DNA of 54,254 nt from Syntrophomonas sp. (GCA_028709585.1 JAQVWS010000002.1:1-54254), one strand, 5' to 3'; numbered from the stretch's first letter, positions 1 to 54,254 are shown. Notes: a model not told the origin generated them from the sequence alone. A program made the numbers and translations.

Positions 1-1
1 T

Positions 2-1495
2 CAGATAAAAGGAGCTTTTGCTCAATATGAAAGAGCCAAAATAAAGCAAAGAACGGCTTACGGCAGAAAAAGAAAAGCATTATCAGGGAAGTTGCTTAAT
101 CCTGGTGGTTGGCCGGGACACCTTGGGCCATATGGATATAAATATATTAACGATACAAACGGCCCCAGGCTTGAAATAATCGAGAAAGAAGCTGAGATTG
201 TTAAGTATATTTATGACTTAGCCTATACTGAAAAGTACGGTATTATGCGGATTGTAGACAGATTGAACAATAAACAAATACCATCACCAAAAGGCGGGAT
301 ATGGCATAGCAGCACAGTAAGTAGGATATTAAAAAATGAAATGTATGCAGGCTTAATTCATTTTTACAAATTCCGCACCCTGATGACAAACGAAAGAACA
401 GAATCGGGTAGAAGAAAAATGAAGAGAGAAACCCGTCCCGTATCAGAACATATCACAATGCCTGTACCAGCTATAATTGAAAGAGATATATGGGAGGCTG
501 TTCAAGTATTTACCAATGAGAATCGAAACAACCACAGGATTGGTTCGTTCTTTTTACTGAAAGGGCGGGTAAAATGCGGGGTATGTGGCAAATCATGTGC
601 ATCCGAAACAAGCGGTGGAATATCACCGTTTTCAGGACAAAGGAGAATTTATTATCGATGTAAAGGGACTAAGACAGGTTATTTCCCCAAATGCACCCTA
701 CCCACCATTACTGCTCGAACCAATAGTATTAATCAAGGTCTTGATGATTTAGTTTGGAATGAGATAGTAAAATTCATATATAACCCTGAATTAATAAAGA
801 AGCATTTAAACGAAAACGAGAAAGCAGATAACTCAGAAGAAATAAAACTTAAACTATCGCAGTTAAAAAAGAAAATTAGCGACCTATCCAAACAAAAAGA
901 CGAACTTCTCAATCTCCGGCTAGAGGGATTACTGACAGCAGAAGAACTCAGGGGAAGGTTATCAAAATTGGATAATAAGAAGAAATATTATGAGAAAGAC
1001 TCTTATCTTCTCAAGCAAGAATTAGGTTCAATTAAGCCTAAAATCGATCCAGATGCTTTCTGTGAGTATTTTCAAGACAGAATTAAAAACGCAAAACCTG
1101 AGATTAAAGCCCAAGTCGTCAATGATTTAGACATAAAGGTATTTGTGTATTCAAAAAATGAATTTCGGGTGGAATGGCCTTTTAGTATTACAACAGATAT
1201 AATAGAAGAAATAGACTTAACTAGGCATCATGTTTCCCTGACGCCAGAAATAAAAAAAGCCTTGGATGAATATTGCCAGAAGCATAAAATAACTACATCA
1301 GAAGCAATCAGAAGAGCTATCCAATCAGTACCTTTAGACGAAGTTTATGTAAAACCACCAAGAGGAACCCGTGTTGATTCAACAGTATTGTTAAATAATG
1401 GTAATGTGGATATTGTAAAATTGCTTCAAAAGAAACATAGGGTATCTGCAACAATGGCTATAGAATGGGCTTTGTTAATGTTTCTCAAACCTTGA
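2..1495 (+). CDS. Large serine recombinase (integrase), 5' end cut by the window edge
   Basis: The frame is open from nt 2. QIKGAFAQYERAKIKQRTAYGRKRK looks like the end of a resolvase catalytic domain (alpha-E helix). It is followed by a recombinase domain (GGIWHSSTVSRILKNEMYAGL), a Cys-rich zinc ribbon (CGVCGK...YYRCKG...PKC) and a long coiled coil (KLKLSQLKKKISDLSKQKDELLNLRLEGLLTAEEL). The ORF-track start at 92 is an internal TTG. Confidence 0.9.
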   Translation, partial: QIKGAFAQYERAKIKQRTAYGRKRKALSGKLLNPGGWPGHLGPYGYKYINDTNGPRLEIIEKEAEIVKYIYDLAYTEKYGIMRIVDRLNNKQIPSPKGGIWHSSTVSRILKNEMYAGLIHFYKFRTLMTNERTESGRRKMKRETRPVSEHITMPVPAIIERDIWEAVQVFTNENRNNHRIGSFFLLKGRVKCGVCGKSCASETSGGISPFSGQRRIYYRCKGTKTGYFPKCTLPTITARTNSINQGLDDLVWNEIVKFIYNPELIKKHLNENEKADNSEEIKLKLSQLKKKISDLSKQKDELLNLRLEGLLTAEELRGRLSKLDNKKKYYEKDSYLLKQELGSIKPKIDPDAFCEYFQDRIKNAKPEIKAQVVNDLDIKVFVYSKNEFRVEWPFSITTDIIEEIDLTRHHVSLTPEIKKALDEYCQKHKITTSEAIRRAIQSVPLDEVYVKPPRGTRVDSTVLLNNGNVDIVKLLQKKHRVSATMAIEWALLMFLKP

Positions 1496-1619
1496 TATCC
1501 ATTCCGACTTTCATTCCCACTTCGTCAAAATTCGGCAATCCATTTTGTATATCGACTTCTACCTTGACAGGTTTGGCTTCGATGCCGGTTAGAGCCAGGG
1601 TGCTTAACGTTGCTAACAT
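1485..1619 (-). pseudogene. comM: 5' fragment of comM/yifB (Mg-chelatase-like competence ATPase), truncated by insertion
   Basis: MLATLSTLALTGIEAKPVKVEVDIQNGLPNF matches the conserved ComM/YifB N-terminus (pattern ...LxGIxAxPVxVEVDIxxGLPxF). Similarity is lost after about 31-37 codons, and a stop follows right next to the recombinase stop codon. Confidence 0.7.
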
Positions 1620-1924
1620 AGGCCATAAGCTCCAATTCTCATATTTTATGCAATATTCTATTAATAATGGCAAAACCCTTCTTTAAATACAATAAATAAC
1701 AGTATGCCGAATTTGTTGCCTTGATGAAATAGACAGTCAGTTTGATTGCGGTAACATAATATGGTAGAGGCTCAAAAAGTCCTTTTATAAGCGAAAGAAG
1801 TATATAATAAATATAGCAACCATTTAATAGACATAATTAATGACATAAATAGGATTTATAAGCAGATAAATAGGATATATCATTATTCGTATATCATTGC
1901 AGAACAAAGCTATAGAAGGAGGTA

Positions 1925-2356
1925 ATGTATATGACTGCTCTTCAATGGATAATAATTGCGGTATTGTGTGGGACAATAGAGATATTTACGGCTGGTTTTT
2001 GGTTTCTGTGGCTGGCATTGGCAGCGTCGCTAGTGGCTGCAGGGGTTGCCGTGACCATTCTGAGTGAACTGTCCGTTCAGCTATTGGTTTTTGCTTTTAT
2101 CACCCTGATTTTCATTGTATTTACTCGTCCTCTGTTGCTAAAACTAGTTAAAACTAATGATAAGTTTAGCAATGTCAATGCTTTGATAGGCCAGCATGGC
2201 TTGTCTACGACGGGTATATCTCCATTTAATTATGGTCAGGTGAAGGTCAACGGGGAAATTTGGACGGCAGTAGCTTCTGAAGAAATTGAAGCAAATATGC
2301 GAATCGAAGTGACCGATATTGATGGGGTGAAACTGGTGGTAAAGAAAGCAGTTTAG
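1925..2356 (+). CDS. NfeD-family membrane protein (partner of SPFH proteins)
   Basis: It has N-terminal TM helices and a C-terminal OB-fold-like segment (GQVKVNGEIWTAVASEEIEANMRIEVTDIDGVKLVV). A GGAGG RBS precedes it, and it lies directly upstream of an SPFH gene, which is the canonical operon. Confidence 0.85.
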   Translation: MYMTALQWIIIAVLCGTIEIFTAGFWFLWLALAASLVAAGVAVTILSELSVQLLVFAFITLIFIVFTRPLLLKLVKTNDKFSNVNALIGQHGLSTTGISPFNYGQVKVNGEIWTAVASEEIEANMRIEVTDIDGVKLVVKKAV

Positions 2357-2394
2357 TTTTATTATGCAAGGAAAAAAACGAGAGGGATGATTTT

Positions 2395-3345
2395 ATGGAA
2401 ACGATAATTGTGAATCTGGTTATTGTATTATTTGTTATACTTATTGCTTATTCTTCAGTTAAGATAATTAGTCAAGCTACGGTTGGCATTGTGGAAAGAC
2501 TGGGCAAATTTCATAAAAAGGCGGAGAAGGGTATCAATATAATAATTCCCTTTATTGATAGCTTCAGAGCTATTGTGGACATGAGGGAACAGGTAGTTAG
2601 TTTTCTTCCTCAACCGGTTATCACCAAGGATAATGTTACTATGATGATTGACACAGTTATTTACTATCAGGTTACCGATCCTTTTAAATATACGTATGAA
2701 ATTCAAAACCCGATATTTGCTATTGATAACCTTGCAGCAACTACGCTTAGAAATATCGTAGGAGATCTGGAATTGGACCAGACCCTTACTTCCCGTGATC
2801 TTGTCAACAACAAGCTGCGGGCGATTCTCGACGAAGCTACTGATAAATGGGGTATCAAGGTTAATCGGGTGGAACTTAAAAATATCATGCCCCCCCAGGA
2901 CATTCAAAGCGCTATGGAAAAACAGATGCGAGCGGAGAGAGAGAAGAGGCAGGCTATTTTGTTGGCGGAGGGAGAAAAGACCGCCGCTATTCTGGAAGCA
3001 GAAGGCAAAAAACAAGCCGCCATCCTTAATGCGGAAGCCCTCAAGGAAGCCGCCATTAGAAAAGCCGAAGGCAACCGCCAAGCCGCTATTCTGGAAGCGG
3101 AAGGAGAAGCTCTGGCCATATTGAATGTTCAGAAAGCTTTTGCCGATAGCTTGATTATGATTAAAAATGCAGGTGCAGATGATAAGGTATTAGCGTTGAA
3201 ATCGCTGGAAGCCATAAAAGAGTTAGGCCATGGTCAGGCTACCAAGCTGATCATACCGGGAGACTTAGCCGGTCTGGGCGGTGCATTCGCAGCATTGAAG
3301 GAAGTTGTTACAGAAGCACCGGCCAAAGCCACACCACAGCCTTAA
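2395..3345 (+). CDS. SPFH/band-7 (stomatin/prohibitin-like) protein
   Basis: N-terminal TM helix, an SPFH core (GIVERLGKFHK...DNVTMMIDTVIYYQVTDP...LRNIVGDLELDQTLTSRD) and an Ala/Glu-rich coiled-coil tail with AAILEAEG repeats. Confidence 0.9.
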   Translation: METIIVNLVIVLFVILIAYSSVKIISQATVGIVERLGKFHKKAEKGINIIIPFIDSFRAIVDMREQVVSFLPQPVITKDNVTMMIDTVIYYQVTDPFKYTYEIQNPIFAIDNLAATTLRNIVGDLELDQTLTSRDLVNNKLRAILDEATDKWGIKVNRVELKNIMPPQDIQSAMEKQMRAEREKRQAILLAEGEKTAAILEAEGKKQAAILNAEALKEAAIRKAEGNRQAAILEAEGEALAILNVQKAFADSLIMIKNAGADDKVLALKSLEAIKELGHGQATKLIIPGDLAGLGGAFAALKEVVTEAPAKATPQP

Positions 3346-3368
3346 TAATATGCTGTCATAAAATCAGG

Positions 3369-3402
3369 AGCCTTATTTTATTATAAAAATAAGGCTTCTT
3401 TT
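3369..3402 (+). terminator. Rho-independent terminator after the nfeD-SPFH operon
   Basis: Perfect 11-bp stem AGCCTTATTTT / AAAATAAGGCT with a 5-6 nt loop, followed by a T-rich tail. Confidence 0.8.
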
Positions 3403-3555
3403 AATACATTTGGAAGCACTATATTGGACAACATGTTTCATATACCATAAAAATATTCAACCCATACATTGCTATTTGTACCTAGATAAAGTTAAAATCA
3501 TATCAACAATAGAAAAGACTATTGTAAACACTGACGAACTGAACAGGAGGCAAAA

Positions 3556-3930
3556 ATGTTTAACATTGGACCATGGGAATTGGCACTTATCCTTGTGGTT
3601 GCATTAATTGTGGTGGGACCGGGCAAATTGCCTGATGTAGCTAAAGCAATCGGGAAAGGTATAAACGAGTTCAAAAAGGTTACCACTGGATACAAACGAG
3701 AGCTTCAGGATGCAATGGACACCGTACAAGAGCCAGTGAAACAATTAATTGACGAACCGGTGCCGGAAAAAAAAGAAGAAAATAATCCAAGCCAAACTGA
3801 TCCGGTAAAGACGGAGAAAAAAACTGATCAATTACTTGCAACGGCTGACAATTTTGAAGCTGATATTCTGGGGAACAAACAAGAGGATACCAATGATGGT
3901 ACATCATCCATTCCTTCGCAGGATAAATAG
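3556..3930 (+). CDS. tatA: Twin-arginine translocase TatA/TatE-family protein
   Basis: MFNIGPWELALILVVALIVVGPGKLPDVAKAIGKGINEFKK is the typical TatA TM plus amphipathic helix. The C-terminal tail is acidic and low-complexity. AGGAGG RBS. Confidence 0.85.
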   Translation: MFNIGPWELALILVVALIVVGPGKLPDVAKAIGKGINEFKKVTTGYKRELQDAMDTVQEPVKQLIDEPVPEKKEENNPSQTDPVKTEKKTDQLLATADNFEADILGNKQEDTNDGTSSIPSQDK

Positions 3931-3956
3931 ATATTGAACTGAATATTAAAAAAACG

Positions 3957-3985
3957 GTGACACCAGTATGAAATAATGGTAATAT
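3957..3985 (+). promoter_or_regulatory. Candidate sigma-A promoter for the SAM-riboswitch leader
   Basis: GTGACA, 17 nt, TAATAT, about 30 nt upstream of the riboswitch P1 stem. Confidence 0.35.
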
Positions 3986-4013
3986 ACAAAAGTATAAAAA
4001 TAATAATTTGATA

Positions 4014-4116
4014 TTCTCTTATCCAGAGAGGTGGAGGGACTGGCCCGATGAAACCCGGCAACCGACTAACAAAGTACGGTGCCAAATCCTGCAGGGTATC
4101 CTGGAAGATGAGAGGG
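4014..4116 (+). promoter_or_regulatory. SAM-I (S-box) riboswitch aptamer
   Basis: TTCTCTTATCCAGAGAGGTGGAGGGACTGGCCCGATGAAACCCGGCAACC...GGTGCCAAATCCTGCAGG...GATGAGAGGG reproduces the S-box consensus blocks. P1 pairs CTCTTATC with GATGAGAG. Confidence 0.92.
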
Positions 4117-4130
4117 AACTGTAATAACGA

Positions 4131-4158
4131 GCCCTCTTTGTAAGAAGAGGGTATTTTT
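4131..4158 (+). terminator. Expression-platform terminator of the SAM riboswitch
   Basis: CCCTCTT TGTAAG AAGAGGG followed by TATTTTT. The 5' arm can alternatively pair with the GAGAGGG 3' strand of P1 (anti-terminator logic). Confidence 0.8.
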
Positions 4159-4187
4159 ATATAGTAAATTATTAAGGGAGTGGTTTT

Positions 4188-6707
4188 ATGGCGGTCGATC
4201 TGGAATCCTTATTGAAGGAAAGAATACTGGTGATGGACGGTGCTATGGGTACCATGCTCCAGCAAAGAGGAATGATGCCAGGAGATTGCCCGGAGCTGTT
4301 TGGACTGGAACACCCAGAAATACTTACAGATATTCATCAGCAATACCTGGAAGCGGGGGCTGATATTATTGAAACCAACACATTTGGAGGGAATAGGTTC
4401 AAACTAGCTGAATACGGCTTGGAAAACCGTATAGAGGAAATCAACTCTGAGGTGGTAGGGATAGCCAAGAAAGCCGCCCGAGGAAATGCGCTGGTGGCGG
4501 CCTGCATAGGCCCTACCGGGAAATTACTAAAGCCGATGGGCGATGTGGAATTTGATGATTTATATATAGCTTTTCGGGATCAGATAATTGCCTGTGAAAG
4601 AGCAGGTGCTGATTTGATCTGCATTGAGACCATGATTGATATTGGAGAGATGAGAACTGCTATAATTGCTGCCAGAAATAACACTCGTTTGCCGGTAATC
4701 GCCCATTTAACCTTTGAGGCTGGAGGCAGCACCATGATGGGGACTGATCCTCTTACCGCCATGATTATAATGGAAGCGCTTCAGCCTTTGGCGATGGGGG
4801 CTAACTGTTCCGGGGGAGCCAAGGAACTTCTGCCGATTATTCAGACTATGTCCAAGTACACCAGGAGCTTTCTCTCAGTTGAACCTAATGCCGGTTTGCC
4901 ACGCCTGGTTGAGGATAAAACGGTATTCCCGGACACCCCGGAACAAATGGCAGAATATGCCTTGCGGCTGAAAGATGCCGGGGCTAATATTATTGGCGGT
5001 TGCTGCGGAACCACTCCCCGGCATATACAAGCAATGTCATCGGTACTCAAAGGGCTGCCGCCGGCGCGTCGCAGCGGCCGCAAGTATTTTGCCTTTGCTT
5101 CGCGCAGCAAGCACTTTTTTATCGGCCCGGACCAACCTCTGGCGATGATAGGTGAGCGAATTAACCCAACTGCCCGCAAAAAGCTGGCCCAGGATATTAA
5201 GGACGGCAAGATGCAGGTTGTGGTTGAGGAAGCAAAAAAACAGGCTGTTATTGCTCCTATGCTCGATGTTAATATGGGAGTTCCCGGCATCGATGAGCCA
5301 CACGCCATGAAACAAGCAGTTATGATTATACAGGAAGCTTTGGATATGCCATTGTCCATTGATTCAACTAATCCTGAGGCGGTGGAAGAGGGCTTAAAGA
5401 ATTTTGTGGGCCGGCCTCTTATCAACTCTACTACCGGAGAAGATAAACACCTGGATGTGATCCTGCCACTGGCTAAAAAATATGGCGCAGCAGTTTTAGG
5501 ACTGTGTTTAGACGAAAAAGGGATTCCGGAGAGCAGCGAGGAGCGATTCCAGGTTGCCCAAAAGATATACCGGCGGGCTAAGGAATACGGTCTCCGGGAT
5601 GAAGATGTTTTTATTGATTGCCTGGTTAAAACGGCCAGTGCTGAGCAGTACCAGGTTATGGAAACTATTGAGGCTTTACGGAAAGTAAAAGAAAAGCTGG
5701 GCCTCGGCACGGTGTTAGGAATCAGTAATGTATCCCATGGCTTGCCGGCGCGAGAAGTGCTGAATTCCACCTTCCTGGCTATGGCCTGGGCAGCCGGATT
5801 GGATTTGCCGATTATCAATCCCTTTGATTCCAGAATGATGGATGTGAATAGAGCTGCAGCCGTTCTTATGAATCGCGATAAAAACAGCTCGGACTATATT
5901 GCCCAATATAAGGATTATAGACCAGAAACGCAGAAAAGACCTGAGTCTGCCAGGCATGCGGTTTGTGCCCAATGTAATATACCGGCTCTACTGCAGGCCG
6001 TAAAGGTGGAATCTCCTGAAGCCCCGCCAGTTCCGGAAATAGAATATGATCCCAGTCTAACCGCCGATACTATCCGCAAACTTATTAAGAAAGCCGTTTT
6101 GACCGGGGAACGTGATAGTATTGAAGCTTTGATTGAGCAGGCATTAAAGGAAGACAAAATTCCGGCTTTAGAAATTGTTAATCAATCTTTAATTCCGGGG
6201 ATTGAAGAAGCGGGTGAATTGTATGATCGCAAGCAGTATTTCCTGCCCCAGCTCATGATGGCGGCGGAAACCATGAAAAGGGCCTTTGCCCGCTTAAAAC
6301 CGCATTTGACGATGGAAGCGCACCAGGAATCCGGGGTTATAGTTATTGCAACCGTAGAAGGAGATATTCATGATATTGGTAAGAATATTGTGGCCATAAT
6401 GCTTGAGAATTATGGTTTTAGAATAATTGATTTAGGTAAGGATGTGGCAGCAGAAACGATTTTGACTGTTGCCCAAAAAGAGAATGCCGACATTATTGGA
6501 TTAAGCGCTTTGATGACTACAACCATGCCCCGTATGCAAGAGGTAATTGAAGGAGTTAAGAGAATGGGACTGCGTTGCCGGGTTATGGTGGGGGGAGCGG
6601 TTTTAAACCAGGAATATGCTGACCGTATAGGTGCAGATGGTTATTCGCCAGATGCCCGGGCAGCTATTATGACGGCTCAGAAATTGATGGGTTTATTTAT
6701 TAAATAA
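4188..6707 (+). CDS. metH: Cobalamin-dependent methionine synthase (Hcy-methyltransferase + pterin-binding + B12-binding domains, no AdoMet reactivation domain)
   Basis: Hcy S-methyltransferase domain with a GGCCGTTP zinc-Cys motif, a pterin-binding domain, then the B12 cap and Rossmann fold with DxHxxG (GDIHDIGKN). The 839-aa length means the C-terminal activation module is absent. Confidence 0.9.
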   Translation: MAVDLESLLKERILVMDGAMGTMLQQRGMMPGDCPELFGLEHPEILTDIHQQYLEAGADIIETNTFGGNRFKLAEYGLENRIEEINSEVVGIAKKAARGNALVAACIGPTGKLLKPMGDVEFDDLYIAFRDQIIACERAGADLICIETMIDIGEMRTAIIAARNNTRLPVIAHLTFEAGGSTMMGTDPLTAMIIMEALQPLAMGANCSGGAKELLPIIQTMSKYTRSFLSVEPNAGLPRLVEDKTVFPDTPEQMAEYALRLKDAGANIIGGCCGTTPRHIQAMSSVLKGLPPARRSGRKYFAFASRSKHFFIGPDQPLAMIGERINPTARKKLAQDIKDGKMQVVVEEAKKQAVIAPMLDVNMGVPGIDEPHAMKQAVMIIQEALDMPLSIDSTNPEAVEEGLKNFVGRPLINSTTGEDKHLDVILPLAKKYGAAVLGLCLDEKGIPESSEERFQVAQKIYRRAKEYGLRDEDVFIDCLVKTASAEQYQVMETIEALRKVKEKLGLGTVLGISNVSHGLPAREVLNSTFLAMAWAAGLDLPIINPFDSRMMDVNRAAAVLMNRDKNSSDYIAQYKDYRPETQKRPESARHAVCAQCNIPALLQAVKVESPEAPPVPEIEYDPSLTADTIRKLIKKAVLTGERDSIEALIEQALKEDKIPALEIVNQSLIPGIEEAGELYDRKQYFLPQLMMAAETMKRAFARLKPHLTMEAHQESGVIVIATVEGDIHDIGKNIVAIMLENYGFRIIDLGKDVAAETILTVAQKENADIIGLSALMTTTMPRMQEVIEGVKRMGLRCRVMVGGAVLNQEYADRIGADGYSPDARAAIMTAQKLMGLFIK

Positions 6708-6754
6708 TTTATTTATTATAATTTCACGATTCATTTATTAGGGAGGATGACAAA

Positions 6755-7993
6755 GTGGCAGTAAAAAAAAGCTACGAAGAGATTAATGAGAAAATCAAGC
6801 GCGGTGAGGCAGTGGTTGTTACTGCGGAAGAGGTTATCGAAATTGCAGCTGAAAAGGGTTATGCCAAAGCAGCTAAGGAAATCGATGTGGTAACCACTGG
6901 AACCTTTGGTGCCATGTGTTCTTCAGGAGCCTTTATAAATTTTGGACACTCCAATCCGCGGATAAAAATGAAAAAAGTCTGGCTCAACGGAGTTGAGGCT
7001 TACAGCGGGATTGCAGCCGTAGATGCTTATATAGGTGCAGCTCAGCTGCCGGATAATGACCCTGAGAACAAGGTGTTTCCAGGTCGTTTCAGTTACGGAG
7101 GAGGACATGTGATTCATGACCTGGTAGCCAGAAAAGAGATCCGGTTGGAAGCGGTGGGATATGGCACCGACTGCTATCCGAACCAAAAAGTAGATACTAT
7201 CATAACCCTGGATGATGTAAATGATGCTTTCCTGTTCAACCCGCGCAATGCCTATCAAAATTATAACTGCGCCATAAATCTGGGTGACAAGGTGCTTTAT
7301 ACTTATATGGGAATTCTCAAACCTAAAGTAGGCAATGCCAGTTATTCCAGTGCCGGGCAATTAAGCCCTCTTATGAACGACCCTTATTATCGCACTATCG
7401 GAGTGGGCACGCGCATATTCCTGGGTGGGGGAATTGGCTATGTGGCTTGGAATGGAACTCAGCATCACCCCAATGTAAGCCGGGGCGAAAACGGAGTGCC
7501 GCAGACCGGGGCCGGAACCCTGTCTCTTATTGGTGATCTGAAACAAATGGACCCCAATTGGCTGGTAGGGTTGAGCTTTATTGGCTATGGCGCTACCATG
7601 GCTGTAGGCATCGGTATACCTATTCCCATCTTGGATGAAGAAATGCTGCGTTATACAGCTGTAAAAGACGAGGATATTTTCTGTCCCCTGGTTGATTATA
7701 ATGAAGGATATCCCTATTCCAAGCCGATGGACTTGGGATTAGTAAATTATAAGGATCTTAAGAGTGGTAAAATATTATTTAACGGCAAAGAGGTCGTAAC
7801 CACATCTCAATCCAGTTATCCGCGCGCCCGAAGAATAGCCGAAATATTAAAAGAATGGATTCAGCGCGGACAATTTGAACTGACCCGGCCGGTTGCCAAT
7901 ATTCCGTCAGCCGATGATGATATCATTTTTAAATCTATTCCGGAAAGAAAACCCGGCGTAACTTATTTTAATGGCGGGAATAGGAGGGACTAA
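6755..7993 (+). CDS. COG1900/DUF39 homocysteine-biosynthesis protein
   Basis: The N-terminus EINEKIKRGEAVVVTAEE...VDVVTTGTFGAMCSSGAF is typical of the DUF39 family. It is followed by the NIL-ferredoxin partner. GTG start with a GGGAGG RBS. Confidence 0.75.
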   Translation: MAVKKSYEEINEKIKRGEAVVVTAEEVIEIAAEKGYAKAAKEIDVVTTGTFGAMCSSGAFINFGHSNPRIKMKKVWLNGVEAYSGIAAVDAYIGAAQLPDNDPENKVFPGRFSYGGGHVIHDLVARKEIRLEAVGYGTDCYPNQKVDTIITLDDVNDAFLFNPRNAYQNYNCAINLGDKVLYTYMGILKPKVGNASYSSAGQLSPLMNDPYYRTIGVGTRIFLGGGIGYVAWNGTQHHPNVSRGENGVPQTGAGTLSLIGDLKQMDPNWLVGLSFIGYGATMAVGIGIPIPILDEEMLRYTAVKDEDIFCPLVDYNEGYPYSKPMDLGLVNYKDLKSGKILFNGKEVVTTSQSSYPRARRIAEILKEWIQRGQFELTRPVANIPSADDDIIFKSIPERKPGVTYFNGGNRRD

Positions 7994-7995
7994 AT

Positions 7996-8418
7996 ATGAA
8001 AAACAAACTGGTATGCTATTTTTCGGCGGCTCAATCAGAGCAACCCATTATATACAGACTGGTCAAAAACTATGACCTTATTGTTAATATTCTTAAAGCC
8101 GATATTAACCCGCAGAAGGAGGGCTATCTGGTTCTGGAACTGGAGGGAGATAAAAACAGCTATACGGAGGGAGTCGCTTTTATTAAGAGCCTGGGAGTAG
8201 TGGTAGAACCTCTCAGTGAAACGATAGTGTGGCAATCGGAGGTATGCATACAATGTGGAGCGTGCGCGTCCTTCTGTCCTACCGAAGCCCTAAATATCGA
8301 GCGCAATTCCATGGAAATATCTTTTATTGATTCTAAATGCGTGATCTGCGGTATGTGTCTAGATTGTTGTCCTACCCGTGCCATTCAGCTGCATTTTGAA
8401 ATCAAGGGAGCTGTATAA
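7996..8418 (+). CDS. NIL-domain / 2x[4Fe-4S] ferredoxin protein
   Basis: NIL-like N-terminal domain (PIIYRLVKNYDLIVNILKADI...GYLVLELEG) plus two CxxCxxCxxxCP motifs (CIQCGACASFCP, CVICGMCLDCCP). Confidence 0.8.
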   Translation: MKNKLVCYFSAAQSEQPIIYRLVKNYDLIVNILKADINPQKEGYLVLELEGDKNSYTEGVAFIKSLGVVVEPLSETIVWQSEVCIQCGACASFCPTEALNIERNSMEISFIDSKCVICGMCLDCCPTRAIQLHFEIKGAV

Positions 8419-8426
8419 AAATAATT

Positions 8427-9185
8427 ATGGATAAAAATGTTGGTTCGCGATATGTCACAAGAGAATATCGTACTTTACACGAAGGGAAAGACCTGCATTA
8501 TTTTCATCTGCAATTAAAGCAAACCGATCTGGCTATAGGTGTAGACAAAGAAAGCTACACCGATAGCCTGCTTTCATTATGTGAGCAAGAAATCAGGAGG
8601 TTAAGGGCAGATTTAGAATCATATATTGAAATTTCTCCTGAGTTTTATACCTCGTTTGAGCCTGTCGATTTGCTTCCCGAAGCGCCTCCCCTGGCTGTGG
8701 CTATGGCACGGGCTGCGGCTCTGGCTGGAGTGGGGCCAATGGCGGCTGTAGCAGGCGCTTTTGCCCAAGGGGTAGGAGAGATTCTCAAAAATTATGTTCA
8801 TGATATAATAGTAGAAAACGGTGGGGATATATATATTAATACCTCCAGGGAGCGGATGGTGGCAGTTTTTGCCGGCAGTTCCAAATTCAGCAATAGAATT
8901 GCCATTAAGATAAAAAGCCAGGAAAGCCCTTTAGGAATTTGCACCTCATCGGGCACAGTTGGGCCAAGCATAAGTTTGGGCCAAGCTGACGCAGTAGTTA
9001 TAAAAGGCATAAATGCAGTTTTGGCTGACGCTGCTGCCACAGGTGCGGCTAACCGTGTACACACAGCAGAAGACCTGCTCAAAGCTGTAGATTATGTAAA
9101 AACTATTAAAGGAGTCATGGGCATACTAGCCATAAAGAACGACCGGATGGCTGTCTGGGGGGATATGGAAATATTGGCGCTGTGA
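8427..9185 (+). CDS. UPF0280/ApbE-like protein (COG2122)
   Basis: A GVGPMAAVAGAFAQ motif and a length of about 250 aa are typical of the COG2122 family. It clusters with the COG1900 and NIL-ferredoxin genes. Confidence 0.6.
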   Translation: MDKNVGSRYVTREYRTLHEGKDLHYFHLQLKQTDLAIGVDKESYTDSLLSLCEQEIRRLRADLESYIEISPEFYTSFEPVDLLPEAPPLAVAMARAAALAGVGPMAAVAGAFAQGVGEILKNYVHDIIVENGGDIYINTSRERMVAVFAGSSKFSNRIAIKIKSQESPLGICTSSGTVGPSISLGQADAVVIKGINAVLADAAATGAANRVHTAEDLLKAVDYVKTIKGVMGILAIKNDRMAVWGDMEILAL

Positions 9186-9209
9186 AAATAAAGAGAGGAA
9201 GGTTATTTA

Positions 9210-9422
9210 ATGGAAAATGAGAATCGGGCAATAAATATCAACATTACCATTAACCAGGAGGAATATGATGAGCTAATGACCGCTATTGAATATGCAATGG
9301 CTAATATCAGCGATTCATACGATTTACTGAAACCGTTCCGGGACCGCTGTTATGAGCAGTATGGCAGACCGAGCTGGTATAAAGGGGATGAAATGGGTTA
9401 TCTTAATGAATTCTGCGGGTAG
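9210..9422 (+). CDS. Small hypothetical protein (70 aa)
   Basis: ORF with a GAGGAAGG RBS. No recognisable domain. Confidence 0.4.
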   Translation: MENENRAININITINQEEYDELMTAIEYAMANISDSYDLLKPFRDRCYEQYGRPSWYKGDEMGYLNEFCG

Positions 9423-9438
9423 CACTGGGGGTAAATAA

Positions 9439-10110
9439 ATGAACTCAAGGAAAAAGGGAGTATTGACCAGGATAATGATAGCCTTGGGGATATTCATATA
9501 CGTGGGCTATCAGTCCAGGTCTTTGCTTCCCAGTTTCGACCTTATTGTGATGTTAGCTTTCTTCACCCTATATTTACTTTGGTCGACAGTGATTGAGGCT
9601 GGGGTTTATCGGGACCCTGATGAATATGTGATTCGGGATGACGACAAGAAATCATATATCTACCTGCAAATAAGCTTTATGGCAGCATTATTTTTTGCTA
9701 CAATTGACTTCGTGGGACTTCATTATACACGCATTGATGATTTGGAGCCATATATAATAACTTTGGGGTTCATCTTCTTCATCATTTCATGTTTGATTCG
9801 GTGGTGGGGTTTCAAATCCATCGGGAAATTCTTTAATCGAAGGGTAGCTATATATGAGAACCACCAACTGGTCATTACAGGAGCCTACCAAAGGATTCGG
9901 CATCCCTTGTATTTAGGTTCACTGTTTAGTTTTTTGGCTATACCCATGGTTTTCAATTCCTGGGGAGCAATGTTGTTGATGATCTTCACAGCTATCCCAG
10001 CACTGGTTTATAGAATATATGTGGAAGAGGAATTGCTGAACAGTTATTTTGGTGAAGATTATAAGAAGTATAGCCAAAAGACAAAAAAAATGATTCCCGG
10101 GATCTGGTAA
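9439..10110 (+). CDS. Isoprenylcysteine carboxyl methyltransferase (ICMT/PEMT)-family membrane protein
   Basis: Multi-TM protein with the C-terminal signature RIRHPLYLGSLFSFLA...EEELLNSYFGEDYKKY. Confidence 0.8.
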   Translation: MNSRKKGVLTRIMIALGIFIYVGYQSRSLLPSFDLIVMLAFFTLYLLWSTVIEAGVYRDPDEYVIRDDDKKSYIYLQISFMAALFFATIDFVGLHYTRIDDLEPYIITLGFIFFIISCLIRWWGFKSIGKFFNRRVAIYENHQLVITGAYQRIRHPLYLGSLFSFLAIPMVFNSWGAMLLMIFTAIPALVYRIYVEEELLNSYFGEDYKKYSQKTKKMIPGIW

Positions 10111-10133
10111 AGAAAATTCGAGGGGGAAAAATC

Positions 10134-10886
10134 ATGTCGGGACATTCCAAGTGGTCAACAATTAAACATAAAAAAGCCAAGACCGATGAGAAAAGAGGTA
10201 AAGAGTATACCAAACTAGCCAAAGAGATCATCCTGGCCGCTCGCTCCGGAGGAGGAGACCCGGAACTGAACTCCAAACTGAAACTGGCTATACAAAATGC
10301 TAAAGCCGTAAATATGCCAAATGATAATATTACGCGGGCAATAAAAAAAGGAAGCGGAGAGATTGAAAGCGATGCAATTGAAGAATTAGTATATGAGGGT
10401 TATGCTCCGGGAGGAGTAGCCGTCATGCTTGATATTGCAACTGATAATCGTAACCGCACCGCTTCTGACATCAGACATCTTTTTTCCAAGTATAATGGTA
10501 ACCTTGGGGAAACCGGCTGTGTGGCTTATATGTTTGAAAGATCAGGATTGATTGAGATTAAAAGAGAAAACATAAAGACGGATGTGGAAGAATTCATGCT
10601 TCAGGCTATTGAAGCAGGGGCTGATGACGTAAAAGAAGACGAAGATATCATTGCCATAATAACCGCTCCAGACAGTTTTATGGAGGTAAAGGAAGCTATT
10701 GAAAAGGAAGCGGAGTTGGAGGAAGCAGATATTGTGATGATGCCTCGCATCTCAGTTGATATAAATGACGAAGCGATGGCGGCCAGAGTGTTAAAGCTTA
10801 TTGATGCCCTGGAAGATCACGATGACGTGCAGAACGTATATGCCAATTTCTCTATCCCGGACGAAATACTTGAGAAGCTCATGTAA
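10134..10886 (+). CDS. yebC: YebC/PmpR-family DNA-binding regulator
   Basis: MSGHSKWSTIKHKKAKTDEKRGK... is the invariant N-terminus of the family. Length is 250 aa. Confidence 0.95.
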   Translation: MSGHSKWSTIKHKKAKTDEKRGKEYTKLAKEIILAARSGGGDPELNSKLKLAIQNAKAVNMPNDNITRAIKKGSGEIESDAIEELVYEGYAPGGVAVMLDIATDNRNRTASDIRHLFSKYNGNLGETGCVAYMFERSGLIEIKRENIKTDVEEFMLQAIEAGADDVKEDEDIIAIITAPDSFMEVKEAIEKEAELEEADIVMMPRISVDINDEAMAARVLKLIDALEDHDDVQNVYANFSIPDEILEKLM

Positions 10887-10897
10887 CTATATTCCAG

Positions 10898-11515
10898 TTA
10901 CTTACGGCAGACATTTTCCAATATTATTTTGGTGTGCATTTTATGAATTTCTTCATTGGACATATCGACACCAAATACCTCAAAAATTCTTTCTCCTAGT
11001 AAAAACCGAAAGGACAAACTGCTTATTAAATGCAATGTCTTTAAAGATATAAAATGATCATCTTGGTCCGGCCTTATTTGCCGGACCGTTTCTTTTACCA
11101 AACTAATCCCTTCAGTTTGCAGAAAAGCCAGATAGTCTTCACGCTGATCGAGTTGCCGGCTATCAAGTTGCTTATTATTTATTGCATGGATAACCAAATG
11201 TCTTATAATATCAGGATATTCAAACATAATTTCTGTATAGTTATTTACAAATATCGATAATTTAGTTTTCGGGTCCTCATTACTGGTACTAAGATATTCG
11301 AAATTTTTTTTCAGTTGGTCGGTTACGTGTCTTAATGCTTCATTTATAACGGCGTCTTTTGAACCAAAATGATAGTTCACTGCAGCAATATTAACGCCAG
11401 CCTTAGCGGCGATCTTTCGCACGGTAATATTTTGAAATCCTTCTTCTGCGATAATAGCCATGGCAACGTGAAGGATCTTTTCTTTGGTAGACAGATTATT
11501 CAATGCGGCTTTCAT
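10898..11515 (-). CDS. TetR/AcrR-family transcriptional regulator
   Basis: N-terminal HTH region KEKILHVAMAIIAEEGFQNITVRKIAAKAGVNIAAVNYHFGSKD. It is divergent from the activase-like gene. Confidence 0.9.
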   Translation of the reverse strand: MKAALNNLSTKEKILHVAMAIIAEEGFQNITVRKIAAKAGVNIAAVNYHFGSKDAVINEALRHVTDQLKKNFEYLSTSNEDPKTKLSIFVNNYTEIMFEYPDIIRHLVIHAINNKQLDSRQLDQREDYLAFLQTEGISLVKETVRQIRPDQDDHFISLKTLHLISSLSFRFLLGERIFEVFGVDMSNEEIHKMHTKIILENVCRK

Positions 11516-11581
11516 ATTGCAGCTCCTCTTATTAAGATGCTTAGGAAGGCTTGTACCCTTAAATACCCGAAAATTCTACCG

Positions 11582-11610
11582 TTGACAATCATCTGTTTCT
11601 AGTCTAACAT
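11582..11610 (+). promoter_or_regulatory. Sigma-A-type promoter of the activase-like gene
   Basis: TTGACA (11582-11587), exactly 17 nt, TAACAT (11605-11610). Confidence 0.55.
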
Positions 11611-11621
11611 AAAGCTACGAT

Positions 11622-11644
11622 CAATTCAAACGTTGTTTGAATTG
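11622..11644. promoter_or_regulatory. Perfect 10-bp inverted repeat, candidate TetR operator
   Basis: CAATTCAAAC gtt GTTTGAATTG lies just downstream of the -10 element and 25 nt upstream of the ATG at 11669. Confidence 0.5.
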
Positions 11645-11668
11645 AAGGTTGCAGTCGGAGGGGTAAGA

Positions 11669-14600
11669 ATGGCAGAAATACTGCGGATGGGCATAGATGT
11701 GGGATCAACCACGGTAAAGCTAGTGGTTTTGGATAATAAGGACAACATTGTCTATAGAGATTATCAGCGTCATTTTTCGGAAACTAAGCGATATACAACC
11801 GAATTACTCATTAGTGCTATGAAAAAAATAGGCAATCAGCCTTTAACGGTGATGGTAACCGGTTCGGCAGGGCTGGCTGTCTCGGCGGAATTAGATATAC
11901 CCCATATCCAGGAAGTTATTGCCTGTAACCTTACTATTGAGCGTTTTTTGCCCGCAACTGATGTTGCCGTCGAGCTGGGCGGAGAGGACGCCAAGATAAC
12001 TTTCTTTCGGGGCGGCTTGGATCAGCGCATGAATGGTATATGTGCCGGGGGAACGGGCGCTTTTATTGATCAAATGGCTACTCTATTGGGGACGGATGCC
12101 ATGGGTTTAAACAAACTGGCCGAAAAACACTCCCGCATATATCCTGTGGCAGCCCGATGCGGTGTTTTCGCTAAAACTGATATCCAGGTCCTGTTAAATG
12201 AAGGTGCCCGCAAAGAGGATATTGCTGTTTCGGTATTTCAAGCGGTTGTCAATCAGACTATCGGCGGGTTGGCAGGTGGAAAGCCAATTACAGGCAATGT
12301 GGCCTTTCTGGGCGGACCTTTGCATTTTTTATCAGAGCTGCGGCAAAGATTTAAAGAAACCTTAAAATTAAATGACGCTCAGGTTCTCTATCCACAAGAG
12401 GGACAGTTCTTTGTAGCGATGGGAGCCGCTTTGGCTTCTGACTCTGCCGAAATCATTCGCTTACCGGAACTTATAAAGCGAATCGAACAGTTAGACGATT
12501 CCGGTCAGGAAATATCTCGTTTGCAGCCGCTTTTTAAGAATGCCAGCGAAGTGGGTGATTTTAGGAAAAGACATGACTTCCATAAAATACGGAGGAGAGA
12601 ACTGAATTCTTTTGCAGGAGACTGTTTCTTAGGCATTGACGCTGGATCAACCACAACCAAGGCGGTGCTGATAGATGATCAGGGATCCCTGCTTTATTCT
12701 TATTATGGCAATAATACTGGCAGCCCGTTAAATTCGGGGCTAAATATCTTGAAAGATCTGTATGGCAGTTTACCTGAATCAGCCCATATTGCCAATGCTG
12801 CAGTAACAGGTTATGGTGAAGGGCTGTTAAAAGCTGCCCTGCGGGTAGATATTGGAGAAGTTGAAACAGTTGCCCACTATACTGCGGCGCGGTTCTTTAA
12901 CCCCGGGGTAGATTTAATTCTGGATATTGGCGGACAGGATATGAAGTGCATGCTGATTAAGGACGGTGTAATTGAGAACATTATGCTTAATGAGGCCTGC
13001 TCTTCAGGATGTGGCTCTTTTATTGAAGGGTTTGCCCAATCATTAAATATATCCGTACAGGATTTTGCTGAATTGGCATTGAGTGCGTCGGCTCCGGTAG
13101 ATTTAGGTTCCCGCTGTACGGTTTTTATGAATTCCATGGTAAAACAAGCTCAGAAGGAGGGGGCTACGGTTGGAGATATATCTGCCGGGCTTTCTTATTC
13201 AGTAATCAAAAACGCCTTATTTAAAGTGATAAAGATGAGAAATCCTCAGGAGTTAGGTGAAAGAATAGTTGTTCAGGGCGGGACTTTTAAAAATGATGCC
13301 GTGCTTCGTAGTTTGGAGATTATCGCCGGCAAAGAAGTGGTGCGCCCCGATATATCTCCTCTGATGGGGGCTTTTGGAGCCGCCCTGATTGCTCGTGACC
13401 GCTACCAGGGACAGCCAAGTAAGCTTTTATCCTTTGATCAGTTAGAACACTTTTCTATCCAGAGCCGGTTAAGTCACTGCGGAGGCTGTGCCAATAACTG
13501 TCTGCTTACTATTAATAAATTTGCGGATGGCGGTCGTTTCTTATCGGGCAACCGATGTGAAAAAACAACCGGGAAAGAACGTAAAGACCAATCGATTCCA
13601 AATCAATATGATTTTAAGTACCAACGGCTGCTCAGTTATACAGCTCTCTCGGATCAAGCTGCCCGGCGCGGGATTATTGGTATTCCAATGGTTTTAAATA
13701 TGTATGAGAATTATCCATTTTGGTTCACCTTTTTTACCGCCCTGGGATTCAGGGTTGTTTCATCTCCCCGTTCATCACGAGCAATATTTGAATTGGGTAC
13801 GGATACTATTTCTTCGGATACAGCCTGCTTCCCGGCTAAAATAGTCCATGGACATGTGACGGCGTTGATTCAGCAGGGAATCAAGAATATTTTTTATCCT
13901 TCGCTTATCCTTGAGCGTTTGGAGCAAAAAGATGCCAACCATCATTTTAATTGTCCGATGGTTATTTCCTATCCAGACGTAATAAAGAACAACCTGGATA
14001 TTATTAATGACAATGATATAAACTTTATGAATCCCTTTTTGCCTTATGATAATAAGAAGCGGCTCAGTGTTCGTCTATATCAAGAATTATCTGCCTGGGA
14101 AATCCCCAAAAAAGAAATTACCCGGGCGGTGAACCTGGCCTGGGAAGAAGATGGGCGCTTTAAACAAGAGATTCGCAGCCAGGGTGAGAAAGTCTTGGCT
14201 TATCTTAGAGAAACCGGGAAAAAAGGTATTGTTTTGGCAGGACGTCCATATCATCTGGACCCGGAAATAAATCATGGCATTCCTGAGATCATTACTTCTC
14301 TGGGGATGGCTGTTCTTACGGAAGATTCGGTTGCCCATCTGGGAAAGGTTGAGCGCCCAATTCGGGTTATTGACCAATGGATGTATCATTCACGGCTATA
14401 TGCAGCGGCAAGTTTTGTGACCACGCAGCCCCATCTGGAATTGGTTCAGCTAAATTCCTTTGGCTGCGGACTTGATGCCATAACCACGGATCAGGTACAG
14501 GAGATTCTGAAAGCTCATAACAAGATTTATACCGTTCTGAAGATTGATGAGGGTGCCAATCTGGGGGCGGCTAAAATAAGGCTGCGCTCGCTTATGGCTG

Positions 14601-15985
14601 TAATCAAGGATAGAAAAAATCCATGTAATACGGCAGACAATACATCCACTACCAAAAAGAGAATTATCTTCACTAAAGAGATGAAAAAAAGCCATACAAT
14701 ACTTTGTCCGCAGATGGCTCCTATCCAATTTGAATTTTTATCAGCGATATTTATAAATGAAGGTTATAATTTTGTGTTACTGCCAACAGCCGACAAAAAT
14801 GATATAGATGAAGGCATAAAATATGTCAACAACGATGCCTGTTATCCTGCTATTATTGTCATTGGACAGCTTCTGGCCGCATTACAGTCGGGCCAATATG
14901 ATCTTGACAATACCTCGGTCATGATCAGCCAGACCGGAGGAGGCTGTCGGGCTACCAATTATATTGGTCTATTGCGTAAAGCGCTGCAAGAAGCGGGTTT
15001 TGAAAATATACCAGTTATATCGGTCAATCTGTATGGGGCCGAACAAAATCCGGGCTTTAAAGTAAACCTCAAGCTGATTAAGAAGGCGATTACCGCTGTG
15101 ATATATGGTGATTTGCTTATGCGGGTATTGCATCGGGTGAGACCTTATGAGAAAATACCCGGCTCAGCTGACATGCTCTATGAAAGATGGGTTAAGCGCT
15201 GCAAAGCACAGCTTGCTACAGGCGATAAAAAGGAGTTCGCCGCTAATTTGAAAGGCATTGTGGATGAGTTTGATCATCTGGAAATATCCAATAGACGCAA
15301 ACCCAGGGTAGCTGTGGTCGGCGAAATTCTGGTCAAATATCATCCAGCAGCCAATAATAATATAGTCAGGATTTTGGAAGATGAAGGAGCAGAAGCAGTA
15401 TTGCCGGATCTTCTGGATTTCATACTCTACTGTGCTTATGATTATATTTATGATAATAAATATCTGTCAGGTAATAAGAGCAATTATTATTTAGGTAAAC
15501 TTTTCATCCATTACCTGGAGAAATCCCGCAGATACATGAAGAAGCTTTTGGATCAAAGCCAGCGCTTTTATGCGCCTGAATCTATCTATCATAAAGCCCA
15601 GCGAGCGAGCCAAATTATGTCACTGGGACATCATTGCGGGGAGGGATGGCTCTTAACCGGTGAGATGATCGATTTAATCCATAATGGGGTTCCCAATATC
15701 GTATGTGTGCAGCCTTTTGGCTGCCTCCCCAATCACGTTACCGGTAAAGGGATGATAAAGGAAATCAGAAGGAATTACCCCCAAGCGAATATAACCGCCA
15801 TAGACTATGATCCTGGTGCCAGTGAAGTAAATCAACTCAACCGCATTAAGCTCATGCTTTCGGTTGCCTTTAAGAACTTGCAGGCTCCTGGCGATCTTGC
15901 CATAGAAAATCAAGCCAACAAAAAATCGGCAGTTGTATTTGATGATGACTTATGTGATAGAGAACATAACGCTACTCCGCTGTAA
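11669..15985 (+). CDS. Giant acyl-CoA-dehydratase-activase-related protein (2x BadF/BcrA/HgdC-type ATPase fused to dehydratase-component-like/DUF2229 modules)
   Basis: Two ASKHA ATPase modules each open with GIDxGSTTxK ([28 protein letters not shown]). A Cys cluster ([11 protein letters not shown]...GNRCEK) follows, then about 800 aa of dehydratase-subunit-like sequence. The ATG at 11669 has a GGAGGGG RBS, so the ORF-track TTG at 11633 is probably too early. Confidence 0.8.
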
Positions 15986-16057
15986 ATCTTGAACGATTAT
16001 CTCTTTTTATAAACATTTCTTTCCTGGCATGTATAAATATTTGCTTAAAAGGAGAAA

Positions 16058-16645
16058 ATGGGGATAGAGGTGATGGTTGTGAGTAGAAAACTGATAGTAT
16101 TTTTACTCGGACTAGGATTAGTTGTGTGTCTGGGGCTGGGGTTCATTATTTCTGATGTACTGCGATCCGCTGAAGACAATCAGCAGCAAAAACCAATCAT
16201 TCAGGTGAAGAGTGCAGAGTTAAGAATGAATGCAGATACTCCAACAGTATTAGAAAAGGAATATCTTCGGTCCCATAAGGTGCTTATTTCTGATTTTGAG
16301 CATAAACAGGATATCGTAGGTAAAACCGTGGATGAGATTAGAGCACAGTACACTGAAGCTAACGGGTTTACAGTTGAGTTCAAGGATAACAGTCTGCTCA
16401 TTCATCAGATCGTTGACGATTGGACTCCCGAGGATAAGGGTAAATACCGGCTGAAGGAATTTCGAGGAATGGTTGCTATTTATAGGGGACCTGACAATCA
16501 AAATGACAGTCTGCAGAGGGTAACAGCGATTCGCTTTTCCGCCCTGCCGCAAGATATCCAGGAATTAATTTTGCAAGGTAAGTATGAATTTTCCAGTGAG
16601 GGAGCCGTTAACGATGCCCTGGAAAATCTAGATGAATATTTTTAA
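16058..16645 (+). CDS. BofC-C-terminal-domain-like secreted/membrane-anchored sporulation protein
   Basis: An N-terminal TM/signal anchor, and a C-terminal region (FRGMVAIYRGPDNQNDSLQRVTAIRFSALPQDIQELILQGKYEFSSEGAVNDALENLDEY) that resembles the BofC C-domain pattern. Its position next to the ruv genes matches Bacillus. Confidence 0.5.
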   Translation: MGIEVMVVSRKLIVFLLGLGLVVCLGLGFIISDVLRSAEDNQQQKPIIQVKSAELRMNADTPTVLEKEYLRSHKVLISDFEHKQDIVGKTVDEIRAQYTEANGFTVEFKDNSLLIHQIVDDWTPEDKGKYRLKEFRGMVAIYRGPDNQNDSLQRVTAIRFSALPQDIQELILQGKYEFSSEGAVNDALENLDEYF

Positions 16646-16651
16646 CCCGGT

Positions 16652-16677
16652 ACCCGGTTGAGTGCCGGGTTTATTTA
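16652..16677 (+). terminator. Terminator hairpin 1 after the bofC-like gene
   Basis: ACCCGG ttgagtg CCGGGT followed by TTATTTAT. Confidence 0.55.
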
Positions 16678-16682
16678 TATAA

Positions 16683-16718
16683 AGGGATAAGGTTATGGTT
16701 AATCTTATCCCCTTTTTT
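16683..16718 (+). terminator. Terminator hairpin 2
   Basis: AGGGATAAG gttatggttaat CTTATCCCCT followed by TTTTTT. Confidence 0.75.
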
Positions 16719-16837
16719 AATTTATGCATAGCCGCTTTTGAGGATTTGAAGTATTATTGTTATATAAAATAATTTACGCATTATTGTGATACCAGGCAGT
16801 AAAGGAAATGGTTTTGGGTACAAAATGCTGGCTGGGT

Positions 16838-17050
16838 GACAAATTTAGGAAATTCCGCCGACTTCAGCACAGCAAGCTCGAGCTGTCAGCTGCTTGCCAG
16901 ACGAGTTTCAGGGGGGTACCCGGCCAACCGTCCATCCATGGACGGTGACCAGCTCAGAACGTCCTGTTCCTCGCCCCCCTTCCACTCATCTGTCTTCACA
17001 GCACATCTCGGCCTACTGCGCAACGTCGTCGCCAAATATCAAAATTTGTC
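16838..17050. other. Unclassified GC-rich, helix-rich island closed by a 9-bp inverted repeat (candidate ncRNA or MITE-like insert)
   Basis: GACAAATTT (16838-16846) pairs with AAATTTGTC (17042-17050). Internal complementary blocks are CAGACGAG/CTCATCTG, GGGGGG/CCCCCC and CCGTCCAT/ATGGACGG. The island is visibly GC-rich against AT-rich flanks. No ORF with an RBS. Confidence 0.3.
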
Positions 17051-17240
17051 TATTAGACCCAACTTATTTACCTTAACTGTCTTGTGGGACAAATAACCTG
17101 TCCCTCTGTCCCATAGATTGGAGCATGCGGGATTACTGAATCCGTTCGCCCCAATATTACATTTAATAACTGACACCGTACTCCTTTGCTGCACAGTTTA
17201 GGTCTGATGCGCAAGATATTATTTTAAGGTGGGGTAACCT

Positions 17241-17744
17241 ATGCTGGTTTTAGGTATTGATCCGGGGACGGCGACAACCGGTTACGGATTAGTAAAATAT
17301 GAGGGAGGCAAAGAGACTTTGCTTCGTTATGGAGTAATAAAAACCTCCCCGAGCCAAGAAATGCCGCAGCGGCTTGTTAAAATTAATCGTGAATATACAG
17401 ACCTGCTGGAAGAATTTAATCCCGACGCAGTAGCGATAGAACAACTTTTTCATCATAAAAATGCTAAAACCGTCATTAGTGTAGCTCAAAGTCGGGGAGT
17501 ACTTCTAATGACGGCAGCCGTAAAAGGGATACAAATTGCAGAATATACCCCTTTGCAGGTAAAGCAGGCCGTTACTGGTTATGGAAATGCGGAGAAAAAG
17601 CAGATACAGATAATGGTGCAAAAAATCCTGGCATTGGACAAACTGCCGCAACCAGATGATGCTGCGGATGCCCTGGCGATAGCTATATGTTATTTACACT
17701 CTTGCCGCATGGCAAATCTGAATAAAGGGGGAAGGAATTCTTGA
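17241..17744 (+). CDS. ruvC: Crossover junction endodeoxyribonuclease RuvC
   Basis: MLVLGIDPGTATTGYGLV...AIEQLFHHKNAKTVISVAQSRGV...DDAADALAIAICY are the catalytic Asp/Glu motifs. Confidence 0.95.
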   Translation: MLVLGIDPGTATTGYGLVKYEGGKETLLRYGVIKTSPSQEMPQRLVKINREYTDLLEEFNPDAVAIEQLFHHKNAKTVISVAQSRGVLLMTAAVKGIQIAEYTPLQVKQAVTGYGNAEKKQIQIMVQKILALDKLPQPDDAADALAIAICYLHSCRMANLNKGGRNS

Positions 17745-18343
17745 TTTCTTTTTTACGCGGAATATTAGTGCAATGCAATCAGGATTCTATTATTGTAGAG
17801 ATATGCGGTATAGGTTATGAGGTGCAGATTCATAACCAGGCTTTATCTGAGTGCCCGAGCGTTGGCGAGCTCATATTAGTACATACTTATTTGCAGATAT
17901 CAGATAATGATTACAAACTATATGGGTTTTTCAACCAGGAGGAGTTGGAATTATTTAAAATACTGCTGGGTGTATCAGGTATTGGAGCCAGGGTTGCTCA
18001 GAGCATACTTGCAGCCATGCGGCCGGCCAATTTTTATCAGGCTATTCTAAGCGCGGATGAGAAACGGCTCTTAAACATCCCCGGGATAGGAAAGAAAACT
18101 GCTCAGAGATTGGTGTTTGAACTGAAAGATAAGATTGGAAAACAGACGGATTTGGCATTTGCTGCCAGTGATGACGGCTATGTCATGGAGGAGATCTTAG
18201 AAGCTCTGGAAGCTCTGGGTTATCAGCGCAGTGAGATATTCCCCCTGATTATGGACATGAAGGCCCATCATGAACTTGATGAGCGGGTTGAGGATAACAT
18301 TAAAAAGATACTTCGTCGCAAAGCAATGCAGATGAAAAAGTAG
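17741..18343 (+). CDS. ruvA: Holliday junction DNA helicase subunit RuvA
   Basis: MISFLRG...GIGYEV...[16 protein letters not shown]...[19 protein letters not shown] (HhH motifs). The TTG start overlaps the ruvC stop. Confidence 0.95.
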
Positions 18344-18354
18344 GGGGGATTTTT

Positions 18355-19386
18355 ATGCAGGAGCATCGCCTGATATCCGCTCAGGCTTTGGGTGAAGAAG
18401 AGATTAACGATACTTCGTTGCGGCCTTTGAGGCTGGCTGAATATATTGGTCAGGATAAGGTCAAAGAGAATCTGGAGGTATTTATAGCTGCCGCCAAGAG
18501 CAGGGGAGAGAGCCTGGATCATGTACTATTAAGCGGGCCTCCCGGGCTGGGAAAAACTACCCTGGCTACAATTATGGCTCATGAAATGAGTAGTTCCATC
18601 CGCAGGACATCAGGACCGGCCATAGAAAGACCTGGTGATCTGGCTGCTATTCTAACTAATCTGGAGCCAGGGGATGTGCTTTTTATAGATGAAATACATC
18701 GTCTTAACCGAAGCATTGAAGAAATAATGTATCCGGCTATGGAAGACTTTGCTATTGATATCGTTATTGGTAAAGGACCGGCAGCGCGTACATTGCAAAT
18801 AGATTTGCCCCCCTTTACTTTGATTGCGGCAACTACCCGACCGGGGCTTCTCTCTTCTCCTCTCAGGGATCGCTTTGGGATCAATTGCCGATTGGACTTT
18901 TACAGTGAAGAAGACCTCAGCCGAATTATTGCTCGAGCGGCTTCCATTCTGGGAATTTCTATAGATAAATCAGGTGCTGGCGAAATCGCCCGCTGCTCTC
19001 GGGGAACGCCTCGGGTTGCCAACCGCCTTTTAAAGAGAGTGCGGGATTATGCACTGGTGCGGGGAAGTGGAATAATAGATGGTGATACGGCTGTCAAATC
19101 ATTAACAATGCTGGAAATTGATAATTATGGACTGGATACGGTTGACAGAATGATACTAGATGCTATAATAAGTAAATTCGGCGGAGGACCGGTGGGACTG
19201 GATACTCTGGCGGCCTGCATCTCCGAAGAAACCGATACGCTTACTGATGTTTATGAACCTTATTTGCTTAAGCTGGGCTTTATTCATAAAACTCCCCGGG
19301 GCAGGGTGGCTACTGAACAAGCCTATCGCGTCATGGGCTACCCGGCACAAGGTCGGCTGGAAGAAAGCTCTTTATTTGAAGAGTGA
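18355..19386 (+). CDS. ruvB: Holliday junction DNA helicase RuvB
   Basis: [19 protein letters not shown], Walker [10 protein letters not shown], Walker [10 protein letters not shown]. Confidence 0.97.
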
Positions 19387-19407
19387 GAGAATAAGGGCTG
19401 AGAGCAG

Positions 19408-19971
19408 GTGACAACCATGCCAAAAGTTTTGCTTCATATTTGCTGTGGACCATGCGCCAGCTACCCCGTTCCTGCTTTGCGTGAAGAGGGTTTCGAACTA
19501 ATGGGTTATTATTATAATCCCAATATTCATCCATTCATCGAGTGGCAGAAGCGCAAACAAGGATTGGAACAGTATGCCGAAGCGGTTGATTTGCGGGTTA
19601 TTTACGAAGAAAAATACAACCCGGTTGAGTATTTCCAAAATATCTCCTACCGGGAAAGCCGGCGCTGTTTTATTTGTTACCAAATGAGACTCGAACAGGC
19701 GGCTCATATAGCCAAAAAAGGCAAATTTGATTATTTTAGCAGTACGCTACTGGTAAGCAAACATCAGCAACATGAATTGATTCACGAATTAGGCAAAGCC
19801 AGCAGCGAAAAACACGGCATACCTTTTTTATACCGGGATTTTCGGGTGGGATATAAAGAAACAGGCGAAATATCAAGGGCAATGGGCCTTTACCGCCAGC
19901 AATACTGCGGATGTCTGTATAGCGAAGTGGAACGATATGCCCCTCCCGAAGTTCGCAAGTTGCTGAAATAG
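19408..19971 (+). CDS. queH: Epoxyqueuosine reductase QueH (DUF208)
   Basis: LLHICCGPCASYPV...CFICYQMRL...YCGCLYS are the conserved Cys motifs of DUF208. The start may instead be the ATG at 19417. Confidence 0.85.
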   Translation: MTTMPKVLLHICCGPCASYPVPALREEGFELMGYYYNPNIHPFIEWQKRKQGLEQYAEAVDLRVIYEEKYNPVEYFQNISYRESRRCFICYQMRLEQAAHIAKKGKFDYFSSTLLVSKHQQHELIHELGKASSEKHGIPFLYRDFRVGYKETGEISRAMGLYRQQYCGCLYSEVERYAPPEVRKLLK

Positions 19972-19995
19972 GTACTTACAGGAGATTGTTTATTA

Positions 19996-22177
<2,182 letters not shown>

Positions 22178-22241
22178 CAAGAGGACTTTGCCTTTCATTG
22201 GCGAAGTTATTTAAGGTTATGCAAAATTAAGGAGGGATAAT

Positions 22242-22517
22242 ATGGCAACACAACAAGGTTGGATAACGGTTTTAATCTACTGCGCAGTTTGCTTGGGCAT
22301 ATTTTATTTTTTCCTGGTTATGCCGCGCAAAAAACAAGATAAGAAGCACAAAGAGCTTCTCGCCAACATAAAAAGAGGCGATTTGATAGTTACTGTGGGA
22401 GGAATTCGAGGAGAAATTACTAAAGTCAAAGAAGAAACAGTCCTTATTAAATCCAATGAAAATACTGAAATTGAATTTGTAAAGAGTGCCATAGCTTACA
22501 AGGTTGATGAACAATAA
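22242..22517 (+). CDS. yajC: Preprotein translocase subunit YajC
   Basis: A single TM helix followed by RKKQDKKHKELLANIKRGDLIVTVGGIRGEITKV. Confidence 0.9.
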   Translation: MATQQGWITVLIYCAVCLGIFYFFLVMPRKKQDKKHKELLANIKRGDLIVTVGGIRGEITKVKEETVLIKSNENTEIEFVKSAIAYKVDEQ

Positions 22518-23176
22518 TGGTAAGCCTTGAAGATATCAAAGATAGCAGGCTGATAGAGACCTTTATATGTAAAGGGAACGAGCACCTGGGAGCTATAGGT
22601 TTTACCGACCATGGCAAGGTGCATGTTGGGCTGGTATCTAATTTATGCCGGAGTATCTTATTAAAACTGGGCTATGATGCCAGAACGGCTGAGTTAGCCG
22701 GAATAGCTGGATATATGCATGACCTGGGTAATGTCATTAACCGCAATGAACATAGCCGGAGCGGTGCTCTCATGGCTATGGAAATCCTCCGGAGAATGGA
22801 GATGAAGCCAGACGAAATATCCATAATAGTAGCAGCTATAGGTAATCATGACGAGGGGAGCGGCCATCCGGTCAATGTGGTTTCAGCTGCATTAATTCTC
22901 GCCGACAAATCGCACGTGCATCGAAACCGGGTTAGAAATACGGATGTAGCTACCTTTGATATTCACGATCGGGTAAATTACGCGGTGGAAAAATCGGTTT
23001 TAAATGTTGGTGGCTTGGAAAAACTGATAAGTATGGACTTAACAATCGATACCAGCATTTGTCCAGTGATGGAATATTTTGAGATTTTCCTAAGTCGCAT
23101 GCTGTTATGCCGTCGAGCCGCTAATTTTTTGGGTTGTGAATTTGCCTTGCTTATCAATGGCGTCAAACTATTGTAG
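22517..23176 (+). CDS. HD-domain metal-dependent phosphohydrolase
   Basis: H...HD motif (GYMHDLGNV) and a later NHDEGSG / ADKSH pattern. Confidence 0.7.
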   Translation: MVSLEDIKDSRLIETFICKGNEHLGAIGFTDHGKVHVGLVSNLCRSILLKLGYDARTAELAGIAGYMHDLGNVINRNEHSRSGALMAMEILRRMEMKPDEISIIVAAIGNHDEGSGHPVNVVSAALILADKSHVHRNRVRNTDVATFDIHDRVNYAVEKSVLNVGGLEKLISMDLTIDTSICPVMEYFEIFLSRMLLCRRAANFLGCEFALLINGVKLL

Positions 23177-23216
23177 ATTATATAAATGATTTATCACTTG
23201 GAAGGAGGACTTACTG

Positions 23217-24422
23217 GTGCGTAAGAATACCAGTATGGCAATAATTGCATCAATTATTGTGATTCTATTTGGGGTGGCCTATTTTACTGCACGGCCAATA
23301 ATAAACAATATACAACTAGGATTAGATCTAAGAGGCGGCTTGCATGTCGTTCTGATGGCAGATGAGAAAGAGGGACAAGAGGTAACAGCGGATACTATTC
23401 AAAAGGCCATTGGAGTTTTAAGGAATCGTATCGACAATCTGGGAGTCAAAGAGCCTATTATTTATCCCCAGGGTCAGGACCGTATTGTTATCGAATTGGC
23501 TGGTGTAGACGATCCGGAACAAGCTGTTAATATAATTAAGAATACAGCCCAATTGGAATTTAGGGATGTTAACGGCAAAATATTAGTCACCGGCAAAGAT
23601 CTTAAAGATGCTCAGGCTTCACCAGGCACTGGAGGTACCACTGCATCTGTAAATCTCGAATTTAATGATGAGGGTGCGAAACTGTTTGCTGCTGCTACGG
23701 CAGCCAATGTTGGCAAGCCCCTAGCCATTGTCATAGATGAACAAATTATTAGCGCACCTAACGTAAATGAGCCTATTCCTAACGGCAGAGCCGAAATATC
23801 CGGTAGTTTTACCGCGGAGGAAGCTCAAAACCTTGCGGTATTGCTTCGTTCCGGTGCTTTGCCGGTATCATTCAGCATAATGGAAAAGCGCACTGTTGGG
23901 CCAACCCTGGGGGCTGATTCATTGAACATGAGTGTAAAGGCGGCAATTGTTGGTTTAATTGCTATCCTTATATTTATGATGGGGTATTACATGTTGCCCG
24001 GCGTAGTTGCCAGCATTTCAATGCTTTTGTATTCTATTCTGGTGTTAGGCACCATGGCTTTACTGGGAGCGGTATTGACCCTGCCAGGGATAGCTGGATT
24101 TATTCTATCTATAGGTATGGCTGTTGACGCCAATATAATTATCTATGAGCATATTAAAGAAGAATTACGTTTAGGCAAGACTCTCAAAGCCGCCATAGAA
24201 GCTGGATTCAGCCGAGCATTCTGGACTATATTTGATTCCAATTTAACCACTTTAATTGCTGCGGTAGTATTGATTTGGTTTGGAACCGGACCTATAAAAG
24301 GATTTGCAGTTACCCTCTCCATAGGCATCGTTGCCAGTATGTTGGTGGCACTTACGTTTACACGTTATTTACTGGTACTGTTTGCTGATATTAATAAGAA
24401 CAATAAACTATATGGAGTTTAA
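23217..24422 (+). CDS. secD: Protein translocase subunit SecD
   Basis: LGLDLRGGLHVVL...LEFR...GPTLGADSL plus a C-terminal 6-TM bundle. GTG start with a GGAGGA RBS. Confidence 0.93.
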   Translation: MRKNTSMAIIASIIVILFGVAYFTARPIINNIQLGLDLRGGLHVVLMADEKEGQEVTADTIQKAIGVLRNRIDNLGVKEPIIYPQGQDRIVIELAGVDDPEQAVNIIKNTAQLEFRDVNGKILVTGKDLKDAQASPGTGGTTASVNLEFNDEGAKLFAAATAANVGKPLAIVIDEQIISAPNVNEPIPNGRAEISGSFTAEEAQNLAVLLRSGALPVSFSIMEKRTVGPTLGADSLNMSVKAAIVGLIAILIFMMGYYMLPGVVASISMLLYSILVLGTMALLGAVLTLPGIAGFILSIGMAVDANIIIYEHIKEELRLGKTLKAAIEAGFSRAFWTIFDSNLTTLIAAVVLIWFGTGPIKGFAVTLSIGIVASMLVALTFTRYLLVLFADINKNNKLYGV

Positions 24423-24434
24423 GGAGGGTAGGCA

Positions 24435-25286
24435 ATGCAGTTTATAGAGAAAAGAAAATGGTTCTATATATTATCAATGTTAGTTATTATTCCAGGGATT
24501 GTCTCCATGTTTATACAGGGGTTTAATCTGGGAATAGACTTTACAGGTGGATCCATGCTGCGCTATAAAATGGATGCATCCATTCCCGATAATGAGGTCA
24601 GAGCTACTTTGGAAGATCTCAAAATAGCTAAAGAAATAAGCGTCCAGAAAAGCGACCAAGAATTTTATATTCGCACCAATGAACTGGACCAGGTTCAAAC
24701 TCAACAAGTAACGGAGGCTTTACAGTCTAAATACCAGAATGTAGAATTGCTAAGTGCTGAAAGCGTCGGGGCTACCATCGGCAGTGAATTAGCCCAAAAC
24801 GCTATAATGGCAATCGTTATAGCCCTGATATTGATGATGATTTACATTACTTTCCGATTTGAGTGGCAATTTGGGGTAGCTGCCGTATTAAGCCTAGTGC
24901 ATGTAGTATTGATTGTCTGCGGGGTATTTTCCCTGTTCCAGTGGGAAGTTAACAGTCACTTTATTGCCGCAATATTAACCATTATTGGTTATAGTATCAA
25001 TGACACCATAGTGATCTTTGATAGGATCAGGGAAAACTTGAGAATGAAGAGGAAGGAACCGCTTCCGAACCTTTTGAACAGGAGTATTATGCAGACCTTG
25101 AACCGATCCATTAATACAGTTCTTACGGTTTTGATGCCTTTGATTACTTTACTGATATTTGGCGGGGGAACGATAAAATATTTTGTTATGGCTCTCTTGG
25201 TTGGATTCCTGGTAGGAATGTATTCATCCATCTGTATTGCCAGCCCGCTTTATTATCAAATAAAGCAAAGGGAAGTCCGGAGATAA
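24435..25286 (+). CDS. secF: Protein translocase subunit SecF
   Basis: GIDFTGGS...GYSINDTIVIFDRIREN...NRSINT motifs. Confidence 0.93.
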   Translation: MQFIEKRKWFYILSMLVIIPGIVSMFIQGFNLGIDFTGGSMLRYKMDASIPDNEVRATLEDLKIAKEISVQKSDQEFYIRTNELDQVQTQQVTEALQSKYQNVELLSAESVGATIGSELAQNAIMAIVIALILMMIYITFRFEWQFGVAAVLSLVHVVLIVCGVFSLFQWEVNSHFIAAILTIIGYSINDTIVIFDRIRENLRMKRKEPLPNLLNRSIMQTLNRSINTVLTVLMPLITLLIFGGGTIKYFVMALLVGFLVGMYSSICIASPLYYQIKQREVRR

Positions 25287-25314
25287 TCAGCTGAAATAGA
25301 GAAACATCATAAAA

Positions 25315-25355
25315 TGGGACTTCATTTATTACTTACAATGAAGTCCCATTTTTTT
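25315..25355 (+). terminator. Terminator after secF
   Basis: TGGGACTTCAT ttattacttaca ATGAAGTCCCA followed by TTTTTTT. Confidence 0.85.
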
Positions 25356-25371
25356 ATGCGCTATTGGGCAA

Positions 25372-25707
25372 GGGGACGGTTCTTTTGCCTGCGGGGCTAT
25401 CTCTTAGTATCATCAATATAAATGGACGGTAATTATTAATGACCAGACAGGCACGTAAAATGATTAATACCGGGATTTATCACGTTATAATGCGCGGCAA
25501 TGAAAGGAAAAATATCTGTGAAGACATAACTGATAAGCAACAAGTTTTATGTTGTGTGCTTATTGTCTAATGGATAACCATGTACATTTATAATGAAAAT
25601 CTGGCGGAAATAAGAGTGTAATGGTTCGTTATGTTTTGTTCTATAACTGGAATAAACAAAAGCACAGTTGAACGGCAGGAACAAATGCAGGCAGAAGAAC
25701 CGTCCCC
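25372..25707 (+). mobile_element. Copy A of a TIR-bounded, decayed IS200-like/RAYT-type Y1 transposase element (non-autonomous)
   Basis: The ends GGGGACGGTTCTTTTGCCTGC and GCAGGCAGAAGAACCGTCCCC are inverted repeats. The interior encodes broken MTRQARK..IYHVIMRGNERKNI and LMDNHVHL (HUH) remnants with stops and frameshifts. It is similar along its aligned length to 34071-34431 and 45623-46158. Confidence 0.8.
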
Positions 25708-25712
25708 GTAAA

Positions 25713-25744
25713 CCTCCAAAAACTCCCCAAAAACTCCAAAAACT
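25713..25744. repeat. Short tandem repeat (CTCC[CC]AAAAA x3) on the right flank of copy A
   Basis: CCTCCAAAAA CTCCCCAAAAA CTCCAAAAA, read directly. It runs into the stop codon of the convergent CDF gene. Confidence 0.7.
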
Positions 25745-26684
25745 ATTCAGAAAGGCTATGGCTAATTCTTGTGCAGCCGGAACAGGTTATACAGTCTTCG
25801 TCTTGGCAGGGCTCGGCATGGACTAAGACATGGGCCAAAGGAAAGCGGTCTATAATTTTCTCCTCCAGCAGATCACAAATACTGTGGACCTCAGCTATGC
25901 TAAGGTCGCGGGGAACCACTAAATGCATATCTACATACCGTTCGGAACCCGAACGGCGGGTTCTGAGTTTATGAAAACTAATCATTCCTGCAGGGGTAAT
26001 CAGTTCAAGTGCCTCCATGATCTGCTGTTCTTCCTCGGGGGGAAGAGCGGTATCCAGTAATGGAGAAAAGGATTTGACTGTAATATCCCAGGCGGCTTTG
26101 GTTATTAACAGGGCAACCGCAATTGCAATTATCGGGTCTAGTATCTCAATCTTAGTAATTGCTATAGCTCCTAATCCTACTAAAACTCCCAATGAGGTAT
26201 AGACATCAGTTCGTAAATGCATTGCATCAGCTTCCAGAGCTACTGATTCTGTTTTTCTAGCTACTTTCATAAGTAAATTGGAAATAAAAAGGTTAGCCAA
26301 AGATGCCAAGGCCATAACTGCAATGCCTACGCCTAGAGACTCAACCTTTCCACCATGGATGATTTTTTGGTAAGCTTCCACCATAATCCATATGGCTGCT
26401 ATAAATATAAGCAAAGCTTCAATAGTGCCTGATATATTCTCATACTTGCCGTGGCCATAACGATGCTCTTTATCGGGAGGACGAGCGGAGATCCGCACCG
26501 AAATGAATGCAATTATAGCTGCCATTAAATCCAAGCCGGAATGAATTGCTTCGGAAATTATACTTACCGCTCCCGTCATAATCCCGGCAGTCAGCTTAAA
26601 AATTACCAGAGTAATATTGGAAACAATAGATAGAGCAGCCACTTTTGATTTTTCATCTGCCAGCACATTTTTAATCCATGTCAT
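25743..26684 (-). CDS. Cation diffusion facilitator (CDF) family metal efflux transporter with a Cys/His-rich C-terminal tail
   Basis: Six TM helices with the signature SEAIHSGLDLMAAIIAF and HLRTDVYTSLGVLVG, and a cytoplasmic CTD ending HAEPCQDEDCITCSGCTRISH. The preferred start is the ATG at 26684 (MTWIKNV...), downstream of an AGGAGG. The longer ORF-track start would place the leader hairpin inside the coding sequence. Confidence 0.88.
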   Translation of the reverse strand: MTWIKNVLADEKSKVAALSIVSNITLVIFKLTAGIMTGAVSIISEAIHSGLDLMAAIIAFISVRISARPPDKEHRYGHGKYENISGTIEALLIFIAAIWIMVEAYQKIIHGGKVESLGVGIAVMALASLANLFISNLLMKVARKTESVALEADAMHLRTDVYTSLGVLVGLGAIAITKIEILDPIIAIAVALLITKAAWDITVKSFSPLLDTALPPEEEQQIMEALELITPAGMISFHKLRTRRSGSERYVDMHLVVPRDLSIAEVHSICDLLEEKIIDRFPLAHVLVHAEPCQDEDCITCSGCTRISHSLSE

Positions 26685-26702
26685 TAGATTCAGATACCTC
26701 CT

Positions 26703-26745
26703 AGAAAAAGCAAAGCGGGACTTCAATAATGCATTAAAGTCCCGC
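26703..26745 (-). terminator. Leader terminator/attenuator upstream of the CDF gene
   Basis: The minus strand reads GCGGGACTTTAATGCATTATTGAAGTCCCGC followed by TTTGCTTTTTCT, and ends about 19 nt before the RBS. No upstream gene on this strand could use it. Confidence 0.65.
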
Positions 26746-26967
26746 GGGATTTCCGCTGCCCTAATCGAGCCTAGCCTTTGGCCTGACTATTAGCTGATAA
26801 TAAATAATGTTAAAATATTTATATGCTATTTAAATCAGATTATTATTATTATAATAACATAAATGCAAGTAATAATACAAATTAATATTTACCTATAAGG
26901 GGTTTCGAAAAGCAAGTAGAAATCTTACAATTATATAAAGATTATTATGGTATAGGAGAATGATAAA

Positions 26968-27270
26968 ATGAATGCATATTTATTAGGAGCCCTTTTCTTT
27001 GTATTGACTATTGCGGTATTTGTTCTGCAGAATACCACTCAGGTGACTGTTCAATTTATTTACTGGACATCTTCACCAATATCTCTGGCTGTGGTGGTGA
27101 TTATTTCTGCCTGTATAGGTTCTTTGATAACGTTTTTACTGGATAGCTACCGAGCCTTTAAAACCGGGCAGAAGATGAGAGGTTTAATTAATCAAAACCG
27201 CAAATATGAAAAAGAAATTGAAACATTAAAAACAAGTAAATCTATCAATGAAGTGAAAGAAGGAGTTTAG
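26968..27270 (+). CDS. LapA/DUF1049-family small membrane protein
   Basis: Two TM helices followed by a basic coiled tail. The pattern is typical (FVLQNTTQVTVQFIYW). Confidence 0.7.
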   Translation: MNAYLLGALFFVLTIAVFVLQNTTQVTVQFIYWTSSPISLAVVVIISACIGSLITFLLDSYRAFKTGQKMRGLINQNRKYEKEIETLKTSKSINEVKEGV

Positions 27271-27274
27271 TACA

Positions 27275-27724
27275 TTGCGTGCAGTTGTGCAACGAAGCAA
27301 AAAAAGCCGGGTGTTAGTAAATAATATTGAAATGGCTGGAATAAATTCGGGGTTAATGGTCTTGTTAGGAATAAAAAGAGGGGACGAAACTGCTGACGGG
27401 GAATATCTAATGGATAAGATAATCAATCTGCGGGTCTTTGAAGACGCCAATGGCAAGATGAATCGCTCCTTGATTGATATAGGGGGCGATATGCTTCTTG
27501 TCAGCCAGTTTACCTTATATGGCGATGCTAGCAAAGGCAGGAGGCCCAGCTTTACTAAAGCGGAACAACCTGATAAGGCGATAGTATTGTTTGATTATTG
27601 CACTGACTTTTTGCGAGCCCGAGGGATAAAGGTAGAGACTGGCATTTTTGGAGCAGACATGCAGGTTGAGATACAGAATGATGGTCCTTGCACTATATTA
27701 ATAGATAGCGAGAGATTGCTATAA
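27275..27724 (+). CDS. dtd: D-aminoacyl-tRNA deacylase
   Basis: MRAVVQRS...VSQFTLYGD..KG.RPSF...FGADMQVE..NDGP.T motifs. TTG start. Confidence 0.95.
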   Translation: MRAVVQRSKKSRVLVNNIEMAGINSGLMVLLGIKRGDETADGEYLMDKIINLRVFEDANGKMNRSLIDIGGDMLLVSQFTLYGDASKGRRPSFTKAEQPDKAIVLFDYCTDFLRARGIKVETGIFGADMQVEIQNDGPCTILIDSERLL

Positions 27725-27875
27725 TTATGGGTTACTATTTTTTGTTGTTTAGGTTCACTCATATACAATTCACAGTTGCCACCGTTCAGGCGGTTGCAGA
27801 TGCAGGTATGTTATAATGCTGATGAGGGCTATCGAGGCATGATAGTCCTTATTATATACAATGAGGAGATAAGAA

Positions 27876-30518
27876 GTGGAAATAATAACTTCGCATAATG
27901 CCTTGGATTTTGATGGTCTGGCGAGCATGGTTGCAGCCGGCAAGTTGTATCCGGGGGCTATAAAGGTTTTTTCCGGGACTGTATCTAAAAGTATCAAGCA
28001 GTTTATGGCTCTGTATAAGGATTCATTATCAATAAAATCCCCCAAAGAGATAGATCAGAATCAAGTTACAAGAGTAATTATAGTTGATACCGCTAATCCT
28101 AATCGCATGGGTCAGTTTAAGAATCTTTGCAAAAGAGAAAATATTGAAATTCATATTTTCGACCATCATCCCTCTTGCGACGGAGATATTAAAGGCAGTA
28201 TTAATGAAATCCACACGATAGGCGCAGCTACTACCATACTGGTAGAAAAAATAATTGCCCAAGGAACTAGCATCAGTCCTTTCGAGGCAACCATTTTAAC
28301 TGTTGGGATCTATGAAGATACAGGCAGTCTGTTGTTTACGAATACCACATCCAGAGATGCGGCGGCGGTTGCCTTTCTATTAAGCCGAGGTGCCAACCTG
28401 AAGGTAGTTGCTAACTTTATGGAGCAGCCCTTTTCCCGGGAGCAAAGCTACATTCTGCAAAATCTCCTGGAAACCGCCCAGCATTACAGCATAAAAAATG
28501 TTGACATAGTAATAGCAATATATGAAGGTAATAATTTCGTACCTGGCCTCGACATGGTAGCTCACCGCTTATTTAAAATGGAGGAATGTGACGGCGTATT
28601 CCTAATAGCTTTGATGGAGGGCAAGGTTAATGTGGTAGGGAGAAGTGGAAATAACAGCTTGCGAATCAACGAAGCCCTCAGTTCTCTGGGTGGCAGAGGA
28701 CATGAAAAAGCGGCCTCAGCGGTAGTGAGGAATGGCCAAAGCTGTCAGGAAGTGGCCGGAATAATTCTGGACAACATTAACGAGATTATACGTCCGGTGG
28801 CAGTAGCCAAGGATATTATGTCTACCCCGGTCAAAACAATCGACCAGAATCGTACCATGGAGGAAGCCGGGCGACTTATGCTGAGGTACGGATATACTGG
28901 GATGCCGGTGGTGCAAGGCAATAAGATGGTAGGGGTAATTTCCAGGAGAGATGTAGGTAAAGCCAGAACCCATAATCTTGGTCATGCCCCGGTCAAAGGC
29001 TTCATGACCTCAGAGGTATTAACGGTTTCTCTGGACACTCCGGTGAGTGAGGTGCAAAAGCTGGTGGTAGAGTATGATATTGGCAGATTGCCAGTTGTTG
29101 AGGAAGGCCGCCTGATGGGAATAGTATCCCGAACTGACATTTTGCGAATACTTCACGGTGAGGATTACCCCGAAGACCATAAATTGCTTTATTCAATAAG
29201 TGATGGGGGGATTAAGAACTACTCAGGGTTTATGCGCAAGCGTTTGCCGGCGGAACTTTTTTCTATTCTCGAGATGGCTGGGCTGCTAGCGCAGGAGATA
29301 AGTGCAACCATATACTGTGTAGGCGGATTTGTAAGAGATCTGCTGCTGCAGGTGCCCAATTTTGACGTGGATCTGGTAGTTGAAGGCGACGGCCAAGTTT
29401 TAGCTGCCCGGATGGCAGAGAAGCTGGGTGGAAAGGTGCGGGTCCACGAGCGCTTTGGAACCGCCACACTGTTTTTAGATGAAGGAACCAAGTTGGATAT
29501 AGCAACAGCGCGAACCGAATTCTATGAATTCCCTGCTGCCCTTCCAATGGTGGAAAGAGCTTCAATAAAGGAAGATATGTATCGTCGTGACTTCACTATT
29601 AACACCTTGGCATTATGCCTTAACCCGAGCAAATTTGGCGACCTAATTGATTACTTCGGCGGTTCCAAGGATATTGAAAACCGGTATATTCGCATCCTGT
29701 ATAACCTGAGCTTTGTTGAGGATCCTACAAGAATATTGAGGGCGATACGTTTCGAGCAGCGCTATAAATTTACTATTGAACCTGATACGTTTCGATTTGC
29801 CGGGGATGCTATTGAACGCCGGATGCTAGACAAGTTATCTTTTAAGCGAATTATGAGTGAGCTTATTTTAATATTGACCGAAAAAGACCCTTTGCCCGCT
29901 TTGGAAAGAATGAAGGACATTGGGGTATGGAAGTACATTCTGCCTGAGGTTAAGCTGGAAGAGCTGAACCGGATGACTGTAAAGAGAATACCGGTGGTTC
30001 TGGGATGGTGGGAAGACAGATACTACGGCAGTGAGATCAGAACCTGGCTAATTTATCTGCTGGTCATCTTCTCCAAACTCACCACCCCTGAAATTGGAGA
30101 AGTTCTTAAGCGTTTTCCTTTGGACCGATACGCTCTGCGCTGTATTGAGAATTCTGTTTTGGTTCCTAAGCTGGCACAGGATATTATAAATAATAATGAA
30201 ATGCCTCTCAGTGAGATGGATAAATTGCTCGTAAATTTAGAAGCGGAAAACATTATATATCTGTTGCTCAGCCTTCGTGATGAATTGGCTTGGAATCGAG
30301 TTGTTAAATACTGCGATCTTAAAGAACGCATCCGTGTAGAACTGAACGGTCATGACCTTAAAGAAATGGGTTTAAAGACGGGGCCGCATTTCAAAACTAT
30401 TAAGGAAGAGCTATATCACTTGAAAATCGATGAAAGGATCTTTAATAAAGAAGACGAGATTCGTATGGTTAAGCAATGGATGACAGAGGGGAGATTTTCA
30501 GATGCAATGGTTGATTGA
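27876..30518 (+). CDS. DHH/DHHA1 phosphoesterase - CBS pair - poly(A) polymerase/CCA-adding-enzyme head domain fusion protein
   Basis: N-terminal DHH motifs (HNALDFDGLAS, IIVDT, FDHH), a GGRGHEKAASA DHHA1 motif, two CBS repeats (about residues 310-430), then a nucleotidyltransferase head (YCVGGFVRDLLL...DVDLVVEG...RDFTINTLA). Confidence 0.85.
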   Translation: MEIITSHNALDFDGLASMVAAGKLYPGAIKVFSGTVSKSIKQFMALYKDSLSIKSPKEIDQNQVTRVIIVDTANPNRMGQFKNLCKRENIEIHIFDHHPSCDGDIKGSINEIHTIGAATTILVEKIIAQGTSISPFEATILTVGIYEDTGSLLFTNTTSRDAAAVAFLLSRGANLKVVANFMEQPFSREQSYILQNLLETAQHYSIKNVDIVIAIYEGNNFVPGLDMVAHRLFKMEECDGVFLIALMEGKVNVVGRSGNNSLRINEALSSLGGRGHEKAASAVVRNGQSCQEVAGIILDNINEIIRPVAVAKDIMSTPVKTIDQNRTMEEAGRLMLRYGYTGMPVVQGNKMVGVISRRDVGKARTHNLGHAPVKGFMTSEVLTVSLDTPVSEVQKLVVEYDIGRLPVVEEGRLMGIVSRTDILRILHGEDYPEDHKLLYSISDGGIKNYSGFMRKRLPAELFSILEMAGLLAQEISATIYCVGGFVRDLLLQVPNFDVDLVVEGDGQVLAARMAEKLGGKVRVHERFGTATLFLDEGTKLDIATARTEFYEFPAALPMVERASIKEDMYRRDFTINTLALCLNPSKFGDLIDYFGGSKDIENRYIRILYNLSFVEDPTRILRAIRFEQRYKFTIEPDTFRFAGDAIERRMLDKLSFKRIMSELILILTEKDPLPALERMKDIGVWKYILPEVKLEELNRMTVKRIPVVLGWWEDRYYGSEIRTWLIYLLVIFSKLTTPEIGEVLKRFPLDRYALRCIENSVLVPKLAQDIINNNEMPLSEMDKLLVNLEAENIIYLLLSLRDELAWNRVVKYCDLKERIRVELNGHDLKEMGLKTGPHFKTIKEELYHLKIDERIFNKEDEIRMVKQWMTEGRFSDAMVD

Positions 30519-31122
30519 AACCTTGATATGGCTGCCGGCGATTCTCATTGGGCTAACCTTTCACGAATTTGCTCACGGCATGGTAGCCAGCTGGCTGGGC
30601 GACCGCACTCCCTATTACCAGGGCAGACTTACTCTTAATCCCTTGCCGCACATTGATTGGGTTGGGTTCCTGATGCTGATGTTGTTTAAATTTGGGTGGG
30701 CTAAACCAGTACAGGTTGATCCCCGCAATTTTAAAAATGTGAGTATGAAAACCGGCATGATGCTGGTATCATTAGCCGGCCCGGGAATGAATATACTATT
30801 AGCATTTACAGGCATGCTAGCTCTTAAACTGATAATACCTTTCCACACAGCCGGCTGGGCTATTTTAATTATCCCGCTGCTTAAACCATTGGTGTATATA
30901 AATCTTATATTGGCGGCCTTTAACCTGATACCTGTGCCTCCATTGGATGGCTCTAAAATTTTGGCGGGAATTCTGCCCAATTGGGGAACTCGTTTTATGT
31001 ATTCTTTAGAACAATATGGGATGCTCATTCTACTGTTATTAATCGTAACCAATTTGACAGGAAAAATTATCTGGCCGCTGGTCAACTTTATGTATGGCAT
31101 TATGTATACTATTATTTTCTAG
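30502..31122 (+). CDS. Site-2 protease (M50) family membrane metalloprotease
   Basis: An HEFAHG zinc motif in the first TM region and NLIPVPPLDGSK in a later TM. Confidence 0.85.
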   Translation: MQWLIETLIWLPAILIGLTFHEFAHGMVASWLGDRTPYYQGRLTLNPLPHIDWVGFLMLMLFKFGWAKPVQVDPRNFKNVSMKTGMMLVSLAGPGMNILLAFTGMLALKLIIPFHTAGWAILIIPLLKPLVYINLILAAFNLIPVPPLDGSKILAGILPNWGTRFMYSLEQYGMLILLLLIVTNLTGKIIWPLVNFMYGIMYTIIF

Positions 31123-31144
31123 TATAGAAAACAGGAGGAGCAGC

Positions 31145-31873
31145 ATGGGTTACCTGGTTAATCTTGAAGAATTCTATGGACCGCTGGATTTGCTGCTTTA
31201 CTTGATTGAAAAGGATCAGATAGATATTTATGATATACCGATAGCCATGATCGCTGATCAGTATATCGATTTTATAAAATCTTCCCGGGATATAAACCTT
31301 GATCAGGTCAGCGATTTTCTGATTATGGCTTCATATCTGCTAAATCTAAAATCGCGGTTGCTTTTGCCAGACCTGGCTGGGGAAGAGGATGCGGATATAG
31401 AGCCTGCTGATCCGCGAGAAGAATTGGTTTACAGGTTGCTGGAGTATAAAAAGTATAAACTGGCCGCCGAGCTTTTGGCGGTCCGGTTCAATGATGATAT
31501 AAATCGGGTTTACTTTCGGGCCGGCCAGAGTGAGCCGGAGTGGAGGGACAAAGATATCAGCAGCAGTTTGAAATCTCTGCTGCGGGCATGGCATGAGGTA
31601 CTGCAAAAAAGGACTATCCAGGTAGAATATAATATACCTCAGAGTGATATAAATATTCTGGAAATGATGGATGCGATATTGCTGGTGCTGCCTAAGGACG
31701 GTCAGAAATTCAGTTTTGAAGAGATATATGCAAACGCATCCACTCGCAGAGAAATTCTGGCTTATTTTTTGGCATTACTGGAGTTAATTCGTCTACAAAA
31801 GGTGGAGGCTATACAAGAGAAAAAATTTGGAGAGATAAGACTCTTTATACGGGTGGCGAATGAAATATGCTAA
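31145..31873 (+). CDS. scpA: Segregation and condensation protein A
   Basis: FYGPLDLLLYLIEKDQIDIYDIPIAMIADQY. The ATG at 31145 follows an AGGAGGAG RBS. Confidence 0.92.
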   Translation: MGYLVNLEEFYGPLDLLLYLIEKDQIDIYDIPIAMIADQYIDFIKSSRDINLDQVSDFLIMASYLLNLKSRLLLPDLAGEEDADIEPADPREELVYRLLEYKKYKLAAELLAVRFNDDINRVYFRAGQSEPEWRDKDISSSLKSLLRAWHEVLQKRTIQVEYNIPQSDINILEMMDAILLVLPKDGQKFSFEEIYANASTRREILAYFLALLELIRLQKVEAIQEKKFGEIRLFIRVANEIC

Positions 31874-32382
31874 TGAAGGATGAGATTAAAGCAGCTATTG
31901 AAGCCCTTCTTTTTATAAGCGCAGAAAGGGTTGGCAGGGAGGAATTGATGGAAGTCCTTAACCTATCGGAAAAGGATTTTGATCAAATTATGCTGGAAAT
32001 GTTCGCGGAATATAATCAGGTTCAGCGCGGAATACAAATCCTGGCTCTAGATGGCGGCTATATCATGGGGACAAAACCCGAATATACGCAGATGGTTAAC
32101 CGTATGGGCAAAAACCCCAGCCGCAGATTGTCATCGGCGGCTCTGGAAACCCTGGCTATTATTGCCTATCGGCAACCTCTTAGCAAAGCTGAGATAGAAC
32201 AAATCAGAGGGGTGAAAACCGATCGGGTAATCGCTACCCTTTTGGAGAAGAGCCTGATTAAAGAGACAGGCAAAAAAGATACTCCTGGCCGACCTGCCCT
32301 ATATGGAACGACTTACGAGTTTTTAAAGCTATTTGCCCTGTCCAGTTTGGAGGATTTGCCTGTAATCGAGGCAAAGGAGTAA
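31867..32382 (+). CDS. scpB: Segregation and condensation protein B
   Basis: IEALLFIS...LSSAALETLAIIAYRQPLSKAEIEQIRGV...PGRPALYGTT. Confidence 0.92.
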   Translation: MLMKDEIKAAIEALLFISAERVGREELMEVLNLSEKDFDQIMLEMFAEYNQVQRGIQILALDGGYIMGTKPEYTQMVNRMGKNPSRRLSSAALETLAIIAYRQPLSKAEIEQIRGVKTDRVIATLLEKSLIKETGKKDTPGRPALYGTTYEFLKLFALSSLEDLPVIEAKE

Positions 32383-32397
32383 AAGGAGGAAGCAAAG

Positions 32398-32955
32398 GTG
32401 CCCGAGCGGTCTATCGAAGAAGAAATTATGCTAAAAGCGCAGCAAAATAGAAAATTGGCTAAATATATGAGCAGCACTGAACAGCTGGTGGAAGAGCAGA
32501 TACTTAAGGCACAAGCCAGGGGTGATTTTGACAATCTAAAAGGAGCCGGCAAGCCTCTTGATCTTGATGAAAACCCTTTCGAACCGCAGGATATGCGCAT
32601 GGCCTTTCGGATACTGAAAAATAATGATGTAACCCCCTACTGGATACAGTTAGGCAATGATATTGATGCTGATACAGCCAAATTGTGGAAAGAAGTGGAA
32701 GGCTTTAAGCGTTATGTCTTTTTGTTTATAAACGAAAAGCATGTTCCTCAGGCTATTAACCGATTTGAAAGTAAAAAGTCCCTTTTTTATTACGAAAAGA
32801 GATTAGAATTAGAGAAAATCAAGAAAAAGATTCTGGATTACAATTTACAATGTCCAACCTTCAGACTGGGAAGGCAAAATATTGAAGTAGATGATGAAAT
32901 GCTTAAAGTAATTACTGCAATAGAGAAAGTCATAGCGGACAAGAAGCTGTCATAA
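32398..32955 (+). CDS. DUF1992 (DnaJC28-like) domain protein
   Basis: EEQILKAQARGDFDNLKGAGKPLDLDENPF is the DUF1992 signature. GTG start with an AAGGAGGA RBS. Confidence 0.75.
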   Translation: MPERSIEEEIMLKAQQNRKLAKYMSSTEQLVEEQILKAQARGDFDNLKGAGKPLDLDENPFEPQDMRMAFRILKNNDVTPYWIQLGNDIDADTAKLWKEVEGFKRYVFLFINEKHVPQAINRFESKKSLFYYEKRLELEKIKKKILDYNLQCPTFRLGRQNIEVDDEMLKVITAIEKVIADKKLS

Positions 32956-32970
32956 TGCATAAGCCTGATA

Positions 32971-33675
32971 ATGGAGGGAATCATATCAAAAAACGGGAGA
33001 TTTTACATGACCTTCTGGGTATTGGCTATATGTATTTTATTAATGGCATTAGTTTTATCTTTATATGTCAAGGCTGAGATCATTCTGAAAGTAAGGGAAG
33101 ATGAAATATTTCAGGGGATATCTCTGCAAGTCAATTCACGCCTATATAAAGCAGATCGTAATTATGACTATACCGATTCTAATTTACGTCTGCTTGAATC
33201 AATTCTAATTTCAGCGGTCTGGCAGAATAAAACGAATAAAAACAAGCCCAGTGCATCACCTGACCTACTGGAAGTGCTATGGCAAGCGAGTAAAGGTTTT
33301 CCGATACGCAGCCTTTTCGAGCTTTGCCGAGGTAATTCCGACCTGATTATCATGACGCTGCGATATATAGTTGTGGAAAAACTGGATTGGATCAGCACAG
33401 TTGGGAGTAAGGATGCGCTTCATACGGCTCTTGGCACTGGCATGTGCTGGACTTTGAAGGGGATCATAATTGGGATATTAAGCAGCCGGTGTAGCTTGGC
33501 AGGACTGAGGTTGGATGTAAAGGCAGATTTTGATAATCCCTCCTTTTTAAGCAGTTTTACGTGTATATTAAAAATGAGATTGGTACACATTATAATCATT
33601 GAGATATATGCAATTATAATAAAAGTCAGGTGGTGTTTAAATGGATTCTCAGCAAGAACAGAGCCATCCCATTGA
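32971..33675 (+). CDS. ytfI: DUF2953/YtfI-like sporulation protein
   Basis: TM-anchored protein directly upstream of, and overlapping, the ytfJ homologue, as in the Bacillus ytfIJ operon. Confidence 0.55.
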   Translation: MEGIISKNGRFYMTFWVLAICILLMALVLSLYVKAEIILKVREDEIFQGISLQVNSRLYKADRNYDYTDSNLRLLESILISAVWQNKTNKNKPSASPDLLEVLWQASKGFPIRSLFELCRGNSDLIIMTLRYIVVEKLDWISTVGSKDALHTALGTGMCWTLKGIIIGILSSRCSLAGLRLDVKADFDNPSFLSSFTCILKMRLVHIIIIEIYAIIIKVRWCLNGFSARTEPSH

Positions 33676-34063
33676 AGGATTAATGAAGACCGCCATGCAG
33701 AGTATAAAAGAAATGGTGGATGTTAACACCGTAGTAGGCGATGCGGTTGAGACAAATGATGGCACAATCATAATTCCAATCTCCCAGGTTGCTTGTGGGT
33801 TTGCAGCAGGAGGAGGAGAATATGAGATTACTTCCGGGGACAAGGAGATGGAGATACTTCCATTTGCAGGTGGCAGTGGAGCAGGTGTTTCAGTTAAACC
33901 GGTTGGTTTTCTCGTAGTGCGGATGAATGATGTCAGACTGATATCGGTAGCCGGCAATCCGCTGGCAGAACGGGTAGTAGATATTGCTCCGCAAATTTTT
34001 GACAAGATTGAAAGCATAATGGAAAAAAGAGAAAAAAATCGCCCCGAGGTCTTTGAACAATAG
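33641..34063 (+). CDS. ytfJ: Sporulation protein YtfJ / GerW family
   Basis: TVVGDAVETNDGTIIIPISQVACGFAAGGGEY...GGSGAGVSVKPVGFLVV is characteristic of the family. Confidence 0.88.
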   Translation: MDSQQEQSHPIEGLMKTAMQSIKEMVDVNTVVGDAVETNDGTIIIPISQVACGFAAGGGEYEITSGDKEMEILPFAGGSGAGVSVKPVGFLVVRMNDVRLISVAGNPLAERVVDIAPQIFDKIESIMEKREKNRPEVFEQ

Positions 34064-34070
34064 GAGGCAG

Positions 34071-34431
34071 GGGGACGGTTCTGATGCCTGCAGGGTCATT
34101 TCTTTAGTATCAGCATTATTAATGACTAGACAGGCACATAAAATATGTAAACCGGAATTTATCACGTTATATTGCGCGGTAATGAAAGGGAAAATAACTT
34201 TGAAGACGAAAATGTTAAGCAACGATTCTTGGAGGGTATTAAATCACCAAAAAAGGGTTGTAGGCTTATTGTCTAATGGATGACCATGTACATTTATTAT
34301 TAAATACTTATAATGAAAATTTGGCGGAAATAATGAAGAGTGTAACGGTTCGTTATGCTTTGTTCTACAACTGGAATAAACAAAAGCACAATTGAACGGC
34401 AGAAACAAATGCAGGCAAAAGAACCGTCCCC
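34071..34431 (+). mobile_element. Copy B of the TIR-bounded decayed Y1 transposase element
   Basis: The ends are GGGGACGGTTCTGATGCCTGCA and GCAGGCAAAAGAACCGTCCCC. The interior encodes broken IYHVILRGNERENNFEDE..KQRFLEG and LMDDHVHLLLNTYNENLAEIMKSVTVRYALFYNW. It has the same 3' internal deletion as copy A. Confidence 0.8.
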
Positions 34432-34455
34432 TTGCTTCCCCCTTGCTTCCCCACA
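34428..34455. repeat. 11-bp tandem duplication that includes the right TIR tip of copy B
   Basis: CCCCTTGCTTC CCCCTTGCTTC CCC, read directly. Confidence 0.7.
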
Positions 34456-34557
34456 CTGCAGTTCGGCATGAATGCCGGACTGTTCTATTTTTCTGCAGCT
34501 TTTCATACCCTTCTAAAAGAGACAAGATGTATTTGGGGAAATACGGAGGGGTATATT

Positions 34558-35154
34558 TTGTTAAACTTGATCTGGCTTTTATTAATGGTCTCAGGAATTG
34601 TGGTAGCAGCAATTAATGGACAGGTAGAAGCGGTGACTCAAGCGGCACTGGGAGCTGCCCGCAGTGCAGTAGAAATTTGTCTTGATTTGATAGGGATTAT
34701 GGCCCTGTGGCTGGGTATTATGAAAATTGCTGAAAAAGCCGGGGTGATAAGCAGCCTGGCTCGCTTATTAAAACCTTTTCTGCGTCGTTTGTTTCCCAGC
34801 GTTCCGCCTGAACACCCTGCTATGGGAGCCATAATACTAAATCTTAGCGCGAATATGTTGGGCCTGGGCAACGCAGCCACGCCCTTTGGCTTGAAGGCTA
34901 TGCAGGAATTACAACAACTAAATCATGGTGATAAGAGTGAAGCGACCGAAGCAATGTGTACCTTCATGGCCCTTAATACTTCTTGTATAACTTTGATTCC
35001 TGCCACTATTATTGGTATTAGGCTATCATTTTCATCATCGAATCCAACCGAAATAGTGGGGGCTTGTATTTTCGCCACCAGTTGTGCCATGGTTATTGCT
35101 GTTTCGTTGGATTACTGGTTCCGAATCCGTAAGCATTGGAGGAGGAAAGGATAA
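34558..35154 (+). CDS. spmA: Spore maturation protein A (nucleoside-recognition/Gate domain)
   Basis: LLNLIWLLLMVSGIVVAAINGQVEAVTQAAL... The TTG at 34558 follows a GGAGGGG RBS. The ORF-track start at 34432 lies at the boundary of repeat copy B and is spurious. Confidence 0.88.
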   Translation: MLNLIWLLLMVSGIVVAAINGQVEAVTQAALGAARSAVEICLDLIGIMALWLGIMKIAEKAGVISSLARLLKPFLRRLFPSVPPEHPAMGAIILNLSANMLGLGNAATPFGLKAMQELQQLNHGDKSEATEAMCTFMALNTSCITLIPATIIGIRLSFSSSNPTEIVGACIFATSCAMVIAVSLDYWFRIRKHWRRKG

Positions 35155-35690
35155 TGCTGATAACAGTTCTGACTTCTGTTTCCCGCTGGGCGATACCTTT
35201 CTTGTTGCTATGCATTCCTATATATGGGTTTTGCAAACGCATACCAGTATACGAAACGTTTGTAGAAGGGGCGGAAGAGGGTTTCTATACCGCGATAAAA
35301 ATAATTCCCTTTCTGGTAGGAATGTTGGTGGCTATTTCTGTTTTTCGTGCCTCAGGGGCCATGGATTACCTCATATGGGCTATAATGCCGGTAATGACTG
35401 CAATCGGTGCCCCTCCTGAGGTGCTCCCGCTGGCAGTGATGAGGCCCTTGTCTGGCAGTGGCGCTTTGGGGCTGGCCACTGAACTTATGCGAGCCTATGG
35501 TGCTGACTCAATGATTGGGCGAATGGCTTCAGTGATGCAGGGAACTACTGATACTACATTTTTTGTGCTGACCGTATATTTTGGCTCGGTAGGAATAAGA
35601 AAATTCAAATATGCAATAATCACTGGTTTGAGTGCAGACATAACAGGATTGTTAGCGTCTATCTATATATGCAATCAATTGTTTCAGTGA
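35154..35690 (+). CDS. spmB: Spore maturation protein B
   Basis: MLITVLTSVSRWAIPFLLL...MRPLSGSGALG... The ATG overlaps the spmA stop (TAATG). Confidence 0.88.
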   Translation: MLITVLTSVSRWAIPFLLLCIPIYGFCKRIPVYETFVEGAEEGFYTAIKIIPFLVGMLVAISVFRASGAMDYLIWAIMPVMTAIGAPPEVLPLAVMRPLSGSGALGLATELMRAYGADSMIGRMASVMQGTTDTTFFVLTVYFGSVGIRKFKYAIITGLSADITGLLASIYICNQLFQ

Positions 35691-35870
35691 TCTTAATGGC
35701 TGAACCCTAAGTGCCTGATTCCTTTGTAGACTAAGCTTTGGTACCAATACAAGTATTTAATTGAATTAGATAGTGATAATAATGACACACTAGATATTAT
35801 TTTACTATTGTTGCGGCAATAAGTTTTGTATTAGAATAGATAGAAATGTAGAAAAAAGGAGAATGCAGAT

Positions 35871-37538
35871 TTGAAAAGCGATATCGAAATAGCACAAAGT
35901 GCTAAAATGAAACCCATAGTAGAAATAGCTAATTCTATTGGACTGTCGGAGGACGATATAGAGCTATATGGCAAATATAAAGCCAAAGTGTCTCTGGAGA
36001 CCTGGGACAGACTGAAAGATAAGCCATCAGGTAAATTAGTATTAGTAACTGCTATTAACCCTACCCCGGCTGGAGAAGGTAAGACAACTACTACGGTAGG
36101 ACTGGGCATGGCCTTGAATAAAATCGGCAAGAAGGCGATTATTGCACTGCGTGAACCCTCCCTGGGGCCAAGCTTCGGGATAAAAGGCGGTGCAGCCGGA
36201 GGTGGGTATGCACAGGTTGTACCAATGGAGGATATTAACCTTCATTTTACTGGCGATTTTCATGCGGTAACGACTGCGCATAACCTTTTGGCAGCTATTT
36301 TGGACAATAGTATCCACCAGGGCAATCCGCTGAACATTGATCCTCGTCAGGTGGTTCTGCGCCGGGTGATGGATCTGAATGAAAGAGCATTGCGAAATAT
36401 TATAGTCGGACTGGGCGGTAAAATTAACGGCGTACCTCGCGAATCAGGGTTTGACATAAGCGTTGCATCGGAAATAATGGCGGTTTTATGTCTTTCCAAA
36501 GACCTTATGGACTTTAAAGAACGTGCTGCACGCATAGTGGTTGCTTATAGATATGATGGAACCCCGGTAACAGCAGCTGATTTGAAAGCTGCAGGCTCGA
36601 TGGCGCTATTGATGAAAGATGCCATAAAACCTAATTTGGTTCAGACTCTGGAAAACACCCCGGCTTTCATTCATGGAGGACCTTTTGCGAACATTGCCCA
36701 TGGTTGCAATAGCATTATGGCAACCCAAATAGGTTTGAAATTGGCGGATTACATGATTACTGAGGCAGGATTCGGAGCCGACCTGGGGGCGGAAAAATTC
36801 TTCAACCTTAAATGCCGTTATGGCGGCTTAAAACCAAATGCGGTGGTGCTGGTGGCCTCAATACGTGCCTTGAAAAACCATGGCGGAGTTACTAAGGACA
36901 AGCTGGCCGAAGTAAATATGTCAGCCTTGGAAGATGGAGTAAAGAACCTGGAAAAACATCTGGAAAACTTGAAGCTGTTTGGGGTTCCGGTAGTAGTCGC
37001 CCTTAATGAATTCCCCGGTGATACCAAAGAAGAAATTGCATTAATTGCCGGAAAATGTACAGCCTTAGGTGCTGAACTGGCCATATCCAGAGTGTGGATG
37101 GAAGGCGGGCAGGGTGGAGAAGATCTGGCCCGAAAAGTTATTGCTGCCACTGATCGTGATTCCAATTTTAAGTGTTTGTATGAATTAGAAATACCATTGA
37201 AAGCAAAAATAGAAGCAATTTGCACGCAGATATATGGAGCAGATGGGGTCAGTTACAATAAGGCGGCCGAAGATCTGCTGAAACGTTTTGAAGAGATGGG
37301 TTATGGGAATCTGCCCATATGTATTGCCAAGACTCAATATTCTTTATCAGATGACCTTAAAGCGATTGGCAGACCTCAAGGTTTTACAGTTAATATCAGG
37401 GAAGTAAGGCTTTCTGCTGGAGCCGGTTTTATTGTAGCGATTGCCGGAGATATTATGACGATGCCTGGCTTGAGCAAAGTTCCCGCTGCCGAAAAAATTG
37501 ATATAATGCCAAACGGAGAGATAGTAGGCCTATTTTAG
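35871..37538 (+). CDS. fhs: Formate--tetrahydrofolate ligase
   Basis: SDIEIAQ...[20 protein letters not shown]...[18 protein letters not shown]...[17 protein letters not shown] start. Confidence 0.97.
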
Positions 37539-37546
37539 TAACTGGA

Positions 37547-37579
37547 TAAAAAGCGGCACCGCCAAGGTGCCGCTTTTAG
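37547..37579. terminator. Bidirectional terminator between fhs and folE
   Basis: AAAAAGCGGCACC gccaa GGTGCCGCTTTT. Confidence 0.85.
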
Positions 37580-37590
37580 GTTTTTTAAAA

Positions 37591-38163
37591 CTATTTTAGA
37601 ATAAGAGATAACAGCTCGGCTCGAGTTTGAGACCGGGACTCAAATATGCCCCTCACCGCTGAGGTTACAGTTAAAGCTCCCGGCTTTTTAATCCCCCGCA
37701 TAGTCATGCACATATGTTCTGCTTGCATAATTACCATTACCCCCATAGGATTTAAGGTATTAAATATGCAATCCGCAACCTGAGAGGTTAAGCGTTCTTG
37801 CAGCTGCGGCCTGTGGGCATAAGATTCTACCACTCGAGCCAGTTTGCTTATTCCCACTACTTTACCGCCTTTAGGAATATAGGCAACATGAGCCAGACCA
37901 TAGAAGGGCAAGAAATGAAGCTCACAAATAGAGAAGAGAGGAATATCTTTTACCAGCACCAATTCATCATGATATTCGGTAAAGGATACATCTAAATAAT
38001 CACGGGGATCTTCATACATTCCCGACAAGATCTCTTCATACATTCGGGCTACCCGAGCTGGAGTCTGAGCTAGTCCCTCACGCTCAGGGTCCTCGCCGAT
38101 TGCCTCCAGAATTAATCTAAACGCCCTGGCTATTTTTTCCTTATCAAAATTTTTCTTATCCAT
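37591..38163 (-). CDS. folE: GTP cyclohydrolase I
   Basis: [15 protein letters not shown]......SICEHH..PF.G.AH.AY.P and QERLT motifs are present, with one deviation: [10 protein letters not shown] replaces the usual CEHH. The ATG at 38163 follows GGAGG. The ORF-track start at 38175 is an alternative. Confidence 0.93.
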
Positions 38164-38331
38164 GGTTTCCTCCATAATCTTAATACTATTATCTTATTCT
38201 GGGGAAAAGATATGTAAGGCAATCAAATCAATTAGCCTCAGCTCTTAACATGTAATTGATTTTATAGCTTCTTAATAATAACAGAAACCGCTATATTTTT
38301 ATCAAAAAATATTTTATTCCTCGCCGTATAT

Positions 38332-40320
38332 TTACTGGTTATATCGTTTATTGAGTGCCCGTCTGGCTTCTTCCTGGCTCTGAAATATATGCGGGGTCAT
38401 ATTGTTTTCGCGCAGAGTATCGCCAAGTTTCATGCGCATAAAAGCGCCGGTTGAATAACGGGTGACATTCTCATAGTATTTTTCGACGACTGTGCGAACC
38501 ATTTCCATATATGGCTCAATCAATTCCGGCAGGATATCAAAATTATCGTAATTGACAATGGTGTAAACCCGGTGTTCGAGGGGCCCAAGGTTTAAAGCGA
38601 TTTGTTCCTGTATGGCCTTAATGTCATCCAGGGAACGAATCGAAAGCCCTTCAAAATTAACGAAAAAGGTATTTTCTTCTGCCATATATGTCAGCCGTTC
38701 ACTTATGGGCAAGGCCAGCATTTCTTTTTTTAGACCCATAGGTCCGGCGGTAAATATTCTTTTATCCATGATTTTAAGATTTGGGCTTATTCGGGGAACA
38801 AACCCCATCTGGTCCAGAACATCCTTGCGCATATCAATGCCGGGGGCAATTTCCATCAATTCCAGACCTTCTTCACATAAGCGAAAAACTGCTCTCTCTG
38901 TAATATAGAGCACAGCTTTACGATTAGCTATAGCCACTTTTCCGGCAAAGGTAATCTGTTCCACTTTTTGGACAAATTTTTTAACTCGTCCCTCCTGGAT
39001 AATCTGCAGATTGCCGTTTTCGACAGCTATCTGCAAACCATCAGCAGTAAAGCTGCCCACAAATACAACCTTTTTGGCATTTTGACTGATATTAATAAAA
39101 CCGCCTGCTCCGGCTATGCGAGGGCCAAATTTACTAACATTAAGATTTCCGTTTTGATCAGCCTGAGCCAGCCCCAGACAGCTTAAATCCAGTCCTCCGC
39201 CATCATAATAGTCAAATTGGTAAGCCTGATCGATAACCGCGCTAGCATTGCTGGCTGCGCCGAAGTCCAGACTTCCAGCCATAACCCCACCTATTACTCC
39301 AGGTTCAGCCGTTAAGGTAAGAAGTTCCTGAATACCTTCTTCCGCCACCACGCTGGCTATTCCTTCAGGAACGCCAATACCCAGGTTAACTATACTGTTG
39401 GCCGCCAGTTCAAAAGCCGCCCTTCGCGCTACAATTTTGCGTTCATTAAGAGCCAAAGGTGCAATGGAAGCCAGTGGTATACGATATTCACCTGCAAAAG
39501 CCGGATTGTAATGGGTAGCCCAGGTTTGCCGATGATTTTCCGGCGGACTGACCGCGACGCAGTCAACCAGTATGCCAGGTATTTTTATGCTGCGCTGCGG
39601 CAATGATCCTCTATCTGCAACTCGTTCCACCTGAGCTATAACAAATCCGCCGGAGTTTTTGGCCGCCATGGCTATTGACAAGCCGTCCAGAGTAAGGGCT
39701 TCTTTTTCCAGGCTGAGGTTGCCATCCAGATCAGCGGTGGTAGCTCGGATTATAGCTACATCTATAGGAAAAGTTTTATAAGCCAGGTATTCATTGCCAT
39801 CAAACCAAATCAATTCCACCAGGTCTTCCCTGGTACAGGTATTAAGCTTACCGCCTCCTATGCGAGGATCTACGAAAGTACCCAATCCAACAGCACTGAT
39901 GGTGCGAGGTTTGTGAGCTGCAATATCACGAAACATGGAGCATATTATACCCTGAGGCAGATTATATGCTTCCATCTTGTTATCCAGGGCCAGGTTAACC
40001 AGCTTGGGGGTCAAGCCCCAATGACCACAAACTACTCTTTTTAGTAATCCTGCATGGGCCAGATGATTACAGCCCCGATCCTGCCCATCACCCAAACCGG
40101 ATACATAAACAAGAGTTAAATCTCGGGGTTCGCCGGTAGCCAAAAACTTTTTTTCCAATTCAACCAACATATTCTCAGGAACCCCGATGCCAATAAAACC
40201 GCCAATCCCTACAACATCTCCGCTTTTTATTATTCCCACTGCGTCCTGAGCGGAAACCACTTTGCCTTTTTTCATACCGGAAAATAAGTCTGTACTAATC
40301 GGATGTGAAGTAGTTTTCAA
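38332..40320 (-). CDS. Acyl-CoA:acetate/3-ketoacid CoA-transferase family protein (COG4670-like) with a ~130-aa C-terminal extension
   Basis: Family I CoA-transferase alpha- and beta-like halves are fused (GDVVGIGGFIGIGVPE..., ...LTAEPGVIGG..., SQNAKKVVFVGSFTA). Confidence 0.8.
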   Translation of the reverse strand: MKTTSHPISTDLFSGMKKGKVVSAQDAVGIIKSGDVVGIGGFIGIGVPENMLVELEKKFLATGEPRDLTLVYVSGLGDGQDRGCNHLAHAGLLKRVVCGHWGLTPKLVNLALDNKMEAYNLPQGIICSMFRDIAAHKPRTISAVGLGTFVDPRIGGGKLNTCTREDLVELIWFDGNEYLAYKTFPIDVAIIRATTADLDGNLSLEKEALTLDGLSIAMAAKNSGGFVIAQVERVADRGSLPQRSIKIPGILVDCVAVSPPENHRQTWATHYNPAFAGEYRIPLASIAPLALNERKIVARRAAFELAANSIVNLGIGVPEGIASVVAEEGIQELLTLTAEPGVIGGVMAGSLDFGAASNASAVIDQAYQFDYYDGGGLDLSCLGLAQADQNGNLNVSKFGPRIAGAGGFINISQNAKKVVFVGSFTADGLQIAVENGNLQIIQEGRVKKFVQKVEQITFAGKVAIANRKAVLYITERAVFRLCEEGLELMEIAPGIDMRKDVLDQMGFVPRISPNLKIMDKRIFTAGPMGLKKEMLALPISERLTYMAEENTFFVNFEGLSIRSLDDIKAIQEQIALNLGPLEHRVYTIVNYDNFDILPELIEPYMEMVRTVVEKYYENVTRYSTGAFMRMKLGDTLRENNMTPHIFQSQEEARRALNKRYNQ

Positions 40321-40699
40321 CCAACAAATCCTCCTCTATTAACATAATTGAATAATTGAGTATTCAAAAGCATACCGACAAGTTTCTATTTAGATTGTCA
40401 ATTCCCTTTATATTTTCCAACTAAGCTCATAAAAAACTATAAAAAGCATTAGATATAGCCCCTTTAGGTACTGATTTCCCTATGAACTTATGGTTAAACA
40501 TTACATTGAGTTTTAATAAGCAAGCCTGCGGATTGAGCGAAAATTAAATAAATAAATTAATAAATAATTATCGAAAATCCTAATTCCTCACTATATATTA
40601 GGCAATTGGGGAAGGATAAATAATATTTTTGTAGAACAATACATACAATTGAGAATTTCCTGGTGGTTTTGCGTGATAATGAAATAAAGGAGTTTTATT

Positions 40700-41422
40700 T
40701 TGAGGCTGGCAAAATACCTGGCTCAAGCTGGGATAGCGTCGCGCCGGCAGGCGGAAGAAATAATAAGGATGGGCCGGGTTAAACTCAACGGGTTAATTGT
40801 TACTGAACTGGCTACCCGCGTAAATCCTAAAACAGACCATATCGAACTGGATGACAGGATTGTTGAATTACAGCAGCATATATATATATTACTTAATAAA
40901 CCACCGGGCTATATTAGTGCAGTAAATGACCCCTGGGGACGTCCTACCGTCCTGGAACTGGTGAAGGACATAAATAAACGTATCTATCCGGTGGGACGCT
41001 TGGATTATGATACCGAGGGACTTCTTTTGCTGACCAATGATGGAGAATTTACCAATCTGATGATTCACCCCCGTTATAAAATAGAAAAAAAGTATGCGGC
41101 TTGTGTAGCCGGAAAGATAGAAAACACTGCGCTGAGGACTTTGCAAAACGGAGTATATCTGGAAGATGGGATGACTGCTCCAGCACAGATTCACCTTCTA
41201 AGCCGTGATGACAAGTCTTCCCGGATTGAGTTGCTGATTCATGAAGGTCGCAAGAGACAGGTTAAAAGAATGTGCGCTGCTATAGGGCATCCCGTAATAA
41301 GCCTTAAACGGGTTGCATTTGGATTTCTAACTTTGAAAGGCGTAGAGCTGGGGAATTATCGTTATCTGCAAGAGAATGAAGTGCACCGCTTGAAGGCTTT
41401 GGTGTTGTATGATGAAATATAA
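40700..41422 (+). CDS. rluB: RsuA/RluB-family pseudouridine synthase with an S4 domain
   Basis: MRLAKYLAQAGIASRRQAEEII..GRV.LNG, the catalytic GRLDYDTEGLLLLTNDG motif, and REGRKRQVKRM-like (HEGRKRQVKRM). Confidence 0.92.
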   Translation: MRLAKYLAQAGIASRRQAEEIIRMGRVKLNGLIVTELATRVNPKTDHIELDDRIVELQQHIYILLNKPPGYISAVNDPWGRPTVLELVKDINKRIYPVGRLDYDTEGLLLLTNDGEFTNLMIHPRYKIEKKYAACVAGKIENTALRTLQNGVYLEDGMTAPAQIHLLSRDDKSSRIELLIHEGRKRQVKRMCAAIGHPVISLKRVAFGFLTLKGVELGNYRYLQENEVHRLKALVLYDEI

Positions 41423-41472
41423 ATATATATTTATTATAGAGACAGGATAAAAATTCTCAGCTATATAACATA

Positions 41473-41928
41473 TTGTATATAGGAGTTGAACATGTATTGT
41501 CAGAAATAAAGTTGAAACTTCGTTTCGATTATCAAGGCAAAGCAAAAACCGGTAAGCTTTTCGGAAATAAAAATGTGGAACAGATGGCGGAAGAGACCAG
41601 ACAGCAGCAGGTATCTCTGCTTAGAAACGTGCCGGTCCAGGGAGTTCGTATTGAAGATATAGAAATGAGTCAAGAAGTATATGCGGTAATTGATGAATTG
41701 AATGGCAAAAAACTGGCTTATGCTCCGGTTATTATTACTTTTTATGCTGACAGCATTGAGGATGCTATAAAATTCTCAATGAAGGAGGAATTCAGAACGA
41801 TAGAAATAATTGAACCTGATGAGTTGGTGCTTTCCAAAAACGATATTGAAAAGCTATTATATAAGGTTAGTACTGAGTTAGTAGCCTATAAGGATTATTT
41901 ACTGCGTAAAATGGATACCTGGAAATAG
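41473..41928 (+). CDS. Hypothetical protein (start uncertain)
   Basis: ORF with coding-like composition, immediately upstream of the HDOD gene. No recognised domain. Confidence 0.4.
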   Translation: MYIGVEHVLSEIKLKLRFDYQGKAKTGKLFGNKNVEQMAEETRQQQVSLLRNVPVQGVRIEDIEMSQEVYAVIDELNGKKLAYAPVIITFYADSIEDAIKFSMKEEFRTIEIIEPDELVLSKNDIEKLLYKVSTELVAYKDYLLRKMDTWK

Positions 41929-41943
41929 GTAGGGGGGAAATAT

Positions 41944-42786
41944 ATGGAGAAGGTAACATTGGAATCAATTGTGGAAGCGGTTAATGATTTGCCATCCTTA
42001 CCGCATGTAGTAATTAAAATAATGGAATTGACTGAGGATCCCAATGCTACTGCCCAAAATATTAACGAAGTATTGAATCAGGATCAGGGTATGACAGCCA
42101 AAGTGCTTCGCTTGGCTAATTCAGCATTTTATGGATTCCCCCGGCGAATTTCCACAGTAACCGATGCCACTATTTTTCTTGGGTTTAAGACGGTTCGAAG
42201 TATTGTAATGGCCGCCTCAGTAAGTGACTTACTTAGTAAAGAGATGGAGGGTTACGCATTAGCTCAGGGAGAACTGTGGAAGCATTCCCAATGTGTTGCC
42301 ATTGCAGCTCGTTTAGTTGCCAAAAACTGCAAGTGCTTCACGTTGGATGTAGCTTATACCGCTGCTTTATTACATGATATCGGCAAGGTAGTGTTGAATA
42401 GCAATATGAAGCAAGCTTACCATGAGGTAATTGCTCTGGTGGAATCTGACCACCTTCCATTTACTGAAGCTGAAGAAAGAATATTTGGTTTCAACCATGC
42501 TGCAGTCGGAGCTAAGATAGCTGAGAAATGGAATTTACCGCCGGATCTGGTGGAGGCGATTGCTTTTCATCATAACCCGGATCAAGCTGAAATTAATCGT
42601 CAGCTCACATCAATTGTACATATCGCAGATGTAATTTGTCTGTCAATGGGGATGGGAATAGGTATCGATGGGATGCTTTATCCTCTTTCCCCGCAAGCTA
42701 TGCAAGTAATAAATTTTAGTGAAAAAGATGTGGATAACACTATTTCCCAATTGGTGGACTTATTTGTAGACCAACAAAGTTTTTAA
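41944..42786 (+). CDS. HDOD-domain signalling protein
   Basis: LPSLPHVVIKIMELTEDPNATAQNINEVLNQDQGMTAKVLRLANSAFYGFPRRISTVTDA...LLHDIGK. Confidence 0.85.
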   Translation: MEKVTLESIVEAVNDLPSLPHVVIKIMELTEDPNATAQNINEVLNQDQGMTAKVLRLANSAFYGFPRRISTVTDATIFLGFKTVRSIVMAASVSDLLSKEMEGYALAQGELWKHSQCVAIAARLVAKNCKCFTLDVAYTAALLHDIGKVVLNSNMKQAYHEVIALVESDHLPFTEAEERIFGFNHAAVGAKIAEKWNLPPDLVEAIAFHHNPDQAEINRQLTSIVHIADVICLSMGMGIGIDGMLYPLSPQAMQVINFSEKDVDNTISQLVDLFVDQQSF

Positions 42787-42803
42787 AACATAATAATCTA
42801 TTG

Positions 42804-42831
42804 TTGATTTTTAAAAAATAATCTGTATAAT
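42804..42831 (+). promoter_or_regulatory. Candidate sigma-A promoter of the T-box leader
   Basis: TTGATT, 16 nt, TATAAT (preceded by TG). Confidence 0.45.
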
Positions 42832-42849
42832 TAAATAATTGTTAATATG

Positions 42850-43117
42850 GAAATGCGATGATAGGGAAAAAGTATAACAAGAATTTCTTCAGAGAGCTGC
42901 CGGTTGGTGTGAGGCAGTGAAAGAGTTATTGCCAGATCACCCTTGAGCAGACTGCTGAAACCCTTTTTGGAGATTAAGCGTGGACGGGACTCACCGTTAT
43001 ATGAGGATACATTGATTGATGTATTAAAGTGGTTGTAACCCAACAATTAAGGTGGTACCGCGGAAGATATTTGGCCTTTCGTCCTTTATTTTAAAGAACG
43101 ATAGGCTTTTTTATTTA
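42850..43117 (+). promoter_or_regulatory. T-box leader (probable Ile specifier) with terminator
   Basis: Stem-I elements GCGATGATAGGG, AGAGAG and GGTTGGTGTGAGG. The T-box sequence AATTAAGGTGGTACCGCG is at 43045-43062. The terminator GGCCTTTCGTCCTT ... AAGAACGATAGGC is followed by TTTTTT (43072-43117). In the specifier-loop candidate ...CCAGAUCACCC..., AUC is followed by the usual purine. Confidence 0.85.
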
Positions 43118-43167
43118 TCAAAACGATCTACCGTGTACTTTTCTAAAAAAAGCAAGGAGATGATAAT

Positions 43168-44361
43168 ATGATTACACTGGATAAAATCTATCATGCGGCA
43201 TTCGTTCTAAAAAATGTAATCAGGCAAACAGATTTAATCAAGGCGAGCAACTTGCATCCGGACTGCAATATTTATTTGAAAGCCGAAAATTTACAGATTA
43301 CAGGTTCATTTAAAGTTAGGGGTGCATACTATAAGATCTCCCAGTTGTCAGACGAGGAAAAAGCCAAAGGAGTTATTGCTTGTTCTGCAGGAAACCACGC
43401 TCAGGGCGTTGCCTTGGCGGCTACTCAAAATGGCATCAAGTCTTTGATATGTATACCTGACGGAGCTCCAATATCCAAAGTAGAGGCTACCAAGAACTAT
43501 GGTGCTGAAGTCTGTTTGGTTGAAGGAGCATATGATGATGCTTATGAAATGGCTTTAAAACTTCAGAAAGAGAGCGGCGCAGTATTTATTCATCCCTTTG
43601 ATGATGAGATGGTTATTGCGGGGCAAGGCACAATTGGTTTAGAAATTCTTAACCAGATTCCCGATGTGGATGCAGTTATCGTCCCGATTGGCGGCGGCGG
43701 GTTGATCAGTGGGGTTGCTTATGCTATAAAATCATTAAATCCCAAGATTAAAGTATATGGGGTGCAGGCGACGGGTGCACCATCAATGTATAATTCCCTG
43801 ACCAATCACAAGATGGCTACCCTTGCCTCAGTCAAAACAATCGCTGATGGGATTGCAGTAAAGACACCGGGAGACATTACTTTTAACATTTGTCAGAATT
43901 ATGTTGACGAAATCGCAGTTGTAACCGACGATGAGATTTCAACGGCCATTTTAAGCCTGATTGAACAACAAAAACTAGTTGCAGAAGGGGCTGGAGCTGT
44001 TTCAGTAGCAGCGGCATTGTTTAACAAATTTCCGATTAAAGGCAAAAAGGTAGTATGCTTAGTATCAGGAGGAAACATTGATGTTACCATCCTTTCAAAG
44101 GTAATCGACAGGGGACTGCAAAAGGAAGGACGCCTGGCCAGGCTTACCATAGAGCTTATCGACAAGCCCGGCCAGCTGCGCGAAGTATCTAAGATCATAG
44201 CCAATCTGGGCGCTAATGTTATTTCCGTTAACCATGACCGAACTGATGTAAATATGGATATTAACTCTTGTTTTTTGGGAATTTCCATGGAAACCAGAAA
44301 CCACAGGCATGTTGAAGAAATTAAAAATGAACTGGCCAGACATGGCTATAAAATAATATAA
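43168..44361 (+). CDS. ilvA: Threonine ammonia-lyase (PLP fold type II plus a single ACT-like domain)
   Basis: KAENLQITGSFKVRGA (PLP lysine), GGGGLISG, and a C-terminal regulatory domain of about 80 aa. Confidence 0.92.
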   Translation: MITLDKIYHAAFVLKNVIRQTDLIKASNLHPDCNIYLKAENLQITGSFKVRGAYYKISQLSDEEKAKGVIACSAGNHAQGVALAATQNGIKSLICIPDGAPISKVEATKNYGAEVCLVEGAYDDAYEMALKLQKESGAVFIHPFDDEMVIAGQGTIGLEILNQIPDVDAVIVPIGGGGLISGVAYAIKSLNPKIKVYGVQATGAPSMYNSLTNHKMATLASVKTIADGIAVKTPGDITFNICQNYVDEIAVVTDDEISTAILSLIEQQKLVAEGAGAVSVAAALFNKFPIKGKKVVCLVSGGNIDVTILSKVIDRGLQKEGRLARLTIELIDKPGQLREVSKIIANLGANVISVNHDRTDVNMDINSCFLGISMETRNHRHVEEIKNELARHGYKII

Positions 44362-44379
44362 AACGGGGAGGAATCTAGC

Positions 44380-44754
44380 ATGCTGAAAAAAGTTCATACT
44401 CATAAGGCGCCAGATGCAATCGGCCCTTATACACAGGCAATTATCGCTCAGGGATTTGTTTTTACTTCTGGTCAGATTGCGATTAATCCTGATACCAATT
44501 CAGTGGCTGGTGCAACTATCGAAGAACAGACTGAACAGGTTATCTGCAACCTTAAGGAGATTTTACGAGAAGCAGGCACAACCCTGGATAATGTGGTTAA
44601 AACCACCTGCTTTCTAGCAGATATGAATGATTTTGCCGCATTTAATAATGTTTATGGACAGCATTTCAGTGGAAACCCGGCTCGTTCCTGCGTGGCAGTT
44701 AAACAGCTTCCTAAAAATGTATTGGTTGAGGTGGAGGTCATTGCATCCCTATAA
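44380..44754 (+). CDS. ridA: RidA-family reactive enamine/imine deaminase
   Basis: APDAIGPYTQAI..GFVFTSGQIAINP...RSCVAVKQLPKNVLVEVEVIA. Confidence 0.93.
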   Translation: MLKKVHTHKAPDAIGPYTQAIIAQGFVFTSGQIAINPDTNSVAGATIEEQTEQVICNLKEILREAGTTLDNVVKTTCFLADMNDFAAFNNVYGQHFSGNPARSCVAVKQLPKNVLVEVEVIASL

Positions 44755-44842
44755 CATTGGCTATAAGCTGATTATCCGTAAATAAATAACTGTTTTTTAA
44801 TGTTGCTTGAGATTTATGAAGTACTGGAAAAGAGATAAATAA

Positions 44843-45598
44843 ATGAATGAAAAGAAACTGTACGAGATTCTAATGCAAGTAAAAAACGGGCAATTAGATA
44901 TTAAAGATGCCTATCAGGCTCTGAAAATACTGCCTTATGAAGAGATGGGTTTTGCCAAGCTTGATCATCACCGTGCTATCAGGGATAACTTTCCGGAAGT
45001 GATTTACTGTGAAGGTAAAACGACAGAGCAAATCGTGCTTATTTTCCAGCGTTTGGTTCAGCAAAATAATAATATTATTGGCACACGAGCTAATTTGGAG
45101 ATATATAACGCTCTTAAGAATGTGGTCTCAGATATTCAAATTAACCCTGTTGCGAATTTGCTCTACATAAAACGTTTTGTGCCTCCAACATTAGGGCGGA
45201 TAGCGGTGGTAACTGGGGGAACGGCTGATATGCCTGTTGCTGAGGAAGCAGCTCAATGCCTTGAAGTAATGGGCGGTGAGGTTGATCGGATTTATGATGT
45301 TGGAGTTGCAGGCATCCACCGTTTACTGGATAAAGTCGAGCAGATAAATCGGGCTCAGGTAATTATTGTGGCAGCCGGAATGGAGGGGGCTCTGGCCAGT
45401 GTAGTAGGAGGTTTATTTAAACAGCCGGTAATTGCAGTGCCTACCAGCGTAGGCTACGGAGCCAGTTTTAAAGGATTGGCTGCCTTACTTTCGATGCTGA
45501 ACAGCTGCGCTGCGGGGGTAGGGGTAGTTAATATTGACAATGGGTATGGAGCAGCTGCTCTGGCAATAGCTATTCTGAATACTCAAGCTTCCCGCTAG
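44843..45598 (+). CDS. larB: LarB-type nickel-pincer cofactor biosynthesis protein (AIR-carboxylase-like)
   Basis: FAKLDHHRAIRDNFPEVIYCEGKT...VVTGGTADMPVAEEA...AGMEGALASVVGG...PTSVGYGAS are typical of COG1691/LarB. Confidence 0.85.
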   Translation: MNEKKLYEILMQVKNGQLDIKDAYQALKILPYEEMGFAKLDHHRAIRDNFPEVIYCEGKTTEQIVLIFQRLVQQNNNIIGTRANLEIYNALKNVVSDIQINPVANLLYIKRFVPPTLGRIAVVTGGTADMPVAEEAAQCLEVMGGEVDRIYDVGVAGIHRLLDKVEQINRAQVIIVAAGMEGALASVVGGLFKQPVIAVPTSVGYGASFKGLAALLSMLNSCAAGVGVVNIDNGYGAAALAIAILNTQASR

Positions 45599-45626
45599 AG
45601 ACAAGCGAGACAAGGGAGACAAGGGG
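45598..45626. repeat. 9-bp tandem triplication (GAGACAAG[C/G] x3) that merges into the left TIR of copy C
   Basis: GAGACAAGC GAGACAAGG GAGACAAGG GGACGG. It begins in the larB stop codon. Confidence 0.7.
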
Positions 45627-46158
45627 ACGGTTCTTTTGCCTGCAGGGTCATTTCTTAGTATATCAATATATAAGGACGATGATTATTAATGACCAGACAG
45701 GCACGTAAAATAAGTAAACAGAAATTTATCACGTTATAATGCGCGGCAATGAAAGGAAAAATATCTTTGCAGACAGAAATGAAAAGCAACGATTTCTGGG
45801 AGGTTATTAAATCCCAAAAAAGGAATCAGGTTTCATGTTGTACGCTTATTGTCTTATGGATAACCAGGTGCATTTTTATTAAATACTTATAATAATAATT
45901 TGGCGGAAATAACGAAAAATATAACGGTTCGTTATGCTTCGTTCTATAACTGGAAATACAATCGAGTGGGACATGTTTTTCAGGCTTGTTTCAAAAGTGA
46001 ACCCTTTGAGGATAAAAAATATTTGTTAGCTGTTATAAGAGATATCCATAACAATCCCTTAAAACAAACCTATCTCAGCGAACCATCGCGGCCCTACTGG
46101 GAATAAACAAAAGCACAGTTGAACGGCAGAAACAAATGCAGGCAAAAGAACCGTCCCC
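45623..46158 (+). mobile_element. Copy C (longest) of the TIR-bounded decayed IS200-like/RAYT-type Y1 transposase element
   Basis: The 22-bp ends GGGGACGGTTCTTTTGCCTGCA and TGCAGGCAAAAGAACCGTCCCC are perfect inverted repeats. The interior has an ATG at 45689 (MTRQARKISK..), a frameshifted IYHVIMRGNERKNIF, a mutated HUH (LMDNQVHF), and ORF 45900-46106 (ITVRYASFYNWKYNRVGHVFQACFKSEPFEDKKYLLAVIRDIHNNP). Confidence 0.85.
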
Positions 46159-46229
46159 TTAATACATGGATAAAGGCCAAAACTCAGGCATAAGATAGAG
46201 AGAGAAAAGATTGCCTGGAGGATGGTATT

Positions 46230-46715
46230 ATGAATAGGTTTTTTAGTCGGGTGGAAAAAGGTCTGATTCGAATTGTAATCTTAGGTTTGTTGTTAATGGT
46301 TGTGGTACAGGGATTAATGACGGTTGACCCGATTCGCTTTTATCTAAGCTGGGGCGAAAGAATGGAGGGCCAGAGCTTTGAGATCCCGGTTAACTTCCCT
46401 CAAAAAGCTGAGGCGCCATCAGTTGGGGGAACAAAATCGCCCCATTCAAAGATGACTATTGGGGTAGAAAAGTTTTCGTCATTGCCCAGAACTAAGATAT
46501 TAATAAATGGACAGGAAAAATATAATTTTTCTGAAAAACTGGTAACTATTGAGGTTAACGCAGGTGATACAGTTGAGATAGACTCTACTGCTTATAATTT
46601 TCCTATTGACTATAAAGTCATGGCTGTTTCCTCTAACCTTGCTTTCCCTGATGAAGATCAAATCTTTACTGCCAATCAAACCATGGTAATGATCGGTACA
46701 ATTATAGTAAAATAG
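46230..46715 (+). CDS. Hypothetical membrane-anchored protein
   Basis: N-terminal TM helix, a GGAGGATGG RBS, and a beta-rich C-terminal half. No recognised family. Confidence 0.5.
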   Translation: MNRFFSRVEKGLIRIVILGLLLMVVVQGLMTVDPIRFYLSWGERMEGQSFEIPVNFPQKAEAPSVGGTKSPHSKMTIGVEKFSSLPRTKILINGQEKYNFSEKLVTIEVNAGDTVEIDSTAYNFPIDYKVMAVSSNLAFPDEDQIFTANQTMVMIGTIIVK

Positions 46716-46730
46716 AAAAAACAATGTGAG

Positions 46731-47159
46731 GTGGAATGGGTAGTGGAAATAGGGAGTAAAATCGTAGCCACATCAGCTATTCAAATAGCGCTATCTTTAT
46801 CCCGCTCGGAAGAAGTAGCGGTTAAAAAATCATTATTGGAGAATTACGGCGTTAAAGCGGTAGCAGTTGATTACGGAGGGGAGTTTATTACATCGGTGGC
46901 CAAGATTGTTGAAAGGGCGGTAGTAGCTGCAAAGCGTGAAGGTGTAATCAAGGAGACCCACGCGGATGAAGGGGCTGTAGCAGGTGCAACTCGTGAGGCT
47001 TTAGCCCAGATAATGCCGAAAGCTATTGGGCTTAATGTAGGTGGTAAAATAGGTGTAGCTCGTTATAAAGATCATATTAGCGTGGCTATATTCTTTGGGA
47101 TAGGCTTGCTTCACCTTGATGAGGTTTCTATCGGGCTTGGACACCGGGCAGTATCATAA
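46731..47159 (+). CDS. hutP: HutP-family (RNA-binding antiterminator-like) protein
   Basis: GAVAGATREALAQIMPKAIGLNVGGKIGVARYKDHISVAIFFGIGLLHLDEVSIGLGHRAV resembles the HutP core. The start codon is uncertain (GTG at 46731 or 46743). Confidence 0.7.
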   Translation: MEWVVEIGSKIVATSAIQIALSLSRSEEVAVKKSLLENYGVKAVAVDYGGEFITSVAKIVERAVVAAKREGVIKETHADEGAVAGATREALAQIMPKAIGLNVGGKIGVARYKDHISVAIFFGIGLLHLDEVSIGLGHRAVS

Positions 47160-47183
47160 AAAGAGAGGCAGGCCAGGAACAGA

Positions 47184-47567
47184 ATGATGGTAAGGGGAAT
47201 TAGGGGCGCTATTACCGTAAAAGAGGATAATGCCGAAGAAATATTACAGGCTACAACTGAGGTTCTGGAAGAAATAATTAAACAAAATGATCTGAATATA
47301 CAGCAAATTGCCAGCATAATATTTACAGCTACTGCTGATATCAAATCGGTTTTTCCGGCTCAAGCGGCTCGTTTAATGGGTTTAAATATGGTACCTCTAA
47401 TGTGCGCTCAGGAGATTGAAGTGCCAGGGTCACTTCCGCTCTGCATCAGGCTGCTGCTTTATGTTAATACTGATAAAGAACAGGATGAAATATATCATGT
47501 TTTTCTTAAGGATGCCGCTAAACTAAGAACAGATTTGCCAAGAAGAAGTGATGCTGAAACGAAGTAA
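47184..47567 (+). CDS. aroH: Chorismate mutase, AroH class
   Basis: VRGIRGAITV..N....I...T.E.L.E......L....I.SIIFT.T.D......PA.AAR is the AroH N-terminal signature. Confidence 0.9.
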   Translation: MMVRGIRGAITVKEDNAEEILQATTEVLEEIIKQNDLNIQQIASIIFTATADIKSVFPAQAARLMGLNMVPLMCAQEIEVPGSLPLCIRLLLYVNTDKEQDEIYHVFLKDAAKLRTDLPRRSDAETK

Positions 47568-47813
47568 CAGGATTACTCAATATTTATCGAGCTAGGGTAA
47601 GATGTGCATTAAGAATTTCGAAGGATGCATATTCGCTAATAAAAGAATCTCCGTATCTCTAATGCAGGGCAACGGGGATTTTGTGCGTAATAGACAGATG
47701 TAAATCAGCAAAGCGTTTATTCTGTTTTCAGAATCTTTAGTATTATTAGGTTGAGCCCATGTTATACTAATTGCATACATAATTTAAGGATTGAACCATG
47801 GGAGAATAATTTA

Positions 47814-48647
47814 ATGCAACGATTTAAACTGGCTGCACGGAATGAGAAAAGTAAAAATACTGTGGTGGCGATTCCTGCATCGGGACAAACCCTTTACATT
47901 GGTGAAGGATATTGCACTGTCATTGCGGGGCCATGTGCAGTCGAAAGCAGAGACTCCTTTGTGAAAACAGCCCTGCTCCTAAAAGAAATGGGAGCGCATA
48001 TATTGCGAGGTGGTCTTTTCAAGCCGCGAACATCACCTTATTCATTTAAAGGATTGGGAAGAGAAGGACTGGCAATAATGGCGGAAGCCCGTGAATTGAC
48101 GGGGTTGCCGCTGGTGAGCGAGATTATGGACGTTAGAGACTTGGATTATATGTATGAGCAGGTTGATATTCTGCAGGTGGGCAGTAGAAATATGCAGAAT
48201 TTTACCTTGCTGGAAGAATTGGGCCGGCTTGAAAAACCAGTTCTGCTAAAAAGGGGTTTATCAGCCACCATTGAGGAATGGCTTTTGGCCGCGGAATATA
48301 TTCTGAGTAACGGAAATCCCAGAGTTATATTATGCGAAAGGGGTATCCGCACATTTGAGATATTGACCCGTAATACAGTTGACATTGGGGCTGTTCCTTT
48401 GCTCAAGCAATTATCACATCTTCCGATTATAGTTGATCCCAGCCATGCAACCGGGAAATGGAAAATGGTAATCCCTGTTGCGAAGGCAGCGATTGCAGCA
48501 GGAGCGGATGGAGTTATGGTTGAGGTGCACCCCGACCCTGACCAAGCGCTTTCTGATGGCAAACAATCCTTAACCCCGCAAAACTTTCGGATACTATATG
48601 AGCAAATAAAAAAAATAGCCGATCTGGATGGTAAGATTTTGGTTTAA
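47814..48647 (+). CDS. 3-deoxy-7-phosphoheptulonate (DAHP) synthase, type I-beta
   Basis: IAGPCAVES...GA.ILRGG.FKPRTSPYSF.GLG..GL....LP.V.E....RD......DILQVG.RNMQNF.LL...G....PVLLKRG...PSHATG. The ATG at 47814 follows GGGAGA, so the ORF-track start at 47751 is probably too early. Confidence 0.9.
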   Translation: MQRFKLAARNEKSKNTVVAIPASGQTLYIGEGYCTVIAGPCAVESRDSFVKTALLLKEMGAHILRGGLFKPRTSPYSFKGLGREGLAIMAEARELTGLPLVSEIMDVRDLDYMYEQVDILQVGSRNMQNFTLLEELGRLEKPVLLKRGLSATIEEWLLAAEYILSNGNPRVILCERGIRTFEILTRNTVDIGAVPLLKQLSHLPIIVDPSHATGKWKMVIPVAKAAIAAGADGVMVEVHPDPDQALSDGKQSLTPQNFRILYEQIKKIADLDGKILV

Positions 48648-48803
48648 ATTATTTGTAGAAAAAATAACTGTTGTCTTGAATTGTGTCCGGAAAGCACAAC
48701 TGTGTGGAATATCTATTCAATTAGATTAAAGGATGTGATCAAGGAATAAACGTTATTAAAAATGGAACACCAGATGATCTTCATAGTAGTATGCAGATAA
48801 ATA

Positions 48804-48823
48804 CTACTATCGATTACTATCGA
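48804..48823. repeat. 10-bp tandem duplication
   Basis: TACTATCGAT TACTATCGAA. Confidence 0.6.
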
Positions 48824-49000
48824 ATTAAGTAATATTAGATATATAATTGGAAGTGAGTAAGAAAATAAGTATGGGTTGATTTTGCATGCATATTTTCTTA
48901 AACAAATTTGTTCGTTCATTTCATAGCTGTCATTCTCAGTGAAGGTTCATAAGGCTCCCCCTGCGGGCAATTTATATGCTCTGCCGGCAACATAATTATT

Positions 49001-49016
49001 ATAGCTTCATAGCTTC
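49001..49016. repeat. 8-bp perfect tandem duplication
   Basis: ATAGCTTC ATAGCTTC. The near-identical decamers CTGCGGGCAA and CTGCCGGCAA lie 20 bp apart just upstream (48961-48990). Confidence 0.6.
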
Positions 49017-49343
49017 GGTTTAGATTTGAATCACAGAATACGAGTTACTTAGAACTCCAGGTGCGTAGTAATACGGTTAATAATAATGACAAACCAAGGA
49101 TAAATAAAAATTATTGAACTGGCACGTTAATTGCATTATAAGCTTTAGAGAAAACATAAGGAATTTTAAGATTGATGGGGGGAGTATAAGAATAAAACTA
49201 CAATCAATTACAGATTCCATGAAAAATAAGCTTGAGATAGAAATATTTTGTATTTTTATAGAATCAGGCTATTAATCTTGCGTTAGAAGAGATAAAGAAC
49301 CCCCAGAGGAGGATTCACCTATAGAACAATACCAATGTTTACT

Positions 49344-49420
49344 GCTGGATATAGATATTTTGCTGGAGTATTATAGAGATATTGGTGCCAGATGTATTAG
49401 GTGCTGAGTATTGATATTTA
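49344..49420. repeat. Degenerate tandem array, about 4 units of 16-22 bp
   Basis: GCTGGATATAGATATTTT / GCTGGAGTATTATAGAGATATT / GGTGCCAGATGTATTA / GGTGCTGAGTATTGATATTTA. Confidence 0.5.
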
Positions 49421-49860
49421 TAATAAAATCATATTATAATAACCCTTTAGAGGCCTGATAAATTCTTCAGAAAAGTGATGTAGCAACAACTGAAATATTT
49501 AGAATTATGTAATATTTATAGACCATAATGAGGCTGAATAAAATCGTGCTGTACTCGGGAAAAACTCGGAAGATGGATGTACAAGCTCAAATTATAATGA
49601 GATTTATCCCAGCGATCTTTATATGGCAGGTTCTATAATAATTGTATAATTGCCGCAGTATCATCAAGATAAATGAAATTTGGTTGGACAAAATGATATT
49701 TGCCGGAAAATTGTCTAGCATATTATCGGATCTAAACAACTAAAATCAAACTGAAGTACGGATGTTATAGCTATTCAATTATTCAGTAGCTAAATAATAT
49801 CAATCGGGCAGATGCAATAATTAAGGGTCGAGGGCTAGATCCAGGAAAGGTGGGGAGTAT

Positions 49861-50001
49861 ATGTCATTACCGATGGTTACTTGTTTGTCAGGGCTTTCAG
49901 GAGTATTTGTAGTTATGTCTTTTTTATTGATAATGGTCAATTTGAGTTCCAGATTGGCAATCTCATTAGAGAAGAAGCCGGAACTTGAAAAACAAGCCTA
50001 G
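49861..50001 (+). CDS. oadG: Small membrane subunit of a Na+-translocating decarboxylase (OadG/MmdD-like), below the ORF-track size cutoff
   Basis: ATG with a strong RBS (AGGTGGGGAG, 6 nt spacing). It encodes MSLPMVTCLSGLSGVFVVMSFLLIMVNLSSRLAISLEKKPELEKQA, a single TM helix with a basic/acidic tail, directly upstream of the beta subunit. Confidence 0.6.
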   Translation: MSLPMVTCLSGLSGVFVVMSFLLIMVNLSSRLAISLEKKPELEKQA

Positions 50002-50047
50002 GCATATTTATTAAAGAAAATTAATTGGAGAGAAGGAGTATTTTTAA

Positions 50048-51160
50048 ATGGATTTTCTTCTGAGTATGTGGCAATCAATGTCATTTGATAACCTTTATTG
50101 GGGTCATATTGTTATGTGGCTCATAGCTTTCTTATTTATGTATTTAGCTATTGCCAAGGGTTATGAACCCCTACTGTTATTACCTATAGCCTTTGGTATG
50201 CTTTTAACTAATCTTCCCTCAGATATTATGCAGCCCGGACAAGGATTACTATGGCGTTTCTACCACTACGGTGAAGAATGGGCAGTAATTCCACCCCTGA
50301 TTTTTCTCGGGATAGGTGCTATGACCGACTTCGGACCGGTTATTGCCAATCCCAAGACATTGATTCTAGGTGCAGGCGCACAGGGCGGAGTGTATGTGAC
50401 CTTCTTCGGGGCTCTGCTTTTGGACTTTAATATTCGCCAGGCAGCGGTTATTGGTATTATTGGCGGTGCTGACGGACCAACTACTATATTCTTAGCTTCC
50501 AAACTGGCTCCGGAAATGATGGGAATCTGCGCGGTGGCAGCCTATTCTTACATGGCTCTGGTACCGGTTATCCAGCCGCCGGTTATGAGACTTCTAACCA
50601 CTGAGAGTCAAAGAAAGATTCGCATGAAATCTCTGCGCAAGGTTTCGAAACTGGAGAAAATATTCTTCCCTATCATCACGGTTATTATTATTACCTTGGT
50701 TGTGCCCGATGCTGCAGCTTTGATGGGCATGTTCTGCCTGGGTAATCTGATGAGAGAATCTGGAGTTGTTGAACGTCTCAGCCAAACAGCTCAAAACGAA
50801 TTGATGAATATTGTTACTATTTTCCTGGGAATATCAGTTGGTGCTACCATGCCGGCTGAGCTGTTCCTGACCCCCGCGGTTATAGGAGTATTTATTTTGG
50901 GAACGGTGGCCTTTGCCGGTGCTACTGCCTGCGGACTGGGCTTAGCTCACCTTATGAACCTGTTCCTGAAGGAAAAGATCAATCCATTGATTGGTGCAGC
51001 TGGAGTTTCGGCCGTGCCGATGGCAGCCCGGGTATGCCATAAGGTTGGACAGGAAGCCGACAAGAGGAATTACTTGCTGATGCACGCCATGGGCCCGAAC
51101 GTAGCTGGAGTTATTGGTACTGCAGTGGCTGCAGGTATGTTTATCAGCGTTTTGAAGTAA
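50048..51160 (+). CDS. oadB: Na+-translocating decarboxylase beta subunit (OadB/MmdB/GcdB family)
   Basis: Polytopic membrane protein with the conserved blocks [34 protein letters not shown] and [13 protein letters not shown]. Confidence 0.92.
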
Positions 51161-51320
51161 GCTATTATTTGAGCCTGAGGTTAATATGATAATGTTAAGC
51201 TAGTCATAATGCTGAGCTTATGATGTATTAATTTAAATAGGTTTAGTATATGATAAGCGAGTACAATCATTTTAACTTTAGTAATAAAAAACAAAATTAT
51301 TAAAAGGAGGAGTTTTTCGA

Positions 51321-51533
51321 ATGGCAACTATTGAAAGCCCAATGGCAGGAAAAGTATTGGAGATCAACGTTAATGTTGGAGACACTATTGCTGAGGATGA
51401 TGAGATAATAGTTCTCGAAGCTATGAAAATGGAGAATCCTATCTTTGCAACCGATGGCGGCGTAGTAAAGGAAATCAAGGTTAAAGATGGCCAGCAGATA
51501 GCAGAAGGCGAAGTTATATTAGTTTTGGAATAA
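51321..51533 (+). CDS. Biotin carboxyl carrier (biotinyl domain) subunit
   Basis: A 70-aa biotinyl/lipoyl domain with the EAMKMEN biotinylation motif. AAGGAGGAG RBS. Confidence 0.9.
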   Translation: MATIESPMAGKVLEINVNVGDTIAEDDEIIVLEAMKMENPIFATDGGVVKEIKVKDGQQIAEGEVILVLE

Positions 51534-51592
51534 TCCAAAGCAGTTTTACGCCTAGACAAGCCTCAAAAGAGCAGTAATAATTCAGATCAGAG

Positions 51593-51630
51593 AACCGCTT
51601 GAAAGATAGTTTGTTTCAAGCGGTTTTTTG
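51593..51630 (+). terminator. Terminator after the decarboxylase cluster
   Basis: AACCGCTTGAAA gatagtttg TTTCAAGCGGTT followed by TTTT. Confidence 0.85.
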
Positions 51631-51797
51631 CAACTAAAAAGATGTTTATAAGTTAGCTCAAATTAATGATTATTATCAAAATATACTAAAGAACAAAGAA
51701 ATACCTCCGTATTTTTGGTTACATTTAGTGAATATTAATAAAAACCAGTATGCTATAATCAAATAGTTGATTTTAGATACTAGGGAGTGAATAACAG

Positions 51798-52202
51798 TTG
51801 GCTCGTATGTACCAGGTCCAAGCTAAAGAAGTAAATTGCAGATCATGTAATAAAACGGTAATGGAGGACGCATATCATTGCCCCGATTGTAATGTTGGCG
51901 CGCCGGGAATATACAGCCGATGTCCCCAATGTAAGTCAGAGAACTATGTTTATCATAAATATGGCTATGCTTTTATACGGGGGCTGCTGGCTATCTGTAT
52001 AGTAGGTCCACTGGGACCGATATTCGGCTTTATCGGCTATAACCGAACCGAATGTATATGCTTGGATTGTAAGCAGGGATGGTTTCCTTTCCAGCCGGAA
52101 GAACAATATACTCGTTTAAATACCTATGTGGGCGAAGAAGGAAGAATGTCCAGAAAATTCAAGCAAATACCCTCCAATACAACAGCGGAAAAAGGTAATT
52201 AG
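51798..52202 (+). CDS. Double zinc-ribbon protein with an embedded hydrophobic segment (LITAF-like topology)
   Basis: CRSCNK...CPDCN, then CPQCKS, a ~25-aa hydrophobic stretch (FIRGLLAICIVGPLGPIFGFIGY), then CICLDCKQGW. TTG start with a GGGAG RBS. Confidence 0.5.
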   Translation: MARMYQVQAKEVNCRSCNKTVMEDAYHCPDCNVGAPGIYSRCPQCKSENYVYHKYGYAFIRGLLAICIVGPLGPIFGFIGYNRTECICLDCKQGWFPFQPEEQYTRLNTYVGEEGRMSRKFKQIPSNTTAEKGN

Positions 52203-52293
52203 CTGTTATTGATGTATATTAGTAGGTTCGTCTTAATTGCACATGATTGTCCATTTAAGCTGTTAGCTGATAAAGAAAGGTGAAGGAATTGTA

Positions 52294-52950
52294 ATGGAGC
52301 TGTTCATGCCCGTATTGTCTGTTCTGCTTATTGATATTGTCTTAAGCGGTGATAATGCTATTGTTATAGCCCTGGCCTGCAGAGCCCTGCCGCCTCATCA
52401 AAAAAAGAAAGCCATACTCTTAGGCAGCGGCTTGGCTGTATTGCTTAGATGTATATCAGTGGTGGTGGTCACCTTCCTGATGCGAGTTCCTTACCTTCAA
52501 TTCGTAGGGGGTTTGGCATTGGTGTATATTGGCTTCGGATTGCTGGTGGGCGGAGAGGAAGATGAACATATTGAAGCGGCCGACAACCTGGCTAAGGCGG
52601 TTAAGACCATTATTATAGCCGATTTTATTATGTGTTTGGATAATGTGCTGGCTATTGCCGGTGTAGCCAAAGGAGATTGGCTGGTTATAATAATTGGGTT
52701 AGCCATAAGTGTTCCGTGTGTTGTCTTTGGAGCTCAAATATTATCGGCGGTTATGAGTAAATGGCCGGTTGTAGTATATATAGGTGCGGGCTTAATCGCC
52801 TATACGGCCGCAGAAATGATAGTGACTGATGCCAAAACCGTTCACTATCTGGAACCATATGCGCTGGTGATAAAGGCAGCAGTGGTGTTAGGAGTGCTGG
52901 GTTATGGCTATTGGATTCATAAAAAGAGGCAGGCAGTATATAAGCTTTAA
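52294..52950 (+). CDS. TerC/YjbE-family integral membrane protein
   Basis: IDIVLSGDNAIVIALA and ADFIMCLDNVLAIAGVA are the duplicated TerC motifs. Confidence 0.88.
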   Translation: MELFMPVLSVLLIDIVLSGDNAIVIALACRALPPHQKKKAILLGSGLAVLLRCISVVVVTFLMRVPYLQFVGGLALVYIGFGLLVGGEEDEHIEAADNLAKAVKTIIIADFIMCLDNVLAIAGVAKGDWLVIIIGLAISVPCVVFGAQILSAVMSKWPVVVYIGAGLIAYTAAEMIVTDAKTVHYLEPYALVIKAAVVLGVLGYGYWIHKKRQAVYKL

Positions 52951-52967
52951 TTAATTAACAGCAAGAA

Positions 52968-53006
52968 TAAAGCCCTTCGTTGCAATAGGCAAGAGGGCTT
53001 TTTTAT
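52968..53006. terminator. Bidirectional terminator between the TerC-family gene and trpS
   Basis: AAAGCCCTTCG ttgcaataggca AGAGGGCTTTTTT. Confidence 0.75.
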
Positions 53007-53019
53007 TCTGGCTGGATGT

Positions 53020-54015
53020 TTACTTGAAGTAGTTTATTCCCATGGCGTCTCTTACTTCGGACATGGTTTCTTTGGCAACCTGGTGTGCTTTTTTGGTACC
53101 TTCCAGCAAAATATCTTTTACTAACCCAGGGTCTTGGGAGTACTTGATCCTTCTCTCCCGCATGGGGGACAGTAATTCATCGAGACATTCAGCCAATCGT
53201 TTTTTGCATGCCACACAGCCGATCTCACCTCGACGACACTCACCTTCTATTTGGGTTACCTCATTCTTATTAAAGACCTGATGATATTCATAGATGGTAC
53301 ATACTTCAGGGTGTCCAGGATCGTTTTTGTGAACCCGGGCTGGGTCGGTTACCGCGTTCATGACCTTTTTTCTCAGCTCCTGGGAGTCATCGCTTAAGTA
53401 GATAGCATTATTTAGGCTTTTGCTCATTTTGGCTTTACCGTCCAGACCTACCAGCCGCGGCACTGAACCCAGCAGTATATCTGGCTCGATCAGCACTGGC
53501 CGGTACAGATCATTAAAACGTCGGGCAATTTTGCGGGTAAACTCCAGATGTGGAATCTGGTCTTCCCCCACCGGTACCAGGTTGGCTTTGAAAATAGTAA
53601 TATCAGCAGCCTGGCTGACCGGATAACCAAGAAAACCGTAGGTCATATCGCTGAAACCGTGCTGCTGCGCTTCGGATTTTACCGTAGGGTTATGCCTTAA
53701 AACATTGACGGTGGTAAACATGGAAAAATACATGGTGAGTTCATGAATTTCCGGGATCATGCTCTGAATAAAAATGGTAGATATTTCTGGGTTTAGTCCT
53801 GCCGCCAGATAGTCTTCGGCAATTTGCATAGTATCACGGCTTAAATTTTCCGGATTTTCAAAATTAGTAGTCAAAGCCTGAACATCAGCAATAATTATAT
53901 AACTGTCATATTCTTCCTGCAGCTTAACCCGATTGGCGACACTGCCTACATAATGTCCCAGATGCAGTTTTCCGGTGGGGCGGTCGCCGGTAAGGATCCT
54001 TTTTCTGTTGACCAT
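53020..54015 (-). CDS. trpS: Tryptophan--tRNA ligase
   Basis: RILTGDRPTGKLHLGHYVG (HIGH motif) and KMSKS (GKAKMSKSLNN). Length is 331 aa. Confidence 0.96.
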   Translation of the reverse strand: MVNRKRILTGDRPTGKLHLGHYVGSVANRVKLQEEYDSYIIIADVQALTTNFENPENLSRDTMQIAEDYLAAGLNPEISTIFIQSMIPEIHELTMYFSMFTTVNVLRHNPTVKSEAQQHGFSDMTYGFLGYPVSQAADITIFKANLVPVGEDQIPHLEFTRKIARRFNDLYRPVLIEPDILLGSVPRLVGLDGKAKMSKSLNNAIYLSDDSQELRKKVMNAVTDPARVHKNDPGHPEVCTIYEYHQVFNKNEVTQIEGECRRGEIGCVACKKRLAECLDELLSPMRERRIKYSQDPGLVKDILLEGTKKAHQVAKETMSEVRDAMGINYFK

Positions 54016-54254
54016 ATTATTCCTCCTGCTTCTATATTAATAATAAACATATTTAATAATCACAATTAACATTTAAAATATCATTATAAGCCACAAAATT
54101 CAAGTACCTGCCAACTATGTAGGTATTGACCCGGCTGACACATTTGCGTTATTTATTGAATATTTAAGTATCAGGTCATCACTTTTAACAACTTTGACAG
54201 CCATTTTCCTGCAGTCCCATCCATGAAAAATTAGACGAAAAAATGTGCATATGT

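Follow-up and report, generated by a model that had tools for sequence, protein, structure and literature searches.

Three decayed copies of a putative RAYT-like transposase unit with inverted repeat ends in a Syntrophomonas sp. contig

The window analysed here, a 54,254-nt stretch of a Syntrophomonas sp. contig (GCA_028709585.1, JAQVWS010000002.1:1-54254), contains three relic units (copies A, B and C; Table 1) flanked by genes with SecD_SecF_C, Spore_YtfJ and AIRC (LarB-like) profile matches, in agreement with the secF, ytfJ and larB neighbours named in a first-pass annotation of this DNA. Sequencing reads of this organism's genome are present in SRR22315502 and SRR22315505. The copies can be aligned end to end and constitute the sole dispersed repeat family in the 54-kb window. 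Allowing up to three mismatches, the 22-mer GGGGACGGTTCTTTTGCCTGCA has exactly six matches in the window, forming three +/- pairs that delimit the three units, and 0 matches in 100 shuffles of the window; its 12-nt core, GGGGACGGTTCT, does not occur in the window outside copies A, B and C. The homologous +-strand units with inverted ends proposed by the first-pass annotation are therefore present at all three loci, although the ends it described as perfect are so only in copy C (0+0 mismatches to the 22-mer), copies A and B having 1+1 and 2+0 mismatches, respectively. The flanks of A, B and C share no relationship with one another and target-site duplications are absent, which fits HUH rather than DDE chemistry. 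No intact transposase gene is present within the window, and an Rfam scan inside the copies returned 0 RNA family matches. The + strand, on which A, B and C all lie, has a positive GC skew across the whole window; with only three copies, no case for a strand bias can be made.

Table 1. Features of the three relic units, with positions counted from the first nucleotide of the window.
Feature	Position	Strand	Basis
Copy A, 336-bp relic unit (+/- repeat pair starting at 25372/25686)	25372-25707	+	sequence, alignment
Copy A left, GGGCAA-GGGGACGGTTCTT-TTGCCT, the best-kept of the window's single repeat units	25366-25390	+	
Copy A, inward promoter-like TTGCCT-17-TATCAT over the left repeat	25385-25413	+	consensus match only
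Copy A, ATG	25439	+	
Copy A, HUH position, N-H-V-H	25576-25587	+	
Copy A, deletion junction	25642-25657	+	
Copy B, 361-bp relic unit (+/- repeat pair starting at 34071/34410)	34071-34431	+	sequence, alignment
Copy B, ATG	34122	+	
Copy B, HUH position, D-H-V-H	34282-34293	+	
Copy B, deletion junction	34366-34381	+	
Copy B right end, outer-arm tandem CCCC-TTGCTT-CCCCC-TTGCTT-CCCC	34428-34452	+	
Three tandem 9-nt units GAGACAAG(C/G), GAGACAAGS x3, abutting the copy C left end	45598-45622	+	
Imperfect outer arm AGACAA left of copy C	45617-45622	+	
Copy C, 536-bp relic unit (+/- repeat pair starting at 45623/46137)	45623-46158	+	sequence, alignment
Copy C, parts in order: left repeat, leader, frameshifted 5' 60% of the gene (ATG 45689), internal deletion, putative C-terminal HTH-coding tail, right repeat			
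Copy C left repeat, GGGGACGGTTCTTTTGCCTGCA, 0 mismatches	45623-45644	+	
Copy C, HUH position, N-Q-V-H, first His lost	45862-45873	+	
Copy C, catalytic position, R-D-I-H-N-N-P, Asp for the Tyr of RYIHNNP	46038-46058	+	
Copy C, deletion junction ..CAATCCCT/TAAAACAAACC..	46052-46070	+	alignment to L022, L021
Copy C right repeat, 0 mismatches, without outer arm	46137-46158	-	

Three-frame translation reveals MTRQARK..GIYHVIMRGNERKNIF in all three copies, and stops and frameshifts in each of them, as noted at first pass. Beyond these lesions, approximately 340 bp are missing from copy C, corresponding to ~codons 125-236 of the intact gene, and a larger, nested deletion has removed ~codons 90-247 from A and B with a junction common to both (..TTCTAYAACT/GGAATAAAC..); copy A has additional small deletions. 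The first-pass reading of the active-site remnants is also accurate: HVH is intact only in A and B, copy C having QVH in its place, and copy C encodes VIRDIHNNP where the family has VIRYIHNNP, thereby substituting Asp for a catalytic Tyr that is invariant in 39 relatives and that is deleted in A and B. With the HUH motif lost in C and the Tyr either replaced (C) or deleted (A and B), the copies in the window are regarded as dead.

A frameshift-corrected relic translation scores 51.2 bits on Pfam Y1_Tnp (cut-off 23), as anticipated by the first-pass assignment to this fold, and a protein search with the corrected translation returned 611 relatives, the best 120 of which are nearly all 245-275 aa long, with a few shorter fragments. 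The closest relatives listed are from Syntrophomonas and Syntrophomonadaceae metagenome-assembled genomes (84-74% identity), and P0001 is the closest intact protein among the matches listed. Intact relatives score 52-65 bits on Pfam Y1_Tnp (cut-off 23), and H60, H62, Y119 and S139-S140 are invariant in 39 relatives, placing the family by sequence in the Y1 HUH transposase superfamily. The NCBIfam model REP_Tyr_transpos (NF047646) matches P0003, P0043 and P0072 at 83-91 bits and P0001 at 76.7 bits (cut-off 80), and the IS200 model NF033573 yields 17-21 bits (cut-off 55). Searched against the PDB, a profile of 39 relatives has a sole match, 4ER8 (E. coli TnpA_REP; E=9e-5), a match for which the family profile was needed, as a single-sequence PDB search gave 0 matches. 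The same structure is the best fold match of an AlphaFold model (pLDDT 90.3; TM-score 0.81 normalised to the 4ER8 length), with IS608 and ISDra2 TnpA next (TM-score 0.55-0.70 normalised to the target). The REP_Tyr_transpos and IS200 scores together with the sequence and fold match to 4ER8 show that the protein is RAYT-like and not IS200-like, so that the Y1 and RAYT parts of the original label 'IS200-like/RAYT-type Y1' are retained and its IS200-like part is dropped. An IS200/IS605 identity was likewise rejected for the element as a whole, the IS200 model being far below cut-off and the ends being inverted repeats. HTH_23 and HTH_28 produce sub-threshold matches at residues ~224-258 (E=1e-3 to 7e-2), and the AlphaFold model has helices over residues 217-258.

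Exact copies of the 22-mer are present at 20 loci in Syntrophomonadaceae genomes, none of which overlaps the window, with 1-3 loci per draft genome having any. Exact-protein look-ups aimed at the window's own genome or an intact master gene returned short Logan contigs only, broken at the repeat. In three cases (L008, L021 and L022) an intact 260-aa gene lies between + and - repeat copies; the L008 unit is 871 bp in length and encodes P0004, and the L021 and L022 genes encode P0003 and P0002, respectively. The closest DNA relative of the window copies is L022, which is 88% identical to copy C. In the intact units the reading frame either stops shortly ahead of the right repeat or, lacking a stop codon there, runs through it, and the left repeat overlaps a promoter-like TTGCCT-17-TATCAT site, which in L022 fronts the intact gene. 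The promoter-like motif reported at first pass has TATATC as its second hexamer, which is the copy C form and is passed over by the consensus scan; copy A and L022 have TATCAT.

Based on 268-276 unique instances, the conserved repeat unit is AGGCA-N-GGGGACGGTTCTTT-TGCCT, which is shifted relative to the 22-mer originally taken as the repeat; the 22-mer marks the ends correctly, and its trailing GCA is subfamily-specific. Over 268 instances, conservation amounts to 96-100% in the 12-nt core and to 64-83% in the outer AGGCA. Over 276 instances, the two arms pair in 74% of cells when in register versus 20-36% when the partner is shifted, and compensated arm classes are found (TGTCA/TGACA, AGACA/TGTCT, ACACA/TGTGT and GGGCA/TGCCC). 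In the window, the outer arm is usable at A-left, B-left and B-right (5/6 positions at the last), C-left has an imperfect one, and A-right and C-right have none; the arms of the copy A left unit are complementary and form a weak hairpin (-3.3 kcal/mol). Terminal repeats of A, B and C are 94% conserved versus 88% for the interior, a difference that is not significant (p=0.07). As single strands, repeats with 5-bp arms fold at -0.2 to -4.5 kcal/mol, no better than shuffles, and the repeat with 9-bp arms (GTGTCAAG) folds at -9.3 kcal/mol (z = -6). A stable single-repeat hairpin was consequently rejected for the window's subfamily, in which folding is weak, being strong only in the GTGTCAAG-arm subfamily.

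Homologues at 54-57% identity keep the core and have different complementary arms, GTGTCAAG...CTTGACAC. Those with flanking inverted repeats are P0043 (L032) and P0072 of Desulforamulus aeronauticus (L038). A flanking repeat pair was not found for the Methylomusa homologue (L036), and L036 and L037 each have one solitary 12-nt core (up to one mismatch) ~55 nt upstream of the gene. The persistence of the gene-repeat pairing at this distance, with the same core and co-varying arms, bears on the possibility that the repeats are the ends of some other transposon, for example of DDE type, or a host regulatory or terminator element, to which the Y1 gene is a passenger or neighbour. The ends do resemble classical terminal inverted repeats, and gene 3' ends, at which the copies are located, commonly have terminator-like palindromes. 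However, in addition to the conserved pairing, there are no target-site duplications, no other ORF lies inside the unit, and the repeat overlaps both the promoter-like site and the stop codon of the gene, making this explanation highly improbable.

The repeat is not confined to gene-bearing units. In sister genomes the 22-mer forms head-to-head doublets with spacers of -4 to 18 nt (L004, L007, L013, L017, L019 and L020) and clusters (L006, L009 and L011), and the repeat is also found as gene-free singletons. A metagenome scan with an 18-mer of the repeat identified at least 120 loci; among those listed, ~110 have no Y1 gene and a few carry further deleted relics (L073/L148, L087 and L144). In a sister species the gene occupies the same chromosomal context in 10/10 contigs from different samples, and homologues are rare on plasmids (15/72,556 records) and phages (1/50,697). 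Given the gene-free doublets and clusters in sister genomes, the behaviour of the family is that of an ordinary REP-like system of low copy number, of which the window happens to hold gene-bearing relics only. The first-pass view that here the gene and repeat had multiplied as a unit is correct for these loci, but incomplete, as sister genomes also have gene-free multiplication of the repeat.

With the state common to L022 and L021 as reference, A, B and C have 13 derived substitutions in common and so form a single clade. Differences between the copies are spread evenly over the three codon positions (9/10/6, 6/11/11 and 12/12/14), showing that they diverged by neutral decay without selection on the protein; two intact genes differ by 48/21/110. 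The branching order within the clade is ambiguous, with three derived substitutions shared by A and B and three by A and C. Taking the neutral divergence, the shared A/B junction and the three AB substitutions together, the simplest history is probably that an already defective unit was copied, which would imply mobilisation in trans. The shared junction falls within a 4-7-nt microhomology, CTGG(G)AAT, and for this reason an independent second origin of the A/B deletion is unlikely but possible. Such a recurrence forms part of an alternative in which three functional units inserted independently and decayed in place, with the A/B deletion arising twice via CTGG(G)AAT. The location of this junction in a short direct repeat is compatible with that history, as are the failure of the shared derived substitutions to pair A clearly with B and the existence of differently deleted relics in the metagenome contigs L073/L148, L087 and L144. 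We nevertheless consider it unlikely, because the lack of a third-position excess between the copies argues against long separate functional evolution and an identical junction is improbable as a twofold event. The copies differ by ~11-12%, indicating that the events are old, and no recent (near-identical) copy or excision product was seen.

Comparison with relatives establishes copy C as an insertion. In L159 and L160, the LarB proteins of which are 77% and 76% identical to that of the window, the gene order larB-orf161-HutP-CM_1 is kept with spacers of 67 and 55 bp versus 631 bp in the window, and homology to these empty sites resumes directly after ...CCGTCCCC (TTAATACATGGATAAAGG...), that is, at a right end without an outer arm. 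The first-pass annotation had suggested that the whole unit was copied to several intergenic sites and then decayed, and that insertion sites be compared with empty sites in relatives; the larB site, empty in two relatives, bears out this proposal. Site B in one relative (contigs L161/L162, with the same YtfJ) also has no element; these contigs are syntenic with the window (ScpA-ScpB-DJC28-DUF2953-YtfJ-SpmA-SpmB-FTHFS) and contain ~195 bp of unrelated DNA at the site, hence no clean junction, leaving C as the only clean empty site. Two other comparisons were set aside. Orthology of site B to the intact L021 gene near ytfJ is not claimed, the latter having a different gene order, an intervening acetyltransferase and the opposite orientation, and the filled/empty comparison of L093 with L006 does not inform the exact ends, as their ~230-bp difference includes more than the doublet.

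The empty sites are also relevant to a route in which homologous recombination or gene conversion pasted a (defective) interior into pre-existing gene-free doublets via their 22-26-bp arms. Sister genomes commonly contain this very repeat as head-to-head doublets, and target duplications are not expected by this route either. Yet RecA-mediated exchange would have very little homology to work with in 22-26 bp, copy C meets the ancestral flank directly at its right end without an outer arm, unlike symmetric doublets, and the empty sites in L159 and L160 contain no doublet. Recombination into doublets therefore strikes us as distinctly improbable.

The reading that we favour, with a probability of about 0.72, is that A, B and C represent a ~870-bp TIRtron/REPtron unit of Syntrophomonadaceae in dead copies with internal deletions, defective units having been copied and then subjected to neutral decay. 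Counting against it are the age of the events, the lack of an intact gene in the window, the microhomology at the A/B junction, the ambiguous branching order, the weak single-repeat hairpin, three of the six ends (C-left, A-right and C-right) without a usable outer arm, an end conservation that does not significantly exceed that of the interior, and a clean empty site for C only. The intact unit comprises one gene for a 260-aa RAYT-like Y1 (HUH) transposase with a putative small C-terminal helix-turn-helix, bracketed by two inverted AGGCA-N-GGGGACGGTTCTTT-TGCCT repeats, the left of which carries a promoter-like site. By extension from its family, the enzyme would recognise the repeat on single-stranded DNA and nick and rejoin at the repeat ends via a 5'-phosphotyrosine link, thereby moving the DNA between two inverted repeats without target duplications. 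Because anything between inverted repeats could be moved in this manner, the enzyme may be able to act in trans on gene-free doublets and defective units. In this lineage, one unit would have lost function, defective units would then have reached two or more additional intergenic positions, each just downstream of a gene, as the empty sites show for C, and all copies would subsequently have decayed neutrally. With no intact gene in the window, the relics are probably now immobile fossils unless there is a master copy elsewhere in the genome.

Many repeat ends have an 8-12-nt unit reiterated two or three times just outside them, in which the outer arm is followed by the core's first G's. Besides the reiterations at C-left and B-right (Table 1), the latter scoring 0.93 at period 11, a looser one is present at A-right, and beyond the window they are found in L018, L021, L033, L075 and L144. 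An identity of at least 0.8 to the preceding unit was observed for 18/293 repeat ends versus 6/6214 control GGGG sites. Strains differ at one fixed locus by having 2 versus 3 units, an extra 11 nt, or a 51-nt duplication of a whole repeat. Such reiterations could stem either from G-run slippage or from the enzyme nicking and rejoining repeatedly. In a bolder reading, by analogy with IS608, the arms would be a guide-target pair in which the internal TGCCT selects AGGCA-like DNA by the cleavage site, the element would end exactly at GGGG/CCCC, and the 'arm + GGG' reiterations would be footprints of nicking and rejoining. At the right end of copy C the ancestral flank resumes at once, as an element end of this kind would require. 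We regard the guide-target proposal as doubtful; if true, it would offer a first mechanistic handle on TnpA_Y1 subclass 2.1 (TIRYT) enzymes and would mean that these enzymes act on chromosomes or did so until recently.

RAYT-like genes flanked by terminal inverted repeats with GGGGWSAS have been described as TIRtrons or TIRYTs, the repeats of which also occur as singletons, dimers and clusters in moderate copy number (Di Nocera et al. 2013, PMC3733652). TIRYTs correspond to TnpA_Y1 subclass 2.1 (Quentin et al. 2018, PMC6006769), the proteins of which are long and carry an HTH-like domain (Bac_DnaA_C, HTH_23 or HTH_28) at the C-terminus; that study reports finding no REP-like sequence beside the genes of this subclass. 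The present family resembles TIRtrons in its long RAYT-like Y1 gene with a putative C-terminal HTH-like extension and in its GGGG-starting inverted repeats, which are likewise found as singletons, dimers and clusters; the published GGGG[AT][CG]A[CG] and the GGGGACGG found here agree at 7/8 positions (G for A). It differs in that its repeats have complementary, co-varying arms around a 12-nt core, a REP-like trait, and in that several whole units are decayed and deleted with an empty site in relatives. The elements probably work like a TIRtron and probably belong to subclass 2.1, an assignment made by features rather than the authors' profiles; with a 7/8 motif and sub-threshold HTH matches, they do not count as proven members. 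Neither Syntrophomonas nor a genus related to it appears in the supplementary text lists behind the subclass 2.1 assignment.

The usual account of RAYT-type genes is of domesticated transposases in single copy, with the gene remaining in place as the repeats on either side multiply. The REPtron layout, a gene between inverted copies of a dispersed repeat, is present in L008, L021 and L022, with the dispersal seen in the relatives' genomes. Similarities to REPtrons and REPINs of Proteobacteria (E. coli TnpA_REP, Pseudomonas) extend to the scattering of gene-free repeats, often as head-to-head doublets able to form long hairpins, to 4ER8 as the best relative in both sequence and fold, and to the fixed locus of the gene in a sister species. 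Unlike in REPtrons, the consensus lacks a GTAG tag, a short repeat stem (5-6 bp) encloses a large conserved loop, copy numbers appear low, the protein has an extra ~120-aa, putatively HTH-bearing C-terminal part, and the gene-bearing unit itself has been copied. Similarities to IS200/IS605 elements (IS608 and ISDra2 TnpA) comprise the Y1 HUH fold and motifs, small single-gene units and the lack of target duplications, and single-strand chemistry is presumed for both. The ends of IS200/IS605 elements are similarly oriented subterminal hairpins, not inverted repeats as here, and IS200 elements are typically multi-copy and plasmid-borne, whereas plasmids and phages rarely carry homologues of this family, which fall far below the cut-off of the IS200 model.

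The family may belong to RAYT Group 1, the widest RAYT group, which occurs in Clostridia, is mostly single-copy and rarely on plasmids, has near-identical duplicates for 6.3% of its members and is flanked by moderately repeated 16-mers (~12 per replicon; Bertels, Gallie & Rainey 2017, PMC5581495). All of these traits fit the family described here; decayed, deleted copies and insertion sites were not described in that study (PMC5581495). A literature search for RAYTs in Syntrophomonas or Clostridia returned nothing specific. The first-pass assertion that the arrangement is unusual for a Firmicute is overstated, since the layout has already been named (TIRtron/TIRYT) and Group 1 has been reported in Clostridia (PMC5581495).

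The architecture is thus already described and known in Clostridia, and the loci are a further example of it, not a new type. In the papers cited here, neither demonstrated mobility nor a defined recognition structure is described for the TIR-flanked branch (TIRYT, subclass 2.1). What is added is a core-plus-arms repeat defined for a family of Syntrophomonadaceae, evidence for the copying of a gene-bearing and probably already dead unit, one clean empty site and polymorphic reiterated ends. With its fossilised copied unit, empty site and strain-variable ends, the family is a compact natural data set for this branch, and the conserved 12-nt core with co-varying arms extends across hosts whose proteins are only ~55% identical. 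It provides raw material for testing what these enzymes cut and leaves the general REP/RAYT picture unchanged. Copies A and B, which are internally deleted with both ends kept and may have been copied after gene loss, are possible MITE-like derivatives, a comparison that involves three copies and a junction in microhomology. Families of CGTC-tagged REPs, suggested by a core that contains CGTC, were rejected as counterparts: their stems measure 8-9 bp and their loops 4-5 nt, their tag is terminal, and they reportedly lack an associated transposase (PMC3733652).

Many ends of the repeat that brackets each transposase unit (outer arm, conserved core starting GGGG, inner arm) are directly bordered by short tandem reiterations of 2 to 3 units of 8 to 12 nt, each unit combining the outer arm with the core's initial G's. 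Such reiterations are ~60-fold more common at repeat ends than at control GGGG sites, and at one fixed locus the number of reiterated units at a repeat end varies from strain to strain. We found P0043, a homologue of the 260-aa transposase, in an identical chromosomal context in 10 of 10 contigs (L026-L035, one locus from metagenomes or genomes), and the gene resembles a fixed, vertically inherited one. The repeats flanking P0043 vary among these strains, the differences being 9 additional nt, 11 additional nt and a tandem duplication of 51 nt.

Repeat-associated features and RNA elements in the window and in fetched loci
Feature	Locus	Position	Strand	Remark
End reiterations	window	45598-45622; 34428-34452; 25708-25744
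End reiterations	L021 (intact-gene relative)	2905-2924; 3807-3830
End reiterations	L033	about 1400-1424
End reiterations	L018, L075, L144
Variable repeats flanking P0043	L026-L035	about 1400-1455 and 2340-2400
18-mer in metagenome and other contigs	L050, L054, L057, L074, L089, L101 and others
SAM riboswitch	window	4016-4114	+	above Rfam gathering score
T-box leader	window	42849-43089	+	above Rfam gathering score

At copy C, the final codons of the adjoining larB (window 45575-45598) are wholly different from those of relatives with an empty site (L159, 3727-3759; L160, 3730-3753), and the window larB stop codon, TAG (45596-45598), directly adjoins the reiterated units downstream. The 3' end of larB seems to have been remodelled by the insertion of copy C. 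In the relative compared at copy B (L161/L162), the ytfJ-spmA spacer (about 3515-3545) holds ~195 bp of unrelated DNA in place of the copy, within which lies a distinct palindrome, CTTACGGGGAATGTCCCCGTAA.

Among the matches listed, the 18-mer GGGGACGGTTCTTTTGCC also occurs in contigs labelled as metagenomic (human gut, fermentation, bioreactor), as well as in further contigs of unstated origin, suggesting that the core repeat may be distributed well beyond the Syntrophomonadaceae, as judged from contig labels. No inverted repeat pair of at least 12 nt was found flanking the homologue P0119 (262 aa, Methylomusa anaerophila) in L036 and L037, where the only nearby core match is one solitary copy (at most 1 mismatch) ~55 nt upstream of the gene. 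Therefore, the association of gene with repeat is not universal across the transposase family.

PALP and RidA genes lie downstream of the window T-box leader; L159 lacks both at the corresponding position and has a larE-like gene there instead. GC skew is positive in all 6-kb bins along the whole length of the window (+0.03 to +0.16), and the + strand holds most of the genes and all three relics. The positive skew throughout and the predominance of + strand genes indicate that the window lies within one replichore, with + as the predicted leading strand.
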